Below, piece after piece: positions 1-64,000 of a stretch of 64,000 bases of DNA. The translations under genes and the position numbers were made by a program. Where the stretch lies: IMG/VR virus record IMGVR_UViG_3300028558_000791, positions 416,839-480,838 of that record. One strand, given 5' to 3'. The notes beneath the pieces were generated by a model. The model worked only from the letters and a program-made list of their open reading frames with translations, made no database searches and was not told the origin of the DNA. How positions within the stretch are numbered: position 1 is the first letter of the stretch; each line of letters begins with the position of its first letter.

Positions 1-318
1 CGTTATTGCAATCAACCATGTCGCCTAATCACAAAAGGCTCTTTGCCCGATGGACTGGCAGAAAACAGAATCGCCCACTGCGACCCATGCAATGTCAAAT
101 ACTTCGATAGATTCCATGTCCTGGTCTGCAATATCAAAGATACCGAATACTCCGTCTCCTATATGGATGACCACCCAAACCACTGGACTTCTATCTACCA
201 ATACAACAAAAAGGAAAGGCCCAGGGTGCATGATATCGCCCTGAGCTTCCAATTCCATGTTAGGTTCACCCCAGCTAACTTCAAAGAAAAGCTAAAGATA
301 TACCTGCTGTTCAGTTAG
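1..318 (+). CDS. Hypothetical Cys-containing protein, probably 5'-truncated by the window edge
   Basis: Frame is open from base 1 (RYCNQPC...HCDPC) to TAG 318; converges on the 315..1013 gene. Confidence 0.5.
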   Translation, partial: RYCNQPCRLITKGSLPDGLAENRIAHCDPCNVKYFDRFHVLVCNIKDTEYSVSYMDDHPNHWTSIYQYNKKERPRVHDIALSFQFHVRFTPANFKEKLKIYLLFS

Positions 319-1013
319 TTAGGACAGTTAGTCAACACAGGTCCACCATCAGGTACCTGACTGCTATTAACTGGCTCCCCATCCACACAATAGTTCAAGT
401 TCCTAAGCTCCAAATCAAAGAAAGCAGATACCTTAACCATGGTATCATAATCAATGCACTGAAACCTGGCTCGACTATAATGCGGATACATCAACCTCTG
501 ACCCACATGACCCGATCCCATCAAATGACCAATCTCATGTAATGTCACACCATAAACATCATCATTCCCAAGTCTATCACGTACTAAGTACATGTGATGT
601 CCACCAACTTGCTCGCAAAAACCAATGGTCCAATAACCCTTGTCGTTAATCGGTACCATCTTGTTCTTACTGTCAACCTTCAAGAATAACCACCCGCCAC
701 TATTCACCTGAGTAACTATCTTATCAATCTCCATATCAAACTTAGTATCAACTACCTTCAATTTAACATAGCCATTCATAGCAAAGTTCCAAGCGTTAAT
801 AGCATCGTCAATAGCTAACTTGTCAGCTTCCCCAAAATTAATATCAATCCATATCGGTATCTCCCTAATAGGAGCCTCCTCAAAGACCGGTACATGTGTG
901 TAATGATACAAACCTAGCTTAGGATTACTAGGATTTAATGTAACACCAGCGCAACCAACTATAATAGCCGCAATAATAACAACTATTAATAAGACAATAG
1001 CAGTCATCTTCAT
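315..1013 (-). CDS. Matrixin/metzincin-like zinc metalloprotease, predicted lipoprotein
   Basis: HEIGHLMGSGH = HExxHxxGxxH followed by a Met-turn (LMYP); hydrophobic N-terminus ending IIVGC. Confidence 0.8.
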   Translation of the reverse strand: MKMTAIVLLIVVIIAAIIVGCAGVTLNPSNPKLGLYHYTHVPVFEEAPIREIPIWIDINFGEADKLAIDDAINAWNFAMNGYVKLKVVDTKFDMEIDKIVTQVNSGGWLFLKVDSKNKMVPINDKGYWTIGFCEQVGGHHMYLVRDRLGNDDVYGVTLHEIGHLMGSGHVGQRLMYPHYSRARFQCIDYDTMVKVSAFFDLELRNLNYCVDGEPVNSSQVPDGGPVLTNCPN

Positions 1014-1036
1014 GATAACACCTAAAATAAGGTTAC

Positions 1037-1939
1037 TTACTTCTTGACCGATTTGTTGTTGTTGCTGTCCAAAAAACTTGCAATCGTGTCACGGTGTACA
1101 AAGAATCCAACCTCTGGAGCACGAGTAATACGAACCGCAATGCCAATTAACTCGCCATAATCATTGAAACATCCACCACCAGAGTTACCATAGAAAATTG
1201 GTGACTGTACCTGCATGTATGGTCCCCTAGCATCATCCTTGCCAGCACTCAAACGCTTGTAATGATCAGCATCACGGTAAGCAGCAACCTGACCACCCAT
1301 GTACGTCCAGTATAATCCAGTCTGATGACCAACTACATTAACATGCTCGCCAAGTGCCGGTGTCTCACTAGCAATACGAGCTACCTTGTGTGCCGGTACT
1401 AAATCTCCCTGCGCCTCAAGTAACGCTAAATCATGCGCTTCATCAAATGCAACCGCCTTGCTCAAATGCCAGCCAGATGGCTCGGCCGCAACTCCCATAA
1501 CTTCCTTCTCTACAATGTAGTGAATCTTAAGACCCTTCTTCTCTACCTTGTCAGCCTCTTGTGGTCCTCCACTGCCACCACCAAATAGCTTCTGAAGCAT
1601 CTCTTGAAGACTCTTAGGCTCATCATTGCTGCCTTCCTTGCGCTTGTCAAGCCTCTCCTGCTGCCATTCAAGCTCTCCCTCAATACAATGATTAGCTGTG
1701 AGAATGTGAGTCTCATCAACCCAAACTCCAGTACAAAATGGACGATAACCAGTAGTAATAGTGGTCTCCTTATCGTCGTGGTATCCCATCAATGCAACAG
1801 TGGCTCCACCTTCCTGTATGATTAAATCGTGTGCGCTCAGCTTCGACTTAGGTATTACCCCAGAGTCTTTTAAACTAGCACAGCCGCCTAAAGTAACACT
1901 CAAAATAACTAATAGTAGCAAACTGAAATAACGTTTCAT
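1037..1939 (-). CDS. Trypsin-like (S1) serine protease, predicted lipoprotein
   Basis: LTANHC (His), HDLALL (Asp), GNSGG (Ser); lipobox-like LGGC. Confidence 0.85.
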   Translation of the reverse strand: MKRYFSLLLLVILSVTLGGCASLKDSGVIPKSKLSAHDLIIQEGGATVALMGYHDDKETTITTGYRPFCTGVWVDETHILTANHCIEGELEWQQERLDKRKEGSNDEPKSLQEMLQKLFGGGSGGPQEADKVEKKGLKIHYIVEKEVMGVAAEPSGWHLSKAVAFDEAHDLALLEAQGDLVPAHKVARIASETPALGEHVNVVGHQTGLYWTYMGGQVAAYRDADHYKRLSAGKDDARGPYMQVQSPIFYGNSGGGCFNDYGELIGIAVRITRAPEVGFFVHRDTIASFLDSNNNKSVKK

Positions 1940-2047
1940 GAAACCCCGACGAGGTTCAGTAGGCTACCGTACTTGGCAACCCAAGATTACAAAGATACAA
2001 GAATACATACCAAACCGTTACTCAAATGTTTCTTATACATTGTATAA

Positions 2048-2617
2048 TCAGTAATTTATATTACTATCTTTATAACCTATTGCGTCAATTAACAATGGCT
2101 GAGTTGCATCAATTACCTTCTCACCTCTTAAGAGTATAGCCGTATGATACTCCCTACTACAACCATCATCCGACCAGTCATGCCAGCGAGCCTCAAATTG
2201 GCTGCTAGAGAGACGTGCATACCGCCCAGCCACGCTGGGGTCCATTAGGTCCACAAAACCATTTATAAGGTTAACCAGGACCACGTAATGACCGTCTTCC
2301 CAGACCTCCGAGAAGTCCGTATCAGGCCCGTAATTACCCCAAGCTTGAATATTAAGAATACATGTGTATCCAGAATCTAAATACTCTTTAAGATCAGTTA
2401 TCTTTAGGTTATTACGATACAACACTTCTAACCCATAAGATACTGCTAGTTCTATAATGCTATAGCCAGAAGTACCATCGCAGTTTGTTCCAAGTAATGG
2501 GTATAACTCTGGTTCGCGCCCTGACCAAACTCCCCAATAGTATAAACAACTAGCTAAAGATGCTGCCCCACAACTGTAATCATAGGCTTGTCTAACTAGA
2601 GGAACATAGGTTGGCAT
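2048..2617 (-). CDS. C39-like papain-fold cysteine peptidase
   Basis: VRQAYDYSCGAA, GHYVVL, LMDP; likely start is MPTYVP at 2617. Confidence 0.8.
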   Translation of the reverse strand: MPTYVPLVRQAYDYSCGAASLASCLYYWGVWSGREPELYPLLGTNCDGTSGYSIIELAVSYGLEVLYRNNLKITDLKEYLDSGYTCILNIQAWGNYGPDTDFSEVWEDGHYVVLVNLINGFVDLMDPSVAGRYARLSSSQFEARWHDWSDDGCSREYHTAILLRGEKVIDATQPLLIDAIGYKDSNINY

Positions 2618-2972
2618 GTTGAATCTCCTGCTATTGAGAAAGTGAGAGAGTAAAAGAGAGAGAGAGGGTACAATCTGCCTGTATGCCATTATAGCCCAAG
2701 CGTATGCCTAACTGCAAAAACATATGTTTATAATGCGATAAGATGCTTTGAGAAATACCTAATTTATATTTGCTAGTTTTGTCGTACCTATATCCTGAAT
2801 AGACGCTAATAGGACACCCATATCGTCCATATGGGATACCAGAGCACACTCTAACTGCCCCAGATAGTCACTTGATGGTCACTTGATAGCTGTTAGACCC
2901 CTATTTGGGAGGCGAACTGCCACCGCGCACGACAATGGCCCACACTTTTCCAGTAGGGGTATAATGGGGCTT

Positions 2973-3005
2973 TGGCATAGCCTTTGCAATATGCAATCTA
3001 TGCCA
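2973..3005. promoter_or_regulatory. Sigma54-like palindrome, copy 1 (reverse half imperfect)
   Basis: TGGCATAGCCTTTGCA is GG-N10-GC on +; reverse half has N8 spacing; TATAAT at 2960. Confidence 0.5.
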
Positions 3006-3079
3006 ACTACATGTAGTATGATCTCTTTCCTTTCGATCACATCACATTATGTGTAGTATATTTCAATACATAGCAGAGA

Positions 3080-3114
3080 TGGCATGAGTATTGCAAAAAG
3101 CAATCAATATGCCA
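3080..3114. promoter_or_regulatory. Double opposed sigma54-like site, copy 2
   Basis: TGGCATGAGTATTGCA-AAA-AGCAATCAATATGCCA; GG-N10-GC on both strands. Confidence 0.6.
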
Positions 3115-3183
3115 GGTGGGATAAGGTGAGAGGTCTTTGGCTCCCATTCACTGTCTGATCTTACCCAAGATCGAGGTGATTCG

Positions 3184-3558
3184 ATGAACAAGAGCCAGGT
3201 TTCCGCCATCCTCGCAAGCAATCCTCGTGCCGTCACCAAGGCCGTTGTCCTACTCTTCGGCTTGCAGACCCACCAGGAGCGTGGGACACATCGCACCATC
3301 GACGACAACGGGGTCGGGTTCAGCGCGGCCGACGCTGACTTCGGCACCTACTGCGCGATGTGGGTGCTCAACATCCACAAGACCACTCCGCCTCACATCG
3401 TGGCCGACCGACTGGCCCACTACTTGCAGGGCGACAACCACCGCAGGTATCGCACCCTGTCGGGGAAGTTCCTCCAACGTGCGCTGGAGATGACACCGCG
3501 CTACTGGCGGCAGCTCTCACATGCTGCGAAGGTGAAGGCGGAGTCGGTTCCCTTCTGA
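3184..3558 (+). CDS. Conserved phage hypothetical protein
   Basis: GAGG RBS, 11-mer upstream; QTxxE...NGVGFSxxDA pattern familiar from phage early proteins. Confidence 0.7.
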   Translation: MNKSQVSAILASNPRAVTKAVVLLFGLQTHQERGTHRTIDDNGVGFSAADADFGTYCAMWVLNIHKTTPPHIVADRLAHYLQGDNHRRYRTLSGKFLQRALEMTPRYWRQLSHAAKVKAESVPF

Positions 3559-3574
3559 CATCAGGCGACTCGTC

Positions 3575-3610
3575 GGGAGAGGTAGGACATCCTACCTCTC
3601 CTTTCTTTTG
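3575..3610 (+). terminator. Intrinsic terminator
   Basis: GGAGAGGTAGG-acat-CCTACCTCTCC followed by TTTCTTTTG, after the 3558 stop. Confidence 0.7.
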
Positions 3611-3623
3611 TCTACAGTGTGGT

Positions 3624-3659
3624 TGGTATAGTCGTTGCAATATGCAAGGTGCCATGCCA
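3624..3659. promoter_or_regulatory. Sigma54-like palindrome, copy 3 (reverse half N11)
   Basis: TGGTATAGTCGTTGCA-ATA-TGCAAGGTGCCATGCCA. Confidence 0.5.
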
Positions 3660-3760
3660 GGTAAGTGCGAGCCAGGTAAAAGGGCGCGGCTCCCATTCAC
3701 TGACTACCCAGGCCGGAAGGTGCGACGCCAACCCAAACCGAACGAAAGAGAGATACCGCC

Positions 3761-4456
3761 ATGTCCGACCTTTCCCTCTCGCCCGACAACATCATCGCTC
3801 TCCTCCTCTCGCAGCACACGTCGCACCAGGTCGCACACGAGGCGACCAAGGTGACCACCACCATCATCCGCAACGCGGAGCCCAGCAAGAAGCAGGCCAA
3901 GCAGGCCGAGGCCCGCAAGGGCGAGGTGAAGGCTCCCATTCACAACGGCCCCAAGGTGTTCGGTGTGGCGATGCCCGACCGCAACACGCTGGATGCCAAA
4001 GGCTTCCTGATGGCTTGCCGCGATGCCGGCAAGCGCTCCTTCCAGACGGTCAACGAAGTGACCGGCGAAGTTACCTCGGTCGTCAAGCGTGACGAGCGAG
4101 AGGTGCGCAACGATCTCATCAAGGCGATTCACGCCTACTGCGGTTACGACAACGGCCGTGACTTCGGCTCGCAAGACACGGCGGCCAGGGCGAAGGCCAG
4201 TCGCGAGCTGAGCGGCAAGCCCATCGTCCTCGGTCCCTCGCGAGAGGAGCAGAAGGCGGCCGAGCGGTCAATGACCGGCTACGTTCACGGCATGCCGAAC
4301 TACATGGCGTCCAAGGTGGCCGAGCTGACGGCACGTGAGACGGCCACGGCAGAGGAGCTGATCGATGCCCGCAAGGAGGGCAACGAGGTGGAGGTGGCAC
4401 GCTTGACCGCACTGCTCTCCAACGTGCGAGGCGAGCTGAGCCGCCTCGGTCTCTGA
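3761..4456 (+). CDS. Hypothetical protein
   Basis: 231-aa ORF, strong C/G-ending codon bias, 11-mer upstream and one internal copy (KAPIH). Confidence 0.8.
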   Translation: MSDLSLSPDNIIALLLSQHTSHQVAHEATKVTTTIIRNAEPSKKQAKQAEARKGEVKAPIHNGPKVFGVAMPDRNTLDAKGFLMACRDAGKRSFQTVNEVTGEVTSVVKRDEREVRNDLIKAIHAYCGYDNGRDFGSQDTAARAKASRELSGKPIVLGPSREEQKAAERSMTGYVHGMPNYMASKVAELTARETATAEELIDARKEGNEVEVARLTALLSNVRGELSRLGL

Positions 4457-4529
4457 CACACACACGGACTTACATCAGAGAGGGCTGCACCTGGCGGGGT
4501 GTGGCCCTTTCGTTTTTCCGCAATCGGCT

Positions 4530-4564
4530 TGGCACGGACGTTGCAGAGTGCAAACGATGTGCCA
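4530..4564. promoter_or_regulatory. Double opposed sigma54-like site, copy 4 (closest to consensus)
   Basis: TGGCACGGACGTTGCA on + and TGGCACATCGTTTGCA on -. Confidence 0.7.
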
Positions 4565-4810
4565 CGGAGATCCGCCTCTCCACACAAGAAAGAGAGTGCC
4601 GCTCCCATTCACTGACAGTCGAGAGCGAGAAGCGCAGCAACGAACGGACGGCAGCAAGCGCAAGCAAGCGCAGCGCATGTAGGATGCGTGACTAGGAGAC
4701 CCCGAAGACGTGCCCGAATGTGAGGGCATGTAAGTCACCCTACCCGATGACCATAGCGCAAGTCGTCCAGCCGAGCTGCTCCCATTCACCGCTCGCTGAA
4801 AGGAGTGAGC

Positions 4811-5050
4811 ATGAGACGCCGCAACGAAGTCGATACCAACGCACTTCCGGATCTGATGCCACGTGTGGCACGCATGTTGGAAGTGACGGGCGTGAGCATC
4901 GAAGACGTGGTGGCAGAATTGCGCACTACGGATCTGACGGAGTACAACATCTTCCTCACCATCAAAGGTGCGGCCATGTGTTACCCTCACGTCAAGCAAG
5001 CGCTCGCTGATGCCTGCCCCGACACTCTGCCCTCTCCCATTCACGACTGA
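4811..5050 (+). CDS. Hypothetical protein
   Basis: AGGAG RBS, 11-mer at 4779; ends PSPIHD, encoded by the next 11-mer. Confidence 0.65.
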   Translation: MRRRNEVDTNALPDLMPRVARMLEVTGVSIEDVVAELRTTDLTEYNIFLTIKGAAMCYPHVKQALADACPDTLPSPIHD

Positions 5051-5106
5051 CTCGAAACGATAAACGCCGCAAGGCAATCACCGCAACGAACGAAAGAGAG
5101 ACCATC

Positions 5107-5295
5107 ATGGAAAACGTCAAGTTCACCCGCAACGGCGACAAGCTCACCATCGAAGTCGACCTCGCCTACCGTGGGCAGGTGTCCGCCACCGGCAAGACCC
5201 TTCGGGTCGCCAGCACCGAAGGCAACGTCCCCTGCGACGGTTCCCCCGAGATCAAGATCGGTCTCAACATCTTCGCCCCTGTTCCCAAGAAGTAA
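5107..5295 (+). CDS. Small beta-rich hypothetical protein, paralogue of 11486..11662
   Basis: KLTIEVDL...TGKTxRVASTEGN; about 40/58 residues identical to the second copy by hand alignment. Confidence 0.85.
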   Translation: MENVKFTRNGDKLTIEVDLAYRGQVSATGKTLRVASTEGNVPCDGSPEIKIGLNIFAPVPKK

Positions 5296-5366
5296 TTCGC
5301 CTACATCGGCGAGCCCCCTGCAATCCCGATACCAACAGGTACGCAAGGGACAGGGGGCTGACTCTT

Positions 5367-5453
5367 CGCCAGTGCTACACGAAAAACGGGGCGGGACGCC
5401 TCGGCCTTCCAAGGTGGTGTAGCGTAAGGGTTCGATTCCCTGACTGGCGACCC
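5367..5453 (+). ncRNA. tRNA-like element with non-canonical core (degenerate Gly-UCC-like loop)
   Basis: CGCCAGT/ACTGGCG acceptor, AGGG-TTCGATT-CCCT T-arm, CTTCCAA loop in a mismatched stem, extra GCTACAC/GTGTAGC helix. Confidence 0.5.
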
Positions 5454-5500
5454 TGGCTCCCATTCATGAGCCAGTAGATTCCAACATCGGAGGTTCCAAC

Positions 5501-5788
5501 ATGAAGTCACTCGACATGGCAGACAAGTATCCCCCGGCCGAAGACTTCGATGATGAGGACACCACCGTCCGCATGCATGTGCCTACCTTCCTCCCCAAGG
5601 TCATCGTCGAGGATGAGGGTGAGGACGAGTACGACCTCTGGGGAGCTAGGGATACCATCCCCTGCCCACCTCCCTACCCTCATCCCCACATGAAGCGAGA
5701 AGTCAATTGGGGTGCAGTCGGCATCCTTGCCTTCACCATCGTCTTCTGGTGGACCGTCGGCTACATGCTCTACTGCTGGATCTACTGA
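5501..5788 (+). CDS. Acidic protein with C-terminal transmembrane helix
   Basis: GGAGG RBS; hydrophobic C-terminus. Confidence 0.7.
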   Translation: MKSLDMADKYPPAEDFDDEDTTVRMHVPTFLPKVIVEDEGEDEYDLWGARDTIPCPPPYPHPHMKREVNWGAVGILAFTIVFWWTVGYMLYCWIY

Positions 5789-5872
5789 CCAGCTCCCTGG
5801 CCCGACCTCCCATTCACTGGGAGGCGGGCTTTAGGCATTATCAGGGGGCATGGGCAATGTCCCCATCTGTGT

Positions 5873-6014
5873 AGGAGGAATGCCGAGTAGTCGCTCAAGC
5901 CTGGAACATGGCGACACGAGCGTAAAAAGACTAGCAGGTGTCACACACCGTTTGGGCTAACTAGCTCCCGAGTGTGTGAAACTGTAATCTAGTGTAGCTA
6001 CTCGTAACTCTCCT
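5873..6014 (+). ncRNA. Candidate multi-stem structured RNA
   Basis: Nested complementary segments AGGAG/CTCCT, CGAGTAG/CTACTCG, CGCTC/GAGCG, ACTAG/CTAGT, TCACACAC/GTGTGTGA in a non-coding gap. Confidence 0.5.
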
Positions 6015-6054
6015 TGTGTTCTCTCCCATTCACAACTCACCCTGAGGTGCAGCC

Positions 6055-6303
6055 ATGGCGTACGGTCTTTGGAATGTGAGCGGTAAGGTCATCATCCCCG
6101 GCACGCGCAAGAGCGCCAGCTTCGGTCCCGTTCGCATCGGCGATAAGGATCGTCAGACCGCCAGCAAGTGGCTGGCCTGCATGCTGAACGACAAGTTCAA
6201 GCGTGACCTGCGCGGAGGTGCGAAGTTCTCCGACCACTTCGCCCTCATGAACCTGAAGTGGGAAGATGTCGGCAAAGCTGCGCCGGCTCCCGCACAGACG
6301 TGA
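6055..6303 (+). CDS. Hypothetical protein
   Basis: GAGG RBS, 11-mer at 6023, phage-like codon bias. Confidence 0.7.
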   Translation: MAYGLWNVSGKVIIPGTRKSASFGPVRIGDKDRQTASKWLACMLNDKFKRDLRGGAKFSDHFALMNLKWEDVGKAAPAPAQT

Positions 6304-6350
6304 GGTGGATGGCTCCAGGGTAATACCTGGGGCCGTTCTTCAAAAGGCGG

Positions 6351-6385
6351 TGGCACGCCCGTTGCACTCTGCATCCCGCATGCCA
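6351..6385. promoter_or_regulatory. Double opposed sigma54-like site, copy 5
   Basis: TGGCACGCCCGTTGCA-CTC-TGCATCCCGCATGCCA. Confidence 0.65.
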
Positions 6386-6430
6386 TCGCCGCTTCGGCTC
6401 CCATTCACAACCCCCTGGAGAGCAACGAAC

Positions 6431-6577
6431 ATGGCAACGTCATTCGTCATCAAGCTCCCCAAGCAGAAAGCGCGTAACCCCCTGGGTCACATGCAAGAGC
6501 GGAAGCAGATCATGCGTGACCGTCGCAACCGGCGTCCCAAGGATGCCCGCAAGCAACGCGAACCCTTCGAGTCCTGA
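6431..6577 (+). CDS. Small Arg/Lys-rich peptide
   Basis: GGAG RBS, 11-mer at 6398; MATSFVIKLPKQKARNP... Confidence 0.6.
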   Translation: MATSFVIKLPKQKARNPLGHMQERKQIMRDRRNRRPKDARKQREPFES

Positions 6578-6600
6578 ACCCTCCCATTCACCGCCAACAA

Positions 6601-6795
6601 GTGGAGATGCACATGAGCAAGCAAACGTTCCGAGTGGTCGAGATGACGATTGTCCCTGGCCAGGAGCCGGCGACCAAACTCGTGCAGGGCAACCTCCCCA
6701 AGGGCAAGGCTCAGTCTCTCCAGGAGAAGCTGGAAGAGAAGCTCGGCGACTTCGACCCGCAGAAGGTGGTCTCCTACCTGGTCCAACCAGCATGA
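6601..6795 (+). CDS. Hypothetical protein
   Basis: 11-mer at 6581, GGAG RBS before the internal ATGs. Confidence 0.65.
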   Translation: MEMHMSKQTFRVVEMTIVPGQEPATKLVQGNLPKGKAQSLQEKLEEKLGDFDPQKVVSYLVQPA

Positions 6796-7378
6796 CTGTA
6801 GCACCGAACCTTGCCAGCATCCAAAGCGTAGGATGCTGGTACGAGGACCAGGAACGTACGCAACCCATGCGGTACCAGGTGTGTGTACGCCAGTTCCGTA
6901 GAGGTGAGTGGGAAGTCATGATGGGTAGCATCGTAACCTACCTGTCACCCGAAGACTACTGCGACATGCATCAGCTACTACTGGTGGAGATGTATCGTGG
7001 CACGCGCCATGCACTCTCACACGAACGCACGGAGTTGATCTAACGATCCTCCTACAAGTCAGCAGAGCTGGGGAGGATGTCATGTAACATCACACGGTTG
7101 ATGACCGTTGTTTACTTGCGCCGACAACCAGAGAGATAGTAGCGACTCCCATTCATCGACACCCTCAAACCAAAGGAATCGAGATGCTGGGTTTAGTCGG
7201 GCGGGAGTGAGTCCCGCCCATCCTTGGCTACAGTGCTGCCCACGCGACTCTATGGGCTCTAGCTGCAAGGTAATTAGGTAACGTAGTCTGCAACGTTCTC
7301 ACATAAGCGTTCCGGGTTTAGGAACCAGTGAGTCATATCCTTCTAGGATGTGGGGATACGTCAGCTACCTACCGTTGG

Positions 7379-7406
7379 ATTGGGGCCTGGCGAGGCCCCA
7401 ATTTTA
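7379..7406 (+). terminator. Intrinsic terminator-like hairpin
   Basis: ATTGGGGCCT-ggcg-AGGCCCCAAT followed by TTT. Confidence 0.55.
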
Positions 7407-7494
7407 ATACGAACGCACCTACCCCGCACCACAGCACAGCACACACGGCGCCATCAGGGCGCTTTTTGTTAGCGTACATGTAGGGAAAGGTAGT

Positions 7495-7529
7495 TGGCAT
7501 GGGCAGTGCATATTGCAAACGATATGCCA
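7495..7529. promoter_or_regulatory. Double opposed sigma54-like site, copy 6
   Basis: TGGCATGGGCAGTGCA-TAT-TGCAAACGATATGCCA. Confidence 0.6.
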
Positions 7530-7579
7530 GCAGGTTCCGCCCGCACAATCAAGCGACCGAAGGTGTGGGATAAGGTGGT

Positions 7580-7614
7580 TGGCATGGCCGTTGCATATTG
7601 CGAAGGCTATGCCG
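7580..7614. promoter_or_regulatory. Double opposed sigma54-like site, copy 7
   Basis: TGGCATGGCCGTTGCA-TAT-TGCGAAGGCTATGCCG. Confidence 0.6.
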
Positions 7615-7794
7615 GGCTGGGCGCGAGGGTGCAAGGGAAGCGGCTCCCATTCACGGATAGCCGGCGACCGAAAGCGCCGCAACCAACCACGAACAAGCAA
7701 ACGAGTCACACACTCACAATGACTCACAAGGTACGGAACGGCAGCTCCCATTCACGGCGCATCGAACGCCAAGGTCACGACGGAGGAAACGAAC

Positions 7795-7995
7795 ATGGGT
7801 AAAGTCATCGTCATCATTCTGGCCACGTGTGCGGCACTGGGTATCCTGGTGCACTTCCTGGGCCATGCGACTATGGGGTCAACGGCCGTCACTGTCCCCA
7901 ACACGGAACACACTCCCGCATTCGGACTTACATGGTTCGTGATCGGTGGTCTGTTCATCGGCGGTCTCTTCTACAAGCTCGTCAAGGGCAAGTAG
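7795..7995 (+). CDS. Small two-helix membrane protein
   Basis: GGAGG RBS; two hydrophobic segments. Confidence 0.7.
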   Translation: MGKVIVIILATCAALGILVHFLGHATMGSTAVTVPNTEHTPAFGLTWFVIGGLFIGGLFYKLVKGK

Positions 7996-8202
7996 GAGGG
8001 CCTGTAGGAATCTGGGTATACCCCCTACCCCTAAAAAAGTTTTACCTGTTTTCCCAAAAACGGTAATCGGGGTTCGGTATACGCATACCATTCCTGTAGG
8101 TTTTCATGGGTGGGGTGTCAAGCCCCCAGCAAGTCTAGCTAGGAGCCTACCTTGGTTGCCAACTAGCTAGCTCCCATTCACTGCACGTCGAGAGGTGAAA
8201 GC

Positions 8203-8457
8203 ATGGCACACTCAATCGGTCTCGGCGATATCGTCTCTCTCCAGTGGAGTGATGGGTACGACAACGGTACTGTCTGTCAGGTCCACAAGGACGGAACGGT
8301 AGACGTCTTTCGTCCCTACGTCCACAATGCTGACTTCTCATGTGCAGGTAGTCACGAGGGTTCACTGTCGGTCATCTGCTACATTGGAGTCGAGACTAGC
8401 AAGGGTATCAATCCCGAGCGTCTCAAGGTACTCCGCAAGGGCGGCACGATTCGATAG
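8203..8457 (+). CDS. Hypothetical protein
   Basis: GAGGTG RBS, 11-mer at 8171. Confidence 0.7.
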   Translation: MAHSIGLGDIVSLQWSDGYDNGTVCQVHKDGTVDVFRPYVHNADFSCAGSHEGSLSVICYIGVETSKGINPERLKVLRKGGTIR

Positions 8458-8493
8458 CCTCCCATTCACGGCGGCAGGAAAGCGACAATAGCA

Positions 8494-8695
8494 ACGGCGG
8501 GCTAGACTCTGGGTACATGGCATACTTGGTCGCTACCCAAGTAGGTCCCAACTGAGACAGTATCTTGTAGCGAGGGAATGTCTTGGGGGCCACAAGCTCC
8601 CCACATAGGGGTTCGACTCCCCACTACTATCCAAGTGGTAGGAGACCAGGTTGGCTGGGTGTGTGTTGGCATGAACCTAGAGTCTAGCCCATCGT
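8494..8695 (+). ncRNA. Long terminal-stem RNA enclosing a compact tRNA-like domain (8565-8633)
   Basis: GGGCTAGACTCT/AGAGTCTAGCCC end stem; internal GGGG-TTCGACT-CCCC T-arm, G-rich anticodon-like arm, ...TCCA. Confidence 0.55.
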
Positions 8696-8731
8696 CGGGC
8701 TCCCATTCACGGCCCATCAGCGGAGGATGAC

Positions 8732-8962
8732 ATGAGCAACAACAACGCAACGGCGCAGCAAGTCACGGCAGGCATCAGAGCAGCGGCGGCCATTGGTGAG
8801 GTAATTCGAGACTTGGGCTCTGTCCCCTCGGGGCACCTGTATGCCCGACTCATGGGACGTATGAGCCTGGACACCTACAACAGTCTCATCGGACTACTCA
8901 AGCAAGCCAATCTGGTGGAGGAGTCTAACCACCTTCTCACCTGGGTCGGCCCCAAAGAGTAA
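8732..8962 (+). CDS. Small winged-helix-like protein
   Basis: Helix-turn-helix pattern followed by LVEESNHLLTW wing; GGAGG RBS. Confidence 0.55.
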   Translation: MSNNNATAQQVTAGIRAAAAIGEVIRDLGSVPSGHLYARLMGRMSLDTYNSLIGLLKQANLVEESNHLLTWVGPKE

Positions 8963-8971
8963 CCATCTCAC

Positions 8972-9229
8972 ATGAAAAAACATCTCATCATCCTACTCAC
9001 GCTTACCCTGATGGTGGCGGCAGGTGTTCACTGCGGGGAGCGTGAGTTGGAGTCAGAGTGTGACTCTTTCGGTCCCACATCCACACACTGTCAGTGGAAG
9101 ATCGAAAACAGGTATGCGGGACTCTGCTGTCCTGGCACACATCCCTACTGCGGTAGAGAGGGTACTACCTGTCCAGTTGGTAGTTGCTGCGAGTCGGCAC
9201 CTCTGTACACACATCTACACACCAACTAG
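8972..9229 (+). CDS. Secreted Cys-rich protein
   Basis: Signal-like N-terminus; CC and CG motifs. Confidence 0.6.
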   Translation: MKKHLIILLTLTLMVAAGVHCGERELESECDSFGPTSTHCQWKIENRYAGLCCPGTHPYCGREGTTCPVGSCCESAPLYTHLHTN

Positions 9230-9261
9230 CTCCCATTCACGGCAGACCGGAGAGCAAGGTC

Positions 9262-9483
9262 ATGAAGACCGCAATCGAGGTTCCCAAGGCCATTGTCATC
9301 CAGGTGGCTACGTGGTACGATGGTGAGCTGGTACTGGAGACGGTGTGTCGAGACTACGACCACTACACCACACTACCCAACGTGGTAGTCTACGAAGGGG
9401 TGGAGTGTGGTAAGACGGGTTGGAGTAGTGATAACCACTATGCCTGCTACAAGTCAGGAGCCAGTATCGCACATGGGCGCTGA
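9262..9483 (+). CDS. Hypothetical protein
   Basis: 11-mer at 9230, GGAG/AAGG RBS. Confidence 0.6.
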   Translation: MKTAIEVPKAIVIQVATWYDGELVLETVCRDYDHYTTLPNVVVYEGVECGKTGWSSDNHYACYKSGASIAHGR

Positions 9484-9622
9484 TTCCAAGAGCAAGCGTG
9501 AGCGTTGGGGCGAGGTAGTTAGCAAGACGGGGAAGTGTCCCTTCTGCCCACCTCACAACGGGGAGAACGCCAAGAGGCGTACTCGTACGGACAAGTACAA
9601 GAGCAAGCGCAAGGGCCGCTGA
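9473..9622 (+). CDS. Small basic CxxC peptide
   Basis: KCPFCPPH; overlaps the upstream stop. Confidence 0.5.
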   Translation: MGADSKSKRERWGEVVSKTGKCPFCPPHNGENAKRRTRTDKYKSKRKGR

Positions 9623-9670
9623 GGGCTCCCATTCACGGTCGAACGAAACCCAAGGTCGGAGGCAACGAAC

Positions 9671-10300
9671 ATGGCTGACACGAAAGAGCGCAAGATGACC
9701 CCCAAGGGATTCTTGCACAAGACCACGACCAAGGCCGCAAACTCGGCCATCGCGTTTCTGACTCAGTACCGGGAGTATCTGACCACGGGTGAGGTGAAGG
9801 AAGCCTGCGCCCCCATCATCGCCAAGGTGGACTCTGGTGAGCTTCTGCCCACCCCTGCCCTCAAGGAGATTCAGTATGCGGTGATGACGCACATCATCGT
9901 CTCTGACTCCACCAAGGCCGACAAGTCAGCGGTGGAGCCCAAGGTCAAGGGGCAGACACGCAAGGCATGGCGGTCAACCATCTACGATGCGGCTGGTGTA
10001 GTCCAGACTCGCACCAACGGCAAGGGTGAGGAGGAGGATCTCATTCAGGGGTTCGATCTCTCACAACGTGCCAACGAGTGGGCAGACCGGCGCTTGTTCG
10101 AGGGGACGCATGGCTGGTATGCCATCGTGGAGCACACTGTCATCCCCAACATCTCCAGTCGAATCGAGCGAGGGGATTCCATGGCACGAATCCTGAAGCA
10201 GCCCAAGGGGCCGGCCATTCAGCAGAAGGGCAAGAGCACCAAGACTCTCGGGTTCGGGGTCAAGGCCAAACAGACACGAGTGACTTTCTCGGGTAGCTGA
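9671..10300 (+). CDS. Hypothetical protein
   Basis: 209-aa ORF, GGAGG RBS, 11-mer at 9626. Confidence 0.8.
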   Translation: MADTKERKMTPKGFLHKTTTKAANSAIAFLTQYREYLTTGEVKEACAPIIAKVDSGELLPTPALKEIQYAVMTHIIVSDSTKADKSAVEPKVKGQTRKAWRSTIYDAAGVVQTRTNGKGEEEDLIQGFDLSQRANEWADRRLFEGTHGWYAIVEHTVIPNISSRIERGDSMARILKQPKGPAIQQKGKSTKTLGFGVKAKQTRVTFSGS

Positions 10301-10369
10301 GACAAGGGAGGGGCAGGTAGGTTGTCGTGGGCCTGACCTGCCCCTCCCATTCACGGAAGGACGAGTGAC

Positions 10370-10663
10370 ATGGCTATGACGTTGACCGAAGCAATGAAGG
10401 CACTGGGTACGACAACCGAGTCAGTCACGGCCAAGCTGAGGGAGAAAGGTATCAAAGGGTACCGTCGTCTGGCACACTCGTGTCCCCTCGCCAAGTATCT
10501 CAAGCAAGAGTGTCAGGTCCAGGATGTGACTGTCGGCACCACGGCTAACATCTACCAGGGTGAGAGTCAGACACCGGATGAGAGTTACATGCTCCCCGAT
10601 GGTGTCAAGGTGTGGGTGCAGAACTTCGATGATGGGATGTATCCGGAGTTCTGGTTGGACTGA
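10370..10663 (+). CDS. Hypothetical protein
   Basis: 11-mer at 10344; CPLAxYL pattern. Confidence 0.7.
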   Translation: MAMTLTEAMKALGTTTESVTAKLREKGIKGYRRLAHSCPLAKYLKQECQVQDVTVGTTANIYQGESQTPDESYMLPDGVKVWVQNFDDGMYPEFWLD

Positions 10664-10895
10664 AGGTCCCTTGCTGGAGTAGGTGTAGACCCCCCACCCC
10701 TAAAAAAGTTTTCGGTCAATTCTCAGAATCGGTAATCGGGCCTTGGAATCCACATAGTTTTTTCCAGGGTTTTTTGGCTCCCATTCACTGAGCGAATCTA
10801 GCGGCGGATCGGAAAGGGTGTATGTCGCCATGAGAACCTGGGAAGAGTACGAGGAAGAGACCAGCAAGTTTCCCTGGTGGTACACGGGGGACTAG

Positions 10896-11156
10896 GTGGA
10901 CACCGACGAATTCGAGATAACTGCAACACATCCACACATGGAGGCACGTGTGTGGACTAGGAGTCGCTACGAAGTAGCCAAGGCAATTGCTGATGGGGCG
11001 GTTACCAAGCTAGGGTATAGCAAGGTAGTAGTCATCAACACCTTCGGTGGCCATAGGAGCGATACCTTGTACGAGGTAGTGTCGGGCTCCCATTCACGGG
11101 ACTACGTGGAGGAGGAACGCAATGCAAGTCACCAAGCGTTCAATGCTCAGCGGTAA
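10896..11156 (+). CDS. Hypothetical protein
   Basis: GTG start; 11-mer near the 3' end. Confidence 0.5.
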   Translation: MDTDEFEITATHPHMEARVWTRSRYEVAKAIADGAVTKLGYSKVVVINTFGGHRSDTLYEVVSGSHSRDYVEEERNASHQAFNAQR

Positions 11157-11319
11157 AGAGCACACTCTGGAGATTGACATCACCTGGGAACAGATGCATC
11201 GTTGGAAGATGGGTGGAGAGCTACTACAGAACGTGTGTCCCCACTTGTCGGTGGATGACCGAGAGTTTCTCATCAGTGGTTCCACCAAGGAAGAGTGGGA
11301 TAACTTCTTCAAGCGATAA
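11122..11319 (+). CDS. Conserved small phage protein
   Basis: SMLSGKEHTLEI...LLQNVCPHLSVDDREFLISG pattern common in phages; GGAGG RBS. Confidence 0.75.
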   Translation: MQVTKRSMLSGKEHTLEIDITWEQMHRWKMGGELLQNVCPHLSVDDREFLISGSTKEEWDNFFKR

Positions 11320-11485
11320 GGGGCCTGCGAGTCTGGGTAGAACCAGTAAGGATCCCTTCACGTAAACCTGTAATAGTAACCTAAACCCTTGGCCCGTACC
11401 TATCGAAAGATGGGGCGGGCATAAGGCATTGAAACAACTTGGGAGATGCAATGCTCCCATTCACCAACGCAACGGAGCAATGCAC

Positions 11486-11662
11486 ATGGAAAACGTCAAG
11501 ATGTCGGTCAACGGAACGAAGCTCACCATCGAGGTGGATCTCGCCCATCGTGGTGCGAAGTCCAGCACGGGGAAGACGGTGCGAGTCGCTTCCACCGAGG
11601 GGAACATCGAGTGTCCCGAGAATCCGGCCATCAAGGTTGGCCTGAATATCTTTACGAAGTAA
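11486..11662 (+). CDS. Paralogue of 5107..5295
   Basis: GGAG RBS; shared KLTIEVDL/TGKT/VASTEGN. Confidence 0.85.
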   Translation: MENVKMSVNGTKLTIEVDLAHRGAKSSTGKTVRVASTEGNIECPENPAIKVGLNIFTK

Positions 11663-11723
11663 TTCGTAAGGGTAGGATCAACTCCCATTCACCAAACAAC
11701 CAAACGAGAGACACAACATCAAC

Positions 11724-11921
11724 ATGTGCGGCAACAAGCGGGATGCAGTCGAGAACGTCCAGATCAACCTCAACTACATGAAGGAGGACGTCAGCAGCGC
11801 ACTCTCCTACGCCAGTGATGTGGGCGACCCGGAGCTGACCAAGCAGCTCACGGAGCTGAAGGACAAGACCCAGGGCGTCAAGGACTACATCAAGTCCAAG
11901 GCCGACCCCAAGAAGGGCTGA
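11724..11921 (+). CDS. Small helical hypothetical protein
   Basis: 11-mer at 11682; strong codon bias. Confidence 0.7.
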   Translation: MCGNKRDAVENVQINLNYMKEDVSSALSYASDVGDPELTKQLTELKDKTQGVKDYIKSKADPKKG

Positions 11922-11986
11922 AGCACAAGACGGGCATTGGACCGATAGCTATCTAACCATACCTCCCTCTGGCGGTAGCTATCCGA

Positions 11987-12116
11987 GGTCCGAAACAAGG
12001 TAAGTGAAAGTATATAGGTAGGGTCCCTGTCACACTAGCGGTGGTGATGTCAGCCGTCCCGACCATGCGAGTAACTACCTTGTCCCCAGCGTAGGGCGCT
12101 GGGCTGATGAGCCAAC
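11987..12116 (+). ncRNA. Hammerhead ribozyme (type II-like permutation) with large insertion in stem III
   Basis: GAAA 11992-95; stem III ACAAGGTA/TACCTTGT; GUC at 12082-84; stem I CCCAGCG/CGCTGGG; CTGATGAG 12104-11; stem II is non-standard. Confidence 0.7.
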
Positions 12117-12284
12117 CATGAAGTATCTCCTCCCATTCATAGTAGTAGTGATGATAGGTTGCAGGACGGTACTACCCAAGGAAGACTACAGCATAGTCAT
12201 TACCTCTCATGTCTGCGATGTAGACGGAGGTGCGTGTCACAAGGAGACGAAGGTTCTCCCATTCACGGCGGAGGGTTCAAAGTG

Positions 12285-12533
12285 ATGGCAATCGGTACAA
12301 CGCTGACGGTTCAAGGAATCACTTGGGCATCCATGAAGTACAATGGCAAGCTAGCCCTGGGATACAGGAAGCATGCCATCGCTTGGGATTGTGGTAGTGG
12401 CAAGTATCACATCTTGGAAGAGGGTCGCAGTATCTTCTCTGACTCAAGTGTGACTGCCTGCTTGGAGAACGCGGCAGCACTGGTGTGGGACTACTACGCC
12501 AGCAAGATCATTCCCTCTTGGGAAGTGGCATAG
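12285..12533 (+). CDS. Hypothetical protein
   Basis: GGAGG RBS, 11-mer at 12256. Confidence 0.65.
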   Translation: MAIGTTLTVQGITWASMKYNGKLALGYRKHAIAWDCGSGKYHILEEGRSIFSDSSVTACLENAAALVWDYYASKIIPSWEVA

Positions 12534-12616
12534 GGACGAAGGCGCTCCCATTCACGGGACGCCGGCACGAACGAACAACCGAGCAATCACGCTCAACTGA
12601 AAAGGACGAATCAATC

Positions 12617-13069
12617 ATGGCTTGGGACAAGACCCCCTCTCAGAAGGAAGCCGTCAAGGCGTTTCTCGTGACCACGGATGGCAAGACGGATCTGGAGGCT
12701 TCGGTGGAGAAGTACCGCCAGGTGTGTCTCGGATACATCGCTGGTCAGACGGCAGAGCAGGATCTCGTTGCATCCTGCATGACGGAGCTGTTCAACTTCC
12801 GCAAGGGAGCCACGCTCAACCTGGACTACATCAAGAGCCAGACGGTGGCTCTGATGGTCAAGCGTGAGCCCAGCCTCAGCGACCCCACGCTGTTCGCCAT
12901 GCTGAGTGGTCGGGTGGAGGACTACCTCCATGCCAACTGCAACCAGCCGGCGCAGGAAGCCAAGGGCAAGCGTCCTGCCAAGGAAGCTGTCACTGGCCAG
13001 ACCTACTCGGTCCGTCGTGGTCTGGGTGGCGGGTTCTACCGCGACACCGACCAGGCGCCTACCAAGTGA
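12617..13069 (+). CDS. Winged-helix-like protein, paralogue of 29579..29995 and 19708..20187
   Basis: LVTTDG..D..AS, TELF, LSGRVEDY, RRGLGGG. Confidence 0.8.
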   Translation: MAWDKTPSQKEAVKAFLVTTDGKTDLEASVEKYRQVCLGYIAGQTAEQDLVASCMTELFNFRKGATLNLDYIKSQTVALMVKREPSLSDPTLFAMLSGRVEDYLHANCNQPAQEAKGKRPAKEAVTGQTYSVRRGLGGGFYRDTDQAPTK

Positions 13070-13167
13070 GGTTCATTCGCCGACAGTGGGCCAAGGTGGT
13101 TCACTGGATCAACGACGGAACGCACGGTCCCTGCGACTGGTAGGGTTACCATTCACGGAGAGTCAGC

Positions 13168-13791
13168 ATGCGTAATTCAATTGCGGTGATGTTGTGCTGC
13201 TTGGTTTGCGCATGCGGCTCTTTTGCTTCAGAGGATGAGGCGAGTGATACTGTTGCTGCTACCACTGATTATGGTAGTAGCAGCAACAGTGATAGTGGGA
13301 ATGACAACATTGTTGTCATCATTCACAAGGGAGTTTTCACTTTCTACAACGACAGTGATTCTCAGGTGAGTGACTCTGGTGTCGAGACCAGTGTGGATGT
13401 GTCGGATGCTGGAGTGGATTCCAGTGACGATGATGCATCGGCTGGTGATGATGCCGGCCTGAGCGAACCGACTTGCGAGACAGGAACCTACGTTGTCGGG
13501 CATTGCCTATACAACATGGCTACTGTTTGTCAGGAATACTTTTCTGACCATGAAGCTGACTGCAAGAGTCTGACGGTTCATCCTATGGGAGGGTCTTGGT
13601 GGCCTGGACCATGTGGTGGTGAGCCTGGCACTGACCTTCACCGTTCATCTGGTGGCTGTATGAACGAGTGTGGGAGCATTACTTGGAGTTACCGCCTGGG
13701 TGGTGGTCCTCCTGACGAGGTATCGATTCAGGGCGAGAAGGATCTTTGCGAAGCCTTCCCTGGTTATACCTACATCATGACTGGATTCTGA
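13168..13791 (+). CDS. Cys-rich, acidic lipoprotein of myxobacterial style
   Basis: LVCAC lipobox-like; D/S/A-rich linker (DAGVD, DASAGDDAG); paired Cys. Confidence 0.7.
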   Translation: MRNSIAVMLCCLVCACGSFASEDEASDTVAATTDYGSSSNSDSGNDNIVVIIHKGVFTFYNDSDSQVSDSGVETSVDVSDAGVDSSDDDASAGDDAGLSEPTCETGTYVVGHCLYNMATVCQEYFSDHEADCKSLTVHPMGGSWWPGPCGGEPGTDLHRSSGGCMNECGSITWSYRLGGGPPDEVSIQGEKDLCEAFPGYTYIMTGF

Positions 13792-13990
13792 CACGAGGTT
13801 TCCTAGACAGAGTGACGGTTGCCTCCCTGAATAAGACAGAGGGTTACTATGCAATGGTCAAGCGCCAGTAACCGGGACGCAGCTTGATAGGACTGACCAA
13901 CTAACAAGTCAGTGGGTTTCGACTCCCATTCACGGCAGAGAACGTCGTGAGCTATATGAGGCAGGCGTCACCCTGTTTAGGAGATACATC

Positions 13991-14350
13991 ATGTGCAATC
14001 CCGATGTGGATACTAAGGTCGAGTTGGCGAGACTGCCACAACTCCTACGGGAGAGGGGATGGTCAAGCTCAGAAGTCAAGAAGGACTATCCTGGTTCTTC
14101 TGGTCCTGGCGACTGGATCCAAGGTTCCTCGGGGCCAACCGAAACCCACCAGGGGATCACTTTCTTCTCTGGCACACCATTCCAGGTGATTGCCCGTGAG
14201 GATGACCTAAAGGTACGAGTAGGTTGGCCGGCACAAGGAACGACTACCTATACTTGCTTCTCAGCAGAGCAGGTGGAATGGTGGTTGGGTAAGATACTGG
14301 AGATGGCCGACAAGGACATTGCTGATAGACGACGGGCCTTACTAGTCTGA
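13991..14350 (+). CDS. Hypothetical protein
   Basis: AGGAG RBS, 11-mer at 13923. Confidence 0.65.
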   Translation: MCNPDVDTKVELARLPQLLRERGWSSSEVKKDYPGSSGPGDWIQGSSGPTETHQGITFFSGTPFQVIAREDDLKVRVGWPAQGTTTYTCFSAEQVEWWLGKILEMADKDIADRRRALLV

Positions 14351-14353
14351 GAT

Positions 14354-14433
14354 GTAGCTAAGAGAGCGTAGGTTCGCTCAAGGGTGTTGTAACCCTGGCC
14401 TGATCAACCGTGGTTCGAGTCCACCTAGCTACC
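14354..14433 (+). ncRNA. Cloverleaf tRNA-like RNA with 6-nt anticodon loop
   Basis: GTAGCTA/TAGCTAC acceptor; GAGCG/CGCTC D-like arm; AGGGT-GTTGTA-ACCCT; GTGG-TTCGAGT-CCAC. Confidence 0.6.
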
Positions 14434-14566
14434 CGAGCTGACTGTCACACCGAAGGATACGACCCTCTCCAAAGAACCCCCAGGGAGGCTACGGAGGATC
14501 TTTTCGTCCCTCGATGGACTAGGTGGCACATCCCCGAAGGTGGTTGGGGAAGTGTGCAACGACAGT

Positions 14567-14601
14567 CGGCTCTCTAATTGCACTCTGCAAAACAGGAGCC
14601 A
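14567..14601. promoter_or_regulatory. Double opposed sigma54-like site, copy 8
   Basis: CGGCTCTCTAATTGCA-CTC-TGCAAAACAGGAGCCA; GG-N10-GC on both strands; 11-mer 6 nt downstream. Confidence 0.55.
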
Positions 14602-14643
14602 TCGGTGCTCCCATTCACGGCACGACGAAAGCCGAGGGAGTCG

Positions 14644-14832
14644 ATGTATCCTATCGTTTGCAAACATCACAAGGAACATTGCGAGGACTGCGCTATGTGT
14701 CGTAACTTCGACCAGGCTGTCCAACAGAGCTTAGTGAGTTTCAAGCCTCATCCTAGCCAACACTCCACGGTCATGATGCCGAGAATCAAGGCTTGGATTG
14801 ACTCAGTGTTTCCGGTTCCCATCAAGTCATAG
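14644..14832 (+). CDS. Small Cys/His-rich protein
   Basis: GAGGGAG RBS; CKHHKEHCEDC. Confidence 0.5.
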   Translation: MYPIVCKHHKEHCEDCAMCRNFDQAVQQSLVSFKPHPSQHSTVMMPRIKAWIDSVFPVPIKS

Positions 14833-14838
14833 GGCCAC

Positions 14839-15207
14839 ATGAAACTCCTACTCAACGCCATTCAATGTCTGTCATGTGATGAAGTGATTGTCTCTCGGGA
14901 CCGTCATGACTTCAAGACATGCAAGTGTGGTAAGGTTAGCGTGGATGGTGGGTTGGACTACAAACGGCGTGCCTTCCAGGGAGTACATAGTTACTTGGAG
15001 CGTTGTGCCTGGACCTATTCCAAGAACACCAATCCCAGCGATGTGGTAGACAAGTTCATTGTCTGGAGTCCTGGCGGCAAGACCAATCCTGGAGTCATCT
15101 TCGACTATCAGGGCGATGCCGAAGCATCGGCCAAGGAACTATCGGCCAGGGTTCCAGAGAGTGATTGGTACGTGGCACAACTGTATCACGTGCCCACTAA
15201 GCCATGA
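14839..15207 (+). CDS. Zn-binding phage protein
   Basis: NAIQCLSC...HDFKTCKCGKVSVDGG, a pattern common in phages. Confidence 0.75.
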   Translation: MKLLLNAIQCLSCDEVIVSRDRHDFKTCKCGKVSVDGGLDYKRRAFQGVHSYLERCAWTYSKNTNPSDVVDKFIVWSPGGKTNPGVIFDYQGDAEASAKELSARVPESDWYVAQLYHVPTKP

Positions 15208-15911
15208 TTCGCTGGCTACTTGCCAAGCTCTGGGAGAAGGTCAATCTACCTGCTGTCTATCGAGAGATGAAAGCTCTTGGTAAGAAGCATGGTCGAAGAT
15301 TCTTCTGGGCGGCTATCATCTGGGAAGCCATCGAAGACATCGTGCTCCCATTCATCGCCTGGTTGTGCGGAGTGCCAGAGTTGATTCCGGTCTTCCTGGT
15401 CCTGCACTTCGAGCCCATCGTTTACCCTGCCTTCTTCTGGGGATTCAAAACCTGGGACCGGCTACATGGTAGGGAACCTTGGGAGCCTAATCGAGAAGCT
15501 CAGTCTACACACTGGCGTTCTATCCTGAAAGGACTCACACTTCATCTGACTGTCTCTGGCTGGTTGTTACAGGTTGTTGCCTGGAAGCCACTAGCTATCC
15601 TGATGGTACTGATGAGTCTCTTTGGATTCATTCACGAGCGTATCTGGCATGATACTAACTATGGTATCATTGGAGATGATGTAGTTCAGTATCGGCGAAG
15701 CCTCGCTAAAGCTGGCACCTACTTGCTCATCTCCAGCATGACACTGTATCCTCTCCTGAAGGTTACTGGCTCGGTGCATATTCTGCATTCGTTGCTACTG
15801 GCTCAAGGTATAACGGGTTTCTTGTACCTGTTGTTGGAGAGTGTGTGGGCCAAGTCTAAGTGGGGTGTGACTCCCATTCACCCGCCTGATGACCCCGAGG
15901 AACATCGATAA
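15204..15911 (+). CDS. Multi-pass membrane protein with DUF2061-like repeats
   Basis: RSILK...FIHERIW and RSLAKAGTY...LESVW; several TM segments. Confidence 0.65.
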   Translation: MIRWLLAKLWEKVNLPAVYREMKALGKKHGRRFFWAAIIWEAIEDIVLPFIAWLCGVPELIPVFLVLHFEPIVYPAFFWGFKTWDRLHGREPWEPNREAQSTHWRSILKGLTLHLTVSGWLLQVVAWKPLAILMVLMSLFGFIHERIWHDTNYGIIGDDVVQYRRSLAKAGTYLLISSMTLYPLLKVTGSVHILHSLLLAQGITGFLYLLLESVWAKSKWGVTPIHPPDDPEEHR

Positions 15912-15916
15912 AACAT

Positions 15917-16108
15917 ATGCTGACTCCCGAGGAAGCTGTTGCCTATCACTTCATCAAGGCTTGGTTGGCGTGGGAAGAGGCCCATGACATTCAAGAATGG
16001 ATGGAGCGAGGTTTCAAGTTCAACGACGCTGATAGCCATCTCTATCAGGCCATTGGGCTTGCTGGATTGAAGTGGCCTTGGGAGTATCGCCTTCCCCGCA
16101 AGAGGTAG
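15917..16108 (+). CDS. Hypothetical protein
   Basis: Gene-packed position, upstream 11-mer at 15871. Confidence 0.55.
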   Translation: MLTPEEAVAYHFIKAWLAWEEAHDIQEWMERGFKFNDADSHLYQAIGLAGLKWPWEYRLPRKR

Positions 16109-16112
16109 CAAC

Positions 16113-16718
16113 GTGGCCTACACTGGACAACAACGGTTCCTACTCAGAGACGCTGACAAGTATCTCGAATTGGGATATCGAGTTGGCCTAGCTAAGGACA
16201 AGAAGTTCCTCAAGGAATACAAGAACACAACGACCATGACCTTCTGGGGTCCAATGCAGACTACTCCAGAAGTGAACGTTGACTTCAATGGCATCTCAAT
16301 CATCCCCGATGAGATTGTCTGCGTGGACATTGACATACCAGACTTCAGTGTTGTGTACGAGGAACTACCTCCTACCTTCAAGGAGAAGACGCCACGTGGT
16401 TGGCATCTCTGGTATCGTCTACCACAAGTGATTGGCGCACCCTGGTCACCGCAGATCAAGTGGCGCCCGCATGTTGACTTACTGACAACAGAGAAGATTG
16501 TCACACTCAGTCTTGGTTCTCCCTTCAAACGGCGGTCTCGCTATGACACTGGGGATGACGATGATGGGCAAGACGAACCGGCCATCGTCTCACACTGGGG
16601 TGAGCATGTGCTAAGCAGTGGAACTACAGGCTATCAACGAATGTGGCCTGATGAGACTCCTGCAAAAGCTGATCTTCCGATGGCGCCTCAATGGCTCCAA
16701 GACGCGCTGCTCAAGTAA
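16113..16718 (+). CDS. Prim-Pol (bifunctional primase/polymerase N-terminal)-like domain protein
   Basis: VCVDID and KTPRGWHLWY match AEP motifs DxD and T..G.H. Confidence 0.65.
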   Translation: MAYTGQQRFLLRDADKYLELGYRVGLAKDKKFLKEYKNTTTMTFWGPMQTTPEVNVDFNGISIIPDEIVCVDIDIPDFSVVYEELPPTFKEKTPRGWHLWYRLPQVIGAPWSPQIKWRPHVDLLTTEKIVTLSLGSPFKRRSRYDTGDDDDGQDEPAIVSHWGEHVLSSGTTGYQRMWPDETPAKADLPMAPQWLQDALLK

Positions 16719-16730
16719 GGGCTCCCATTC

Positions 16731-17042
16731 ATGGAACCGGCTAAGCTGACTCATGTGGCGGTTCGAGTAAGAGGAGTCCTCTACTCACTACCGTCTCCCA
16801 ACAGACACCATCATATCCTCTGGATTCTTGCCAAGAGAAAAGGCGATGAGGGTGCGCCAGAGGTGGCTGACGAGCACCTGCTAACGGAGACCTTGAATGC
16901 TGGCGATAACAGTCAAGGTTTCTTGGATGCCGATGGTCAGTACCTAAACAGGGCTGACGGTCTAATCAGGGCGCAAGCTACTGGACAGATCAAGAACGGG
17001 AAGACTATCGGAAGTGTTCTCACTTCGGAGGACTTGTGGTAA
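16731..17042 (+). CDS. Conserved phage hypothetical protein
   Basis: PNRHH...QGFLD..GQYLNR...LTSEDLW pattern; ATG overlaps an 11-mer variant. Confidence 0.75.
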   Translation: MEPAKLTHVAVRVRGVLYSLPSPNRHHHILWILAKRKGDEGAPEVADEHLLTETLNAGDNSQGFLDADGQYLNRADGLIRAQATGQIKNGKTIGSVLTSEDLW

Positions 17043-17221
17043 TGGCCAACGAACAATCGGTTGCGGTCAACATCGAGAAGCTGGGTGAGTTTCATACTCG
17101 CCAAGACAAGTGCCCGAGCTGCAAGAGCAAGGACATCAAACAGACTGACCCACCGGAGAACGGTACGCACTCCAAGGAGTGCAACATCTGTGACTATCAC
17201 TGGATGGAAACGCTTTCGTAG
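17042..17221 (+). CDS. Small zinc-ribbon protein
   Basis: CPSC...CNIC. Confidence 0.6.
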   Translation: MANEQSVAVNIEKLGEFHTRQDKCPSCKSKDIKQTDPPENGTHSKECNICDYHWMETLS

Positions 17222-17256
17222 CGCCTCCCATTCACGGCACATCGGGGGCCGAAGCC

Positions 17257-17655
17257 ATGAGCAAGCAGAACGAAATCGTACTCAAGCTGTATGACGAAGA
17301 GGGAGACGAGGTGGAGCACACCTTCCCTTCCAAGAACGAAGTGTGTCCGACCTGTGAAGGATTCGGTACTCACCTCAACCCCAGCATCGGCAACCATGCT
17401 TACACCATGGAAGAATTCAACGAGTCCTTCGATGAAGAAGGTAAGGAAGAATACTTCCGTCGGGGCGGCATCTACGATGTCACCTGCGAAGAGTGCAAGG
17501 GCAACAAGGTCATCCAGGTAGTGGATGAGGACCATCTTAGCGATGAGCAGAAGAAGCTTTACGCAGAGTGGGAAGAGCAAGAGGAAGAACGAATCAGTGA
17601 TGAGAGGGCTGATGCTCGCACTCGCTACTACGAATCTGGAGGCTACGATTACTGA
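17257..17655 (+). CDS. DnaJ-type zinc-finger-like phage protein
   Basis: CPTCEGFG...CEECKG. Confidence 0.75.
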   Translation: MSKQNEIVLKLYDEEGDEVEHTFPSKNEVCPTCEGFGTHLNPSIGNHAYTMEEFNESFDEEGKEEYFRRGGIYDVTCEECKGNKVIQVVDEDHLSDEQKKLYAEWEEQEEERISDERADARTRYYESGGYDY

Positions 17656-18008
17656 TGCCATCTCCCATTCACAATCCGTCGTTCGTCCAACGTAATCCAG
17701 CCACCAAGGAAATTGATGTGCAAGCCAGCCTGCGTATCATTGCCAAGGACTTGATTACTCAGAGGGACGAAGAGAAGCGGGTTCGCTCCAGTCGTCGGTA
17801 TCGCAATGCGGTCCGGGCTGTCCTTCTCGCCAATAACAACATCCCCATGACCAGGGCAGAGTTGGTCCGTGGTGCCATCACCAAGCTCAGAGTCAAGGAT
17901 TCCGAACGGACCAAGACGCTGGATGACTTGTGGAACCATGTCACCGCCAACCGCGAATTCGGCTACCTGTATATGGCAGGCCGAGGAATGAATCTCAAGC
18001 AACCATGA
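17655..18008 (+). CDS. Basic helical hypothetical protein
   Basis: TGATG coupling; internal 11-mer (PSPIH). Confidence 0.7.
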   Translation: MPSPIHNPSFVQRNPATKEIDVQASLRIIAKDLITQRDEEKRVRSSRRYRNAVRAVLLANNNIPMTRAELVRGAITKLRVKDSERTKTLDDLWNHVTANREFGYLYMAGRGMNLKQP

Positions 18009-18334
18009 AGCTCCCATTCATCGCCTCACTCATCGCTCTCGTCAGTGTCGTGGGTTGTGCAGCAGCCCCGCCCCCTGCACCGTTGCCTCCAGTGGTGGTG
18101 ACCATCAGGGACATCCCGACTCCTCCCGTCAGGGGTGAAGTTGTGGAGGACTCGGTTGTGGTGGTGGAGTCTGTCCAAGAGGAGACTCACGAGGCCATGA
18201 ATCCCGAGGACTACCAGAGGTTGTCTGGTCTTATTCACCGTGAGACGGCCAGCATCAAGTGTGTCTGCACTGCGGGTGACCCGCACTGCTTCTGCCGACT
18301 GCCCAACGGCCCCAAGATTCTTCCCAAGGAGTGA
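18005..18334 (+). CDS. Pro-rich lipoprotein
   Basis: MKLPFIASLIALVSVVGC lipobox. Confidence 0.7.
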   Translation: MKLPFIASLIALVSVVGCAAAPPPAPLPPVVVTIRDIPTPPVRGEVVEDSVVVVESVQEETHEAMNPEDYQRLSGLIHRETASIKCVCTAGDPHCFCRLPNGPKILPKE

Positions 18335-18337
18335 GTC

Positions 18338-18649
18338 ATGAGTGAGTATCTCAATAAGAACGGACTAGTGCAGGGTCTCATTCCTGCCAATACCGCTTGT
18401 CCGTTCTTGGAGAACTGCAAGCTCAAGGTTCACACCTGTCCTGGTGTGGATGGCAAGATGAAGCCAAACCACTTCTCTTGTGCCGCTGCCAGACTACACT
18501 CCGCAATCGCTCAAGCGGCTGATGCTCCCGCCTTTCAAGCTAAGGCTAGGAGTATCGTGGAGAAAGAGCCAACTCTCTTCGAGATTAGGCGCGGCAAAGC
18601 TTACATTACTTTTGGTAGTATGCCTGCCGTCAAGGATCCCAACAAGTGA
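18338..18649 (+). CDS. Cys-containing hypothetical protein
   Basis: CPFLENC...HFSCAAAR. Confidence 0.65.
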   Translation: MSEYLNKNGLVQGLIPANTACPFLENCKLKVHTCPGVDGKMKPNHFSCAAARLHSAIAQAADAPAFQAKARSIVEKEPTLFEIRRGKAYITFGSMPAVKDPNK

Positions 18650-18778
18650 AACCGTCTCCCATTCACTGCAAGGTCTGTCAACACAACATGGGACGGTCCA
18701 GGGTCAAGGGTGGCCGAGTGCGGTGTAATAACTGCAAGACGGTTTATATCGTTACCATAGTCCCCAAGAAAGACTGAC

Positions 18779-19105
18779 ATGGCTACCTACAAAGTCGAGC
18801 TGGATGCTGATGGACGTACTCACTATGTGATGGACTTGAAGTCTGGTCACGGCAAGGAGAAGTATGCTCACACCATGCTCATCTACTACTACCCGGCAGG
18901 TGACATCGACACTCGTATGAAAGACGCTCATATGATGTATGGCGCCCTTTACGATCTCTTCCAGACTCACGATGACTTGAAGGAAGGCGACATCTTCGAG
19001 ACTGAGTTTGGTCACTACCGATGTGAAGGGGTTCACGTTCTACCCAACTTCGAGTTGGGGCCGCAGCCCGAGTACATGACTCGTCAACACAACTTGGAGT
19101 GGTAA
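18779..19105 (+). CDS. Hypothetical protein
   Basis: 108-aa ORF, typical codon usage. Confidence 0.65.
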   Translation: MATYKVELDADGRTHYVMDLKSGHGKEKYAHTMLIYYYPAGDIDTRMKDAHMMYGALYDLFQTHDDLKEGDIFETEFGHYRCEGVHVLPNFELGPQPEYMTRQHNLEW

Positions 19106-19142
19106 ACCCGCTCCCATTCACGAACCGCAAACGAGGAAGACC

Positions 19143-19343
19143 ATGGACAACACCACACCGCCCCGTGATCGTCGAGTGACTGTCTCCGACCTGAAGCGTC
19201 AGAAGAAGGCGCTGACCAAGGCTCTCCGCAAGGAGCGCAAGCGTCAGGATGAGATCGCCAAGCTCCGTAAGGAGAACGAGGATCTCTACATCCAAGTCTC
19301 TCGTGTCAGAGACGCGAGGAACAACACTGGTGAGTGCTGCTAA
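19143..19343 (+). CDS. Small coiled-coil basic protein
   Basis: GAGGA RBS, 11-mer at 19111. Confidence 0.7.
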   Translation: MDNTTPPRDRRVTVSDLKRQKKALTKALRKERKRQDEIAKLRKENEDLYIQVSRVRDARNNTGECC

Positions 19344-19344
19344 C

Positions 19345-19473
19345 ATGAAGCGTCACCTGCAACGTGGTTACACGTTGGTCGAGCTGGTCACCATCCTTGG
19401 ATTGTTTGGTCTCTTCCTGGGGAGTCTTGCTCTCCTTGGAGTCATCATTCACTTCATCATCAAGCTATGGTGA
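19345..19473 (+). CDS. 42-aa type IV prepilin-like mini-peptide
   Basis: MKRHLQRG-YTLVEL-hydrophobic helix: class III signal with G|(F/Y)xxxE. Confidence 0.7.
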   Translation: MKRHLQRGYTLVELVTILGLFGLFLGSLALLGVIIHFIIKLW

Positions 19474-19480
19474 GTGTGAC

Positions 19481-19711
19481 ATGATCGAGATTCGAGAGGG
19501 CATGCGGATCAGGTTCAAGTCCATCGACGGAACTGGGCCAATTCACAATAAGACTGGTATTGTCCAGCCTGGAGTTGGATTGCCCAATCACCCTCACAAA
19601 GTCATCTTCGATGGAGAAGTAGATGTCTCTTATTGTGGTAGGGCCTACTTGGTTCCTATCGACGATAAAGGGCATCCGCTGGAAGATTCTGAAGGAGAAA
19701 CATTCCAATGA
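19481..19711 (+). CDS. Small SH3-like hypothetical protein
   Basis: Gene-packed; GMRIRF...TGIV pattern. Confidence 0.55.
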   Translation: MIEIREGMRIRFKSIDGTGPIHNKTGIVQPGVGLPNHPHKVIFDGEVDVSYCGRAYLVPIDDKGHPLEDSEGETFQ

Positions 19712-20187
19712 GCTGCGGACCGTGTAACTGTAGTGACTGTCGCATCGACCGATTGGAAGAGGACGAGAAGCCGCCTCCCATTCGCAGGATGACGTGGGAC
19801 GAAGCTGCGCCGGCCAACGAGACTCAGGCCAAAGCGTGGATGGGTTACATCAACGAGGTGTATGCCCAGTATCCGACCAATACCATCCCGATGCAAGCGA
19901 TGCTCAGCATGGTCTGTCAGAAGATTCCCGGTCTCAAAGCCGAGAACTATCTGGGAGTCATGGCTTCAGTGGAGCGATTCATTCGTGAGTCGCCTAGCTT
20001 GGAGCTTCGCAAGGGCAAGAATGGTGGAGTCTTTCGCAAGACTCTCTACATGGATCTACATCCCATGACGGGTGTGCCGGACATGATTACCGGCAAGTTG
20101 ACAGACAACTACACATGTGGTTGCGGCAACACCAAGCTCAACAGGACTGAGAAGTCTTGCTGGAAGTGTGGCGCGGCAATCACATGA
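19708..20187 (+). CDS. Winged-helix-like paralogue flanked by Cys clusters
   Basis: EVYAQY..IPM...SMVCQK...EN...RKGKNGG; CGPCNCSDC and CGCG...CWKC. Confidence 0.75.
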   Translation: MSCGPCNCSDCRIDRLEEDEKPPPIRRMTWDEAAPANETQAKAWMGYINEVYAQYPTNTIPMQAMLSMVCQKIPGLKAENYLGVMASVERFIRESPSLELRKGKNGGVFRKTLYMDLHPMTGVPDMITGKLTDNYTCGCGNTKLNRTEKSCWKCGAAIT

Positions 20188-20342
20188 ACGACTTCGACAA
20201 GCGCTTCAAGGCTCATCAGAGTCTCATGGCCAAGGGCATCACTGTCTTCTGGTTCATCTGGTTCTTGGCGGCATGCGCAGGATTGGCCGGTTCGATCGCC
20301 CTGGTGTATGTCGCCATTCACTTCCTCGCCAAGTTCTGGTAA
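20184..20342 (+). CDS. Small membrane protein
   Basis: ATGA overlap; hydrophobic. Confidence 0.6.
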   Translation: MNDFDKRFKAHQSLMAKGITVFWFIWFLAACAGLAGSIALVYVAIHFLAKFW

Positions 20343-20356
20343 TTGTATAAATTACC

Positions 20357-20659
20357 ATGAGCGAGAAGGCCCTACAACTCTTCAAGGAACATCAAAGGAG
20401 ACGAATGGAAACTGGAACCTTCACCATCGAGTTGGACTGTCCGCCCGGTGGTATTCGCCCTGGTGACCTCATCGCTGATGTCATCGAGGGAACGGGTCTT
20501 CCCGAAAGAGATCCGGTCAGTAAGGTCTTTGGTCAGTGGACTTGGGAGTATGGTGATGTCGAAGGCATCGCTGCTCTCTGGCCCAACATCAAACCAAAGC
20601 TCAAAGAGCGCATCGAAAAGCTCTACCATCGTGGAGTGATTCGGTTCGGAAGCTGGTGA
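20357..20659 (+). CDS. Hypothetical protein
   Basis: LDCPPG..RPGDL...WGSW-like pattern. Confidence 0.7.
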   Translation: MSEKALQLFKEHQRRRMETGTFTIELDCPPGGIRPGDLIADVIEGTGLPERDPVSKVFGQWTWEYGDVEGIAALWPNIKPKLKERIEKLYHRGVIRFGSW

Positions 20660-20913
20660 GTAGGCCGGTGGCGGTGATGGGTTTGGATGCTGACGATGGC
20701 AAGCACATTGCTGTCGTGGTATGTCTAGACCCACCCGAAGCCTACGCCAACAAGGATCAGAAACATCTCGGGTTCATCGTTGCTGCCAAGCTAGTTCCTG
20801 CTCCCAAAGCAGAAGTAGTTAGCGAACGAGAACATGCTCTCATCATTCGGGCTCACTTCGCATTGCGAGGAGCCCTTGACAATCTCCGAACGATTCAAAA
20901 GGACTGGCCATGA
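20656..20913 (+). CDS. Hypothetical protein
   Basis: GTGA coupling on both sides. Confidence 0.55.
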   Translation: MSRPVAVMGLDADDGKHIAVVVCLDPPEAYANKDQKHLGFIVAAKLVPAPKAEVVSEREHALIIRAHFALRGALDNLRTIQKDWP

Positions 20914-21308
20914 AGATCAACAGGCTCTTTCTCGCACTGATTCTTCTGACTGGCTGTGCCGGTTGGGAACGTGACTGCAACTCCAGTGTTGCCAGTTCAT
21001 TCGGTGCTGACTGGATCGTTCTCCAGTATGGGTTCGATGGTACGCCCATCAACTGCTGGAAGCTGACCAACACCGGCATCACCAACGAGCAGGGAACTGA
21101 TGGTATCTACTGGCAGAACCCTGGTGGTCACCTGGTTCACATCTCTGGCTGGTACAACCGAGTCCAGGTCAGCGGTGGTGACTTCGCTGGTGCTGCCAAG
21201 TCGATTGGTGTCGAGGTGGAGCGCTGCACTGGTGGCAAGTATGTCACCGACAAGAAGACCGGCTACTACAACTCCTATCCCACGCCTTGGGCATTCGCTC
21301 AGAACTGA
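20910..21308 (+). CDS. Lipoprotein
   Basis: LILLTGC lipobox. Confidence 0.75.
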   Translation: MKINRLFLALILLTGCAGWERDCNSSVASSFGADWIVLQYGFDGTPINCWKLTNTGITNEQGTDGIYWQNPGGHLVHISGWYNRVQVSGGDFAGAAKSIGVEVERCTGGKYVTDKKTGYYNSYPTPWAFAQN

Positions 21309-21318
21309 AAGGTCGAAC

Positions 21319-21618
21319 ATGAAAATCGGACTCATCGCTCTTGCAACCGTGGCTGTTCTCTCCGTGACTGGCTGCGGCGTCACCGCCGAGAACAACCGCC
21401 TTCGTTCCCAGGTGGATGCTCAGCAGCAGCACATCCGAGAGCAGGACTACAAGCTCGCAGAACTTCAGAAGGCCAAGGATGCTGGAGCATCCACCTTCGA
21501 CCAGGCATGGGATTGGGTCAAGGTCCATTCTGCGGAAGCCTGGAACAGCGACACTTCGGTGGATGCACGGGAACGATTCCGTCGCTGCTGGATCGACCTG
21601 AAGACGGCCACCAAGTAA
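21319..21618 (+). CDS. Coiled-coil lipoprotein
   Basis: VLSVTGC lipobox; AAGG RBS. Confidence 0.75.
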   Translation: MKIGLIALATVAVLSVTGCGVTAENNRLRSQVDAQQQHIREQDYKLAELQKAKDAGASTFDQAWDWVKVHSAEAWNSDTSVDARERFRRCWIDLKTATK

Positions 21619-21808
21619 GTCTCCCATTCACGGGTGAGATGGGCAAGCGCAAAGAAGAGAAGAAGAGACTCAAGAAAAAAGCTCAGTTCTTTTACATTGA
21701 GGGACACATACTCAATGAGAAGACGGGCATACTGGAACCGTACAAGAAGAAAGTATATTGGTATCCAGTAGGGCGCTGCGGAACGTAGCTCCCATTCACG
21801 GTGAAGCA

Positions 21809-22201
21809 ATGTATTGGTTCAAACTAGTAACGTGGTTCAAGCGTACATGTTTGACCATTATCTGTAACATGGTGGGCGGAGGCTCGATAGTAGGTCTGGC
21901 CTATGTGATGCGTGACAATGACGCACCATGTGGTAACGCCGCAACGCATATGGAGAGAGGGCAAGACGCCCCAGTATGTGTGGCTAATGCAGAGGTTGCC
22001 TCTGCAATACAAGCGGGATACACGCACGCTTATGTTCATCATCCAGTTGCCGAGATCGTTGCGACTACCGTAATTGGTATTGCTTACGCAACGATCTCGA
22101 TAGCTATCACAATCACGTTGTGGTTTCTTTTTCTACACATGGTATGGCAATTCTTCAATGCAGTTCGAGGGAAGCCTACATCATGGGGAAAAGATACATA
22201 G
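21809..22201 (+). CDS. Membrane protein
   Basis: Two hydrophobic segments; AT-richer codons; bracketed by 11-mers 21789 and 22207. Confidence 0.55.
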   Translation: MYWFKLVTWFKRTCLTIICNMVGGGSIVGLAYVMRDNDAPCGNAATHMERGQDAPVCVANAEVASAIQAGYTHAYVHHPVAEIVATTVIGIAYATISIAITITLWFLFLHMVWQFFNAVRGKPTSWGKDT

Positions 22202-22238
22202 GGCAGCTCCCATTCACGGCTCACCGAGGGCGTTGAAC

Positions 22239-22433
22239 ATGCCGAAGCAAAGCAAAGCGGACAAGGCGCTGGACCGCGAGATCGACGAACTGTACCGAGA
22301 GAACTGCGCCAACATTCAAGTGTCCATCATGGACATCCCACGTATCTTCTCCGAGGCCAAGAAGGCTAGGTCAGAAGGTCGGGACATGAAGGACGCAATC
22401 ATCTCATTCGTCAACAGCATCCGAAAGAACTGA
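22239..22433 (+). CDS. Small helical hypothetical protein
   Basis: GAGGG RBS, 11-mer at 22207. Confidence 0.65.
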   Translation: MPKQSKADKALDREIDELYRENCANIQVSIMDIPRIFSEAKKARSEGRDMKDAIISFVNSIRKN

Positions 22434-22584
22434 ACGTGAACCAGGATAACAAGATGACGGTCCCCGCTATGCCGGCGGCCATCAAGAAGCTGCATCGTCC
22501 CACCCTCGTCATGAAAACGGCTGTCGAGACCAAAGAGGAGCGAGAGCCTGGGCGCTACAGCGTCATCGTTCCGAGGGCTCAACA

Positions 22585-22956
22585 GTGAGTCAGAAACGTA
22601 AGGAACGTATTCGAGAACTGCGACAGCAAGTCGACCAACTCAACAAGAAGAAGAATGAGTTGTTTGATGAGATCGTAAGGCTTGACCTGGAAGAACGCAA
22701 GGAAGAATACTCCTGTCTTTGCGTCAGGCTGAACAGAGACATCGATGTGTTCGATATGGCGGAGCAGGAGCACAAGCACCGAAACCCTTTGAGTGTTGGC
22801 GGTTTCGTTGCTGACACGCTGTCAGCTCGCAAGGACTGCACAACCTGTCAAGGCACTGGCAAGCCCAAGACACAACCTCAGCACAATCACTTCGGTGAAG
22901 TCTTCATGCCTGATACGTGTCCAGCGTGCCGGTTACTTCAACGCAACATCGATTAG
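22585..22956 (+). CDS. Coiled-coil protein with Cys motifs
   Basis: CTTCQGTG; CPAC. Confidence 0.65.
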   Translation: MSQKRKERIRELRQQVDQLNKKKNELFDEIVRLDLEERKEEYSCLCVRLNRDIDVFDMAEQEHKHRNPLSVGGFVADTLSARKDCTTCQGTGKPKTQPQHNHFGEVFMPDTCPACRLLQRNID

Positions 22957-22962
22957 GATAAC

Positions 22963-23556
22963 ATGGATACATGGTTCATCAGTGACACTCACTGGGGTCA
23001 CGCCAACATCATCAAGTATTCCAACCGTCCCTTCAAGGACGTGGATGAGATGAACGAGAAGATGTTGATCGAGTGGAACAAGGTTGTCAAACCTGGTGAC
23101 AAGGTGTACCACAATGGGGACGTGGCCTTCATGCCATACCCCAAGCTCAAGAACTATCTCTGGCGCCTCAATGGTGACATCGAGTTGGTCTTAGGGAACC
23201 ATGACAAGGCCATCATTCAGAACGAACACGACCTTCTCAAGCAAGGGAAGATCAAAAGCATCGCTCACTACAATGAGCTGAAGCTTCCTGGCACTCCGAT
23301 GATTGTTCTGTTCCACTATGGACAACGTGTGTGGAACAAGTCGCATCATGGAAGCATTCATCTGTATGGACACTCGCACGGCTCACTGCCGCCGCATGGT
23401 CTGTCAGTGGATGTCGGAGTAGATAGCAAAGAGATCACTACCGAGTACCGTCCTATTCACTTGGATGAGGTACTCTCGTACATGAGTAAGCGACAGAAGG
23501 CTGTCGTGGATCACCATGGAATGACCGAGGAACAGGGGACCGACGAGTCACCCTGA
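22963..23556 (+). CDS. Calcineurin-like metallophosphoesterase
   Basis: SDTHWGH, NGD, LGNHD, FHY, GHSHG. Confidence 0.9.
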   Translation: MDTWFISDTHWGHANIIKYSNRPFKDVDEMNEKMLIEWNKVVKPGDKVYHNGDVAFMPYPKLKNYLWRLNGDIELVLGNHDKAIIQNEHDLLKQGKIKSIAHYNELKLPGTPMIVLFHYGQRVWNKSHHGSIHLYGHSHGSLPPHGLSVDVGVDSKEITTEYRPIHLDEVLSYMSKRQKAVVDHHGMTEEQGTDESP

Positions 23557-23566
23557 CGAGGCAATC

Positions 23567-24016
23567 ATGATTCGGGCTCCGAAACTTTTCAACGGGACCT
23601 TCATCAATCGTCACCTCTTCCCCAGCTTCTTCAAGTATAACAGGCTCAGCGTCATCAATAGTGGGCGCTGCTACGATTGGGCGTACTTCGCTCACCGTTT
23701 GTTTGGCGCGAAGCTTTGGTCAACGGACTATCATGCCTGGGTTCAATACGGCAAGAAGTTCTACGATTCAGAAGCGGGCCTGCACGGGGTCTCAAACTTC
23801 TTGGCGCTGAAGTGCAACAAGAGGAATTGTTTCCCTCTTCCTTGGGATGAGATGCCGCCTGCCACTATGGATCTCAAGCAATTCAAATCCTTTTGGGACA
23901 GTAATGGTGGGGGACATCGAAGGCATTGGGATTCCATGTTGGAACCTCAGTTGCAAGAGGTGTTGGGTAAGCGGTACAGTGAACTGACTCCCATCTTTCA
24001 TCCAAGGAAAATGTAA
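23567..24016 (+). CDS. Putative papain-like Cys-His-Asp protein, paralogue of 39678..40091
   Basis: INSGRCYDWA...HAWV...KFYDSE. Confidence 0.65.
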   Translation: MIRAPKLFNGTFINRHLFPSFFKYNRLSVINSGRCYDWAYFAHRLFGAKLWSTDYHAWVQYGKKFYDSEAGLHGVSNFLALKCNKRNCFPLPWDEMPPATMDLKQFKSFWDSNGGGHRRHWDSMLEPQLQEVLGKRYSELTPIFHPRKM

Positions 24017-24192
24017 TGAAGTGTCCCCGCTGTAACGAGCGGTTCAAGCCCGAAGAGAATGAGGGCAAGACTGGCCGAGTGGCCACTGGTGACGGCAAGC
24101 TGGATTACATTCTAGCTTGCTACACCTGTCACTGGCAGGTACACATCAGAGAGCTGGAAGTCTGGCTCAAGAGATACGGGTATCGCAAGTAG
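24016..24192 (+). CDS. Small zinc-finger protein
   Basis: CPRC...CYTCH; TAATG coupling. Confidence 0.55.
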   Translation: MKCPRCNERFKPEENEGKTGRVATGDGKLDYILACYTCHWQVHIRELEVWLKRYGYRK

Positions 24193-24226
24193 GGCTCCCA
24201 TTCACGGCGGGCAAACGAGGACGACC

Positions 24227-25048
24227 ATGAGCAAGTTTCTGTTGACGGACTGGGAAATCAACGGGTACGACGACTCTGACTTCATGTGTTCGTACTACGA
24301 TGATGTGACCAACACCATCGGGTTCAACTGCTACGGCAGCACTCGGTATCCTTCCGCCTCTGTCATTGGCATTGGTGGAGGCATCAGTTCAGTTGTGGTG
24401 GATGGAGACAATCTCCTGATGCCCGACGCTATGGTAGTGGAGAAAGCACGACTGGTTCTGGAGGAAAGTATCTTTCAGAAGCTGGTGTCCTCTGACAAGC
24501 GGCTGGTAGATACTCCAGATGTGGAAGACCTCAAGGAAGGTCTGGCCATTCGGTTGACTGCCAAGGCAAAGATGCAGATTCGTGAGTCGGCTCCCTGTCA
24601 GAAATGCAGTGGTTCTGGCAAGTGGATCAATCCTCGCAATGCCAACGACAAGCGAGACTGCTTTGCATGCAATGGCAGTGGTCAGCATGTTGGGGCTAAG
24701 CGCAAGAACGAGCAAGGCAAGCAGGTATATGAAGAGTTACCTGCTGGCCTCTCGGGTAAGGTTGTGGACTGGACCAGTTTTGGTCAGTTCTATGCCGGCG
24801 GGTACAACAAACCCAACCGAGAGAACACGACGGTTCAATTCCGTTTGGCTGATGGCAAGGTTGTTCGAGCCAGTCTATCCAAGATGAGATTGGATCGTGA
24901 CTATCGCCCGGCTGAGGAGTTGAGAGATAGGGCTCGTGACCTTTCATTCAACTACAGCTTCAGTGCATTGTATCCCAGGTTCGCTTGGGACACTCACAAC
25001 TTCGCTGTTCAAGTAGCTAAGGCTGCCGCTCCCATTCACGCCGCATAG
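24227..25048 (+). CDS. Hypothetical protein with DnaJ-like Zn finger
   Basis: NGYDDSDF; CQKCSGSG...CFACNGSG. Confidence 0.8.
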   Translation: MSKFLLTDWEINGYDDSDFMCSYYDDVTNTIGFNCYGSTRYPSASVIGIGGGISSVVVDGDNLLMPDAMVVEKARLVLEESIFQKLVSSDKRLVDTPDVEDLKEGLAIRLTAKAKMQIRESAPCQKCSGSGKWINPRNANDKRDCFACNGSGQHVGAKRKNEQGKQVYEELPAGLSGKVVDWTSFGQFYAGGYNKPNRENTTVQFRLADGKVVRASLSKMRLDRDYRPAEELRDRARDLSFNYSFSALYPRFAWDTHNFAVQVAKAAAPIHAA

Positions 25049-25060
25049 GCCGAGGGTGTC

Positions 25061-25807
25061 ATGACGGTCGATTACAAGTCTCTCGCTGATAACGGACTCA
25101 GCATCATCATTGGTGCGGTGCAAGTCAACAAGTCTTTCACCTACCACAACAACCACTTCGAGACTGCTGCGTGGTGGGAAGACCAGGAAGCACAGGTAGG
25201 AGTCCACCCAGTTTATCTGGGGCGACAGTACAACTACCCGAAACACCTGACTCTCACCGCTCAAATCAAGGCCAAGGTGACTGACGATTGGTTCCCTGGT
25301 CTTTGGGGTGGCGTTCGCATCAGCAACGAGCCCTACGTTCCCAAGCACATTGGGGAAGAGCGCACCATTCGACAGAGCATCGAGGTGGTGGAAGCCATCG
25401 AGCGCACTGGTAACTCGCCAGGTAGTGATCTCGATTGGTTCATTCACCCTTCATGGTGGCGTATCTTCACGGAAGAAGCTATCACAAACCTTCGTGAGGA
25501 CTATCGCAGACTCCCGGAATTCTGGGAGCCGTGGGATAAGCTGGACCAAGTTGGTGCTGCTTCTTTCAAACCCAACAAGAACCAAAAGGATCTTCGTTGG
25601 GACTTCGATGATGAGTATCGTTCCAAGGTTGGAATGATTGCTCACTTCGGTTCCAACCTGGAGACGTGGGCCAGGCGCATCGAGAAGATCAATTGGCGTT
25701 CTCAGTATCACAAGGTGGGCAGTCATTACGACACCGCTTACCAGCGTGACAACTTCGCCAAGAACACCGAGTGGACCAAGGGGATTCAGATTCAGGTGAT
25801 CGATTGA
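25061..25807 (+). CDS. Hypothetical protein
   Basis: 248-aa ORF, GAGGG RBS. Confidence 0.75.
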   Translation: MTVDYKSLADNGLSIIIGAVQVNKSFTYHNNHFETAAWWEDQEAQVGVHPVYLGRQYNYPKHLTLTAQIKAKVTDDWFPGLWGGVRISNEPYVPKHIGEERTIRQSIEVVEAIERTGNSPGSDLDWFIHPSWWRIFTEEAITNLREDYRRLPEFWEPWDKLDQVGAASFKPNKNQKDLRWDFDDEYRSKVGMIAHFGSNLETWARRIEKINWRSQYHKVGSHYDTAYQRDNFAKNTEWTKGIQIQVID

Positions 25808-26009
25808 GCAATAGAAAGTACGCCAGGATCTTCCACGATGCTGGCAACTTCTTCGTGTGGGCCGTCATGTCGGATGAAGAGCAAGTCATTCGGCGTTCCG
25901 GTATCTCTGACCGGAACATCAACGAATTCGTCAAGGTGTTTACCGACCAGAATTACCACGTCAGTCTTTACACCGTGAGTAATCCACAATACTTTGCGGA
26001 GACTAAGAC

Positions 26010-26228
26010 ATGAGAGCCCATCTGTTCATCATGGAGAACAACGAGAAGAAACTCCTTGCCAAAGTAGATGGGGTTGAGGTTGTTCCCCGTGGACTTTATG
26101 TGGTGGATGGAGCGGTTTACCAGTACACTGGACAGCCGACCTTCATCATCGAGAAGGTCCCATACCTTCATGGTGGTAACCACATGATGACTCACGTGGA
26201 GCTAACAGTAGAAAAAGTCGAGCAATGA
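26010..26228 (+). CDS. Hypothetical protein
   Basis: ATGA couplings. Confidence 0.6.
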   Translation: MRAHLFIMENNEKKLLAKVDGVEVVPRGLYVVDGAVYQYTGQPTFIIEKVPYLHGGNHMMTHVELTVEKVEQ

Positions 26229-26941
26229 CTACTCAACCAAGGGTCATCATCCTTGCTGACGGAGCTGGGACTCGGTGGACTGCCGATACTCCCAAGCATC
26301 TAGCGATTGTGGATGGTGAGCCCATCCTTCTTCGCACTGTACGTCAGTTGACAGAGCGGGGAATGACTGACCTTTGGTTGACTTCTCGACTAGAGCGATA
26401 TGACTCGCTTCAGCCGACCGTAAAACGTTACGTACCGATTGACAATCGTTTCAAACTTGACCAGTTTTATGCTTGTCGTGAGATATGGTCAGGTCATGAC
26501 GATGTAGTTTTTATCTACGGTGACGTTCGCTTCAGCGATGCAGCGATGGATACGATTCTCAAAACAATTCCACAAGACTTCGTTTACTTCCAACGGACAC
26601 GTGGTAGCACAATCACTGGTAAAGGTTGGAAAGAAGGTTTCGCTATGCGGGTTTGTGATACCCACATGTTCGAGACCTCTCTCAAGTATCTGCGTACAGG
26701 GATTGAGAACGGAAGCATCGCTCAGATGCACCATCAAGTTCAAGGTTACCTAGAAGGTAAAGGTGTAGGAGAGTTCAAGGGCATCGGATCTCATGGCGTT
26801 GAGATTGATGATGAGACCGATGACTTCGATTACCCAACAGATGTTAGGGTCTGGACTCAAAACGTGGCTATGTGGCGAACTGGCTATTCAGCCACTAAGA
26901 ATCTTTCGCCGCTACGTAAGAAAGATGACAAAAAAGAGTAG
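26225..26941 (+). CDS. NTP-transferase (sugar/phosphocholine nucleotidyltransferase-like)
   Basis: IILADGAGTRW...PKHL...GEPIL..TVRQL; YGDV; EIDD..D. Confidence 0.8.
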   Translation: MTTQPRVIILADGAGTRWTADTPKHLAIVDGEPILLRTVRQLTERGMTDLWLTSRLERYDSLQPTVKRYVPIDNRFKLDQFYACREIWSGHDDVVFIYGDVRFSDAAMDTILKTIPQDFVYFQRTRGSTITGKGWKEGFAMRVCDTHMFETSLKYLRTGIENGSIAQMHHQVQGYLEGKGVGEFKGIGSHGVEIDDETDDFDYPTDVRVWTQNVAMWRTGYSATKNLSPLRKKDDKKE

Positions 26942-27096
26942 GTAATGTACGGACTCTTCATCGTAATCAGTTTGGCAGTAACCAGCTTCACGTTGTGGTG
27001 TGTTTACACACAGCAACCAAGTGAAACCTGTGGACTCAACCTGCTGAATATGCTGTTGAGTTTTGAGTTGGTTAGGCTTCACGGAAAGAAAAGAAC

Positions 27097-27288
27097 ATGG
27101 GCGACAAAATCAAGCCGTGGCACGACCGGAAACCCAAGCACGGCAACAAAGAACACAAGCGAAAGCGAGTAGTTCCACTTCAGCCTGGCAACGAACGAGT
27201 CTCTCCCCTTCGTACTGGTGATGACGGGGTGTCTCCCCTGACTAATGACAGCTACGATGACTGGGATGATGAGCGTTGGGAAACTTGA
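27097..27288 (+). CDS. Small charged hypothetical protein
   Basis: Basic N-half, acidic C-half. Confidence 0.45.
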   Translation: MGDKIKPWHDRKPKHGNKEHKRKRVVPLQPGNERVSPLRTGDDGVSPLTNDSYDDWDDERWET

Positions 27289-27807
27289 CATGCATTCAGA
27301 ACACAAGCTTCTGGCTGTCCTTTTCGTTTCCATTGCTGTAGCAGTCAGTTGCATTGCTATCACAGTGGCGTACACGGAAACGCACAAGCAGCAGTGCAAG
27401 TGACGTCATGAAAGATGCTATCTGGGTCTTTCGTTCCTTCGGTTTCAAAGCCGGAATCCTTTTCGTGGTAGGAGTAATCTCCACGGGAATCAAACGACTC
27501 TTCGGTCGGGCCAAAAAGCCCAAGAGATTCGAGGAGTTATCTGACGAAGAAGCCCAACAAGTTGCCAGGGCTTTTGGAATCTTCACGTGGCAGGATCGTC
27601 AAGACCTGAACGAGAAGATTGGCAACAACGATGAAAGAGTTCTGCACTAACATGCGGTTCACAGATGATGATTCTCCGGATTCTAGTGAAGAAATTTCGG
27701 AACCAACTCTTCCACCTGAGAAGTTGGAAGAGCAGAAAAAGCAAGAAGAGTTCTGGTCTGACCCTTGTTGGACGGAACCTCTCAACAAGTAGCAACAAGA
27801 TGTCGCA

Positions 27808-27842
27808 TGGCATCCTGATTGCACTCTGCAATTGAGAGGCCG
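27808..27842. promoter_or_regulatory. Double opposed sigma54-like site, copy 9
   Basis: TGGCATCCTGATTGCA-CTC-TGCAATTGAGAGGCCG; 11-mer 27 nt downstream. Confidence 0.6.
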
Positions 27843-27908
27843 TGTTGCAAACGCAGTGAAACCAACAAGCTCCCATTCACCATGATGGGATTACAAGGAC
27901 AGAGTCAC

Positions 27909-28262
27909 ATGAAGTTCTCGAAGGGCCGTACGTACAACACACACGACACCAGCGTGGAAAAAGGACCGGACGGTCGCATCGCCATCAACCAGGAACGAGG
28001 CGTCAAGTCTCGTTGTGACCTGGTGCTCCACGCTCTGCTTCGCTTCGGCCCCAAGGGAGCCACTGCGGACATCACTGCCGACCATCTCAATCGGCGTCTC
28101 AAGGCGAACTACACCCCCAGTGACATTCGGACGGCTCTGAACCGTCTGGTCAACGAGGGCGTCATCCGTGTCAACCGTGGTGGTCGTGGTGAGCACACCA
28201 TCTACCGTGCCACCAAGAGCGCCGAGGCTCACTGGCGGCGCATCCCGAAGGACGTTCTCTAA
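27909..28262 (+). CDS. Winged-helix DNA-binding protein
   Basis: TPSDIRTALNRLVNEGVIRV...IYRA recognition helix plus wing. Confidence 0.7.
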   Translation: MKFSKGRTYNTHDTSVEKGPDGRIAINQERGVKSRCDLVLHALLRFGPKGATADITADHLNRRLKANYTPSDIRTALNRLVNEGVIRVNRGGRGEHTIYRATKSAEAHWRRIPKDVL

Positions 28263-28455
28263 AGAACTTACGGAGTTTCCGATAAAGGCTCTCCATAAAA
28301 AGCCTCATCAACATGGTTATGTGTTATGAAGACCCCTGACTCAACAAACCCGACTAGTAGTGGTTGAGAGTAGCGGCCATCACCTAAACACTTCCTACGC
28401 CCATGATGGTAATTGGGCTTCATTCCTCATGCCAACGAAAGAAGGATCGTTCGAC

Positions 28456-28992
28456 ATGGCTTTGCAAGTTCTCGTAACGTTTCCAGGAACCATGACTCTC
28501 GGTGCATTCGAGGATCGTGTCAAGCTCCTGAAGAAGATGGGTTGCGCTATCCATCTTGGAACCGACCTGGCTCAACCTCTTGGTGAGATGAAGATCGCCA
28601 ACGTCTTCAAAACCAAGAAGACCACAAGCGATGTGATGACCGAGGAGCTTTCGCCCCAGGAGATCAGTCTCTTGGACCAGGGACTCCAGGCCATCTATGA
28701 CAGTAAGTCCTCTCCACTGCTGGATGCAATGGAGATGTCTGGCTCACTGCGTACCAGGCCCAACATGACCCAGGAAATCAAGAAGTTCTTCAAGGAGAAT
28801 CCTGGTCAAAGTTCCAATGTGGCGGCGGCAGCGCTAGCCAACAAGTTCGAGGCGAACTATCGGGACATCAACGATGCTTACAAGCGAATCAAATCGCTTA
28901 TCAGCTCCATGTCTTCTCCCAATAGTCCCCAGCATGCGCTCGATAAGCGTGGTGGATGGGGTGCACAAGCTCAAATCTTCCTCCTCGCTTGA
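28456..28992 (+). CDS. Hypothetical protein, possible C-terminal winged helix
   Basis: AAGGA RBS; helical C-terminal domain ending KRGGWG. Confidence 0.7.
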   Translation: MALQVLVTFPGTMTLGAFEDRVKLLKKMGCAIHLGTDLAQPLGEMKIANVFKTKKTTSDVMTEELSPQEISLLDQGLQAIYDSKSSPLLDAMEMSGSLRTRPNMTQEIKKFFKENPGQSSNVAAAALANKFEANYRDINDAYKRIKSLISSMSSPNSPQHALDKRGGWGAQAQIFLLA

Positions 28993-29578
28993 GTAATAAA
29001 GTCCCATAAGGGATAAGGAAGGTCTATAGTGTTCATGGTTCGGCAACAAGGAAAAGTGATTGGGTCATTCGACCTATTCGTCGATGCCTGGTTGTACGTG
29101 TACCTAGAATGCGAATGCTTCGCGCTCATCTTGGAGCGGGGTTCCAATGCAGTTTGGATAATCAATCCTGCATACATCACTTCTCACCCCATAAACTAAA
29201 CAAACTTAGCTGTTACTGTAGTCACCGGGTATGAATAGCAAATTCCGTTGACACTGGAACGGCTCCCATTCACGGCCCGCCGAACGGCGGAACCGCGAAA
29301 CGCAACGTAAGTAACATAAACGGGGCAGACCTGAGCCCCATTGAATGACGGAGCTAAACTCTCTTACTTAGCAGTCTTGATAGAGCGGATAATCCGAGTT
29401 ACATACTGACTGCTTCGTCATAGAGCGGATGCAACGGCAAACGATGCCGGCTCCTAACCTGTCTCGTCATCAGGACGAGACGCAACTTCTCTTAGTTCGT
29501 CGCTACAAGCTAATAGCTTCCCGGTTACCGGGGCTAGGATAGTGAGTAGTATGTCTCGTCAAAAAGGATTCACACATC

Positions 29579-29995
29579 ATGTCCAATCTCTCTATCACGG
29601 TCGATCTCGTCACCACGGACGGAGCCATCGACATCGATGCTTCGGCCCAGGCGTTCCGCACGGCGGCTCTCAAGCGCCAGGCGGAGCTGGAAACGGAGGG
29701 CGCGGAGATCGCTCTCGCTTGCAGCGAGCTGTTCGACCAGTACCGCGGCAAGGCCATCCCGATGCCGACCGTCGGCAGCATGGTGGCGCAGAAGCTCAAT
29801 GCGCAGCCCGAGAACTTCAAGGTCCTCAGCGACCGTGTTCTCGACTACGTTCGAGCCAACTCGCAGACCACGGGGTCGGAGGAGGACGGCAACCTGGAGC
29901 AGCACCCGGATTCGCTGTTCGTCATCGGCAAGGGCAAGGGCGGCGGTTGCAGCCGTCGTGCTGACGTGCCGGCCAAGCCCGCCAAGAAGGCGTGA
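29579..29995 (+). CDS. Winged-helix-like paralogue with long structured leader
   Basis: LVTTDG, SELFDQY, IPM, SMVAQK, GKGKGGG; very strong codon bias. Confidence 0.8.
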   Translation: MSNLSITVDLVTTDGAIDIDASAQAFRTAALKRQAELETEGAEIALACSELFDQYRGKAIPMPTVGSMVAQKLNAQPENFKVLSDRVLDYVRANSQTTGSEEDGNLEQHPDSLFVIGKGKGGGCSRRADVPAKPAKKA

Positions 29996-30052
29996 GGCCG
30001 AGGTGAACAGGAGCTAATCTCAATCGTCGAGGCTAGCTCCCATTCACCAACA

Positions 30053-30087
30053 AGCTACGAGTGAGATTACCTATCAATCTCGTAGCT
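30053..30087 (+). promoter_or_regulatory. Conserved leader hairpin (second copy at 32743-32772)
   Basis: AGCTAC-GAGT-GAGATT-ACCTATC-AATCTC-GTAGCT. Confidence 0.6.
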
Positions 30088-30123
30088 CCAATGACTTCCA
30101 ACTCAACCGCCACGGAGATTTTC

Positions 30124-32208
30124 ATGACTCTCAACGCCACCAACATCCTTCTTCGTCACAACCTCATCGACATCACTCCGACCTCGGGTGAGGATATCCA
30201 GCTTGCTGGTGACGAAGCGCGGGCTACCGTGCTGATGAATCTCGCCTACTACGGCAGGGGACTCAGTACGGAAGGTTACAAGGCGTTCCTCCAGCTTGGC
30301 AAGGGATCCATCGTCGACTTCTGGGCTCGCATCGAACCCGAGTTGAAAGACATTACGGGAGCCGATCGTAAGATGGGCGACTTCGTTGTCTACAAGAACT
30401 TCCCCAAGGAGGTTCTCGACAAGGACGCAGCGGCCTACTGGATTCCCCAGCTCCTCATGTACTGGGGATTCCCCAAGGACTACTTCACTGACCCGGTTGT
30501 TGCTCGTCCCAAGATGGATAAGCAGCCTGCCGTCACGGTTCTCAAGCTGTCCAAGAAGGATACGCTCAAGAGCATCCTCGATTCTCACGTGCAGTCTCCT
30601 GCTCGTTGGAAGGATCAGGAGTTTCAGGAAGTGGTTTTCCTTTCGGAAACCCTGCCTGTCAACTTCGCCAAGCTGGTGTTCAAGGAGAACCTCGTCAAGC
30701 TGGCGACTCACTTCATGACCAGTGGCCGCAAGGTCAACATCACCACGGCAACCGACGTTCTTCGTCTGGCTGCTGGCCTGAGTGATGGTGACGTGTCGCT
30801 CCGAACCAAGTTCAAGTTCAAGTCTTTCAAGAAGCCGATGCGTCGGTTCCTCCTTTCCATCCTGGAAGGGTGTGCCAACTTGGAAGAGGACGTGGCACGC
30901 CGACCGGAACTGTTCAAGCGCCTGTTGCACAACCTGCATGCAGGTGACTTCAAGCGTTCCTACCCCCGAGTCATCAAGGTGGCCGATGATCTCTACAAGG
31001 ATCGTCTCGTCACTTTCAATGGCAAGGTGGAGAGCATGCTTCTCGCCAAGAACTCCGAGGTTCTCGACGTGCTCTCGACTCGCCCTGGTGACTTCCGAAG
31101 GCGCCTGGTTCACACCTTGGACCTTTTCGGCAAGCAAGCAGCCCAGGCTTTCACGTCTGCTGACGTGTTGAGCAAGTTGACGGTCAATCAGCTCGTTGCA
31201 ACCCGTTCCTTTCTGGGAATGGCCAACGAGAGGAAGGCTCGCATCTTCCCGCCCAAGGGGAATTGGAGTCTTGCCAAGTTTGGTGAGCCCAGGCCGGTCA
31301 CCAAGTCCAGTCTAAAGATCATCGACAAGGCTCTTGCTGCTGCTCTTCGTGAGCGAGTGCCTGCTGTTGGTGTGCTCGACCCTGCCACCAGCAAGGTCAA
31401 GTTGCCGAACAACGGTGAGGAGGGACCGTACACTCGTGGTACTGTCTTCCCGATTCCGGAAGGAACGGACTTCATCCGTACGGCTTCCTACTGGAACGTC
31501 AACGCCAAGGGCTACACCTGGTTCGACAATGGCTGGAACTTCTTCAGCGATGATTGGAAGCCGGTGGGCGCTTGCTGTTGGAGCAGCCCCAAGTTCCCCG
31601 GTCATCGTTGGGACATGAAGGCCAACGACCAGAACACTGGAGCGGTCTTCTCTGGAGACCCGACCATTGCCAAGGGCAAGGCGTGTCAGATGATCGACCT
31701 GTATCCCGAGCAGCTTCGTGCTGCTGGTGTCAGGTACGCTGTCTGGAGCGTTCTCTGCTACTCGGGAATGACCTTCAACGATGCAGAGGAAGTCTTCGCT
31801 GCATTCCAGTGGGGCAAGGATGCCAATAAGGGTAGGCTTTTCGAGCCGGCCCGTTGTCAGCTTGCCATCCCTCTCAAGGGTCAGCAGTTGACCAAGTACG
31901 TCGTTCTCATCGACCTCGATAAGAACGAGATGATCTATCTGGATGCAGGACTCAAGAGCAGCGTTCGTAGCGCTGAGTCGAATGGTCCTCTTCTCCAGAA
32001 GAATCTTCCGGCCTTCATGGAATACATCAAGGCACTTCCCTCTGTCCATGACCTCTTCCGAGAGTCTGTGGATGCAGGTAGCAACACTAAGATCCTCTAC
32101 TCCGATAAGGATGCGAGCCTTCGAGGTGAGTCTGCCTACGTCTTCAAGCAGGAGAACAAGGACAGCAAGTACAAGTCGGTGGACCTGAACGGTCTATTGG
32201 CGAAGTGA
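30124..32208 (+). CDS. ROT/TROVE-like helical repeat protein with C-terminal TerD-like domain (RING-less relative of the Prok-RING4-associated family)
   Basis: NLAYYG, YKNFP, TATDVLRLA..LSDGDVSL, RPGDFRRRL, then a beta-rich TerD-like part (SYW, FSGD, QMIDL, RYAVWSV.CYSG); GGAG RBS supports ATG 30124. Confidence 0.7.
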   Translation: MTLNATNILLRHNLIDITPTSGEDIQLAGDEARATVLMNLAYYGRGLSTEGYKAFLQLGKGSIVDFWARIEPELKDITGADRKMGDFVVYKNFPKEVLDKDAAAYWIPQLLMYWGFPKDYFTDPVVARPKMDKQPAVTVLKLSKKDTLKSILDSHVQSPARWKDQEFQEVVFLSETLPVNFAKLVFKENLVKLATHFMTSGRKVNITTATDVLRLAAGLSDGDVSLRTKFKFKSFKKPMRRFLLSILEGCANLEEDVARRPELFKRLLHNLHAGDFKRSYPRVIKVADDLYKDRLVTFNGKVESMLLAKNSEVLDVLSTRPGDFRRRLVHTLDLFGKQAAQAFTSADVLSKLTVNQLVATRSFLGMANERKARIFPPKGNWSLAKFGEPRPVTKSSLKIIDKALAAALRERVPAVGVLDPATSKVKLPNNGEEGPYTRGTVFPIPEGTDFIRTASYWNVNAKGYTWFDNGWNFFSDDWKPVGACCWSSPKFPGHRWDMKANDQNTGAVFSGDPTIAKGKACQMIDLYPEQLRAAGVRYAVWSVLCYSGMTFNDAEEVFAAFQWGKDANKGRLFEPARCQLAIPLKGQQLTKYVVLIDLDKNEMIYLDAGLKSSVRSAESNGPLLQKNLPAFMEYIKALPSVHDLFRESVDAGSNTKILYSDKDASLRGESAYVFKQENKDSKYKSVDLNGLLAK

Positions 32209-32352
32209 ATGAGCAGCAATACTGGAAGGCTAGGACATACTTGTCCTTCCAGTACGCTAAAACTCCTGTCAAAGACAGGAACAACAAACCACCAACTCCT
32301 TCCGAGTGCCTCTTGTATGAGATGGTATTCGAGTATCAACGGGGAGTTGAAA

Positions 32353-32736
32353 AGTTAGTCGGGCCATGAAGATCCTTCCTTCTACAAAAAAATGGAAAAA
32401 CAGGGTCTACGCTTTCCCGACGCTAACTACCTTCTAGGAATGCTAGCCAGTGTAAGGCTTTCCCTTGGTCCACCTATAAGCGACATGATGCATAGGCGTG
32501 TCGGGGAACCTAGCTAGAAGGTACAATGTCATGGGCTATAAGGAGTCTTCCTTCTACTCACAGGCCAAAAGCCTGTATCAAAAATAGACTCCTTGCTTTC
32601 CCATACTGATGAGCCATGAGAATCCTTCCTTCTAAAAACGGATAAAACAGGGTTCTTGCCTACTCATCATTGACGAGCCATGTAAGGTCTTCCTTCTAAT
32701 ACATGCTAAATAAAACAGACCTTACGCCTTCTCGTC
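32353..32736 (+). ncRNA. Tandem array of at least four covarying structured RNA units
   Basis: Units 32358-32421, 32531-32604, 32607-32669, 32672-32736: stem-GC(C/T)AT-9 bp stem-TCCTTCTA-A-rich loop-stem'-GC-pyrimidine bulge-stem'. Confidence 0.8.
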
Positions 32737-32742
32737 TCTAGT

Positions 32743-32772
32743 CCTGAGTGAGATTACTTATCAATCTCAGGG
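32743..32772 (+). repeat. Second copy of the 30053 hairpin with a different outer stem
   Basis: CCT-GAGT-GAGATT-ACTTATC-AATCTC-AGG. Confidence 0.7.
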
Positions 32773-32852
32773 CACCGGCGCCACGAACACAAGTAAGTCC
32801 TTTCCTTCCAGGCAATGTAGTTTGATGGCGCCTCTAATTGTAATAGAGGAAT

Positions 32853-33116
32853 ATGGAACACATCGAAGACCCTCCTCCTTGTCGTCATTGCGGGCGCTGT
32901 GTTTTCTGTGGTCCTCCATGCTGTGATGGTATGGCTGCTGACCAAGAAGCTTGGTACAAATCTCCAGAGTATCTGGAATTAGTTCGCAAGCAAAAGGAAG
33001 AGAGCATACGTGCCAAGGCAGAAAGAAAAGCTGCCAAGAAATTGAGGCGAGCCAAGCAGCTTGCCGAACGAAACGGCCCTCCCATTCACGGCAACCCGCA
33101 ACCACAAGAAAAATGA
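32853..33116 (+). CDS. Cys-rich basic hypothetical protein
   Basis: CRHCGRCVFCGPPCC; GAGG RBS. Confidence 0.6.
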   Translation: MEHIEDPPPCRHCGRCVFCGPPCCDGMAADQEAWYKSPEYLELVRKQKEESIRAKAERKAAKKLRRAKQLAERNGPPIHGNPQPQEK

Positions 33117-33709
33117 ACAAGCCCTACATCCAACTGAATCAGGACTTTCCCGGAATCGTCAGCCTCTTCATGTACGACAAGGAGACGGCCAAGAACATCT
33201 CTGCATTGGCAGAGACTATCATGCGGCGGGCTCGGCCTCAGGGTCTTTCGGTTGGTCAACGAGAGCTGATTGCTTCGTTCGTCAGCAAGGTGAACGAGTG
33301 CAACTTCTGCTGCGACTCCCATTCAGCGTGCACCGCCGAGTATCTCGGGCAGGACGTGGTGGATGAGGTGATTCGCAATCAGAACGCGGAGTATCTTCCG
33401 CCCCGGATGCAGTCACTTCTCAGTGTGGCGGCATGCGTAGCACTGTTGGATCGTGAGCAGCTCTCGAAACAGATCGCCATTGCCAAAGAGCAAGGGGCGA
33501 ATGACGAGGAGATTCACGATACGGTCCTGGTGGCTGCCATGTTCTGCATGTGCAATCGCTACGTGGATGGTCTCGGCACTACGTTCAAGGCTGGAGAGCC
33601 TGAAGAGGGTGGTCGTGGTCTTGCCAAGTATGGGTACAACTTCGGTATCCGACGCTTCTTCGGTGAAGTCTTTCCGAAGATGTGGTCCAAGTTTTGGAAT
33701 AGACCATGA
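33113..33709 (+). CDS. AhpD/carboxymuconolactone decarboxylase-family protein
   Basis: RELIASFVSKVNECNFCCDSH. Confidence 0.85.
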   Translation: MNKPYIQLNQDFPGIVSLFMYDKETAKNISALAETIMRRARPQGLSVGQRELIASFVSKVNECNFCCDSHSACTAEYLGQDVVDEVIRNQNAEYLPPRMQSLLSVAACVALLDREQLSKQIAIAKEQGANDEEIHDTVLVAAMFCMCNRYVDGLGTTFKAGEPEEGGRGLAKYGYNFGIRRFFGEVFPKMWSKFWNRP

Positions 33710-33886
33710 AATTCCTAATCACATTCAAAACTCCTGATGTAATCGAATATGCTGCCGATAACTATCCCGAAGAAAATCGGGAAGAAATCAGAGAAGCGGC
33801 TAAAAAGTTCGTTACGTATGGTGAATACATAACCGTCTTGTTCGACTCCCAAAAGAAAACAGCTACTGTCCTACCTTCTCGGTAGG
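33706..33886 (+). CDS. Small conserved phage protein
   Basis: MKFLITFKTPD...YGEYITVLFD; ATGA coupling. Confidence 0.55.
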
Positions 33887-33905
33887 CCACCAAAGAAGAT
33901 GAAAG

Positions 33906-34283
33906 ATGCCTAAGTTCCAGAAGCTTCTGACCATGAATCGTCAGGGCGAGTTCACGATTCTCACGACAGGGGATAGCCATTGTGGCACCTTGACCAACCA
34001 GTTCCTTCCGGTCAAGTATCACATGGTATGTGAATGCGAGAACGTTCTGGACAGTCGTGGCTTCCTGTTCGAGCAAGTCAACGTGGACAGGTTCTTCAAG
34101 AACCTGAAGCGGACGACTCTCTCGTGTGAGAGGCTGACAATCTCTTGCTGTAAGAAGCTGGTCACGCTCATCAAGAAGGACAACCCAGTGTGTCGAGTGC
34201 GAAGCATCAAGCTGACGCTCTCGCCTCATCCCTTCCAGGCAAGCATGACCTACTCAGTCGAACCCATTCTCCTGAACGCTTGA
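33906..34283 (+). CDS. Hypothetical protein, weak T-fold (QueD-like) resemblance
   Basis: HCG...YHMVCE...LDSRGFLFE...SCERL. Confidence 0.45.
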   Translation: MPKFQKLLTMNRQGEFTILTTGDSHCGTLTNQFLPVKYHMVCECENVLDSRGFLFEQVNVDRFFKNLKRTTLSCERLTISCCKKLVTLIKKDNPVCRVRSIKLTLSPHPFQASMTYSVEPILLNA

Positions 34284-34325
34284 AGAAGCGCAGGACCAAT
34301 CTTCCTAACCCCAACGAGGCATATC

Positions 34326-34661
34326 ATGGCTGACAATCGCAAGTACGAAAACAAGAACCGCAACGATCGCAATGGTCCCCGACAGGATCATCGCAACGAG
34401 CAGGTGGAGTTGGAGGAAGAGGACAAGTGGAATCCGACTCCCGAACAGTTCGCTGCTTACCAGGCCAATGACGCCAAGCTGGCCAGCAACAATCTCAAGT
34501 TGCTTCTCGCCGGGCGGAGCGGTCAGACGCTCAAGGACCTGAAAGACTCGGCGCTTCACACGTCGAGCACCATCGAAGCTCAGTTGAGCGAGTGGGTCAA
34601 GTCCGGCTTTGTGGTGGAAGTCAAGGGGCGCTACTCTTTGGCCTCTACTCAGGCTCGCTGA
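34326..34661 (+). CDS. Winged-helix protein
   Basis: TLKDL...STIEAQLSEWVKSGFVVEVKGRYSL. Confidence 0.7.
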   Translation: MADNRKYENKNRNDRNGPRQDHRNEQVELEEEDKWNPTPEQFAAYQANDAKLASNNLKLLLAGRSGQTLKDLKDSALHTSSTIEAQLSEWVKSGFVVEVKGRYSLASTQAR

Positions 34662-34933
34662 TGTTCCCGTCTCCGAAAGAGTTGGATGCCCAATCAGAAA
34701 TCCAAGTGGACGACTGGTTGGACATCGACTCGGAAAGATGGCGAGAGACGGATCCTGATCCTGGTCTAACCAAAAAATGGTTGGCCATGCTGATGAAGGA
34801 GCCTGCTTACCTCTTTACCGATTCAATGGGTAGAGTCTGGGGTAAAGGTGAGAACGGAAAATACTATCCGTATCACTACGACTACGGCAAGAAGCTGTAC
34901 GGCATTCGTATCTCTAAGAAGGCGGCCAACTAA
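34661..34933 (+). CDS. Hypothetical protein
   Basis: TGATG coupling. Confidence 0.6.
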   Translation: MFPSPKELDAQSEIQVDDWLDIDSERWRETDPDPGLTKKWLAMLMKEPAYLFTDSMGRVWGKGENGKYYPYHYDYGKKLYGIRISKKAAN

Positions 34934-34966
34934 GCTCCCATTCACGGAGCATCGAGGAGCACGGTC

Positions 34967-35683
34967 ATGGAACGCGAAAACATCATCGACAAAATCCGCA
35001 AACTCCGTGCTCTGGCAGACAACGCTGCCGCCACTGTTGACGAAGCTGCGGCTGCTGCAAGGGCAGCCGAGCTTCTCATTCAGAAACATGCCTTGCAAGA
35101 GGCTGAGTTGGGAGCTGTCTCTCAGGAAGTCTTGGAAAGTATCATCGATGATGATACTCCTCTGACCGACTGGGCCAAACGACAGAAGGTTTGGCAGAAC
35201 GTTCTTCTCCATGCAATGGCAGAGAACTACAACTGCTCCAACGTGATGAAGCGTGTTGGTGGTATCTCTAACATCTACACCATCGGCCGAGCATCTGACA
35301 TCGCTGTTCTGCGATATCAGTTCGCTTACTTCGTGGTGGAGTTGACTCGTCTGGCTCATCTCCTCGCTCCGTCTGACCTCAAGCGAGGCAGTGGTAAGAC
35401 GTGGCACAACTCGTTCTATCATGGAGCGACGGATGCCATCATCGCTTCCATGAAGTCGGCCAAGAAGGAAGTCATCAAGGACGCATCCTCAACTGCATTG
35501 GTGTTCATCAGCGAACACATGCGCAAGGTGGAGGAACTCAAAGCTCAGAAGTATCCTTGGAGTCGAACCAGTCACTCTGCACGACGGTTGGATCCCGAGG
35601 CATACGAGATGGGCAAGATGGCTGGTGCAGGGCTTCAAGCAAAGCCCGCCTTGGCTCCAGGTGTTCGCGGTCTTCTCAAGTAA
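34967..35683 (+). CDS. DUF2786-domain phage protein
   Basis: IIDKIRKLRALA...EA.AA...A..L..KH. Confidence 0.8.
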   Translation: MERENIIDKIRKLRALADNAAATVDEAAAAARAAELLIQKHALQEAELGAVSQEVLESIIDDDTPLTDWAKRQKVWQNVLLHAMAENYNCSNVMKRVGGISNIYTIGRASDIAVLRYQFAYFVVELTRLAHLLAPSDLKRGSGKTWHNSFYHGATDAIIASMKSAKKEVIKDASSTALVFISEHMRKVEELKAQKYPWSRTSHSARRLDPEAYEMGKMAGAGLQAKPALAPGVRGLLK

Positions 35684-35694
35684 AGGAAAAGAAA

Positions 35695-36243
35695 ATGGCT
35701 AAGCAATTCATGGTTCCTCTTTATCACCTGGAACTGGTGCGTGAGAGGGACATTCCCTACCGCTCTGTCGTCAAGAAAGAGGCGGCGGTGGAAGTGTTTC
35801 ATGAGATGCTAGACTCGGCTCATGTCGAGAAGTTGGCAATGATTCACTGCAACTCCGGTCTCGATATGATTGGAGCAGAGATTGTGGCCATGGGCAGCCT
35901 GGAAATGGTTGGCACCACCATGAGCGAACTGTTCAAGGGAGCACTGCGTAGCAATGCTGCTGCGGTGTACCTGTCTCACAATCATGTGGATGGTCGGGTG
36001 AAGGCTTCTCTGCCCGATTACAAGTTCACGTTGCGTGCTCTCCAGGCTGCTCAGATTCTGGAGATTCCGCTCATCGACCACATCGTGGTTGGTCCTGGGG
36101 CACACTACTCCATCATCGAGCACCAATACGAATTGGAGAATGACTTGCTTCGTTGGGAGCAGAAGCAGCGTCTCAAGATGCTGAAGGGAATGATTCCCGT
36201 GCCCCATGGAACCAAGGGTCTCAAGGGTTTGTTCGGAGGATAA
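35695..36243 (+). CDS. radC: RadC-like JAB-domain protein
   Basis: E...ELFKGAL..NAAAVYLSHNHVDG...S..D...IPLIDHIVVG. Confidence 0.85.
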   Translation: MAKQFMVPLYHLELVRERDIPYRSVVKKEAAVEVFHEMLDSAHVEKLAMIHCNSGLDMIGAEIVAMGSLEMVGTTMSELFKGALRSNAAAVYLSHNHVDGRVKASLPDYKFTLRALQAAQILEIPLIDHIVVGPGAHYSIIEHQYELENDLLRWEQKQRLKMLKGMIPVPHGTKGLKGLFGG

Positions 36244-36253
36244 AAGGAATACC

Positions 36254-36478
36254 ATGTCTAGTCGAGAGGTCACTGTCAAACTGGGAGGGTCGGGAGTTAG
36301 CTTCACGGCTCTCTTGGGCCTTCTCTTCATCGGGCTCAAGCTGGCTGGAGTCATTACCTGGTCTTGGTTCTGGGTTCTCTGCCCGTTCTGGATTGGGCTG
36401 GCGATCTTCAGCGTCTTCGTGTTGATCGCTCTCATCTGCTTTGTGGTCGGAGCTATCATCCACATCTGTCTTCGATAG
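36254..36478 (+). CDS. Small phage membrane protein
   Basis: LLFIGLKLAGVITWSWFWVLCPFW. Confidence 0.8.
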   Translation: MSSREVTVKLGGSGVSFTALLGLLFIGLKLAGVITWSWFWVLCPFWIGLAIFSVFVLIALICFVVGAIIHICLR

Positions 36479-36484
36479 AGTGTC

Positions 36485-36976
36485 ATGGCACTCCATCCTG
36501 TTTCCCAGAGTAACCACACGGGTTGTTTCATTGCTTGTGTGGCAATGCTTCTAGGGAAAAGTTACAGCGAAGCTTTCAAACTACTGCATCCTGGTAAGGA
36601 CGAATTCATTACGTACCCTCATGGGTTTAGTGATGTCTCCATGGAGAATGTAGCTCACAAGCATCTCCGAGGTTTGGGATTCGAGACACATACCGGAAGG
36701 TATAAGAAGTTCCAAACCTATCGGAACCGCTCCAGCAAGCACGCTATCATGATCGTCAGGTGGGAATTCGATCCCATCATGTGTCACTGTATCATGTTTG
36801 ATGGTGAGACCAAACGATTCATCGAGCCTGATGGTGGTTACATTGTGGAGAGTAAGTACAAGCTCAAGAGTTTGCAACGTCAGCTTGATTGCTCCATTGT
36901 GATCGATAAGATTCCTAACCTGGTAACCGCCCATGACGTTCATCGAAGTCCTGATCCTCTTGGACTCGCGTGGTGA
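36485..36976 (+). CDS. C39-like cysteine peptidase
   Basis: Q....GCFIACVAM; HCIMFD; FIEP. Confidence 0.6.
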   Translation: MALHPVSQSNHTGCFIACVAMLLGKSYSEAFKLLHPGKDEFITYPHGFSDVSMENVAHKHLRGLGFETHTGRYKKFQTYRNRSSKHAIMIVRWEFDPIMCHCIMFDGETKRFIEPDGGYIVESKYKLKSLQRQLDCSIVIDKIPNLVTAHDVHRSPDPLGLAW

Positions 36977-37144
36977 GAAAATTGTCTCTGACAAAACTCA
37001 CACTATCATGACAGACAAGTTTACTTATTCCCGTGAGCCGAATGGTGACTGGATTCAGAAAGACCTGCCTGTCACAACCATCGTAGTGGACAAGTTCCCT
37101 CCACTGGAATCTGTTCTTCCTCCAGCGCTCAAGAAGAAAAAGAA

Positions 37145-37363
37145 ATGAAAGCTCGTGATGTTTCCGTTTCAGTAGTGGACTTTGGTAACGATGGGCTTCA
37201 CGTGATGGTCACGCTCAAGTTGTCGGGCCATCATCTTTCGAGAGAGGCTACCCACCCAAGCGGTGATATGTACAAGGGAGTACGTGTCAGCGAAGCTTCT
37301 CGACGACAGAAAGCTAAGGAGCTTCAGAGACTTCTGGAGTCAGTGGAGTTTCCTAATGGCTAG
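37145..37363 (+). CDS. Hypothetical protein
   Basis: ATGA coupling. Confidence 0.55.
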   Translation: MKARDVSVSVVDFGNDGLHVMVTLKLSGHHLSREATHPSGDMYKGVRVSEASRRQKAKELQRLLESVEFPNG

Positions 37364-37691
37364 AACTAAATTTGAACTGAGCAATCTCCAGCAGGAACGC
37401 ATGGATGCCTGGTTCAAGCATCATTGGGATGTTGTCCATAAGGGATGGCGTCCGCCGGATATGTCTGGCTTCGCTGGTCACTTTCGTTTCGGGCCAACTG
37501 GAGATGGGTGCAACGTTGATTACGAATGCGCCTGGTGTCTGGATGGTTCCCCTCATCAGAAGGTGATCCTCACTGATGACGATGATGGTGACTTCATCTA
37601 CGAATACGATGAGAACTGGAATCGTCTTCCAGCACCTTGGGAGAAAACCAATGACACGGCTGGAAGCGATCCAAAAGATTCGTCGGGGTGA
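37356..37691 (+). CDS. Hypothetical protein
   Basis: F.F.PTGDG..V...C pattern. Confidence 0.6.
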   Translation: MARTKFELSNLQQERMDAWFKHHWDVVHKGWRPPDMSGFAGHFRFGPTGDGCNVDYECAWCLDGSPHQKVILTDDDDGDFIYEYDENWNRLPAPWEKTNDTAGSDPKDSSG

Positions 37692-37920
37692 ACGACTGAT
37701 AGTTGTAATCTCGGCCGAGACCAATGGTATCGAGCGAGACATCGAAGTTTGGATAAACTATGAGGAATCTTGTAGTGGTTTCCAAGCACGAAGAAGACAC
37801 GAGCATCAATCAATCGGTCCACTTCATCTTCGGTTCTGGGCAGTTTCTATGCCCGACTGGCTTCACATCAATCCTAAACAACTTCTCGGGTTCATTCGTA
37901 GGAACTACCCAAGAAAGTGA

Positions 37921-38445
37921 ATGGTTATGTTTACTTACGGATTCTGGTTCTACGAAGAACTGGCTGAGCGTGTAGGTGTGGGACCTGGCAAACACCGTGG
38001 AGACAAGGTGGATGCCTACATAGACCTGGAGACGCCTACTGGTGGCAACTTCATGGTCAAGGTGTCAAGCCTGCGCTTGGAGTTGTTCCGCCAGAATCCG
38101 AAGTGTGTTGCGTGTGAACGCATCGGGGCTCTTTGGATTCTCGAATCGCATCATCGCAACGAACCGCCTCACCTCAATCTCTATCACGTTGGTGACGAGA
38201 TCGAAGAGTGGAAGAAGCTTTCCAAAGACGGGTTGGTCATGATGACAAAGGACCACATCATTCCTCGCTCTAAAGGTGGACCGACTACTTTAGAGAACCT
38301 TCAAACCATGTGCGCCATCTGTAATGGTAAGAAGGGTAATCAGATGCACAGCCAACTGAGTAGACTGCGGCGGTCACAAGATCCGCTCATCGTTGTCCCA
38401 GAAGGTTCGATGCAAAACATGAACGGTAAAGTTCAATTCCTATAA
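37921..38445 (+). CDS. HNH endonuclease
   Basis: CVAC...TKDHIIPRSKGG....NLQTMCAICNGKKG. Confidence 0.9.
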   Translation: MVMFTYGFWFYEELAERVGVGPGKHRGDKVDAYIDLETPTGGNFMVKVSSLRLELFRQNPKCVACERIGALWILESHHRNEPPHLNLYHVGDEIEEWKKLSKDGLVMMTKDHIIPRSKGGPTTLENLQTMCAICNGKKGNQMHSQLSRLRRSQDPLIVVPEGSMQNMNGKVQFL

Positions 38446-38454
38446 GGTGTAGTC

Positions 38455-38916
38455 ATGGAAATTTGGACGCTAGAGTGGTCGTGTCCCTCTGATGGTGAAA
38501 CTGAGATCACTCTCTGGGAAAATGAGATTGATGCTCTCAAGAGGGGAGTCAAAGAAGTCGGGGACTACATTCAAAGAACCTTCGATTTCGATAACTCTAA
38601 TGATGAATCATGTGCCACCGATGTCAATGATATGATTGGTCGCGGGCAATACAAAGAAGCCATCCGTCGCTTCAATGATCATCAGGACGATCACAACCCA
38701 GACTACGCACAGTATTGGTTTGTCGTCAAAAAGCCTGTTCATGGTTCGGAAGGAATCAAAAAACAGGTTGCTGCATCGACATACCATTCAAACGGTGCAA
38801 CGTGTCGTGGACCTTGCAAGCAGCATAACCCATACGCCAACGCAGATCAATCTGATGGGACGTATGTGTGTCGGCAGTGCTCTACCTTCCAACACATCTT
38901 CGGAACCAAGTCATGA
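38455..38916 (+). CDS. Hypothetical protein with C-terminal Zn ribbon
   Basis: CRGPC...YVCRQC. Confidence 0.7.
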   Translation: MEIWTLEWSCPSDGETEITLWENEIDALKRGVKEVGDYIQRTFDFDNSNDESCATDVNDMIGRGQYKEAIRRFNDHQDDHNPDYAQYWFVVKKPVHGSEGIKKQVAASTYHSNGATCRGPCKQHNPYANADQSDGTYVCRQCSTFQHIFGTKS

Positions 38917-39245
38917 GTGAGGAATTCAATTCAGTCACATGCAACTCTTGTGGCTTGGAATTCAAGTTCCCCAAGAAGGTTGAGGAATTGTGGAGGAACT
39001 CTGAAAAGACCTTCTACTGTCCCAACGGTCATGGGCTTGTCTGGAACAAGCCGAAAGAATCTCCAGAACAAAAGGAGCTAGTCAAGCTCCGAGCAGAAGT
39101 CAAGTCTTTGAAAGATAAGCTTGACGAAGCTATTACCAAGGCGGCAGAGTATAGGGTGAAAGTTCAGGAGCTTACCTCTGAACTGGAAATCTGGCGGCCG
39201 TCCACACCACTCGAAGAGAAGGTTGAACAAACCAATGGCAGCTAG
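38913..39245 (+). CDS. Zn-ribbon plus coiled-coil protein
   Basis: CNSCG...FYCPNGH. Confidence 0.7.
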   Translation: MSEEFNSVTCNSCGLEFKFPKKVEELWRNSEKTFYCPNGHGLVWNKPKESPEQKELVKLRAEVKSLKDKLDEAITKAAEYRVKVQELTSELEIWRPSTPLEEKVEQTNGS

Positions 39246-39677
39246 TAAGCTGGTTCTGGAAATCGAATTGGGCAATGATGCCATGAAGTTGCCTGCTCAC
39301 GTAGCAGAAGCGCTGGCAGCCGTTGCCAAGCAGGTTCCCCACGTCATCATGTCGAAGGGAATCTCCACGAAGATCAAGGATGTCAATGGCAACACCATTG
39401 GTCACTGGTCATACAAGTGATGTTTCGTATCAAAACAAAACCTCCAACGATGGACCTTCTCAATTCCGATTGGCAGGGTATCTTGGAGCAGCTTCATAAG
39501 TCTGACCCTAGAACTGATGAGTTCTTTTTGATCGTCATCAATAAGGGACAGTCGGATGAATACCGAACCAAGTTCATGACGTACCAGGAGACAGCAGAAC
39601 TAATCATTCTGGCCCTGGAAAAGAAAAGGCTACGAATTCCGTTGTCGTTGTAATTCCTCCCATTCACGGAACGCCGA

Positions 39678-40091
39678 ATGAAACGGTTGAACGGCCCGCT
39701 TGACGTACAGTTCATCAACAACAACTTCTTCTCCCACCATGCCAGACCTTCTGACATCAATAAGGGCGAGTGTTTTCTCTGGGCATACTACGCTTATCGC
39801 CTGTATCCAAATGTAGAACTTTGGGACATGGGTGCTCACGCCTTCGTACGGGACAAGGTCACTGGTAAATTCTACGATTCCGAGAGGCCCAATGGCGAGG
39901 AAGACTGGCAGGACCTGCCTGCCACTAACTTCGGCAAGGGGTGTGGTTGCCCTATCTGTAGGCGGCCTGCTCGTAAGTTTGGAGTGGCTCGCAAGTTTCG
40001 TAAAGCATGGCGTGGTATGACTAAGAAGTTCAATGTGAAGTGGAATATCATTCACCTCAAAGTCAAACACACTATCGAGAACTACGCATGA
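39678..40091 (+). CDS. Putative papain-like Cys-His-Asp protein, paralogue of 23567..24016
   Basis: INKGECFLWA...HAFV...KFYDSE. Confidence 0.7.
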   Translation: MKRLNGPLDVQFINNNFFSHHARPSDINKGECFLWAYYAYRLYPNVELWDMGAHAFVRDKVTGKFYDSERPNGEEDWQDLPATNFGKGCGCPICRRPARKFGVARKFRKAWRGMTKKFNVKWNIIHLKVKHTIENYA

Positions 40092-40253
40092 AAGCGAATT
40101 GGGAAACGATCTCTGTTGGATTGGACCAGCTTTGGTTCACGCCATTCGGTGACTGCGAATCCCCTCAAGACCGGGCTGATGCAATCGAAACCTTCCTTCA
40201 GTCCAATGGTTGGACTTGGGATGAGGTTCTCAATGAGATTGGAAAAGATTCCT

Positions 40254-40805
40254 ATGGACAACCAGACGTTCGTAACTGAACTGAGCAAGCTTCGCCCCGG
40301 TTCAACCTTCCTGACTGTCAGGGGTTACCGAAATGAGGCCAGCGAGATTGCTGACTACAGCATCGCCTTCCACTTCTCCTACGAGAATGCTCTCAAGAAG
40401 AGCATCGAGACTCTGGCGAAGTTGGATCTCAAGGAAGCCCTGGAGATTCAGGCGAGGGATGAGCTGATCAGCAGCTTCAAGACTTCGCTGGCTCGTGGTG
40501 CGGCATCTCCCGAGTTGGAGGAACGTGACCCGACGTTCTCTTACTTCAAGGACAACAACGGCAACTACGTCAAGGGCGTCAAGCTTCACGAGGCAACCAA
40601 CACGCTGCATCTCTACGGCCTGGTGGTTCACAAGAAGGTTCTGATGCCTGGTTTGTATGCTCCCAAGAACTCTCGTCCTCTGACGGTTGCCAAGGGCAAG
40701 CTCCGGTATCTCACGCCGGTTGGCAAGTTCCGGTCCTTCAAGATGACCCCGTTCCAGGTCGACTACATCGCAGTGGAGAACATCTCCCTTCTGCCCCCGG
40801 AGTAA
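40254..40805 (+). CDS. Hypothetical protein
   Basis: Strong codon bias; 183 aa. Confidence 0.75.
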   Translation: MDNQTFVTELSKLRPGSTFLTVRGYRNEASEIADYSIAFHFSYENALKKSIETLAKLDLKEALEIQARDELISSFKTSLARGAASPELEERDPTFSYFKDNNGNYVKGVKLHEATNTLHLYGLVVHKKVLMPGLYAPKNSRPLTVAKGKLRYLTPVGKFRSFKMTPFQVDYIAVENISLLPPE

Positions 40806-40806
40806 C

Positions 40807-41121
40807 ATGGAACTCTATACTGCTGAAGGCGTACGTCAGTCACTCGCTCCTATGTGGGATACTTACTACGCCAAGTTGGCAGTAGGCCAGCCTCCGAACT
40901 GGAAGTGTGACGAGCGCACCAAACTGAATTTCTGTCTGACTCAATGGATGATGGATGAATGCCCTAAGATAGGGTGCAGTCCCGAAGACACACGAGTCTT
41001 ACTGCGGGGATTCAATCGCTGGGCCAGAGCCGACTCTGATCTGTATGAAGTGGCTGCTCACTTCATGAACTCGTGGTTGAACAACGACATCCAAAGATAC
41101 GATGGAATGAGAAGGCACTGA
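40807..41121 (+). CDS. Hypothetical protein
   Basis: Gene-packed ORF. Confidence 0.6.
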   Translation: MELYTAEGVRQSLAPMWDTYYAKLAVGQPPNWKCDERTKLNFCLTQWMMDECPKIGCSPEDTRVLLRGFNRWARADSDLYEVAAHFMNSWLNNDIQRYDGMRRH

Positions 41122-41547
41122 AGTCATGAGCAAACAACCCATTGCATACTACCTGATTGCCCTGGTAATTTGCGTGTGTGCTTTGGGCAACGCTCAGTAC
41201 CATAGAGCCGATGCTCTCAGAGAGTCTCGGGTGAATGGTTCTCTCAACTTCCAGAATGAAATTCTTCAAAGGCAAGTCAAGGAGCTAGAGCACAAGCTCG
41301 AAACGTGTAGGTAGGGGTAAGATGAAAGACGACCTCAAAGTTCCGTACGAAGTCATGGCGTTGGAGGTTGACAAGCTCTACCCGCCGCACTACGTTCTCA
41401 AAGCCGGCGAGACCATCGAGCAACACTTGATGGACATCGAAGCGTTCATCGAGTCATGTGGATGGACAACCGAGGAATATCTTGCGGAGTACATCCATCG
41501 TGCTGTGCATGAATTCTTCCCTAACCCCAAAGACATGAACTGAAGTC

Positions 41548-42039
41548 ATGAGTTTCACATTCGAGAATGTCAGGGAGTTTCTAACATCGTGGGGACTTCA
41601 CTTCGATACTCCTAACGGGGAGTCCAACGACATTCCATACCCTCAAGTGTATGAGCGCATGAAGGAAGACGCAGGTGATGTGGGTGGTGACAAGCTTCAG
41701 AAGTTTGTCTCATCCATTACGAACACAACGGATAGTCGCACCTATCTTTCTGCCGATGACTGGGAAGAAATGGAGCAGGCTTGGGATGCCTTGGACACTC
41801 CTGAAGTCAAGAAGATGCGTGAGCATCCGATTCAGTTTGAGTATTGCGAATGTGGCTGTCATTGCCATGCCGCCTATTCCAAAGGGATTGGTTACACCAT
41901 CTACAATAGTCTTCAAGGAAAGAAATCTCTTTCTTTGAGGCGAGGTCATGGGATTCTTGGAACACAGATTGGACCTCTTCGAGATTCTTTCGAGGAGTGT
42001 GTCAAGGCTGCCCAAGATGACTTCGATAAAATTCCATGA
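41548..42039 (+). CDS. Hypothetical protein
   Basis: CECGCHCH cluster. Confidence 0.65.
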   Translation: MSFTFENVREFLTSWGLHFDTPNGESNDIPYPQVYERMKEDAGDVGGDKLQKFVSSITNTTDSRTYLSADDWEEMEQAWDALDTPEVKKMREHPIQFEYCECGCHCHAAYSKGIGYTIYNSLQGKKSLSLRRGHGILGTQIGPLRDSFEECVKAAQDDFDKIP

Positions 42040-42236
42040 AGGAGGAAAGGAAACTCCATCTGGTTGGCAGTAAATACGAAGTAAGGGAATTGTATACTGC
42101 CAAATCTTGGGAGAACGATAAGCTACTTGCATCTTGCACTTCATTGGAAGCTATGTATGCAGCAGCAAGGTTACTCTCAATTCCCTAAACAACAAACCTG
42201 AATCGCATTAGCGAGTACCATAAGGAACAGGACAAC

Positions 42237-42692
42237 ATGGCTGACGACAAGAAGACTGAGAAGACGGACAAGAAGACCAAGGCGGAGAAGGCTGCGGAGG
42301 CAGAGCAGTCTGCACGTGGTGACCGTGGTGAGTTGGGGACGGCTACGCCCAAGCTGACCATCACGCAGCTCTGGCATGCGGCGCACTTCACTCGCAAGGA
42401 TGCCAACGACAAGGGCAACTTCCGAAAGCGCCTCTACGTCCCCAACCACGGCGCCCCATCGCTGAAGAAGTTCGCCCGTGAGCTTCTCAAGGCTGGTGAC
42501 CCGGTGGCCAAGGCTTGGTTCGCCAACAAGGTTGGAGCCAAGAACGAGAAGCGCAACGACAAGAACACGGCCCGCATCTCGGCGGAGAAGATTGCCAGCA
42601 AGGCGGCTCGTCGTAAGAAGAGCCAAGGCAAGCAGGGCAAGGCTGCAACCGACACGGCAGCTCCGGCTGCTGCGGCGGCTGGAAAGAAGTAA
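42237..42692 (+). CDS. Highly basic Lys/Ala-rich protein (possible nucleic-acid binder)
   Basis: AAGGA/AGGA RBS, extreme codon bias, K/A-rich tail. Confidence 0.75.
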   Translation: MADDKKTEKTDKKTKAEKAAEAEQSARGDRGELGTATPKLTITQLWHAAHFTRKDANDKGNFRKRLYVPNHGAPSLKKFARELLKAGDPVAKAWFANKVGAKNEKRNDKNTARISAEKIASKAARRKKSQGKQGKAATDTAAPAAAAAGKK

Positions 42693-42695
42693 ACC

Positions 42696-42917
42696 ATGGA
42701 AACCATCGCATCTCTCATTCGAGAGTTTCCATTCGGTAGCTTCCTGATCATCACTGCATTCATTGCTGGTGGTGTCAAAGTAGCTACGGCCTTTGTCAAT
42801 CGCAACAAGCCCGAGTGCAACTGCGAACGGGACTGTGAGTGCGAGGATGATGATGACGACTGTGATGATGACGAGGGCGAAGGTCCGGCCATCATGGGCG
42901 GTTCGGAAGAGGATTGA
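42696..42917 (+). CDS. Small membrane protein with acidic Cys-containing tail
   Basis: TM helix followed by CNCERDCEC and poly-D. Confidence 0.6.
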   Translation: METIASLIREFPFGSFLIITAFIAGGVKVATAFVNRNKPECNCERDCECEDDDDDCDDDEGEGPAIMGGSEED

Positions 42918-43176
42918 AAGACTAAGGGAGAAATCCCGAGGACCATCTCATACGGCAGGCGGTATGAGAGGTGACACAAACAGCTTGATGCAACCATGTT
43001 CTCGCTGGTCGGCACGTGGTGAAGTAATTTATAATAAAAGCCCAGCAAGCGTAGTCGGGTTGCGCTTGATATTCCGACAAAAAATCCTGGTCCCATGTAT
43101 ATCTGGAGGCGGTCTCTGAACTACCGACATTCATGGGGCCAGGTAACTTTCTAAACAATTCCAAAAGGAAAAACGA

Positions 43177-43476
43177 ATGAGTAACCACGGTCCGATCTTC
43201 ATGGCAGGCGATGCAGTTTACTACAATGGTGAGAAGCACAAGCAAGCTCTTTCTAACAAGGAAGGTAAGCCTTTCAAGGGTTGGATTCATGCGGCGGTAC
43301 AGAACGAACCGGGTGCATTCGTGGTCTGGTTTCCGGATACGAAGGAATCCGACTCGTACGTTCTCAGTGCGCAGAACCTGACCAAGGCTCGGCCCATCGT
43401 GGAGAAGGTTACGAAGACCCATGATGGTCCAGTGGTGGAGCACATGCCGAGCCGCCGCAAGCACTCGGAAGACTGA
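43177..43476 (+). CDS. SH3-like hypothetical protein
   Basis: AAGGA RBS; GDAVYY...GWI. Confidence 0.65.
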   Translation: MSNHGPIFMAGDAVYYNGEKHKQALSNKEGKPFKGWIHAAVQNEPGAFVVWFPDTKESDSYVLSAQNLTKARPIVEKVTKTHDGPVVEHMPSRRKHSED

Positions 43477-43699
43477 GGAGAGACGTCATGATTGGGTGGA
43501 TGATGGGTTGGTTATGGTGGTTTGCTTGGAGGCTAGTAGTATCAATCGCCTGCTTGTGGACCATCCAAAACGTCATCCACCAAGAAGGCTATTACATAGA
43601 GTTTCGTATTCTAGTAATAGCCGCTGTCTGTGCAGTTGTAGGCATTCGCGTTTGGATGCCTTCGGCTAAAGAAAATACCTCACATAAAGATTGACACCA

Positions 43700-45199
43700 A
43701 TGTCCCGCTACGAAGAAGAAGAGAACCGCATTCTCCGCAAAGCAATCGATGATGCCAAGAAGAAGTTGGCAGAGCAGGACGCTGTCCTCAAGCAACTTCT
43801 TGCCCTACCAACTGTTCAGGGTGTCGCCATCAACGTTCGAGGGACGAGAGTCCTGGTGTCAGCGCCCCAGGGTCTGGTAGAGGTAGAGTTTCCGTCCAAA
43901 CCTGTGGATGGAAAATACCTGAGCGTTCGTGCGGGTTCTCCCGTTCGTATGATCACACATCCCGAAACTGGACTTCTCTCCATCATCGATGTTCTCTCAT
44001 CTGATGATTGGTTTGGTGACCTGGTGGTTGCCAGCAAAGAAGCCAAGAACGGTGAAGTCGAAGTGGAATGGAACGGTAACACCCGTGTCATTCGCATCGG
44101 CGCAGGGATCAAGGTTCCAGAAGCAGGCGACCGCCTGATGATGGATGACAAGGTCACGGTCGCTCTCAAGAACTTCGGTCCCGATGAGTCCAAGTTCTCT
44201 TTTCAGGGAACCTCCACGGTTTCTTGGGATGACATCGGTGGCTTGGCATTGGCCAAGCAGACTCTGGTGGAAAGCATCGAGCTTCCCCACCAGTACCCGG
44301 ATCTGTTCAAGCTCTACAACAAGAAGCAAGTCAAGGGCGTTCTGCTCTATGGCCCTCCGGGATGTGGTAAGACCATGCTTGGCAAGGCTACGGCTTCCTC
44401 TCTTGCGAAGAGCCACGGCAAGCAGGCGACCAACACCGGATTCATCTATGTCAAGGGGCCGGAGCTTCTCGATAAGTTCGTTGGAAACTCGGAAGCTCAC
44501 ATCCGAGGCTTGTTTGCACGAGCACGCAAGCATCAGAAGAAGTTCGGCTATCCGGCTGTCCTCTTCATCGATGAGGGTGATGCCGTTCTCGGCAAGCGTG
44601 ATGGTCGACCTGGCATGGGCATCGAGGCAACTACGGTTCCTCAATTCCTGGCAGAGATGGATGGCCTGGATGAAACCGGACCCATCGTTCTCATCGCCAC
44701 CAATCGTCCTGACTCGCTCGACTCGGCCGTCACTCGTGATGGTCGTGTGGACCAGAAGGTTCAGGTCACTCGGCCTGATAAGTCTGGGGCCAAGGATATC
44801 TTCAAGCTCTACTTGAGCAAGATTCCTTTGGCTAAGGGCCTGGACGTGAATGAGGCGGCAGAGTTTTCTGCGGCACTCATGTACGACAACAAGTTCGAGT
44901 TCTACAATCTGTTCAACTCGAATGGAACCAAGGTCAACTTCACGTTGGCCGGGCTGGCAAACGGTGCAATGATTGCTGGTGTGGTCGATAAGGCCACCAT
45001 GCAGGCAATGCAGCGTGACATCGCAGCAGCTCAGCGCAAGCTGCACAACGATCGTGGTGTGACTCTGGAAGACATTCGTCTCTCCATCGAATCCACCTAT
45101 CACCAGAACAAGCATCTCAATCATGAGGTCGAGGTGAAAGAGTTCGTCGAGAACAATCAACTGTCGGTCGACAGAATCATCAAGGCTCAGGCGGCCTGA
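43700..45199 (+). CDS. ARC/Mpa-like proteasomal-type AAA+ ATPase
   Basis: N-terminal coiled coil, beta-rich inter-domain, GPPGCGKT, VKGPELL.KFVG pore loop, LFIDEGD, ATNRPD.LD.AVTRDGR.D, GAMI; no C-terminal HbYX. Confidence 0.85.
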   Translation: MSRYEEEENRILRKAIDDAKKKLAEQDAVLKQLLALPTVQGVAINVRGTRVLVSAPQGLVEVEFPSKPVDGKYLSVRAGSPVRMITHPETGLLSIIDVLSSDDWFGDLVVASKEAKNGEVEVEWNGNTRVIRIGAGIKVPEAGDRLMMDDKVTVALKNFGPDESKFSFQGTSTVSWDDIGGLALAKQTLVESIELPHQYPDLFKLYNKKQVKGVLLYGPPGCGKTMLGKATASSLAKSHGKQATNTGFIYVKGPELLDKFVGNSEAHIRGLFARARKHQKKFGYPAVLFIDEGDAVLGKRDGRPGMGIEATTVPQFLAEMDGLDETGPIVLIATNRPDSLDSAVTRDGRVDQKVQVTRPDKSGAKDIFKLYLSKIPLAKGLDVNEAAEFSAALMYDNKFEFYNLFNSNGTKVNFTLAGLANGAMIAGVVDKATMQAMQRDIAAAQRKLHNDRGVTLEDIRLSIESTYHQNKHLNHEVEVKEFVENNQLSVDRIIKAQAA

Positions 45200-45210
45200 A
45201 AGGAAACGTC

Positions 45211-45462
45211 ATGTTCGAGTTCATCAAGAAGAAGAAGGTCATCGGTGGTGGTGGTGGTAACGGTCCCGAGAAGGGCAACAGTGACGAGGAAGCCATCGAA
45301 GCCCCGGAAGTCGATGACACTCTGAGTGACCTGGACGCAGCTCTTGCTGCGGCCGATAAGGTCAAGGATCAGAGGGCCAAGGACGAGAAGCGAGCGCAAG
45401 AGCGTGAGGCTGCACTGGAGCGCGAGCGCCGTAGCTACGGTAGCCGTTGCGGTTGCGGCTGA
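45211..45462 (+). CDS. Pup-like small protein ending in CGCG
   Basis: KK..GGGGG, acidic linker, VDDTLSDLDAAL helix; AAGGA RBS directly after the ATPase. Confidence 0.6.
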   Translation: MFEFIKKKKVIGGGGGNGPEKGNSDEEAIEAPEVDDTLSDLDAALAAADKVKDQRAKDEKRAQEREAALERERRSYGSRCGCG

Positions 45463-45463
45463 G

Positions 45464-45772
45464 ATGAGCCTGCTTTCGTTTCTCTTCCTTGGTTTGTGCT
45501 GCGGCACAATCTCCTACACAATTACAAAGGGGTCCATCTTCGGACCCCTGCGTGTGTGGATGATTGAGCGCACCTACTGGCTAGGGAAGTTGATGCAGTG
45601 TCCTTACTGCATGTCTCATTGGGTTGCGGCTCTGGCTATGCTGGCGCTTCAACCCAAGATGATCGGTGGCAATGTTGTTGCCGATTATGTTGTAACCGGA
45701 TTCGCATTGACTGGACTGTCTGCGCTGACTGCTGGTTGCATCTTCAAACTCTTCTACGTCAAAGAAGACTGA
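45464..45772 (+). CDS. DUF1360-like membrane protein
   Basis: IFGPLR...LGKLMQCPYCMSHW. Confidence 0.75.
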   Translation: MSLLSFLFLGLCCGTISYTITKGSIFGPLRVWMIERTYWLGKLMQCPYCMSHWVAALAMLALQPKMIGGNVVADYVVTGFALTGLSALTAGCIFKLFYVKED

Positions 45773-45773
45773 T

Positions 45774-46031
45774 ATGAAAATCAAGGATCTTTTCGACAGT
45801 GCCAAGGGCGGATGCCAAATGCCTGGTTGCGATCATGCTCATGATAACGAGCCACTGATCTTGACTTCACGTTGTCATCCCGCTTCTGGCACTACGTTCT
45901 CAATCAACGTGGTTCAGAAAACTATGCAAGTGGTATGTGCCACTTGCAGCAAACCAATTATCATCATCAACTGTGCTGATCAATTGGAAACAAACAATCG
46001 GCTGTTGCCGAGCAACAAGGATACAAACTGA
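45774..46031 (+). CDS. Cys/His-rich hypothetical protein
   Basis: CQMPGCDH, RCHP, CATC. Confidence 0.6.
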   Translation: MKIKDLFDSAKGGCQMPGCDHAHDNEPLILTSRCHPASGTTFSINVVQKTMQVVCATCSKPIIIINCADQLETNNRLLPSNKDTN

Positions 46032-46349
46032 ATGTTCGTCTGTCAAGTTACTGGTAAGCTGAGCCGTCGTGGTGACCCGCGTATCGGGGAACTGCAATAC
46101 ATTCATGAGACCAAGGGTGATGACGTTCGTGGGAGCGAGAAGCTCAATCGAATCGTGGTCGCTACTCGTGAGCGCATCTACACTCGGTGGGTCAAAAACG
46201 AGGAGACTCACAAGTACGAAGAGGTCGAGGCCGGTCGTGGCTGGGAAATCGTTCGTGAGATCAATGCCAGCGATGAGGGCCTTGCTCTCTGGAATGGCTG
46301 GAACGAAGATGAGCGGGCGGCTTTCCTCAAGCACCTGGACGCTCGCTGA
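46032..46349 (+). CDS. Hypothetical protein
   Basis: MFVCQVTG...GWEIVRE pattern. Confidence 0.7.
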   Translation: MFVCQVTGKLSRRGDPRIGELQYIHETKGDDVRGSEKLNRIVVATRERIYTRWVKNEETHKYEEVEAGRGWEIVREINASDEGLALWNGWNEDERAAFLKHLDAR

Positions 46350-46409
46350 ACAAGGATTGATATTCTGTCTTTCCTTTTGAAACCGAAAAAGAAAACAAGG
46401 AATACTACA

Positions 46410-46748
46410 ATGGCTATGACACGCGAACAGGTTCTGGCAGAGATGGAAGCGAGCTTCAACGAGATGACCGAGGAGGAGCAGACGTCTGTTCTCTTCACGG
46501 ATGGAGGTGTCGACTGGACGCCTACGCTTCTCTTGGCGGAGGTTCGTCATGACACGGAGACCGGCCAGAAGTACGTCAAGAGCTGGGATGATAACAAGCA
46601 GAGCAATGCTCTTCTGGAAAGCCTTCTGGCTTCCCTCCTCGGTGGCGGCATGACCTGCGGTGACCCGGACTGTCCGAACTGCCATGGCGAGGTTCGGCCC
46701 TTCGGTGAGCTTCCGGCCACTGGCACCGACGACCCCACGATTCACTGA
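46410..46748 (+). CDS. Hypothetical protein with SEC-C-like Cys motif
   Basis: AAGGA RBS; CGDPDCPNC. Confidence 0.65.
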   Translation: MAMTREQVLAEMEASFNEMTEEEQTSVLFTDGGVDWTPTLLLAEVRHDTETGQKYVKSWDDNKQSNALLESLLASLLGGGMTCGDPDCPNCHGEVRPFGELPATGTDDPTIH

Positions 46749-47048
46749 GACGATAGAGTTTCCAGCTTCTCTTTCAAAAAGCTGGTGGAGCGGGACGACA
46801 ATTTTTTACGAGGATAATACAATGGCAAGTTCACAAACATGGGAAATCTGGCACAATCCCAAGATTCTCAACAAGGGTGAGGATGAGGACATCCTTTCCA
46901 TGATTAGTGATGTGGTCGAAACCATTCACAACCTGGAACGGATGTACGGCAACACGGTTGCACGTCTGACTGTGCGCAGTCTTCTACAAGAGTATCACGC
47001 TCTTACTAGCATTGCTGAGGCGAGAAACATTCGTAATTACGTGCGACC

Positions 47049-47537
47049 ATGAACTGGTTGTTACGACTGTTTGGGTTGGGGCCGAAGGCACTTCCGCCCG
47101 CTCCCATTCACGAGCCCGGCCCAGCAGCATACATCGAGCCACCCACTGCCCCTCTTCTCAGCGATATCTTTAGAGAGGCTATCCAAGAGACTCATGATGA
47201 GATCAATCAGCTTGAGAGGGAACTGTTGGATGATGTCAAACTTCGACAGTATATCAAGAATACTGTCAGAGCAATGACTCTTGGACTCAACAAAGATTCA
47301 TACGACTTCATTCTCATTCATCCTTCTGATGCCAAAATCTCTGACAAGATATGGCGTCCCTTTGCCCAGATCATGGTTCAGCTCTGCGCTGAAATTGGAA
47401 TCAAAGCGAAGGATGAGACAACCTATCTGAACGTAGACAAGAAAGAAGTTCGGAAGGCTTTCGCCAACCTCAAGAAACAAGTCGTTGATATCGACGAACG
47501 AACGCGAGCAATGCTGAGTCAAGGAATCTATCGATGA
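47049..47537 (+). CDS. Hypothetical protein
   Basis: Internal 11-mer (PAPIH). Confidence 0.7.
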   Translation: MNWLLRLFGLGPKALPPAPIHEPGPAAYIEPPTAPLLSDIFREAIQETHDEINQLERELLDDVKLRQYIKNTVRAMTLGLNKDSYDFILIHPSDAKISDKIWRPFAQIMVQLCAEIGIKAKDETTYLNVDKKEVRKAFANLKKQVVDIDERTRAMLSQGIYR

Positions 47538-48136
47538 ACTTCGATCGTATTGAGCGTTCAATTACGAAGGACACTCAAGCTGTTTTGCAAAAGAAATTGC
47601 AGTGGCTTGTTTTGGAGTTAGGTGTCAGAGAAGATAACTACCATATTGGTACTGGACTTGGAGGTAACAATGCTCAGTTGTTTGCACTCATGAGTTTCTA
47701 CCATGAAGTGGTTGTCAAGGATGACCTTACCATTCAAATTGATGATGGCGTTATGCGATGGGGATATGCCTGGTTCGAAAGGGCCAGTAAGAAAGATATT
47801 CGACGTGAGTTGGATATCAAACTTCCTGTCGTGAAAGGCGCCTCGTTGGACGATGTTCGGAAAGATCCGAGATTCTCTCTCGGCCCCAATGTCTCCAATT
47901 GGAGTGTACTCAGCTTTGCTGATATTCTATGTCAGAAGCTTGCTTCTGAACTAGATAACGGCGATGAATCCAATGTCGGCCCGACTGCTTTTGCATTGGC
48001 AGGCTTCCCAATGGAAGTGGTGCTAATGACTGTCAGAAGGCAGATTCAAATCGATAGACTCATTCGTCACAATCTGGACGAACATCCTCACTTCGGTAAA
48101 ATTCTCCACTCAATCAACAAGACCGTTGATTCATAA
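47534..48136 (+). CDS. Hypothetical protein
   Basis: ATGA coupling; 200 aa. Confidence 0.7.
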   Translation: MNFDRIERSITKDTQAVLQKKLQWLVLELGVREDNYHIGTGLGGNNAQLFALMSFYHEVVVKDDLTIQIDDGVMRWGYAWFERASKKDIRRELDIKLPVVKGASLDDVRKDPRFSLGPNVSNWSVLSFADILCQKLASELDNGDESNVGPTAFALAGFPMEVVLMTVRRQIQIDRLIRHNLDEHPHFGKILHSINKTVDS

Positions 48137-48327
48137 AAAGGAACACTATCATGGCCCGTCGCAATCATTCTACCGGAACGAAGTCCTGCACCTGCAACAA
48201 GTGTCTCGCTACTGCCGTGGCCCCTGCTGGGACCACGCACCGACGCTGCCCCGGTCAGCCCGAGCAGCCCCTTCGCCCCAAGGGCCAGGGCATCGAGCCG
48301 GCCCAGCGCGGCAAGTGGGAATGATAG

Positions 48328-48936
48328 ATGAAGGTCAATCTCAAGGAAGGTGAGATGGTCGTCAAGATGAACGACTTTGGATTCTTAGTTGAGTCCTACG
48401 TTCAGAAGCTTCTCAAGTACAATCCGTACGTGGCCGACGGCCCTCATGGTACGGATGCAAGGTTGCGTGAGTGGTGGCCTCTCCTAGAGGATTACTACAA
48501 GCGCCATATCCAAACGGCAATCGAAGTTGCGATTGCTTTGGATGACCCGCCCCGTTACAATCGGGAACCACTTCAGAACAAAGAGCTTTGGGTTCAGTTT
48601 CTCAAAGACTTCCGACCTGGAAAGTCTGCCTTCACTGTGAAGTATCATTGTCACAAGTGCAAAGCGAAGAACGTCAAACTCTGGCGAGGCGTACACGGGA
48701 GTGCAGATGAGAACGGACATGAGTTGCTTTGCGCAGCCTGTCTAGCACCCGGTGTCAAAGTAAGTGACCAAGGTAAAGCCAACTGGAAATATGATGGGAT
48801 GTCCGACATGGACTCTGATCAAATCAATGGCTGGTTACCAGCAATCCCTGTGGATAATACCTACTGGGGATATAGCAGCGTTCCCTCACAAGACGTGGAG
48901 TGGTGGGTAGGTCTACCAACCTATCCGTCAAAGTAA
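48328..48936 (+). CDS. Hypothetical protein with Zn ribbon
   Basis: CHKC...VKLWR...LCAAC...GW.PA.P...WGY pattern. Confidence 0.7.
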   Translation: MKVNLKEGEMVVKMNDFGFLVESYVQKLLKYNPYVADGPHGTDARLREWWPLLEDYYKRHIQTAIEVAIALDDPPRYNREPLQNKELWVQFLKDFRPGKSAFTVKYHCHKCKAKNVKLWRGVHGSADENGHELLCAACLAPGVKVSDQGKANWKYDGMSDMDSDQINGWLPAIPVDNTYWGYSSVPSQDVEWWVGLPTYPSK

Positions 48937-49840
48937 AAATGTTCGACGAAAACGGACTTCTCAGTAAGCTGGCAGAGGCAGAGAAGAGTTTGCACGAAGC
49001 AAGGAATGCTTTGGCAGATGCAAAAAGGAAATGGACCGCGGCAGAAACCGAAGTCATCTCTGCTAAGATTCATCGAGACCGTGTCAAGGAAGAACTGCGA
49101 GTATATCGCATCACAACGCCTCGATACGAACAATCTCCCCAAGACGTGGACTTGGAAAGATTCCGCAAAGAAAATCCCGAACTAATGGAGTGGGTTCGGG
49201 AAAGAGACTCTAAAAAGGATGATGAGGAATGAGGTTCTCCACTGGTGGCATCAGGTTATATCCCTGGCATTCAATCAATCTCATTCCTCAGGCGGCAATC
49301 GTTTCAATCGTGGATGACAGTGAGCCATACAAATACTACTCCATGGTGGAGTTAGTTGTTCTGGGTCACGTACTCCACGTGGACATGCCGTTCAAAGTCT
49401 CTCGTGGTTGGAGTACCCCGCTTCTGGGACCACTCTGGAGCAAACGTAAGAAGAAGTGGTACAGAGCCCCGAAATAAAAACCGAAGTGATATATTAGGCA
49501 AACAATGTTTGGAACAATAATTCTTGTGGGTGGTGGTATTGTATACGTAGTCGGAAGCGTGTTTACGTTTGCCGTGCTGGCTACGACATTTCCACTTAGC
49601 AAATCACAAGAATTAATCTTACCCAGCCTAGCCTGGCCAGTAGTTCTGCCTATCATAGTAATTGGATTAGGTGGGTAACGTGAGCACAATAGAACAGGTA
49701 GATTACCTACTAAGTATCATCGACATCATCTTATGTTTGATTGATATCGGTTTGATCATCTACCTGTTCTTCTACCGCTTCCCACCAGAGAAGAAAAACA
49801 AGTTCGACAAGTTTGGTTACTATCGCAAAAGAAAACGTCG

Positions 49841-50269
49841 ATGAAGACCCCTGTTACCATAGAAGTTTCTGTAGAGATTGTGGATTGGGATCCCGCTTTT
49901 GTAAAAGAAGGTGCAGTCTCTTTCGCCTCTGAAAAGGAAGCTGCCTTCTTTTGGTTCCGTCGGTCTGACTTCAATAGTCACTGCACCATCTCACAAAACC
50001 CACACACTAAACGATGGGTAATGGTGACAGAGATTTATGTTCCCAAATCCAAAGCAGAAGAGGTTGCTCTTTTTTGGAAAGAGGGTTGGGATACGCAGAG
50101 GGATGCGTATGGCCAAGCATGCTGGGACGAATACTACCGTGGTGTTCGTGATGCAGAACTGAATACAGTTTTTGATCGAGAGGGCTTTGGTGAGAAGATC
50201 ATTCAACGCCTGGCCAAAGCGATGCCTAAGTGGATGTTCGCAAATAAACAGTTGAAGGAAAACAAATGA
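49841..50269 (+). CDS. Hypothetical protein
   Basis: ATGA coupling to the RNA ligase gene. Confidence 0.6.
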   Translation: MKTPVTIEVSVEIVDWDPAFVKEGAVSFASEKEAAFFWFRRSDFNSHCTISQNPHTKRWVMVTEIYVPKSKAEEVALFWKEGWDTQRDAYGQACWDEYYRGVRDAELNTVFDREGFGEKIIQRLAKAMPKWMFANKQLKENK

Positions 50270-51360
50270 AGTTCATGGCATGGCCGGAGATTGAATCGTT
50301 CCACAATATTAGGAAGTTCATCCGTGTTGATCCGGGTGAGTGGTGGCACAAGAAAGAACTTCTTGCCGGCACGAGTGTTGTGTCCTACAAGGCCAAGGTC
50401 AAGCTGCACGGAACCAATGCGGCTGTACGAATTGATTCTAGTGGTAACGTCACGGCTCAAAGCCGAACCAACATCATCACTCCCGAGAATGACAACGCAG
50501 GCTTCGCCCGCTGGGTGAAGGCCAATGAGAATGAGTGGAAGAAGACGGCAGCCGTTCCTACTAAGGATAATCCTGCCGACCACTATCTCAATGTGGTTTA
50601 CTACGGTGAGTGGATTGGCCCTGGCATTCAAAAGAATGTTGCCGTATCTGAGATTCCCAAGAAATGTTTCGCCGTCTTCGCCATGAAAATTCTTGGCAAG
50701 GATGAAGAGGAAGTTCTTTTCGAGGTTGAACCTAAACGTATCGAGATGTATCTCGGCAAGAGTGGAATCAAGTTTGCTTTTTCAGAAGAAGCCAACCTTC
50801 CTGATGTCTATGTTCTTCCCTGGTATGAGCAGTCAATCGACATCGACTGGAAGCAGAACGATGAAGAACTGAGCAAGACCATTGCACCCATCAACGATTG
50901 GGTAATGGCTATCGAAGCCAATGACCCGTGGGTTGAGAAGACCTTTGGCGTCAAGGGAACTGGTGAAGGTTTAGTCTTCTATCCAGCTTCCGTTGCACAT
51001 AAGAACAGCTTCGAGCACTTCACCAACCTTTGCTTCAAGGCTAAAGGAGAGAAGCATAAGAACATTGCTACTGCCAAGCCCGTCCAGGTAAGTGCAGAAG
51101 CGGCTGCCAGCATCGATGCCTTCGTTGCCATGGTCCTCACTGAAGCTCGACTGGAGCAAGGGGCGACTAAGGTTTCTCCAGGTGGTGCACTTACCTATGA
51201 CATGAAGAATACGGGTAAGTTCGTCACATGGGTAAGTGCGGATGTGGAAAAAGAAACTCAGGACGAGTTGGCTGCAAGCAGTCTGACTTGGAAGGAAGTT
51301 CAGAAACCCATCAGTGACAAGGCCCGCTCCTGGTATCTCACTAAGGCTAAGGGATTTTGA
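50266..51360 (+). CDS. RNA ligase, Rnl2-type
   Basis: Motif I KLHGTN, YGEWIG.GIQK, FAVF, GEGLVF, FKAK. Confidence 0.85.
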   Translation: MKFMAWPEIESFHNIRKFIRVDPGEWWHKKELLAGTSVVSYKAKVKLHGTNAAVRIDSSGNVTAQSRTNIITPENDNAGFARWVKANENEWKKTAAVPTKDNPADHYLNVVYYGEWIGPGIQKNVAVSEIPKKCFAVFAMKILGKDEEEVLFEVEPKRIEMYLGKSGIKFAFSEEANLPDVYVLPWYEQSIDIDWKQNDEELSKTIAPINDWVMAIEANDPWVEKTFGVKGTGEGLVFYPASVAHKNSFEHFTNLCFKAKGEKHKNIATAKPVQVSAEAAASIDAFVAMVLTEARLEQGATKVSPGGALTYDMKNTGKFVTWVSADVEKETQDELAASSLTWKEVQKPISDKARSWYLTKAKGF

Positions 51361-51361
51361 T

Positions 51362-51967
51362 ATGAGCGATGCAGTTAGAGGCATGATTGTCTACCATCGC
51401 GTAGCTCATTCCCGTGGTACGGTCACGGCAGGCAATCAATCCAACGGAATGATTGCTGTTCAGTGGGATGATGGTGGTAGGCAAATCATCCACGTAAGCA
51501 ATCTGATGAGCGAGAAGCTCTACAACGAATTCAAAGAAGAAGAAAGAGTAAATCAAATGGCACTCAAGCCAGCAGAAGTAATTCTGGATGCAGTTGTATT
51601 CCAGGTAGGGAAGACTCCGCCGCTCAACAAGGGCAAGATTGTTGGACCATTGAATGGTTCACTTGCTATTGTCGAGTGGGAAGGCGGCCACATCAGCAAA
51701 GTGGATATCAAGAATCTGCTTGCCGAAGTGGCTGGCATCGCTGAGAACCAGCGCTTGCAAGATGAGAAGGATCGTTTGGAACGAGAGTTCGCTACGGTCG
51801 AGGTTGCTGTCAAAGACAAGTTGGCTGATGCAGCCAAGCTGGTCAATGAAGCGGCGGCCATTGCCAACAAGGGCAACGTGGACATCCAGGATATGTATGA
51901 TGCAACTCGTGACCTGGAACGTGCCATGGAGAACGCCGGCTGGAACACTTCGTCCTGGCATTGTTAG
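51362..51967 (+). CDS. SH3-like repeat/coiled-coil protein with C-terminal GWxxSxxxC
   Basis: Two GxxVxVxWxxG units; ends AGWNTSSWHC. Confidence 0.75.
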   Translation: MSDAVRGMIVYHRVAHSRGTVTAGNQSNGMIAVQWDDGGRQIIHVSNLMSEKLYNEFKEEERVNQMALKPAEVILDAVVFQVGKTPPLNKGKIVGPLNGSLAIVEWEGGHISKVDIKNLLAEVAGIAENQRLQDEKDRLEREFATVEVAVKDKLADAAKLVNEAAAIANKGNVDIQDMYDATRDLERAMENAGWNTSSWHC

Positions 51968-51974
51968 AGGCAAC

Positions 51975-53465
51975 ATGTATAAGAGAATCATTGTTTGTAG
52001 CCTAATTGTCTTGGTAGGGGCAGCCTGCAATGGATTAGACTCTCATACCTCTAATAAAAATACACCATCTACTCTGCCGTCTTTTGAAGATGATGCATCC
52101 ACATCCACATCCACATCCAATGACGCCGATTCTGGTGTAACATCTAACGATGCATCATCAGAACCTGATACTAGTGCTCCTCCAGTGCCCCATTGTGGTG
52201 ATAGCTCTCAACCTCAATGCCTTTTAGGAGAAGGGTGTAGAAGGAATGATGACTGTGCAAGCGGAGCCTGTGATTACCATAGTAAATGTATCAACGAAAA
52301 AAGTTGTACCGTCCACTTTGGTGGTGATACCTGTGGACAAGGAGAAGTAGGAGACCCTACTGCCGTTCACGAGTCTTGCTGTAAGTCTAATCTTGTTAAT
52401 GGTTACTCTGATCAAACCCATCCGGGCAAGGACGTTTACCTTGACAAGTACGAGATTACGGCTGGCCGTATTAGGGCTTTCGTTCAAGCAATCAATTCTA
52501 TTCCTGGCGGGATAAGGGCGTCTCTTACTACTAACCCTCCAACAATCTGGGATTCTTCTTGGAATAAGTTTCTCCCTGCACGAGAAAACGATCAGATTGT
52601 CATTGCCAGGTTACTACTTGGCGACCCTCGGCATGATGGTCAGACTCAAGCCCAAGCAGGGCCTGGAGTTGTTCTTCCTCCTACCACTGACCAAGCAGTA
52701 AGCCTTGGAATTACCCATCAGTTTGGTGGGCAAGTCTTTGCTGATGTTCATGGTAATAACTGCGGCACGTATGCAGGTGCGTATGGGTTCCCAACCTATT
52801 ACTATCCTGCTGATGTCATGGTTACGAATGGGGAGGTTCCCCGTTCCCTTAGTCAAGATGTTCTTGATACCAAATCAATGAACTGTATTACCAATGCGAT
52901 GCTTCAAGCATTCTGCACTTGGGATGGCGGGCAGCTTGCCACATCTGAAGTGATGGACTATGTAACAGATAGTTCAAGCGGGTCTAACGATGTCTCTGGT
53001 TGTGGTACTCAACATGATTCTCATGGGGAGTTACTCGGTAACATCTTTACTAACACGGTTCAGTCAGGTGGTACGTGCCCTCCTGTTAGCGTAGTCAATG
53101 CTACCTTCGATGCCGGCGATGCTTTGCCGGTTCCCGGTAGCTTTCTCAATACACACAACTACAGCTTCCCTGATGTGGGACCAACAACTTCCGATAAAGT
53201 CTGGGAGATTGCTGCGCCTGGTAGGATAGCGGCTGACAACATTAAGGGCTGGATGGATCTAGCCGGCAACCTTAGTGAGTCGGTGTTAGTAACGAATAAT
53301 GGTTCTTTTACAGGTCGTTTTGGATTGAAGTATCGTGGCATTGGTTATGGTAGTTCTCGTTCAGACTTGAACGTTACCTACATGCCAGGAGAATCAATCC
53401 TGCGAGTGGAGCGTCCCGAAGTCAAAACTGCTTTGGCTGGTGGTAGATGCATGCGATTCAAGTGA
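51975..53465 (+). CDS. Secreted FGE-sulfatase/SUMF1-fold lipoprotein of myxobacterial type
   Basis: VGAAC lipobox-like; ESCC, YLDKYEITAGR.RAFV, NCI...AFCTWDGG.L, DLAGNL.E, GGRCMR. Confidence 0.75.
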   Translation: MYKRIIVCSLIVLVGAACNGLDSHTSNKNTPSTLPSFEDDASTSTSTSNDADSGVTSNDASSEPDTSAPPVPHCGDSSQPQCLLGEGCRRNDDCASGACDYHSKCINEKSCTVHFGGDTCGQGEVGDPTAVHESCCKSNLVNGYSDQTHPGKDVYLDKYEITAGRIRAFVQAINSIPGGIRASLTTNPPTIWDSSWNKFLPARENDQIVIARLLLGDPRHDGQTQAQAGPGVVLPPTTDQAVSLGITHQFGGQVFADVHGNNCGTYAGAYGFPTYYYPADVMVTNGEVPRSLSQDVLDTKSMNCITNAMLQAFCTWDGGQLATSEVMDYVTDSSSGSNDVSGCGTQHDSHGELLGNIFTNTVQSGGTCPPVSVVNATFDAGDALPVPGSFLNTHNYSFPDVGPTTSDKVWEIAAPGRIAADNIKGWMDLAGNLSESVLVTNNGSFTGRFGLKYRGIGYGSSRSDLNVTYMPGESILRVERPEVKTALAGGRCMRFK

Positions 53466-53509
53466 AGTGGGGTGGGGTGAAACTTTTAAACGTATCGGAA
53501 TAAAAATCA

Positions 53510-54016
53510 ATGAAGAATCTTCTGCTGTGTTGTTTTGCGGTAGTGGTATCGGCCTGTGGAATCAAGGCAGTTACGGATCATAAAGACGCTGTAACGACTA
53601 GCGAGGCAGATAGTGGCAGTGGTAATTCTGTCGTAGCAGAAGATGGAAGCGTTACTCCTACCGATGATGCTTCTGTTCCCGTCACTGATTCGTCACTACC
53701 TCCTGTTGTTCAAAGCTGTTTGGACACATGCACATCTAAGCACCCGGTTGGTGTGAAGCTGGCCGCAGACATTGACACCTGCTGGAATGCACACTGCAAG
53801 AATCAGTGCGAGCTTGCCGGTGATCCTTCTGGCAAGGTGTATGGTCCTGATGCAAGCGTCAATGATGGTGGTACCTGTCAGACTCAGGTGCTTACTCCAT
53901 TCGAGAGTTGCTCTGAGTGTACTGTTACTTTCTGCTGCACTCCTTGGGATAAGGCATTCACCAATGATGATGCACTTGCACTGAATGAATGCACTAATGC
54001 TTGTTGGGGTAAGTAA
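53510..54016 (+). CDS. Cys-rich myxobacterial-style lipoprotein
   Basis: VVSAC lipobox; CLDTC, C...C...CC...C...C. Confidence 0.7.
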   Translation: MKNLLLCCFAVVVSACGIKAVTDHKDAVTTSEADSGSGNSVVAEDGSVTPTDDASVPVTDSSLPPVVQSCLDTCTSKHPVGVKLAADIDTCWNAHCKNQCELAGDPSGKVYGPDASVNDGGTCQTQVLTPFESCSECTVTFCCTPWDKAFTNDDALALNECTNACWGK

Positions 54017-54019
54017 ATC

Positions 54020-54271
54020 ATGGACTTGGAAGAAGAGTTTCAAAAGCTGATGCAAGGTGTGGTGGATCAAATCCAAGACAAGGTTACTGCTGGTACCTTA
54101 TCCGCGATTGATGGCGCCGACCTTGTTCGTATGGTTAGGGAGCGTAGTGCTCCGACCGAAGAAGCTTGGTCTTCTTCCACGCAGTCATGCATGGACTCAT
54201 ATCAGTATGCCGAGCCTGATGAAGATTCACGTGGATGGCAGCGTTCATCCTGGTGCGGAGATAACGGATGA
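54020..54271 (+). CDS. Small protein with two WxSS..C-like motifs
   Basis: AWSSSTQSC, GWQRSSWC. Confidence 0.65.
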   Translation: MDLEEEFQKLMQGVVDQIQDKVTAGTLSAIDGADLVRMVRERSAPTEEAWSSSTQSCMDSYQYAEPDEDSRGWQRSSWCGDNG

Positions 54272-54693
54272 GTCTATTTACATATGAATCTGGCATGCGG
54301 ATTCGCAACCGTGAAGGTAGCGATACTGGAGAAATTGTTGATGTCGATCGGGGCGCTGAAGAGATGCGTGTTCATTGGGATTCCAATGATACTATTTCTT
54401 GGACCGAAGCTCGTTTCATCATGCCAGATACACCCGAAGCGGCTCAACAGCTCGCCGAATTGAATCGAAAGATTCAGGCCAATATTGATGAGGCTACCTC
54501 TCTTTTGGAGCAAGCCTTCAAGAAGTGGCGGCTGGCCAACGCCATGGAGATGGAAGGGGTAGACAATCCCGGTCCTGATAGTGGTTACTTCGAGGGAGCA
54601 TATGCCCTTCGTAATAATGAAGAGCTGGACCTTTCCAAGTTCGAGGAAGTGGTAGAAAGCAATGGCTGGAGCACTTCATCTCTCTACTGTTGA
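54268..54693 (+). CDS. SH3-like/coiled-coil protein with C-terminal GWxxSxxxC
   Basis: Ends NGWSTSSLYC. Confidence 0.75.
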   Translation: MSLFTYESGMRIRNREGSDTGEIVDVDRGAEEMRVHWDSNDTISWTEARFIMPDTPEAAQQLAELNRKIQANIDEATSLLEQAFKKWRLANAMEMEGVDNPGPDSGYFEGAYALRNNEELDLSKFEEVVESNGWSTSSLYC

Positions 54694-54920
54694 TGTAATT
54701 ATCAAGGGACTCAAAAAGTCTAAACGAGAGTTACGTCAACTACTGAATACCATTCCTGATGAGGATGCGTATGCCACACCATACTCAATCATCGTTGATG
54801 GTATCAACGAACTTGATAATCTAATCAACGAAATCAAACCATCTATCAAAGATGCTAAAGAGCATCGTAAACAAAACCCTGACCAATTCCCTAACCGGGC
54901 TAAGAAATGGTGTGTGATAA

Positions 54921-55844
54921 ATGATTCTCGTAGGAAGTCGAGCGCTAGCTCTGAGGAAACCGGCAGCTCTCATGAGGAAACCGCTTGACTTCGATTGGGT
55001 TTGTACCTTTTCTGAGTATGAAGCTTGGATGGAGAAGAACTCATCTAAAGTCAAGCCGACCAAAGTGTACTCGGAGACTGGCCACAACTTCCACAAGATG
55101 ATTGTGGAAGGAACTACCAACTGCGAATTCGAGATCATTCAAGAGGGGCAAAGTTCGGAAATTCTCCAGAAATTTGTGGAAGGTAATTCCGAAAGTTTGG
55201 AGACGCCCTTCGGTTGGGTTCCGACTTTCGACATGTTGTTCACCATCAAGCAGTCTCATCGCTACTTGAGAAACAGCCCGCACTTCTGGAAGACATTGGT
55301 CGATTGGCATACCATGAAGCACATGGGCGCGGTGGTTCGTCCAGAGTACAAAGACTTCCTCAAGATGCGAGAGAAGGAAACCTATTGGTACAAGCATCCT
55401 AAGCTCAATACCACTAAGGAAAACTTCTTCAAGGATGATATGATCGACTACGTGTGGGACCATGATGATATCCATAAGTCGGTGGCTATCTATGACCGCC
55501 CTGCTTACACCTATTACCTGAAGGATGGAGCCCAGGTAGATTGTGATAAGGATAAGTTCTTTGCAATCTCTCAAGAGCTTCGTCTAGCCGGTGTAGTGGA
55601 AGAGGCCGCTGTCTTGGCAGTCGAGCGTAGTTTGGTTCCACACCCGAACGTATGGACTCCCGAGTACGCTTGGAAGTTTGCTCTAGCTAAGGTCTGCTCC
55701 AGCATTACGTCTGGATGGTTTCGTCAGTTCGCATACGAGAATGCGCCCAAGGTTCTCAAGCTTTACCCAACAGGGTATTGGGAGAAGTTCCAAACGGATT
55801 GCGCAAGCGGTCTGGTCAAACCTTTCACCGGAAGCAAATACTGA
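54921..55844 (+). CDS. Conserved large-phage protein with nucleotidyltransferase-like N-terminus
   Basis: LVGSRAL...DFDW (GS-x-DxD); K.SH; HD.IH. Confidence 0.65.
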   Translation: MILVGSRALALRKPAALMRKPLDFDWVCTFSEYEAWMEKNSSKVKPTKVYSETGHNFHKMIVEGTTNCEFEIIQEGQSSEILQKFVEGNSESLETPFGWVPTFDMLFTIKQSHRYLRNSPHFWKTLVDWHTMKHMGAVVRPEYKDFLKMREKETYWYKHPKLNTTKENFFKDDMIDYVWDHDDIHKSVAIYDRPAYTYYLKDGAQVDCDKDKFFAISQELRLAGVVEEAAVLAVERSLVPHPNVWTPEYAWKFALAKVCSSITSGWFRQFAYENAPKVLKLYPTGYWEKFQTDCASGLVKPFTGSKY

Positions 55845-55845
55845 A

Positions 55846-56322
55846 ATGAAGTTTCAAATCAAAGACAAGGTCATTCCCAAGGATACCATCAGGGCTCATA
55901 CCAACTACCTCGTCTCAGAGGTAGTTGCGTACCTGGATGGACACGTACTCACTATGATGTGGGGCGATGGTTTTGGTGATGAGATTCATCACTACGACTT
56001 TTTGGAAGACACTAAACCCGGTGACCGAAGCTGGGGTACCGCTATCCATCGATATCAGGAGAGCGATCTCTTTACTCCTGAAGAAGCTCTTGTTGAGCTT
56101 CGTAGGCTGGAAGCAATCAAAGACAATCTAGATGAAGAGTTCGAGGGTGTACGTGCAAGCATCCGAGCGAAACTAGATGCGGCTGCCGTCCTTGTTCAAG
56201 AGGCGGCAGATATTGCCAAGCCGTTCAACAAAGAGTTGGATGACCTGAGCCGAGATGAATGCAGGAAGCTGTTTGATGCTCAGGAAAAGAATGGCTGGCG
56301 AGCTTCACACGTCAGGTGCTAA
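55846..56322 (+). CDS. Coiled-coil protein with C-terminal GWxxSxxxC
   Basis: Ends NGWRASHVRC. Confidence 0.7.
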   Translation: MKFQIKDKVIPKDTIRAHTNYLVSEVVAYLDGHVLTMMWGDGFGDEIHHYDFLEDTKPGDRSWGTAIHRYQESDLFTPEEALVELRRLEAIKDNLDEEFEGVRASIRAKLDAAAVLVQEAADIAKPFNKELDDLSRDECRKLFDAQEKNGWRASHVRC

Positions 56323-56324
56323 AA

Positions 56325-56837
56325 ATGAAATACGATGATAATGTAGAATCACGATATGGAATCAAGTTGGTCGATGACCGGACGATCCGAAAGGAAGCGG
56401 AGTTTTCTCAGCGCGAAAACTTCGAGTGGATTCGTAAGCTGGTTCTCCACCTGATTGCCAACCCTGATCCGATGGTTGTCCCTATCTATCGCTTCGAGGT
56501 AATCACGGAGACTTCGGATAGAGACGATCGTAGGTGGGGTCACTACAAGTACGCCTACGAGATGATGCGTCTGCCCATGCTCACGCATGATGAGAAAGAA
56601 CTCATCACTGCTATGATTCAGAGGCGATGGACATCCAACAATCCACCTCCCGATGCTACCATCGAAGAGGGTCGAAGGAACTTCCCTGACCTAGTTGCAT
56701 TCATGACTCGTGTATTGGCTGAAGGCAACTACACTGACCTCCATGACAACAACTTCCTCAAGGATGAGCAGGGCAACTATCGCATCATCGACCTGGAAGG
56801 CTTCTCTCGATACCCTTCAATCGGTAATCGGCAATGA
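56325..56837 (+). CDS. Kinase-like (ePK/APH fold) protein
   Basis: YTDLHDNNFL...YRIIDLE. Confidence 0.65.
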   Translation: MKYDDNVESRYGIKLVDDRTIRKEAEFSQRENFEWIRKLVLHLIANPDPMVVPIYRFEVITETSDRDDRRWGHYKYAYEMMRLPMLTHDEKELITAMIQRRWTSNNPPPDATIEEGRRNFPDLVAFMTRVLAEGNYTDLHDNNFLKDEQGNYRIIDLEGFSRYPSIGNRQ

Positions 56838-57027
56838 AAGCTTCAGTAATGATTAGGTTTGGCTATGTAATGACAGCCGTTTACTTAGTCATAGCTCTGT
56901 GGTTCTGGCTTGCAGGAGGAGAAGACTCCCGAGAGCACACACTCATGTTCCTGGCCGGAGCGGCCGCCTGGGTCATTGGGCTGTTAGTCTGGTACAAAGT
57001 CTTAGAGCAAGAGCAAGAGGAGTGAAC

Positions 57028-57420
57028 GTGAAAGAGTGGATGGAAATAGATGAGGATAAATGTCGGTGTCGCGGTCTGGGGTGGGCCGAGGTACCGAGTG
57101 ACAAGTACATCGAATGCCCCATCCATTATGAAGGTCAACTTCATCCTGACACTCGGGCTCTTCTGTTTGATGAGCCCAATCGTTTGGCCGAAGAGGAACG
57201 TAAAAGCCGACTTCACTATCAAATTAGAGAGGGGCGAGCTAGGATTACTGAGTTCCAAAAACAAATCAAGCTGGAGCAAGAGAAGCTTGTCAAGCTGGAA
57301 TTGGAACTAATCAACCGAACGCCTACCGTCAAAGCTATGCCGGCCTTTCAGTATGAGTCGATTGAGGCTCATGAGCTTAGTGATGATGATATTACTTACT
57401 TGGAGGGAGATTCTATATGA
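57028..57420 (+). CDS. Hypothetical protein
   Basis: GGAG RBS, GTG start; CRCRG.GW...CP.H. Confidence 0.6.
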   Translation: MKEWMEIDEDKCRCRGLGWAEVPSDKYIECPIHYEGQLHPDTRALLFDEPNRLAEEERKSRLHYQIREGRARITEFQKQIKLEQEKLVKLELELINRTPTVKAMPAFQYESIEAHELSDDDITYLEGDSI

Positions 57421-57573
57421 ATACCAGCGAATACATGATTCAAGTTGCTGATGCTATGCGTAAGGGCGCGGCAGAAAATATCGTGCGCCTAGCCATGCAT
57501 GCAGACGGATACCCCTCCTATCGAATTGAAACCATCATTCGGTGGTGCAAACTCTACAACGAAAGAACCGCTG

Positions 57574-58011
57574 ATGAGTACCGAGAAGAAAATTTTTCCC
57601 TATCTCAAACTGAAAGATAACCATCCCACCATGGTCAAACTCTACAAGTTGTATGAGTTTGCTGAGGGGCTTGGAATCCATATCAGCTTCGCTCCACATC
57701 GGACTATTATTCAAGACAGCGATCGTGACAGCAATCTTCCTCCTCTCTTCTTGGAAGACATCGACAATGGTGAGGCCATTCAAGAATGGCCGCCTGTCTT
57801 TGAGTTCAAGGTTATCTATGATAACCCGGAGCATCTTGCTAAACAAAAAGCAGAGCAGGATGAGCGAGAGAAGGCTCGTGAATCTGAAAGGGTTCAACGA
57901 GAAGAGAAGCGTAAGGCACAAGAGTTAGCTGAAAGGGAAGCGCGTAAGCGTGCTGAAGAACAAAGGGAGCGAGCCGAATTGGCTCGTCTAAAGGCAAAGT
58001 ACAATGACTAA
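57574..58011 (+). CDS. Hypothetical protein with charged coiled-coil tail
   Basis: E/R/K-rich C-terminus. Confidence 0.65.
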   Translation: MSTEKKIFPYLKLKDNHPTMVKLYKLYEFAEGLGIHISFAPHRTIIQDSDRDSNLPPLFLEDIDNGEAIQEWPPVFEFKVIYDNPEHLAKQKAEQDEREKARESERVQREEKRKAQELAEREARKRAEEQRERAELARLKAKYND

Positions 58012-58206
58012 GAAGGACTACATCAAAGCTGCTAAGATGGTAAAGCAGATGCGCATGGATGCGCACTCTACTTCACGTTCCATTGGTCCTAAGCAGCGTC
58101 TCTACGAAGAGAACGTCTCTGTTGAGATGGAGGATTCTTTCGTTAAACTTTTCCAGGACAACAACCCCCGCTTTGACGAGAAACGTTTTCGTCAGGCATG
58201 TAAGGA

Positions 58207-58560
58207 ATGATAAACATGGATACGATTACGTATGACGATTTCGTCAAGGTGGATATTCGAGTTGGTACCATTACCAGCGCGGAGCTTGTTCCCAAGAGCA
58301 AGAAGCTGGTCAAGCTGGAAGTCTCTTTTGGAACAGAGACTCGTACCATCCTGGCTGGCATTGCATCCATGATTCCTTTCCTCTTGGATAGCAAAGTAGA
58401 GAACTTCGCAGGGCGGCAGGTTGTGGCGGTTCTCAACCTGGCACCTCGTGAAATGATGGGGATTCAAAGTCATGGAATGCTACTGGCCGCGCATGGCGCA
58501 GATGGTAATCTCTCACTTGCTTCCTGTCCAGGAGCCCCTGACGGAGCAGCTCTCGGCTGA
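58207..58560 (+). CDS. tRNA-binding OB-fold protein (CsaA/Trbp111/MetRS C-terminal-like)
   Basis: DDFVKVDIRVGTI...SKKLVKLEV...RTILAGI...NLAPR...S.GMLLAA. Confidence 0.9.
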   Translation: MINMDTITYDDFVKVDIRVGTITSAELVPKSKKLVKLEVSFGTETRTILAGIASMIPFLLDSKVENFAGRQVVAVLNLAPREMMGIQSHGMLLAAHGADGNLSLASCPGAPDGAALG

Positions 58561-58573
58561 ACCAGAGGAACCA

Positions 58574-58795
58574 ATGGAAAAGATTCCTGCGACCTACAAG
58601 CTGGACGAAGACGATCTCCGTGAAGCCATTACCGAATGGTTGAACGAACATCACTGTGATGATGGTTACTCATATGACTTCGTCATCACATTCAATACTA
58701 CTGAGAAACGATCTCCTGGTAGGGGATTGCCTGGTGGGATGAATGACGACATTGTAACCACTGTTATCTCAGCGGTGGCTACCAAGGACGAGTAA
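58574..58795 (+). CDS. Hypothetical protein
   Basis: GAGGA RBS. Confidence 0.55.
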   Translation: MEKIPATYKLDEDDLREAITEWLNEHHCDDGYSYDFVITFNTTEKRSPGRGLPGGMNDDIVTTVISAVATKDE

Positions 58796-59017
58796 GCGGC
58801 CGGCTCCCATTCACGGGCCGTCCGCACCGAAGGGTGCGCTCCATGCTCAGAATCAGAACCAAGATAGGAGAGGGTAGAGTATTCACTCTCTACTTCCAAG
58901 GCGAGTGGGTAACCATTATGTCTGGTATGGGCAAGACTCAATCAACTGAAGCTGACACTCTGGTGGGTGCCGGTATCAACCATCTAGCATACTGCCAAAA
59001 ACTGAAGGAGATCACCA

Positions 59018-59227
59018 ATGAAAGAGGAAGACTTGCTGAAAAGCTACTTCACGGAGCAGGACATTCACGGCTTGACTCAAACAGAATTTCAGTTGGCAAT
59101 GATGGGTCTCATCGAGAAGGGCTTGATGGAAATGATCGAGAAGGACGGTATTCAGTTCTATCGACCGACTCCCCTGGCTCGGAAGATGAAGAGCCACCTC
59201 AACTCTAATCCCAAGAATCAGAACTAG
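59018..59227 (+). CDS. Small winged-helix-like protein
   Basis: AAGGAG RBS; AMMGLIEKGLM...FYRPT. Confidence 0.6.
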   Translation: MKEEDLLKSYFTEQDIHGLTQTEFQLAMMGLIEKGLMEMIEKDGIQFYRPTPLARKMKSHLNSNPKNQN

Positions 59228-59230
59228 ATC

Positions 59231-59647
59231 ATGGAACAGAAAGAATTCGAAGCTAAACTAGTCAAGGAGTTTCCCAATCTATACAGGAACATGCGCGGAG
59301 ACCCGCGTGTGACCTGTATGGCCTGGGGGATTGCCGTCGGAGCTGGCTGGTGGGATATCATCTACGACCTCTCCCAGAAGTTGGAGACGATGATTCAGAA
59401 TATTCCCGAAGACAAGAGGCCAGAATACATGGCTGCGCAAGTCAAAGAGAAGTTCGGCGGGCTTCGTTTCTACATGGAGGCATCTACTCCAGAGATGAAT
59501 GCGTTCATCAATGAGGCTGAGGCTAAGTGTTGGCATACCTGCGAACAGTGTGGCCGGCCTGGCAAGCTGGTCAAGGCTGGATGGCTCTATGTATCCTGCA
59601 AAGAGCATGCGAAGAAAGAACATCAAACCCAATTCGAGGACACATGA
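59231..59647 (+). CDS. Conserved phage protein
   Basis: GAGWW.II...QVKEKFGGLRFY...TCEQCG.PG. Confidence 0.85.
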   Translation: MEQKEFEAKLVKEFPNLYRNMRGDPRVTCMAWGIAVGAGWWDIIYDLSQKLETMIQNIPEDKRPEYMAAQVKEKFGGLRFYMEASTPEMNAFINEAEAKCWHTCEQCGRPGKLVKAGWLYVSCKEHAKKEHQTQFEDT

Positions 59648-59940
59648 GCAACGAAAAAGTCGAAACCCTGGACAACCAAATCTTCACTGCCGATGCGTGG
59701 CGCCCTGACCAAGGACTCAATGCTCAGTACAAGGATGTGACTCTCAAGATTCAGGTGGGTGAGTTCCCGGTTGGTAGCAAGTTCCCCTTCGCTATCCTAC
59801 TTGGAGACGCATCCATGCTCGTGCTCGTGGATGAGGCCCATAAGGAACATGGGTTCCGTTTGGCCCTGAACGTTGGTGAGTCTGTGGATCTGTCCGAGCT
59901 TCAATGCCAGGACGAGAACTGCACCCATCATCACGGATAA
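59644..59940 (+). CDS. Hypothetical protein
   Basis: L.VQVG.F..G...P pattern; ATGA coupling. Confidence 0.7.
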   Translation: MSNEKVETLDNQIFTADAWRPDQGLNAQYKDVTLKIQVGEFPVGSKFPFAILLGDASMLVLVDEAHKEHGFRLALNVGESVDLSELQCQDENCTHHHG

Positions 59941-59944
59941 GACT

Positions 59945-60480
59945 TAGACTTACCAAACCAAAAGGACGCTGATGGTGAGGTAGGGCTGACAAGTACAGTC
60001 AGCTTTCGGTTCAACGACCTGCGCAACAGGTAGTTGGTTCGAGTCAAGGGGTTGCTAGCTGCACCTGTCCATCAATGGATTAAATTAGCTAGGGTATCAA
60101 CTTCCATAAGTTGAAGCGTAGGCGGTCAAGTCTTATACATAGCCCCGGTTCTTGTTCAATATTGCCGGTCTCAATATTGGTCTTAGGTCAACATCTCAAA
60201 CACCGAATGAAATTCGAGATCAGTGTTGCTGACTTCTGAAGTAGTAGAAGGTTAGGGGCACTCCTGCCCATACCCGTGAGCGTCAGTTTTCGCTTCCGTT
60301 TTGAGTACGAAAACATAAGCACATGCTTAGTAACCAACTTGCAAGGGTTACGGTGTAGGTGCCTATAAAACGGAGGATCAATCTTATAGGAGAGTGTACT
60401 GTGGCAACTTGAGCGCCACCATAACGAATGGAGATAGTTATGACACCCGCTGTTTGACCGTGGCGTTCAACGGTCTAAGC
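59945..60480 (+). ncRNA. Candidate large structured ncRNA upstream of tRNA-Glu
   Basis: About 530 nt without a convincing ORF, with at least 10 hairpins. Confidence 0.45.
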
Positions 60481-60481
60481 C

Positions 60482-60556
60482 GGCCCCATCTTCTAGCGGC
60501 TAGGATGCGAGACCTTCACTCTCGTCACACGGGTTCGAGTCCCGTTGGGGTCACCA
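60482..60556 (+). tRNA. tRNA-Glu (anticodon UUC) with encoded CCA
   Basis: GGCCCCA/TGGGGTC acceptor, CGAGA-CCTTCAC-TCTCG, ACGGG-TTCGAGT-CCCGT, ACCA; C at position 33. Confidence 0.85.
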
Positions 60557-60568
60557 GGAGAATACACA

Positions 60569-60838
60569 ATGGATTCAGTACCGCTCAAAAAGATTCGAGA
60601 AAAAGCCGAGGCATACGATAAGAAACTCCTGGCCACTGACCCTCGATTCCGAAGGGCAGTTACCATCCAACATGAAGATGGATCAGTTCTATATTTCAAT
60701 CACGCTTTCTTAGCAAGGATTGATGATTGGGTTGTGTGTTTCACTGAGCACCATGGCGTACACGTTTATCACTCTGGGGATTTATATTCCTATGAGGAAC
60801 ACACTCGAAGGCACGAGGCTATTGAGGAACTACCATGA
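60569..60838 (+). CDS. Hypothetical protein
   Basis: AGGAG RBS; FTEHHG. Confidence 0.7.
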   Translation: MDSVPLKKIREKAEAYDKKLLATDPRFRRAVTIQHEDGSVLYFNHAFLARIDDWVVCFTEHHGVHVYHSGDLYSYEEHTRRHEAIEELP

Positions 60839-61113
60839 TTGATGTGGATGCGACATTCAAAACGATTCGCAACATCTACCAGACTGTCACTGGTAAATCG
60901 GACAGTGATGTGACTCTCTCTTTCGAGACAAGTCTTGGTGTTACGAAGCCTTGGAAGGCTAAGATTGAGGCCAGGGAAGTGAAGCACGAGCAGTATGACG
61001 GGGCCTTGACTGGCCTTCTCGCCATGCTCAAGAAAGAATTGGCAGACAAAGTAAAGTCTGCCGAGAACGAAGCCAAACGATTGCAGCAGGCTTTCAACCA
61101 GCTAGGTAATTGA
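60835..61113 (+). CDS. Coiled-coil hypothetical protein
   Basis: ATGA coupling. Confidence 0.65.
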   Translation: MIDVDATFKTIRNIYQTVTGKSDSDVTLSFETSLGVTKPWKAKIEAREVKHEQYDGALTGLLAMLKKELADKVKSAENEAKRLQQAFNQLGN

Positions 61114-61431
61114 ACATGATTCGAGTACGATATTCAAACTTAGAGGTGGTAGAGTACAGTGATGTTGAGCTGGCCAACTTCATGGCCATCAATACCTTGT
61201 TCGCTACTCACGGATACATCGAACCTATCGAAGCGGTAGAGGTGATGGGTCATACTTCTGGTGGAGTATCAGTGGAGCGAGTGCTTTCAATCAAGCTTGG
61301 ATTCATTCAGTCCGGCTGGGATGCCTGAACGCGAATTTAATGGGGCCGCACTTGCCCGCCAGGTAGGGCCGCCAGGGAGCCGGGGCAACCATACGCCCAC
61401 ATACACACACACGAATAGTAGGTAATCAATC

Positions 61432-62304
61432 ATGACTCTTGGTGGATACAGCGATCACGCTACAGTAAGCGCCATTCGATATGAACAACCCAAGCTCTCT
61501 GCTGAGAACCCTATTGAGTTTAATCCTAAAGGACTCTGGACTCCTACCATTGACTCTGATAACATTGCTTATCAGTCATTGTTCAAGCCATTCAATCTGA
61601 ATCAATACTTGTACCCACGCCCACCTATTGATATGGGGCTGACGGCTCCCATTCACGGTGGCTGCCCGAACGTGTTACGGATGCCGCTCAAGTTTCCTGG
61701 GACAATCTACAAGATTCCCCGTCAATTGGAAGCGTTGGAACCATTGATTCAGAGAGTTGCGGAGTACGAGAAGTTCATTAACAAGGACCACGACTCCTGT
61801 TTTAGCCATATTACCTGTGATTTCTCCAACGTTTCGTCTGGTGAGTATCATCGCTTCCCAGGTTTCCATGGTGATGGCATTCAAGGAACTAAGCTTTCAC
61901 CGAAGGTGAATGTGGAACACTCTTACATTCTCACGTGGGATCCTCCTACGGAGTTTTGTTTGCAGCCGTTCTTTCTCAAGCACTTGGATGAGGCTAAGCA
62001 CAACTACTTCTTGGAGTTTGATCGTCAAGCCAAGGAGGTCAATCTGTACGGAACGATTCCATATCACCTGTATCTGATTGACCCTTACATGGTGCATCGC
62101 ACTCCTAAAATCAAACAGAGAACTAGCCGATTGTTCCTGCGTATCACTTACGCATTCACGGAGCTACAGCATCCCAAGAACACAATCAACCCACTCTTTG
62201 ATGGACAGGAATATCATAAGCGGATAGACATCCGTGAGAACCTGTGTGCCAATGAGTTTGAAGTACCGTGGCATCTGTACGGACTAACCAGGAATGACCA
62301 ATGA
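61432..62304 (+). CDS. 2OG-Fe(II) dioxygenase-like protein
   Basis: GFHGDG (HxD), MVHRTP (distal His), RLFLRI (Arg). Confidence 0.6.
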   Translation: MTLGGYSDHATVSAIRYEQPKLSAENPIEFNPKGLWTPTIDSDNIAYQSLFKPFNLNQYLYPRPPIDMGLTAPIHGGCPNVLRMPLKFPGTIYKIPRQLEALEPLIQRVAEYEKFINKDHDSCFSHITCDFSNVSSGEYHRFPGFHGDGIQGTKLSPKVNVEHSYILTWDPPTEFCLQPFFLKHLDEAKHNYFLEFDRQAKEVNLYGTIPYHLYLIDPYMVHRTPKIKQRTSRLFLRITYAFTELQHPKNTINPLFDGQEYHKRIDIRENLCANEFEVPWHLYGLTRNDQ

Positions 62305-62494
62305 GAAAGATTCAAGACACTGACATCGTCGGAAAGACTGTCAAATCAATCGAGAACAATGCAGTCAATGTTCTTAGACTGACATTCACGGATGGTACAA
62401 CCGTTGAGTTGTGGGCAGAAGATGCTGTTCATACTCAGTTTGGAAACATCCCTGGTATCTTCGTGGATGATCCTGCTGTACAAGTAGGATAACC

Positions 62495-62773
62495 ATGAGC
62501 ACAACTAACTGGATTCAAGTGCCGGAGCCTGGTGGCGTTCATGGTTATACCAGAAATGAAACCTACAAGCCTGGCACTTCCAAAGAAAGAAACTTCTATC
62601 TCTTCTTAGAGGAAGTGAAAGAAGCCCGCTTCAACTGGAAGCTAACTGTATCCGAGAATGATGGTATCCTTTTCACTAAGGAATTCTATCTCGGAGATGC
62701 CCTCAACACACCAGCCATTGCTAAACAAACGGCTGACTCGATTATGGCGAACTTCATAAAAGGACTACCATGA
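62495..62773 (+). CDS. Hypothetical protein
   Basis: AGGA RBS; ATGA coupling. Confidence 0.55.
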   Translation: MSTTNWIQVPEPGGVHGYTRNETYKPGTSKERNFYLFLEEVKEARFNWKLTVSENDGILFTKEFYLGDALNTPAIAKQTADSIMANFIKGLP

Positions 62774-63483
62774 ACGGCGCAATCTACGTTTCTGATTCAG
62801 GCAACCGCAAGATCATGGGGTCTAAGAAAGCGGATGCCACCTACACCTCAATCAAGACGAGCTGCCCTAAGAGCTGCCCTCTGATGGGGGAAGGGTGCTA
62901 CGCTGAATTGGGATACGTAGGCATCACTTCTCATCGTCTAGATGATGAGGCCAAGGGCAACTCTCCTTTGGATACGGCTCGTGCGGAAGCGAAAGCTATC
63001 GACGAAAGCTACAAGGGTGGAGCAGTTCCCACTGGTCGGGATATGCGAATCCATGTGGCTGGAGACTCGCGTACCATTCTGGGTACAAGGCTTATCAACA
63101 AGGCTGTTGCTCGCTGGAAGCAGCGTGGTGGTGGTGATTGTTGGACCTATACCCATGCCTGGTCTCACGTCCCCCGTGAAGAGTGGAGCAACGTTTCTAT
63201 CCTTGCTTCTATCTCCGACACTTCGGAAGTGGAAGCTGCACGAGCGCAGGGATATGCGCCTGCAATCGTGGTTCCTGAGCACCCCAGTGAGAAGGCTTTC
63301 CAGTTGGATGGTTGCGATACCAAGTTCATTCCTTGCCCGGCTCAAACGAGGGGTATCGGTTGTACCGATTGTAGGTTGTGCTTCAACGCAAACAGGTTGC
63401 ATGATAACAATTTTGGTATTGCTTTTGCTGTTCATGGTGTCATGAAAGACAAAATGAAACGACACCTAAATGTCGTTAAGTGA
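62770..63483 (+). CDS. Cys-cluster phage protein (possible Fe-S/radical-SAM-related, gp88-like)
   Basis: SCPKSCP...CYA, RIHVAGD, YTH, CPAQ...CTDCRLC...FAVHG. Confidence 0.6.
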
Positions 63484-64000
63484 ATGACATGGAGCTATAG
63501 GTCGCTATAATTTCATGAGCCCATTTGAGTAAATCAATTACTCTCTGGCCTCCTGGTTGATTAGTAGACCATAGCTCCAAGTTTTCAATTCGATTATCTA
63601 ATTTGTTTCCATTCTTGTGATGGACAGTTTCAGTAGATAGTAGTGGACGGCCAAGATGCCGCTCCATTACGAATCTATGTTCATAGAATTCTACTTTCTC
63701 ATCTCCAATTCGTTTGGAGAACTTCTTGTATCCGTTGGAGGCAATGCAACCTTCACCAGCTTTCCTAATCTTTTTGATCGGTGAAAGCGGTAGTCCTTTT
63801 AGTTTCTGCCTATCGTGGGGTTCACATAAACCATGACGGAAATTACGACGCCCACAACCTTTAAACGTACATACTTTGATTGCAATTCTAATCTCAGTTA
63901 GAGGGTGACCTCGTCGTATCTGTCTGATATGACTTGAACAGTAACCTTCTTTTGAGTCTCGTTTTCTTCCGCAGTCAATAAAAATACAAATTTTCGACAT
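63476..64000 (-). CDS. HNH homing-type endonuclease
   Basis: HRFVME.HLGR.L...[21 protein letters not shown]; repeated Cys/His N-terminal units; AT-rich. Confidence 0.9.

What the first reader, a model, noticed from the sequence alone, without database searches (positions are those of the whole stretch)
43700..45462. Phage ARC/Mpa-type unfoldase followed by a Pup-like protein ending in CGCG
Seen: the AAA+ ATPase has an N-terminal coiled coil and ARC-like pore-loop and SRH motifs. Eleven nt after its stop is an 83-aa low-complexity protein: KKVIGGGGG...VDDTLSDLDAAL...YGSRCGCG. Established: actinobacterial Pup has KRGGGGG, then a TDDLLDEIDDVL helix that binds the Mpa coiled coil, and ends GGQ/GGE; Mpa docks on the 20S proteasome via a C-terminal HbYX (GQYL). 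Here the ATPase ends KAQAA, the tag ends in Cys-Gly, and no PafA/Dop or 20S gene is recognisable in the window. Inference: a possibly undescribed tag-and-unfold system with Cys-based conjugation or metal binding, or a decoy of a host system.
Basis: partly seen in the sequence, partly recalled or inferred. Interest (0 to 1): 0.85.

Follow-up and report, generated by a model that had tools for sequence, protein, structure and literature searches.

The report
Phage unfoldase with ligase-free Pup-like partner
A huge soil phage carries a three-gene set found in many large phages (an unfolding motor related to the bacterial Mpa/ARC proteasome ATPase, a small Pup-like protein ending in a two-cysteine motif, and a small membrane protein with its own cysteine pair) that resembles the bacterial Pup tagging system but has no tagging enzyme and no proteasome.

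Summary
The ORF at 43700-45199 encodes a 499-aa ATPase. It is collinear with ARC/Mpa over its whole length: best NCBIfam model is pup_AAA, and the 30 best Foldseek matches are all M. tuberculosis Mpa. Eleven nt downstream, 45211-45462 encodes a conserved 83-aa protein ending CGCG.

At 45464-45772 is a DUF1360 membrane protein with an invariant CxxC and a nearly invariant His. I found the triad (ATPase, small Cys-motif protein, DUF1360) in about 29 of 55 phage-type loci, in Lak-like megaphages and in prophage-like MAG contigs.

The small family resembles Pup in its basic N-terminus and its Mpa-binding helix (hhalign 84-88%, P about 1e-5, stronger than Pup against UBact). It lacks Pup's C-terminal half and GG[QE]. 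Its invariant feature is CxC, which is not always terminal.

No Dop/PafA or 20S gene was found in the window or in any phage locus. Phage ATPases also lack the GQYL docking end (1 of 54, against 49 of 73 cellular).

My best reading is a ligase-free Pup-like adaptor that links the unfoldase to the membrane protein, probably through a shared Cys/His metal site. The binding steps are inferred, not shown. Covalent Cys conjugation and a host decoy both look unlikely.

The parts
43700..45199 (+). ARC/Mpa-family AAA+ unfoldase, 499 aa (alternative TTG start at 43691), ending KAQAA with no GQYL/HbYX motif
   Evidence: TIGR03689 matches residues 7-483 against profile positions 15-495 of 512, at 273.8 bits. 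AF2 pLDDT is 87.2. The 30 best Foldseek PDB matches are all Mtb Mpa, full length. Tree. C-terminal ends compared.
43706..43798 (+). N-terminal coiled-coil helix (residues 3-33), the counterpart of the Pup-binding coiled coil of Mpa
   Evidence: DSSP on the AF2 model. An HMM of this helix finds only ATPases (46) and DUF1360 C-terminal tails (4) among 15,222 ORFs.
43811..44182 (+). Two beta-rich (OB-like) domains, residues 38-161
   Evidence: AF2 strands E38-63 and E81-161, aligned with Mpa over the full length. Pfam OB models alone gave no hit.
44351..44752 (+). AAA+ catalytic motifs: Walker A 44351-44374, pore loop KFVG 44474-44485, Walker B 44561-44575, sensor-1 44696-44707, SRH arginines 44732-44752
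   Evidence: Motif positions. PF00004 matched at E 7.6e-32.
45200..45210 (+). 11-nt spacer AAGGAAACGTC with a Shine-Dalgarno-like AAGGA
45211..45462 (+). Pup-like small protein, 83 aa. Regions: basic N-terminus MFEFIKKKK (45211-45237); G/N-rich stretch (45238-45282); acidic segment plus helix motif EAPEVDDTLSDLDAALAAADK (45283-45360); charged helix (45361-45435); YGSRCGCG end (45436-45459)
   Evidence: Family alignments A1-A3. 77 cluster representatives. hhalign against Pup gives probability 84-88% over residues 29-47.
45448..45456 (+). Invariant CxC motif (C80-G-C82)
   Evidence: These are the only invariant columns across 73 family members. The residues that follow vary.
45464..45772 (+). 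DUF1360 membrane protein, 102 aa, with three long hydrophobic helices. It starts 2 nt after the small ORF's stop.
   Evidence: PF07098 at 28.4 bits, above the 21-bit cut-off. AF2 pLDDT is 95. It is the conserved neighbour in about 29 of 55 phage-type loci and in Lak-like loci.
45599..45619 (+). CPYCMSH motif (C46, C49, H52) at the start of the second long helix
   Evidence: C46 and C49 are invariant and H52 is nearly invariant in 37 partners. Helix 47-62 in the model.
43177..43476 (+). Upstream 99-aa beta-rich protein, syntenic only in the closest clade; membership in the module is uncertain
   Evidence: Conserved position and sequence in L003-L006. No family hit.
43488..43694 (+). 68-aa hydrophobic small ORF between the 99-aa gene and the ATPase; membership in the module is uncertain
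   Evidence: ORF list. No significant family hit.

Best explanation
This is a phage-borne, ligase-free and proteasome-free relative of the Pup-ARC system, built from three co-transcribed genes.

(1) The ATPase is a hexameric ARC/Mpa-type unfoldase with an N-terminal coiled coil, two OB-like domains and one AAA+ ring. This is shown by sequence, fold and tree.

[quoted passage not shown] It lacks Pup's ligase-binding second helix and its GG[QE] end, and has an invariant CxC instead. The similarity is shown; the binding is inferred.

(3) The DUF1360 protein is a small membrane protein whose invariant CxxC and nearly invariant His sit at the start of its second long helix. I place that motif at the cytoplasmic membrane surface; this is my inference from the K/R-rich preceding loop, with no topology prediction run.

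I infer that the small protein's CxC completes a shared metal site with that Cys2His site, or less likely forms a thiol link. A known analogy is the zinc clasp that joins the CxC tail of CD4 to the CxxC of Lck (from my own knowledge). The small protein would then be a fixed adaptor that couples the unfoldase to the membrane protein. The result could be either anchoring of the motor at the membrane, or presentation of the membrane protein (or its cargo) for pulling and extraction.

In some lineages the membrane protein also carries a copy of the ATPase's own coiled-coil helix on its cytoplasmic tail, which argues independently for direct contact. The biological output in infection is not known.
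For: ATPase identity. TIGR03689 aligns over the full length and is the best family. All 30 best Foldseek PDB matches are Mpa, with 485-511 columns and TM 0.66-0.79. The phage ATPases form one clade with cellular ARC against FtsH/Cdc48-like outgroups at 100% support.

Not a proteasome activator. A penultimate aromatic residue occurs in 1 of 54 phage-type ends against 49 of 73 cellular ends. Dop/PafA and 20S HMMs hit 65 and 47 of 75 cellular loci, but no window segment and no viral locus. IMG/VR scans for both found nothing.

Pup likeness.
- Pup is the top NCBIfam family by number of family members matched (6 of 73). Pfam Pup is matched by 5 of 73.
- Three Pup chains appear among the 8 PDB matches of the family profile, in register.
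- The family HMM hits real Pup ORFs at E 9e-6 and 6e-4 among 15,222 ORFs, and one persists on iteration.
- hhalign against a 44-sequence Pup alignment gives probability 84-88% and P 3e-6 to 7e-6. The score is 31.7, against a column-shuffle mean of 8.8, sd 1.8 and maximum 15.2.
- By the same measure Pup against UBact reaches only 5% and P 0.008.

Synteny. The small Cys-motif ORF lies directly after the ATPase in about 35 of 55 distinct phage-type loci, and DUF1360 follows in about 29. The arrangement also occurs in Lak-like loci (L012, L065, L070, L074, L091). These are my counts. Reverse look-ups from three divergent small proteins all returned an ATPase upstream and a DUF1360-like gene downstream. 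None of 75 cellular ARC loci has the pair.

Cysteine pairing. C80 and C82 are the only invariant residues of the small family. C46 and C49 are the only invariant residues of its partner, and H52 is nearly invariant.

Tail mimicry. An HMM of the ATPase coiled-coil helix finds, apart from ATPases, only DUF1360 tails among 15,222 ORFs. The best are L015 at 2e-8, L009 at 1e-7 and L014 at 5e-7.

Gene packing. The gaps between the three genes are 11 nt and 1 nt.
Against: The Pup similarity is confined to about 19 profile columns plus a loosely similar N-terminus. A reversed Pup profile still scores 23.0, so part of the signal is generic acidic amphipathic-helix character, and convergence cannot be excluded. 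The window's own protein does not hit the Pfam or NCBIfam Pup models.

The metal-clasp idea rests only on co-conserved cysteines and adjacency. CPYC is also a classic redox motif.

A subtype of the small protein, ending IC.CG.P.C.IGPF, occurs without DUF1360. About 20 of 55 phage-type ATPases have neither partner nearby. The ATPase can therefore work without the membrane protein.

DUF1360 proteins also occur on their own in other phages and bacteria (Pfam family).

Only 64 kb of the 481-kb genome could be read in full. For the rest, the absence of a ligase rests on a pattern-limited scan.
Confidence: 0.45

Rival explanations
1. The membrane protein is the substrate, not the anchor. The small protein would be a pre-attached degron-like handle. 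When the ATPase engages its N-terminus it pulls on the DUF1360 protein, extracting or dismantling it, for example as a timing switch for a membrane event late in infection.
For: The same evidence as the main model: synteny, paired invariant cysteines and a Pup-like N-terminus and helix. In the Pup system the tag's N-terminus is threaded and the attached protein is unfolded (review PMC8223512). The N-terminus M[FW][ED]Q.KKK is more conserved than a mere linker would need to be.
Against: A non-covalent metal site may not withstand pulling. There is no link to lysis genes in the neighbourhoods examined. The coiled-coil-like tails on some DUF1360 proteins look more like stable docking than like a substrate.
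Confidence: 0.2
2. One reading: the small protein is a covalent tag conjugated through its cysteines or C-terminus to many targets, which the ATPase then unfolds.
For: Overall Pup-like layout and adjacency to an ARC-type ATPase. Two invariant cysteines near the end.
Against: No Dop/PafA-like or other ligase-like gene is conserved next to the pair, and none was found in the window or in 80 viral loci. The residues after CxC range from none to 11 or more, and in Lak-like phages the motif is internal. This does not fit chemistry at a defined C-terminal carboxylate. The constant neighbour with an invariant CxxC and a nearly invariant His points to one fixed partner.
Confidence: 0.08
3. A decoy or inhibitor of a host Pup-proteasome or UBact system. 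The small protein would occupy the host Mpa/ARC coiled coil, or the phage ATPase would hijack host pupylated proteins.
For: The helix motif resembles the Mpa-binding helix of Pup. The source is a rhizosphere sample, where Actinobacteria are common (the commonness is my own knowledge).
Against: The partner ATPase is always phage-encoded and adjacent. The module occurs in AT-rich Lak-like megaphages and on contigs binned with Saccharibacteria and Gammaproteobacteria. It is therefore not tied to Pup-bearing hosts. A decoy would need neither the invariant CxC nor the membrane partner.
Confidence: 0.05
4. The Pup likeness is convergent or compositional. The small protein would be an unrelated Cys-motif partner of DUF1360 (for example a metal or redox cofactor carrier) that merely shares an operon with an ARC-like chaperone.
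For: The reversed Pup profile still scores 23.0 against 31.7. The significant alignment is only 19 columns. The window protein itself has no Pup hit in Pfam or NCBIfam.
Against: Column shuffles reach at most 15.2. The family HMM picks real Pup out of 15,222 ORFs. Pup recurs in three independent library scans. The type-B subfamily keeps the ATPase adjacency without DUF1360, so the primary link of the small protein is to the ATPase.
Confidence: 0.15

Closest known systems
Mpa/ARC (proteasome-associated AAA+ ATPase of Actinobacteria, Nitrospirota and others; TIGR03689)
   Same: Same domain order and fold over the full length: coiled-coil helix, two OB-like domains, a single AAA+ module and a C-terminal domain. 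All catalytic motifs are intact. It shares a clade with cellular ARC against FtsH/Cdc48-like sequences.
   Different: About 27% identity to Mpa. The score is below the NCBIfam cut-off (273.8 against 504.75). It lies outside the monophyletic cellular ARC clade. It has no GQYL/HbYX end and a shorter coiled coil (about 30 residues). It is never next to dop, pup, prcBA or pafA, and is instead next to a CxC protein and DUF1360.
Pup (prokaryotic ubiquitin-like protein; PF05639, TIGR03687)
   Same: Small size (55-110 aa) with a disordered basic N-terminus (M..Q.KK plus a G/P-rich stretch). It is followed by an acidic helix motif.D..L..[IL]D..L, aligned with Pup's TDDLLDEIDDVL, which forms the helix that joins the Mpa coiled coil. 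It is encoded beside an ARC-type ATPase.
   Different: It lacks Pup's C-terminal half (NAEEFV..YVQKGG[QE]), the part that binds PafA/Dop and is ligated. It ends instead in a variable charged helix and an invariant CxC. No ligase or depupylase is present. It falls below the Pfam and NCBIfam thresholds.
UBact (Pup-like tag of Nitrospirota, Verrucomicrobiota and others)
   Same: Similar layout, including a conserved Pro before the helix (.P[DN]...LL). A weak hhalign match lies in the same register, at probability 12-22% and P about 1e-3.
   Different: UBact ends RQR[ST]G[EQ] and sits in Dop/proteasome loci. The phage family has neither feature.
Proteasome-free pupylation with ARC, as in Corynebacterium (Kuberl et al. 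2016, cited in PMC8223512)
   Same: An ARC-type unfoldase acting without a 20S partner, on proteins marked by a Pup-type helix.
   Different: That system still uses PafA/Dop and an isopeptide bond. Here no ligase is found, and the partner appears to be fixed.
CD4/CD8-Lck zinc clasp (my own knowledge, analogy only)
   Same: A CxC motif on one short tail and a CxxC on the partner, proposed to share one metal ion at the cytoplasmic face of the membrane.
   Different: No homology. Here the CxxC side is the membrane protein and carries an extra His. Metal binding is untested.
DUF1360 (PF07098)
   Same: The window protein passes the Pfam threshold (28.4 against 21 bits) over the CxxC-containing core.
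   Different: The family has no known function. Its pairing with an ARC-like ATPase and a CxC protein, and the coiled-coil-like tails, are not described in the papers I could search.

Membership tests
ARC/Mpa (TIGR03689 pup_AAA) | Full-length architecture: N-terminal coiled coil, double OB domain, single AAA+ module, C-terminal domain | tested here: met
   The HMM alignment covers residues 7-483 against 15-495 of 512. AF2 secondary structure. Full-length Foldseek alignments to Mpa with TM 0.66-0.79.
ARC/Mpa (TIGR03689 pup_AAA) | Score above the curated equivalog cut-off (504.75 bits) | tested here: not met
   273.8 bits.
ARC/Mpa (TIGR03689 pup_AAA) | C-terminal proteasome-docking motif (GQYL; penultimate aromatic residue) | tested here: not met
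   The protein ends KAQAA. The motif occurs in 1 of 54 phage-type ends against 49 of 73 cellular ends. Motif definition from PMC8223512.
ARC/Mpa (TIGR03689 pup_AAA) | Genomic association with dop/pafA, pup and prcBA | tested here: not met
   Dop/PafA and 20S HMMs gave no hit in the window or in any viral locus; 65 and 47 of 75 cellular loci were hit. IMG/VR scans were negative.
ARC/Mpa (TIGR03689 pup_AAA) | Placement inside the cellular ARC clade | tested here: not met
   Cellular ARC is monophyletic (99%). The window sequence lies in a separate phage clade within the wider ARC-like clade (100%) (quick search, no PAN outgroup).
Pup (PF05639 / TIGR03687) | C-terminal GG[QE] used for ligation | tested here: not met
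   The protein ends CGCG. None of 73 family members ends GG[QE].
Pup (PF05639 / TIGR03687) | Sequence match to the family model above threshold | tested here: not met
   The window protein has no hit at E<=1. Five or six of 73 relatives give sub-threshold hits, best E 0.002-0.003.
Pup (PF05639 / TIGR03687) | Mpa-binding helix motif and disordered N-terminus | tested here: met
   hhalign probability 84-88%, P 3e-6 to 7e-6 over residues 29-47. Shuffle control. The family HMM hits real Pup. This is similarity only; binding was not tested.
Pup (PF05639 / TIGR03687) | Covalent attachment to target lysines by PafA | not testable with these tools
   No ligase gene was found. Conjugates would need a blot or mass spectrometry.
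UBact | C-terminal R[ST]G[EQ] and a Dop/proteasome neighbourhood | tested here: not met
   UBact sequences were recovered from cellular loci. hhalign is weak, at probability 12-22%. Neither the ending nor the neighbourhood is present.
DUF1360 (PF07098), for the downstream gene | Pfam gathering score | tested here: met
   28.4 bits against a 21-bit cut-off. The CxxC is invariant and the His nearly invariant in 37 partners.
Known anti-phage defence systems (PADLOC) | Match of the three proteins to a defence-system model | tested here: not met
   Only generic AAA matches (IetA, TRIP13) for the ATPase, and none for the other proteins.

The most novel reading that the evidence does not exclude
Large phages carry a third branch of the Pup/UBact family that works without any ligase. 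The tag-like protein is joined to one dedicated membrane partner through a shared Cys/His metal site, and it recruits an ARC-type unfoldase to that partner. Because the phage ATPases surround the single cellular ARC clade in the tree, this module could be the sister or even the source of the Pup-ARC recognition pair. That would show how a binding adaptor preceded, or degenerated from, a conjugated tag.
Probability: 0.3. Interest if true: 0.9.

Novelty: new variant of a known kind. Interest (0 to 1): 0.78.

Why it matters
Pup-ARC recognition has been regarded as a speciality of Actinobacteria and a few other phyla, always coupled to a ligase and usually to a proteasome. Here the same motor and a Pup-like recognition helix recur in dozens of lineages of large phages, including Lak-like megaphages. 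In these phages the ligase-binding end is replaced by a cysteine motif and a dedicated membrane partner is present.

If the proposed coupling holds, it would be a new way to aim an unfoldase: a metal-clasped adaptor instead of a covalent tag. It would assign a first function to DUF1360. It would also make the origin of Pup testable. In addition, it marks a conserved but uncharacterised activity of huge phages at the host membrane. I found no description of this module in the searchable literature.

Tried and rejected
- Direct family scans of the window's small protein (Pfam, NCBIfam, PHROGs, PADLOC) gave nothing meaningful. tblastn against GenBank phages gave no match. The ESM Atlas gave only unnamed clusters below the useful score.
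- The first PDB profile search with the narrow alignment A2 found nothing. Pup chains appeared only weakly, and only with the broad alignment.
- I suspected that the longer ATPase homologues (580-635 aa) were fusions with the small protein. They carry N-terminal extensions instead.
- The long profile-search hits P0153, P0177 and P0198 are not family members. P0153 is a TPR/FGE-sulfatase protein; P0177 and P0198 were dismissed on length and their many repeated stretches alone.
- Pfam OB-domain models did not hit the isolated N-terminal region. The fold evidence comes from AF2 and Foldseek.
- Brevundimonas phage 'proteasome-associated ATPases' (H1, H2) lack the coiled coil and OB domains and have no partner genes. 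They belong to a separate AAA-only clade.
- The DUF1360 model has no structural relative in Swiss-Prot AFDB.
- Expression: no RNA run holds this DNA. One 5.9-kb contig of a relative (about 87% identical) in a soil metatranscriptome spans the four genes, but DNA carry-over cannot be excluded.
- Promoter and terminator scans gave no clear operon boundaries.
- A prediction of the ATPase-small protein-DUF1360 complex was not possible with the tools.
Full report
**What is in the window.** The window is part of IMG/VR contig IMGVR_UViG_3300028558_000791 (480,838 bp), which comes from a rhizosphere metagenome. Three tightly packed genes lie on the + strand.
- 43700-45199 encodes a 499-aa AAA+ ATPase.
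- After an 11-nt spacer with a Shine-Dalgarno-like AAGGA, 45211-45462 encodes an 83-aa protein.
- Starting 2 nt after that gene's stop, 45464-45772 encodes a 102-aa hydrophobic protein.

**The ATPase.**
- The best NCBIfam model by a wide margin is TIGR03689 (pup_AAA). It aligns from residue 7 to 483 at 273.8 bits. CDC48 reaches 183.9, PAN 171 and FtsH 147, and those three match only the AAA core. The score is below the equivalog cut-off of 504.75.
- An AF2 model (pLDDT 87.2) shows a long N-terminal helix (residues 3-33), two beta domains (38-161), the AAA+ module and a C-terminal domain.
- The 30 best Foldseek matches in the PDB are all M. tuberculosis Mpa chains, aligned over 485-511 columns with TM 0.66-0.79. 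Rpt subunits follow ten orders of magnitude behind.
- The Walker A, Walker B, pore-loop, sensor-1 and arginine-finger motifs are intact.
- I built a tree of 115 sequences with FtsH/Cdc48-like viral ATPases as outgroup. All phage ARC-like sequences and cellular ARC/Mpa form one clade (100% SH-aLRT). Cellular ARC is monophyletic (99%). The window's protein sits in a separate, large phage clade.
- The proteasome-docking end is absent. A penultimate aromatic residue occurs in 49 of 73 cellular ARC ends (mostly GQYL) but in only 1 of 54 phage-type ends (motif as described in PMC8223512).

**The small protein is a real, large family.**
- Twelve close homologues share invariant MFEFIKKK, DLDAAL and the two cysteines.
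- A profile search of 1.84 billion representatives returned 77 clusters, nearly all 54-110 aa.
- The common plan has four parts. First comes a basic N-terminus, M[FW][ED]Q.KKK, followed by a G/P/N-rich stretch. Next is an acidic segment with an almost invariant Pro and the helix motif .P[DE]vD..L..[IL]D.AL. Then comes a K/E/R-rich helix of variable length. The protein ends in a cysteine motif.
- Only the two cysteines are invariant across 73 members.
- The motif is usually CGC, but CWC, CSC, CRC, CTC and CC..CC also occur. It is followed by nothing, by W/F/G, or by tails of up to 11 or more residues. In Lak-like phages it is internal.

**Likeness to Pup.**
- The window's own protein hits no Pup model.
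- When all 73 members are scanned, TIGR03687 is the family matched by the most members (6). Pfam Pup is matched by 5. The best E-values are 0.002-0.003.
- The family profile recovers three different Pup chains among only eight PDB matches, in register.
- I verified a typed M. tuberculosis Pup sequence as identical to 7PX9 chain G. I used it only to collect Pup homologues.
- hhalign of the family against a narrow Pup alignment gives probability 56%.
- I then built a diverse 44-sequence Pup alignment from cellular loci. Against it hhalign gives 84-88% and P 3e-6 to 7e-6. The match covers residues 29-47 (IEAPEVDDTLSDLDAALAA) against Pup's KL..D.DdLLDEIDeVLEe.
- Column shuffles of the Pup profile score 8.8 +/- 1.8 (maximum 15.2) against the real 31.7. 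The reversed profile scores 23.0, so part of the signal is generic to acidic amphipathic helices.
- The family HMM also finds real Pup ORFs at E 9e-6 and 6e-4 among 15,222 ORFs.
- As a yardstick, Pup against UBact reaches only 5% and P 0.008 by the same measure. The UBact sequences were recovered from Verrucomicrobiota, Nitrospirota and other loci. The phage family against UBact reaches 12-22%.
- The matched part of Pup is the segment that forms the helix joining the Mpa coiled coil. The part of Pup that binds PafA/Dop and is ligated (NAEEFV..YVQKGG[QE]) has no counterpart.

**Synteny and the third gene.**
- In eight look-ups from ATPase homologues of 44-69% identity, seven had a small Cys-motif ORF directly downstream followed by a DUF1360-like gene. 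One of the seven (L009) is a prophage-like locus in an NCBI assembly, where the small ORF had not been called.
- A GenBank 462-kb uncultured phage (LR756500.1) has the same triad, with a shorter ATPase.
- Reverse look-ups from three divergent small proteins all returned an AAA ATPase upstream and a DUF1360-like gene downstream.
- I then scanned 80 IMG/VR loci and 80 genome loci with local HMMs. By my count, about 35 of 55 distinct phage-type loci have the small protein and about 29 also have DUF1360. Eight Lak-like loci add to this.
- Two MAG contigs, labelled Saccharibacteria and Gammaproteobacteria, carry the phage-type triad.
- None of 75 canonical cellular ARC loci has it. They carry Dop/PafA (65), 20S subunits (47), and Pup or UBact instead.
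- A second subtype of the small protein ends IC.CG.P.C.IGPF. It joins the family at E 1e-12 to 1e-15 and occurs without DUF1360.

**The DUF1360 partner.**
- It passes the Pfam threshold.
- Its AF2 model is very confident (pLDDT 95). It has three long hydrophobic helices and two short ones between the first and second.
- Across 37 partners the only invariant residues are C46 and C49. H52, T19, R30 and L43 are nearly invariant.
- The CP[YW]C..H motif sits at the start of the second long helix and follows a K/R-rich loop. By the positive-inside rule I place it at the cytoplasmic face; this is my inference, and no topology predictor was run.
- In several lineages the protein has a C-terminal tail that copies the ATPase's N-terminal coiled-coil helix.
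- An HMM of that ATPase helix finds only ATPases (46) and DUF1360 proteins (4) among 15,222 ORFs. The tails of L015, L009 and L014 score E 2e-8 to 5e-7.

**How it most likely works.** Three things are shown:
- an intact ARC/Mpa-type unfoldase without a proteasome-docking end;
- a partner with Pup-like N-terminal and helix segments and an invariant CxC;
- a membrane partner with an invariant CxxC and a nearly invariant His, and sometimes a coiled-coil tail.

The three are co-inherited across deep phage diversity, and no ligase or 20S gene was found in any stretch examined.

The rest is inferred. The helix docks on the ATPase coiled coil as Pup does. The CxC completes a metal site (or a thiol link) with the Cys2His site of the membrane protein. 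The small protein is therefore a fixed adaptor, not a conjugated tag.

Whether the membrane protein is an anchor or the thing being pulled cannot be decided from sequence. I give the anchor/adaptor reading 0.45 and the substrate reading 0.2. Covalent Cys-based tagging (0.08) and a host decoy (0.05) fit the data poorly. A convergent, unrelated small protein remains possible (0.15).

**Limits.**
- No interaction was tested.
- Only 64 kb of the 481-kb genome was read in full. For the rest, the absence of Dop/PafA and 20S rests on pattern-limited IMG/VR scans.
- The tree used a quick search and lacked PAN and Rpt outgroups.
- Evidence of transcription is only suggestive.
- The literature searches cover open-access papers and bioRxiv only. 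They found no description of the module.

**Verdict.** The proposed Cys conjugation and decoy roles are not supported. The module is a new variant of the Pup-ARC kind and is widespread in large phages. Interest is high.

Noticed in passing
window 35401-36243 (+): A 280-aa protein with a RadC-like JAB domain (PF04002, E 1.6e-23). JAB/JAMM domains are deubiquitinase-type metalloproteases, so a link to the Pup-like module is conceivable. It lies 8 kb away and was not seen in the relatives' flanks.
   Followed up: no
window 1037-1939 (-): A trypsin-like serine peptidase (PF13365, E 7.5e-18). It is the only recognisable peptidase among the ten largest ORFs of the window.
   Followed up: no
window 43177-43476 and 43488-43694 (+): A 99-aa beta-rich protein (conserved GD.V.Y.G...VVEF...Y) and a 68-aa hydrophobic ORF lie just upstream of the ATPase. 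The 99-aa gene keeps this position in L003-L006 but not in more distant relatives.
   Followed up: partly
window 42696-42917 (+) and 42237-42692 (+): A 73-aa ORF with a hydrophobic helix followed by a Cys/Asp-rich tail (CNCERDCECEDDDDDCDDDEGEG). Next to it is a 151-aa Lys/Ala-rich low-complexity protein. Neither has a family match.
   Followed up: no
L041, L042, L046, L050, L054, L057, L031 (viral loci), directly after the ATPase: A second subtype of the small protein ends in IC.CG.P.C.IGP[FM]. It joins the family at E 1e-12 to 1e-15 but has no DUF1360 neighbour. L031 has both subtypes plus DUF1360.
   Followed up: partly
L023 d231, L040 d35, L032 d210 (nt after the ATPase end): An extra small protein with a C..GC.C..C.....C.GH motif is inserted between the ATPase and the CxC protein in one phage clade.
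   Followed up: no
L007:3429-4970: A second AAA ATPase (513 aa, PF00004) lies immediately upstream of the ARC-like ATPase in a 144-kb contig, next to an aspartyl/asparaginyl-type tRNA synthetase fragment and other auxiliary genes.
   Followed up: no
L009 (NCBI GCA_964512925.1, contig CAZEKH010000002.1): The triad sits in a prophage-like island with an S24 repressor, a serine recombinase, AbiEii and an SMC-like ATPase. The 56-aa small ORF (L009:7006-7176) was not called by the annotation, and the ATPase is 664 aa with an extended N-terminal coiled coil.
   Followed up: partly
window 43189-45624, run X5 (soil metatranscriptome): One 5,915-nt contig of a relative (about 87% identical, depth 38.6) covers the upstream gene, the ATPase, the small gene and DUF1360. 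This is compatible with co-transcription but does not prove it.
   Followed up: partly
window 50266-51360, 54921-55844, 32951-33709, 24227-25048, 60482-60556: Other recognisable genes: an RNA ligase (PF09414), a DUF7277/DUF7275 protein, a CMD-family protein, a protein with a DnaJ-type CXXCXGXG zinc-finger motif, and a tRNA-Glu(TTC). The two largest ORFs (715 and 603 aa) have no Pfam match.
   Followed up: no

What the first reader, a model, noticed from the sequence alone, without database searches (positions are those of the whole stretch)
59945..60480. About 530-nt hairpin-dense non-coding region directly upstream of the tRNA
Seen, in an otherwise gene-packed genome: GCTGAC/GTCAGC (59985-60003), CTAGCT/AGCTAG (60055-60092), TCAACTT/AAGTTGA (60097-60114), CAATATTG twice, GTAACC/GGTTAC (60330-60351), CCTATAA/TTATAGG (60362-60390), GTGGC/GCCAC, CATAAC/GTTATG (60420-60442) and GACCG/CGGTC. 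Established: large phage ncRNAs such as GOLLD and ROOL are often encoded beside tRNAs. Inference: a large structured RNA, class unknown.
Basis: partly seen in the sequence, partly recalled or inferred. Interest (0 to 1): 0.6.

Follow-up and report, generated by a model that had tools for sequence, protein, structure and literature searches.

The report
Large structured phage RNA beside tRNA-Glu
The gene-free stretch in front of a tRNA gene in this half-megabase soil phage encodes a conserved, elaborately folded non-coding RNA of about 440 nucleotides that matches no described RNA family, so it adds to the few large phage RNAs whose job is still unknown.

Summary
Window 59941-60481 has no conserved ORF. 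It lies between a 98-aa gene and tRNA-Glu(UUC) in a 480-kb XacN1-related jumbo phage from rhizosphere soil. Rfam 15 finds only the tRNA.

I recovered about 16 distinct homologues from IMG/VR, JGI, ENA, NCBI and Logan contigs, always after the same small gene. A 12-sequence alignment gives 103 predicted pairs, 40 of them with changes on both sides. On 10 sequences, 96.9% of cells pair, against 35-44% when partners are slid, and no shuffle of 500 reaches the observed value. G.U pairs outnumber A.C 157 to 8, so the RNA is read from the + strand.

The unit is a 442-nt core (59941-60382). Its 3' half is 79-94% identical across homologues, more than the flanking genes or the tRNA. An optional 99-nt three-hairpin extension (60383-60481) is absent in several lineages, where the core ends exactly at tRNA position -1. 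A 125-nt mini-version in a more distant phage also abuts a tRNA-like element.

Best reading: a new class of stable phage ncRNA, co-transcribed with the tRNA and probably released by RNase P. Invariant palindromic loops hint at self-association, as in ROOL and GOLLD. Expression and function remain untested.

The parts
59941..60382 (+). Core structured RNA, 442 nt. It starts 1 nt after the stop codon of the upstream gene and ends with ...GGAGGAUCAAU.
   Evidence: Homologous in all recovered loci. 119 predicted pairs, 39 covarying, 96.9% of cells paired. z -4.45 on +. G.U 157 against A.C 8.
59942..60188 (+). 5' domain, closed by long-range helix H1 (59942-59950 with 60179-60188). It holds hairpins H2-H9 and a variable, deletable segment at about 60043-60113.
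   Evidence: This domain is 66-73% identical between lineages but structure-preserving. The variable segment is deleted in L029 and L039.
59983..60005 (+). Hairpin H3. The stem covaries (six stem versions). The loop always holds a palindrome: GUAC, UGUACA in L039, GUUAAC in L029.
60157..60179 (+). Hairpin CAAUAUUG / loop CCGGUCU / CAAUAUUG. This is an alternative to RNAalifold's H9.
   Evidence: Local folds of 12 homologues keep it through different stem sequences, for example GUUUUCUA/UAGAAAAC in L038 and AAUCUU/AAGAUU in L030.
60189..60382 (+). 3' domain (hairpins H10-H14 and the long arm H15-H17). It is the most conserved DNA of the neighbourhood.
   Evidence: 79-94% identity, against 63-88% for the four flanking genes and 80-88% for the tRNA. 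Models R1 and R2 were built on 60229-60382.
60293..60376 (+). Long arm H15-H16-H17. It includes the internal loop UGAGUACGAAAAC and the conserved flanks GCUUAG ... CGGUG.
   Evidence: H15 is invariant among close homologues but changed on both sides at 4 pairs in the G003 mini-version.
60336..60345 (+). H17 loop AACUUGCAAG, containing the 8-nt palindrome CUUGCAAG. It is invariant in every homologue and in G003, while its stem covaries at 4 of 6 pairs.
60383..60481 (+). Optional 3' extension. A GUGU/ACAC helix encloses two hairpins, and a third hairpin follows.
   Evidence: Present in the window, L012, L023, L024 and L027, with 3 compensatory pairs. Absent in L025, the L030-L037 clade, L049 and L048.
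60482..60556 (+). tRNA-Glu(UUC) with an encoded CCA. Its 3' end overlaps the ribosome-binding site of the next gene.
   Evidence: ARAGORN. Rfam RF00005, 47.5 bits. Sequence read.
59644..59940 (+). Upstream gene P0003 (98 aa, Cys/His-rich C-terminus, no family). It precedes the RNA in all but the G003 mini-version, directly so except in L012 and L048, where one or two small ORFs intervene.
60569..60838 (+). Downstream gene P0004 (89 aa, no family), on the same strand.

Best explanation
Window 59941-60382 (+) encodes a previously undescribed, highly structured non-coding RNA of about 440 nt, carried by a small clade of XacN1-related jumbo phages from soil, rhizosphere and peat. In some lineages, including this one, a 99-nt three-hairpin extension (60383-60481) follows it.

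Shown: the sequence is non-coding, it is under selection for an RNA secondary structure read from the + strand, and its 3' half is the best-conserved DNA of the locus.

Inferred: it is transcribed with the surrounding same-strand genes and with the tRNA-Glu that follows it. Its 3' end is made when RNase P cuts at the 5' end of the tRNA, because in five lineages the core ends exactly or within 1 nt of tRNA position -1. It then acts in trans as a stable folded RNA rather than as a tRNA leader, because the core is kept where the tRNA has been deleted (L029) or moved 760 nt away behind an inserted ORF (L050/L051).

Speculative: the invariant palindromic loops (CUUGCAAG in H17; GUAC, UGUACA or GUUAAC in H3) mediate symmetric loop-loop contacts between copies. 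That would make it an RNA-only or RNA-protein particle of the ROOL/GOLLD/OLE kind.
For: Non-coding.

No known family.

Homologues, almost always after the same gene.

Covariation: on 10 sequences, 39 of 119 pairs change on both sides, 96.9% of cells pair against 35-44% for slid partners, and 0 of 500 shuffles reach the observed values. On 12 sequences, 40 of 103 pairs change on both sides.

Strand: G.U/U.G 157 cells against A.C/C.A 8. Core z is -4.45 on + and -2.74 on -.

Conservation: the 3' domain is 79-94% identical, more than the flanking genes and the tRNA in nearly every lineage.

Abutment to the tRNA: L025, L030/L036, L049 and L048.

Mini-version in G003: 28.5 bits with R1 and E 1e-6, in a 230-nt gap, ending where a tRNA-like element starts (RF00005, 24 bits).

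Independence from the tRNA: L029 keeps the core, with a compensatory G-C to C-G change in H13, after losing the extension, the tRNA and two genes. In L050/L051 a 210-aa ORF lies between the RNA and the tRNA.

Transcription context: no sigma-70-like promoter or terminator near the element, and all neighbours are on +.

Palindromic loops. Symmetric palindromic kissing loops are documented in OLE, GOLLD and ROOL (bioRxiv 10.1101/2024.12.08.627333).
Against: There is no expression data at all. No public RNA run holds the sequence, so the transcript, its ends and its stability are inferred.

The family is narrow: about 16 sequence variants that are mostly 75-94% identical in the 3' domain. Several helices (H13-H15) therefore never vary among the close homologues, and part of the covariation signal comes from a few lineages.

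The exact fold of the 5' domain is uncertain. H1 is lost, and H9 and the variable segment change, when L048 and L050 are added.

RNase P processing does not explain the 3' end in L029 or L050/L051.

The palindromic-loop idea rests on invariance plus two single-lineage variants. A 4-nt palindrome in a 7-nt loop is expected by chance about one time in five.

Related complete jumbo phages (G002, G004, XacN1, Xoo-sp13) lack the element, so it is dispensable for the wider group.
Confidence: 0.7

Rival explanations
1. It is a cis-acting 5' leader of the tRNA-Glu precursor. It would control the tRNA's processing, folding or amount and be discarded after RNase P cleavage.
For: It lies directly 5' of the tRNA, at nucleotide resolution, in several lineages. 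The G003 mini-version also abuts a tRNA-like element.
Against: The core is kept, with compensatory changes, where the tRNA is deleted (L029) and where a 210-aa ORF separates them (L050/L051). In the L030-L037 clade the tRNA looks degraded: ARAGORN does not call it and it scores 33.6 bits against 47.5, yet the RNA's 3' domain stays 94% identical. The RNA is better conserved than the tRNA. The other 57 tRNAs of the genome have no such leader.
Confidence: 0.12
2. It is a structured 3' UTR of the upstream gene (P0003). After the tRNA is cut out, it would protect that mRNA from 3' exonucleases.
For: In the window the structure begins 1 nt after the P0003 stop codon, and a P0003 homologue lies upstream in every locus that has the full RNA. 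No promoter-like site lies between them.
Against: In L048 two other small ORFs lie between P0003 and the RNA, and the RNA again starts right after a stop codon. In L012 an extra ORF also intervenes. A protective 3' end needs one stable hairpin, not 17 covarying helices with invariant loops. The G003 mini-version has no P0003 homologue nearby.
Confidence: 0.08
3. It is a decayed relic: a degenerate tRNA array, or a remnant of an intron or mobile element. It would be conserved only because the phages are close relatives.
For: It sits by a tRNA in a genome with 58 tRNAs. Insertions and deletions occur around it.
Against: No tRNA-like hit lies inside it at E<=10 and there is no paralogue in the genome. 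Its 3' domain is more conserved than the neighbouring protein genes. Substitutions are overwhelmingly structure-preserving. There are no group I or group II intron matches, and the 3' end is U, not the terminal G of group I introns.
Confidence: 0.03
4. It is a DNA-level element: a replication origin, a packaging site, or a prophage attachment site at a tRNA. IMG/VR labels the record a provirus, and the tRNA lies 3.5 kb from its end.
For: The IMG/VR 'provirus' label and the parent contig being 17.6 kb longer. tRNA genes are common integration sites (general knowledge).
Against: G.U pairs outnumber A.C pairs 157 to 8, an asymmetry that is meaningless for double-stranded DNA. The same genes continue in synteny on both sides in many phage contigs. 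In G003 the downstream neighbour P0002 lies inside a complete genome bounded by terminal repeats. There are no direct repeats or iterons.
Confidence: 0.02

Closest known systems
ROOL RNA (Rfam RF03087)
   Same: A large (about 500-600 nt), multi-helix RNA encoded in phages and prophages, often next to tRNA genes. It has no known protein partner or function. Conserved hairpin loops form symmetric kissing contacts (10.1101/2024.12.08.627333; PMC5737381).
   Different: No match to the ROOL covariance model even at E<=10. The helix layout differs. The hosts and habitat differ: a soil jumbo phage related to Xanthomonas phages, rather than rumen and Firmicutes phages. Oligomerisation here is only a hypothesis.
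GOLLD RNA (Rfam RF01998)
   Same: Phage-encoded and tRNA-linked. It has a conserved 3' region and a more variable 5' region, as here (3' domain 79-94% identical, 5' domain 66-73%). tRNAs can be covalently linked to it.
   Different: GOLLD is about twice as long (over 800 nt). There is no model match. Here the tRNA follows the RNA rather than sitting in an internal linker.
Stable RNAs of the phage T4 tRNA gene cluster (species 1 and 2, rnaC/rnaD). From my own knowledge, not checked here.
   Same: Phage-encoded structured RNAs of unknown function, co-transcribed with tRNAs and released by the host tRNA-processing enzymes.
   Different: The T4 RNAs are about 120-140 nt. This RNA is three to four times larger, and no sequence relation was tested.
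3' end formation by a downstream tRNA-like element (MALAT1/mascRNA, MEN-beta). From my own knowledge.
   Same: A long non-coding RNA whose 3' end is created by RNase P cutting at an abutting tRNA or tRNA-like structure. Here the tRNA-like partners in L030-L037 and G003 are imperfect tRNAs.
   Different: That system is eukaryotic and nuclear. The weak Rfam mascRNA hit (20.6 bits against a threshold of 42.5) falls on the tRNA itself and only reflects its tRNA shape.

Membership tests
GOLLD (RF01998) | Match to the family covariance model at or above the gathering score | tested here: not met
   cmscan of the whole window at gathering thresholds, and of 59700-60800 at E<=10, lists no GOLLD hit.
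GOLLD / ROOL as a kind | A large ornate RNA encoded by a phage next to tRNA genes | tested here: met
   The core is 442 nt with 17 helices. The genome is a jumbo phage. tRNA-Glu lies directly downstream.
ROOL (RF03087) | Match to the family covariance model | tested here: not met
   No hit at E<=10.
ROOL / GOLLD / OLE | Homo-oligomeric assembly of the RNA | not testable with these tools
   The only hints are invariant palindromic loops. This needs native gels, SEC-MALS or cryo-EM.
Bacterial RNase P RNA (RF00010/RF00011) | Covariance-model match, that is, the conserved P4 core | tested here: not met
   No hit at E<=10. A partner for GCUUAG in a P4-like pairing (CAAG) varies without compensation.
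Group I intron (RF00028) | Model match, a terminal G at the 3' end, and insertion within a gene | tested here: not met
   No hit. The element ends in U and lies between a stop codon and tRNA position +1.
tmRNA | A tRNA-like domain plus a tag reading frame | tested here: not met
   ARAGORN and Rfam find none here. The genome's tmRNA is elsewhere, at G000 170047-170403.
tRNA or degenerate tRNA array | A cloverleaf detectable by ARAGORN or RF00005 | tested here: not met
   Only the tRNA at 60482-60556 is found. Nothing is found inside 59941-60481 at E<=10.
Protein-coding gene | A conserved open reading frame | tested here: not met
   At least 3 stops in every frame of 8 homologues, and the longest open stretch is 65 codons or fewer.
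Conserved structured non-coding RNA (generic) | Base pairs kept by compensatory substitutions beyond controls | tested here: met
   39 of 119 pairs change on both sides, against 4-9 for slid partners, with 0 of 500 shuffles reaching the observed value. On 12 sequences, 40 of 103 pairs do so.
Conserved structured non-coding RNA (generic) | A discrete stable transcript | not testable with these tools
   No RNA run holds the sequence. Only DNA runs from rhizosphere, peat and pond samples do.

The most novel reading that the evidence does not exclude
This is a third, independent class of self-assembling large phage RNA. Like ROOL and GOLLD, it would sit beside a tRNA and use symmetric palindromic loop-loop contacts (H17 CUUGCAAG, H3 GUAC) to build an RNA-only or RNA-protein particle during infection by a megaphage. 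Alternatively, it is a new ribozyme acting on tRNA-related substrates.
Probability: 0.2. Interest if true: 0.85.

Novelty: new variant of a known kind. Interest (0 to 1): 0.62.

Why it matters
Large RNAs with elaborate conserved folds are rare, and almost all of those understood so far are ribozymes, riboswitches or particles. ROOL and GOLLD, the two known tRNA-linked phage examples, were recently found to form RNA cages, yet their function is still open.

An unrelated RNA in the same genomic setting, in a half-megabase soil phage, gives a third case to compare. It asks whether linkage to a tRNA (for 3' end formation or for cargo) and palindromic loops are general features of such RNAs. The 442-nt core, and the 125-nt natural mini-version, are compact and well-defined targets for structure work.

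It also shows that jumbo-phage intergenic gaps hold undescribed RNA families.

Tried and rejected
Rfam 15 at gathering thresholds and at E<=10 finds only the tRNA. The mir-142, mascRNA and plastid-ycf2 rows are sub-threshold noise.

A search for paralogues in the 480-kb genome (blastn, word size 7) found none.

blastn against 50,697 phage records matched only the tRNA part.

Single-protein scans of IMG/VR with P0001 and P0004 found nothing.

DNA and model searches of the related jumbo phages G002, G004, G005, G006-G009, XacN1 and Xoo-sp13 found nothing. The XacN1 hit at 11.6 bits did not recur with R2, so I reject it.

The syntenic site in G003, upstream of its P0002 homologue, is fully coding and has no tRNA.

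Two scans of 185,579 prokaryote genomes found no copy, so the element is not host-encoded.

The sequencing-run search returned no RNA holders. Laying DNA contigs added only near-identical copies (301 letters laid).

I looked at P0003 as a possible RNA-binding partner. It has no Pfam or PHROG family. The Atlas gives no usable hit. The AlphaFold model (pLDDT 72) has no PDB match with E<=0.001. This gave no lead.

An intramolecular contact between the H3-loop GUAC and the internal-loop GUAC is not supported. L029 changes the first to GUUAAC, and L048 loses the second.

An RNase P-like P4 pairing and a pairing of the H17 loop with CAAGU at about 60127 are rejected, because the partners vary without compensation.

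The tiny ORF behind GGAG at about 60440 is rejected, because its stop is not conserved.

No alternative genetic code was used or needed.

Full report
**Setting.** The window is the last 64 kb of a 480,838-bp IMG/VR virus record. That record was cut from a 498,445-bp metagenome contig that matches the window over the stretch compared. The genome is 43% G+C and carries 58 tRNA genes and a tmRNA. Its proteins place it near Xanthomonas jumbo phage XacN1: a 715-aa ORF is 41% identical to an XacN1 ORF. XacN1 is itself known for 56 tRNA genes (PMC5852040). DNA runs holding the locus come from rhizosphere, peat and pond metagenomes.

A crude ORF tiling covers 92% of the genome. It leaves 29 gaps of 300 nt or more, about ten of which hold tRNA or tmRNA genes.

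**The observation.** Region 59941-60481 lies between a 98-aa gene (P0003, 59644-59940) and tRNA-Glu(UUC) at 60482-60556, which has an encoded CCA.
- No ORF exceeds 49 aa.
- The 541 nt fold better than all 100 dinucleotide shuffles on both strands, with z -3.7 and -4.1.
- For the 442-nt core, the + strand (z -4.45) is clearly better than the - strand (z -2.74).
- Rfam 15 finds only the tRNA, both at gathering thresholds over the whole window and at E<=10 over the locus.
- There is no paralogue in the genome and no match in 50,697 deposited phage genomes apart from the tRNA.

**Relatives.** A DNA search of related IMG/VR jumbo-phage records found one homologue. It lies in a 209-kb record (G001) and is 79% identical, again followed by tRNA-Glu, while its flanking ORFs are not alignable at the DNA level.

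An invariant 20-mer then found five more metagenome contigs, and a second 20-mer found a 340-kb IMG/VR record. Look-ups through the upstream proteins P0003 and P0001 found fourteen more contigs from JGI, Logan, ENA and NCBI assemblies. In total there are about 16 distinct sequence variants. In all of them the element follows a P0003 homologue. In L012 and L048 one or two extra small ORFs intervene.

**It is an RNA, and a folded one.**
- On ten distinct full-length sequences, RNAalifold predicts 119 pairs in 17 helices. Of these, 39 change on both sides while staying paired.
- The explicit count gives 96.9% of cells paired, against 35-44% when the 3' partners are slid by 1-3 columns. It gives 39 covarying pairs against 4-9 for slid partners.
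- No shuffle of 500 reaches the observed paired fraction or covariation score.
- Adding three more divergent sequences gives 40 covarying pairs out of 103.
- G.U and U.G make up 157 paired cells, against 8 A.C or C.A cells. The transcript is therefore read from the + strand, the strand of the tRNA and of every neighbouring gene.
- Every reading frame carries at least three stops in each of eight homologues.
- The 3' half of the core (60189-60382) is 79-94% identical to the homologues. The four flanking genes are 63-88% identical and the tRNA 80-88%.
- The 5' half is only 66-73% identical but keeps its helices through compensatory changes.

**Architecture.** The conserved unit is a 442-nt core, 59941-60382.

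Its 5' domain is closed by a long-range helix (59942-59950 with 60179-60188). It holds several well-supported hairpins.
- H2 has nine of ten pairs covarying.
- H3 has six stem versions.
- H4, H7 and the CAAUAUUG hairpin are also kept.
- A variable segment at about 60043-60113 is deleted in two lineages.

Its 3' domain holds five hairpins and a long arm, H15-H17 (60293-60376). The terminal loop of that arm, AACUUGCAAG, is invariant, while its stem changes at four of six pairs.

- It is present in five lineages.
- It is absent in L025, the L030-L037 clade, L049 and L048. There the core's last nucleotides (...GGAGGAUCAAU) touch the first nucleotide of the tRNA, or lie 1 nt from it.

The detailed fold of the 5' domain is not settled. 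H1 drops out of the consensus, and the variable segment refolds, when the two most divergent sequences are added.

**A distant mini-version.** A covariance model of the last 154 nt (R1) finds nothing in four other related jumbo phages (G002, G004, G005, G006). It gives only a weak 11.6-bit hit in XacN1, which I reject, and nothing in Xoo-sp13.

It does hit a 125-nt element in a 230-nt gap of G003, a complete 452-kb genome, at a different genomic position (28.5 bits, E 1e-6).
- That element keeps H12, the AUACC linker, H15-H17, the GCUUAG and CGGUG flanks and the invariant loop.
- Its H15 is changed on both sides at four pairs (on an alignment fitted to the model).
- It ends where a sub-threshold tRNA-like element begins (RF00005, 24 bits against a threshold of 29).

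A second model that includes this element (R2) finds no further members in ten related records. The motif is absent from 185,579 prokaryote genomes. The family is therefore real but narrow.

**How it probably works.** Shown: this is a conserved, + strand, non-coding structured RNA gene.

Inferred from context: all neighbours are on the same strand, with overlapping or near-zero spacers. There is no promoter-like or terminator-like site near the element, and the tRNA's CCA end overlaps the next gene's ribosome-binding site. The element is therefore most likely made as part of a long transcript.

RNase P cuts pre-tRNAs at position +1 (established knowledge). The repeated exact abutment to a tRNA or tRNA-like structure therefore makes RNase P the likely maker of the RNA's 3' end.

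The RNA does not look like a mere tRNA leader.
- It is better conserved than the tRNA.
- It persists, with a compensatory G-C to C-G change in H13, in a lineage that lost the extension, the tRNA and two genes (L029).
- It persists where a 210-aa ORF now separates it from the tRNA (L050/L051).
- It persists where the tRNA looks degraded (L030-L037).

Speculative: the H17 loop contains an 8-nt palindrome. I estimate the chance expectation at about 1% per 10-nt loop. The H3 loop always contains a palindrome: GUAC in most lineages, UGUACA in L039 and GUUAAC in L029. Symmetric kissing loops with exactly this behaviour hold OLE, GOLLD and ROOL assemblies together (10.1101/2024.12.08.627333). Self-association is therefore a concrete, testable idea, but it is no more than that here.

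**Comparison with what is known.** The closest analogues in kind are ROOL and GOLLD: large, ornate, phage-encoded RNAs, often beside tRNAs, of unknown function. Membership in either family was tested and not met. RNase P RNA, group I introns, tmRNA and tRNA arrays were likewise tested and not met.

A large IMG/VR screen for structured RNAs exists (PMC10690425). I could not check whether a piece of this element is among its 8,495 unnamed candidates. Its bit-score window of 20-200 would have excluded the G000-G001 pair, which scores 283 bits.

I therefore file this as a new family within a known kind of system.

**Limits.**
- No RNA data exist for this phage, so transcript, ends, abundance and function are all untested.
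- The alignment is shallow in lineages.
- The 5' domain fold and any pseudoknots are unresolved.
- The neighbouring proteins gave no lead.

Noticed in passing
window 32209-32753 (+): A second ORF-free gap of 545 nt lies right after the 715-aa ORF. It has the strongest folding signal seen in the window (z -6.3 on +). It contains about four copies of a unit of roughly 90 nt sharing TCCTTCCTTCTA ... AAAACAGGG. Only weak similarity was found in the closest relative. It could be an array of small RNAs or of regulatory hairpins.
   Followed up: partly
window 29181-29541 and 5789-6152: Two further ORF-free gaps fold better than shuffles (z -3.6/-4.4 and -3.6/-2.7) and have no Rfam match.
   Followed up: no
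window 58207-58560 (+): A 117-aa protein with a tRNA-binding domain (PF01588, E 1e-19) lies 1.4 kb upstream. It is kept in synteny in most related contigs, including one (L047) that lacks the RNA. It is a candidate partner of the RNA or the tRNA.
   Followed up: partly
G000 outside the window: 50073-50149, 172924-172997, 173183-173255: ARAGORN calls one tRNA with anticodon UUA and two with CUA, which are ochre- and amber-suppressor-like. Table 11 reads the window's genes without trouble, so I did not invoke another code.
   Followed up: no
G000 123237-123311 versus window 60482-60556: The genome's two tRNA-Glu(UUC) genes are only 51 of 75 nt identical, so the copy beside the RNA is not a recent duplicate of the one in the main tRNA cluster.
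   Followed up: partly
L030:3748-3821, L036:1482-1555: In the L030-L037 clade, ARAGORN does not call the tRNA-Glu that follows the RNA. It scores only 33.6-33.8 bits, with an extra base in the T-stem and an anticodon-stem mismatch. It may be turning into a processing signal only.
   Followed up: partly
L050:3708-4340: A 210-aa ORF with no significant Pfam family is inserted between the RNA and the tRNA-Glu in one lineage.
   Followed up: partly
L043:1623-1699 (G003 78674-78750 region of the 452-kb record): A tRNA-like element with an enlarged anticodon loop scores 24 bits, below threshold. It overlaps the annotated start of a 290-aa ORF, so that ORF's true start may lie further downstream.
   Followed up: no
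window 50266-51360 (+): An RNA ligase gene (PF09414, phrog_548) lies 9 kb upstream. In L050/L051 it lies much closer to the locus.
   Followed up: no
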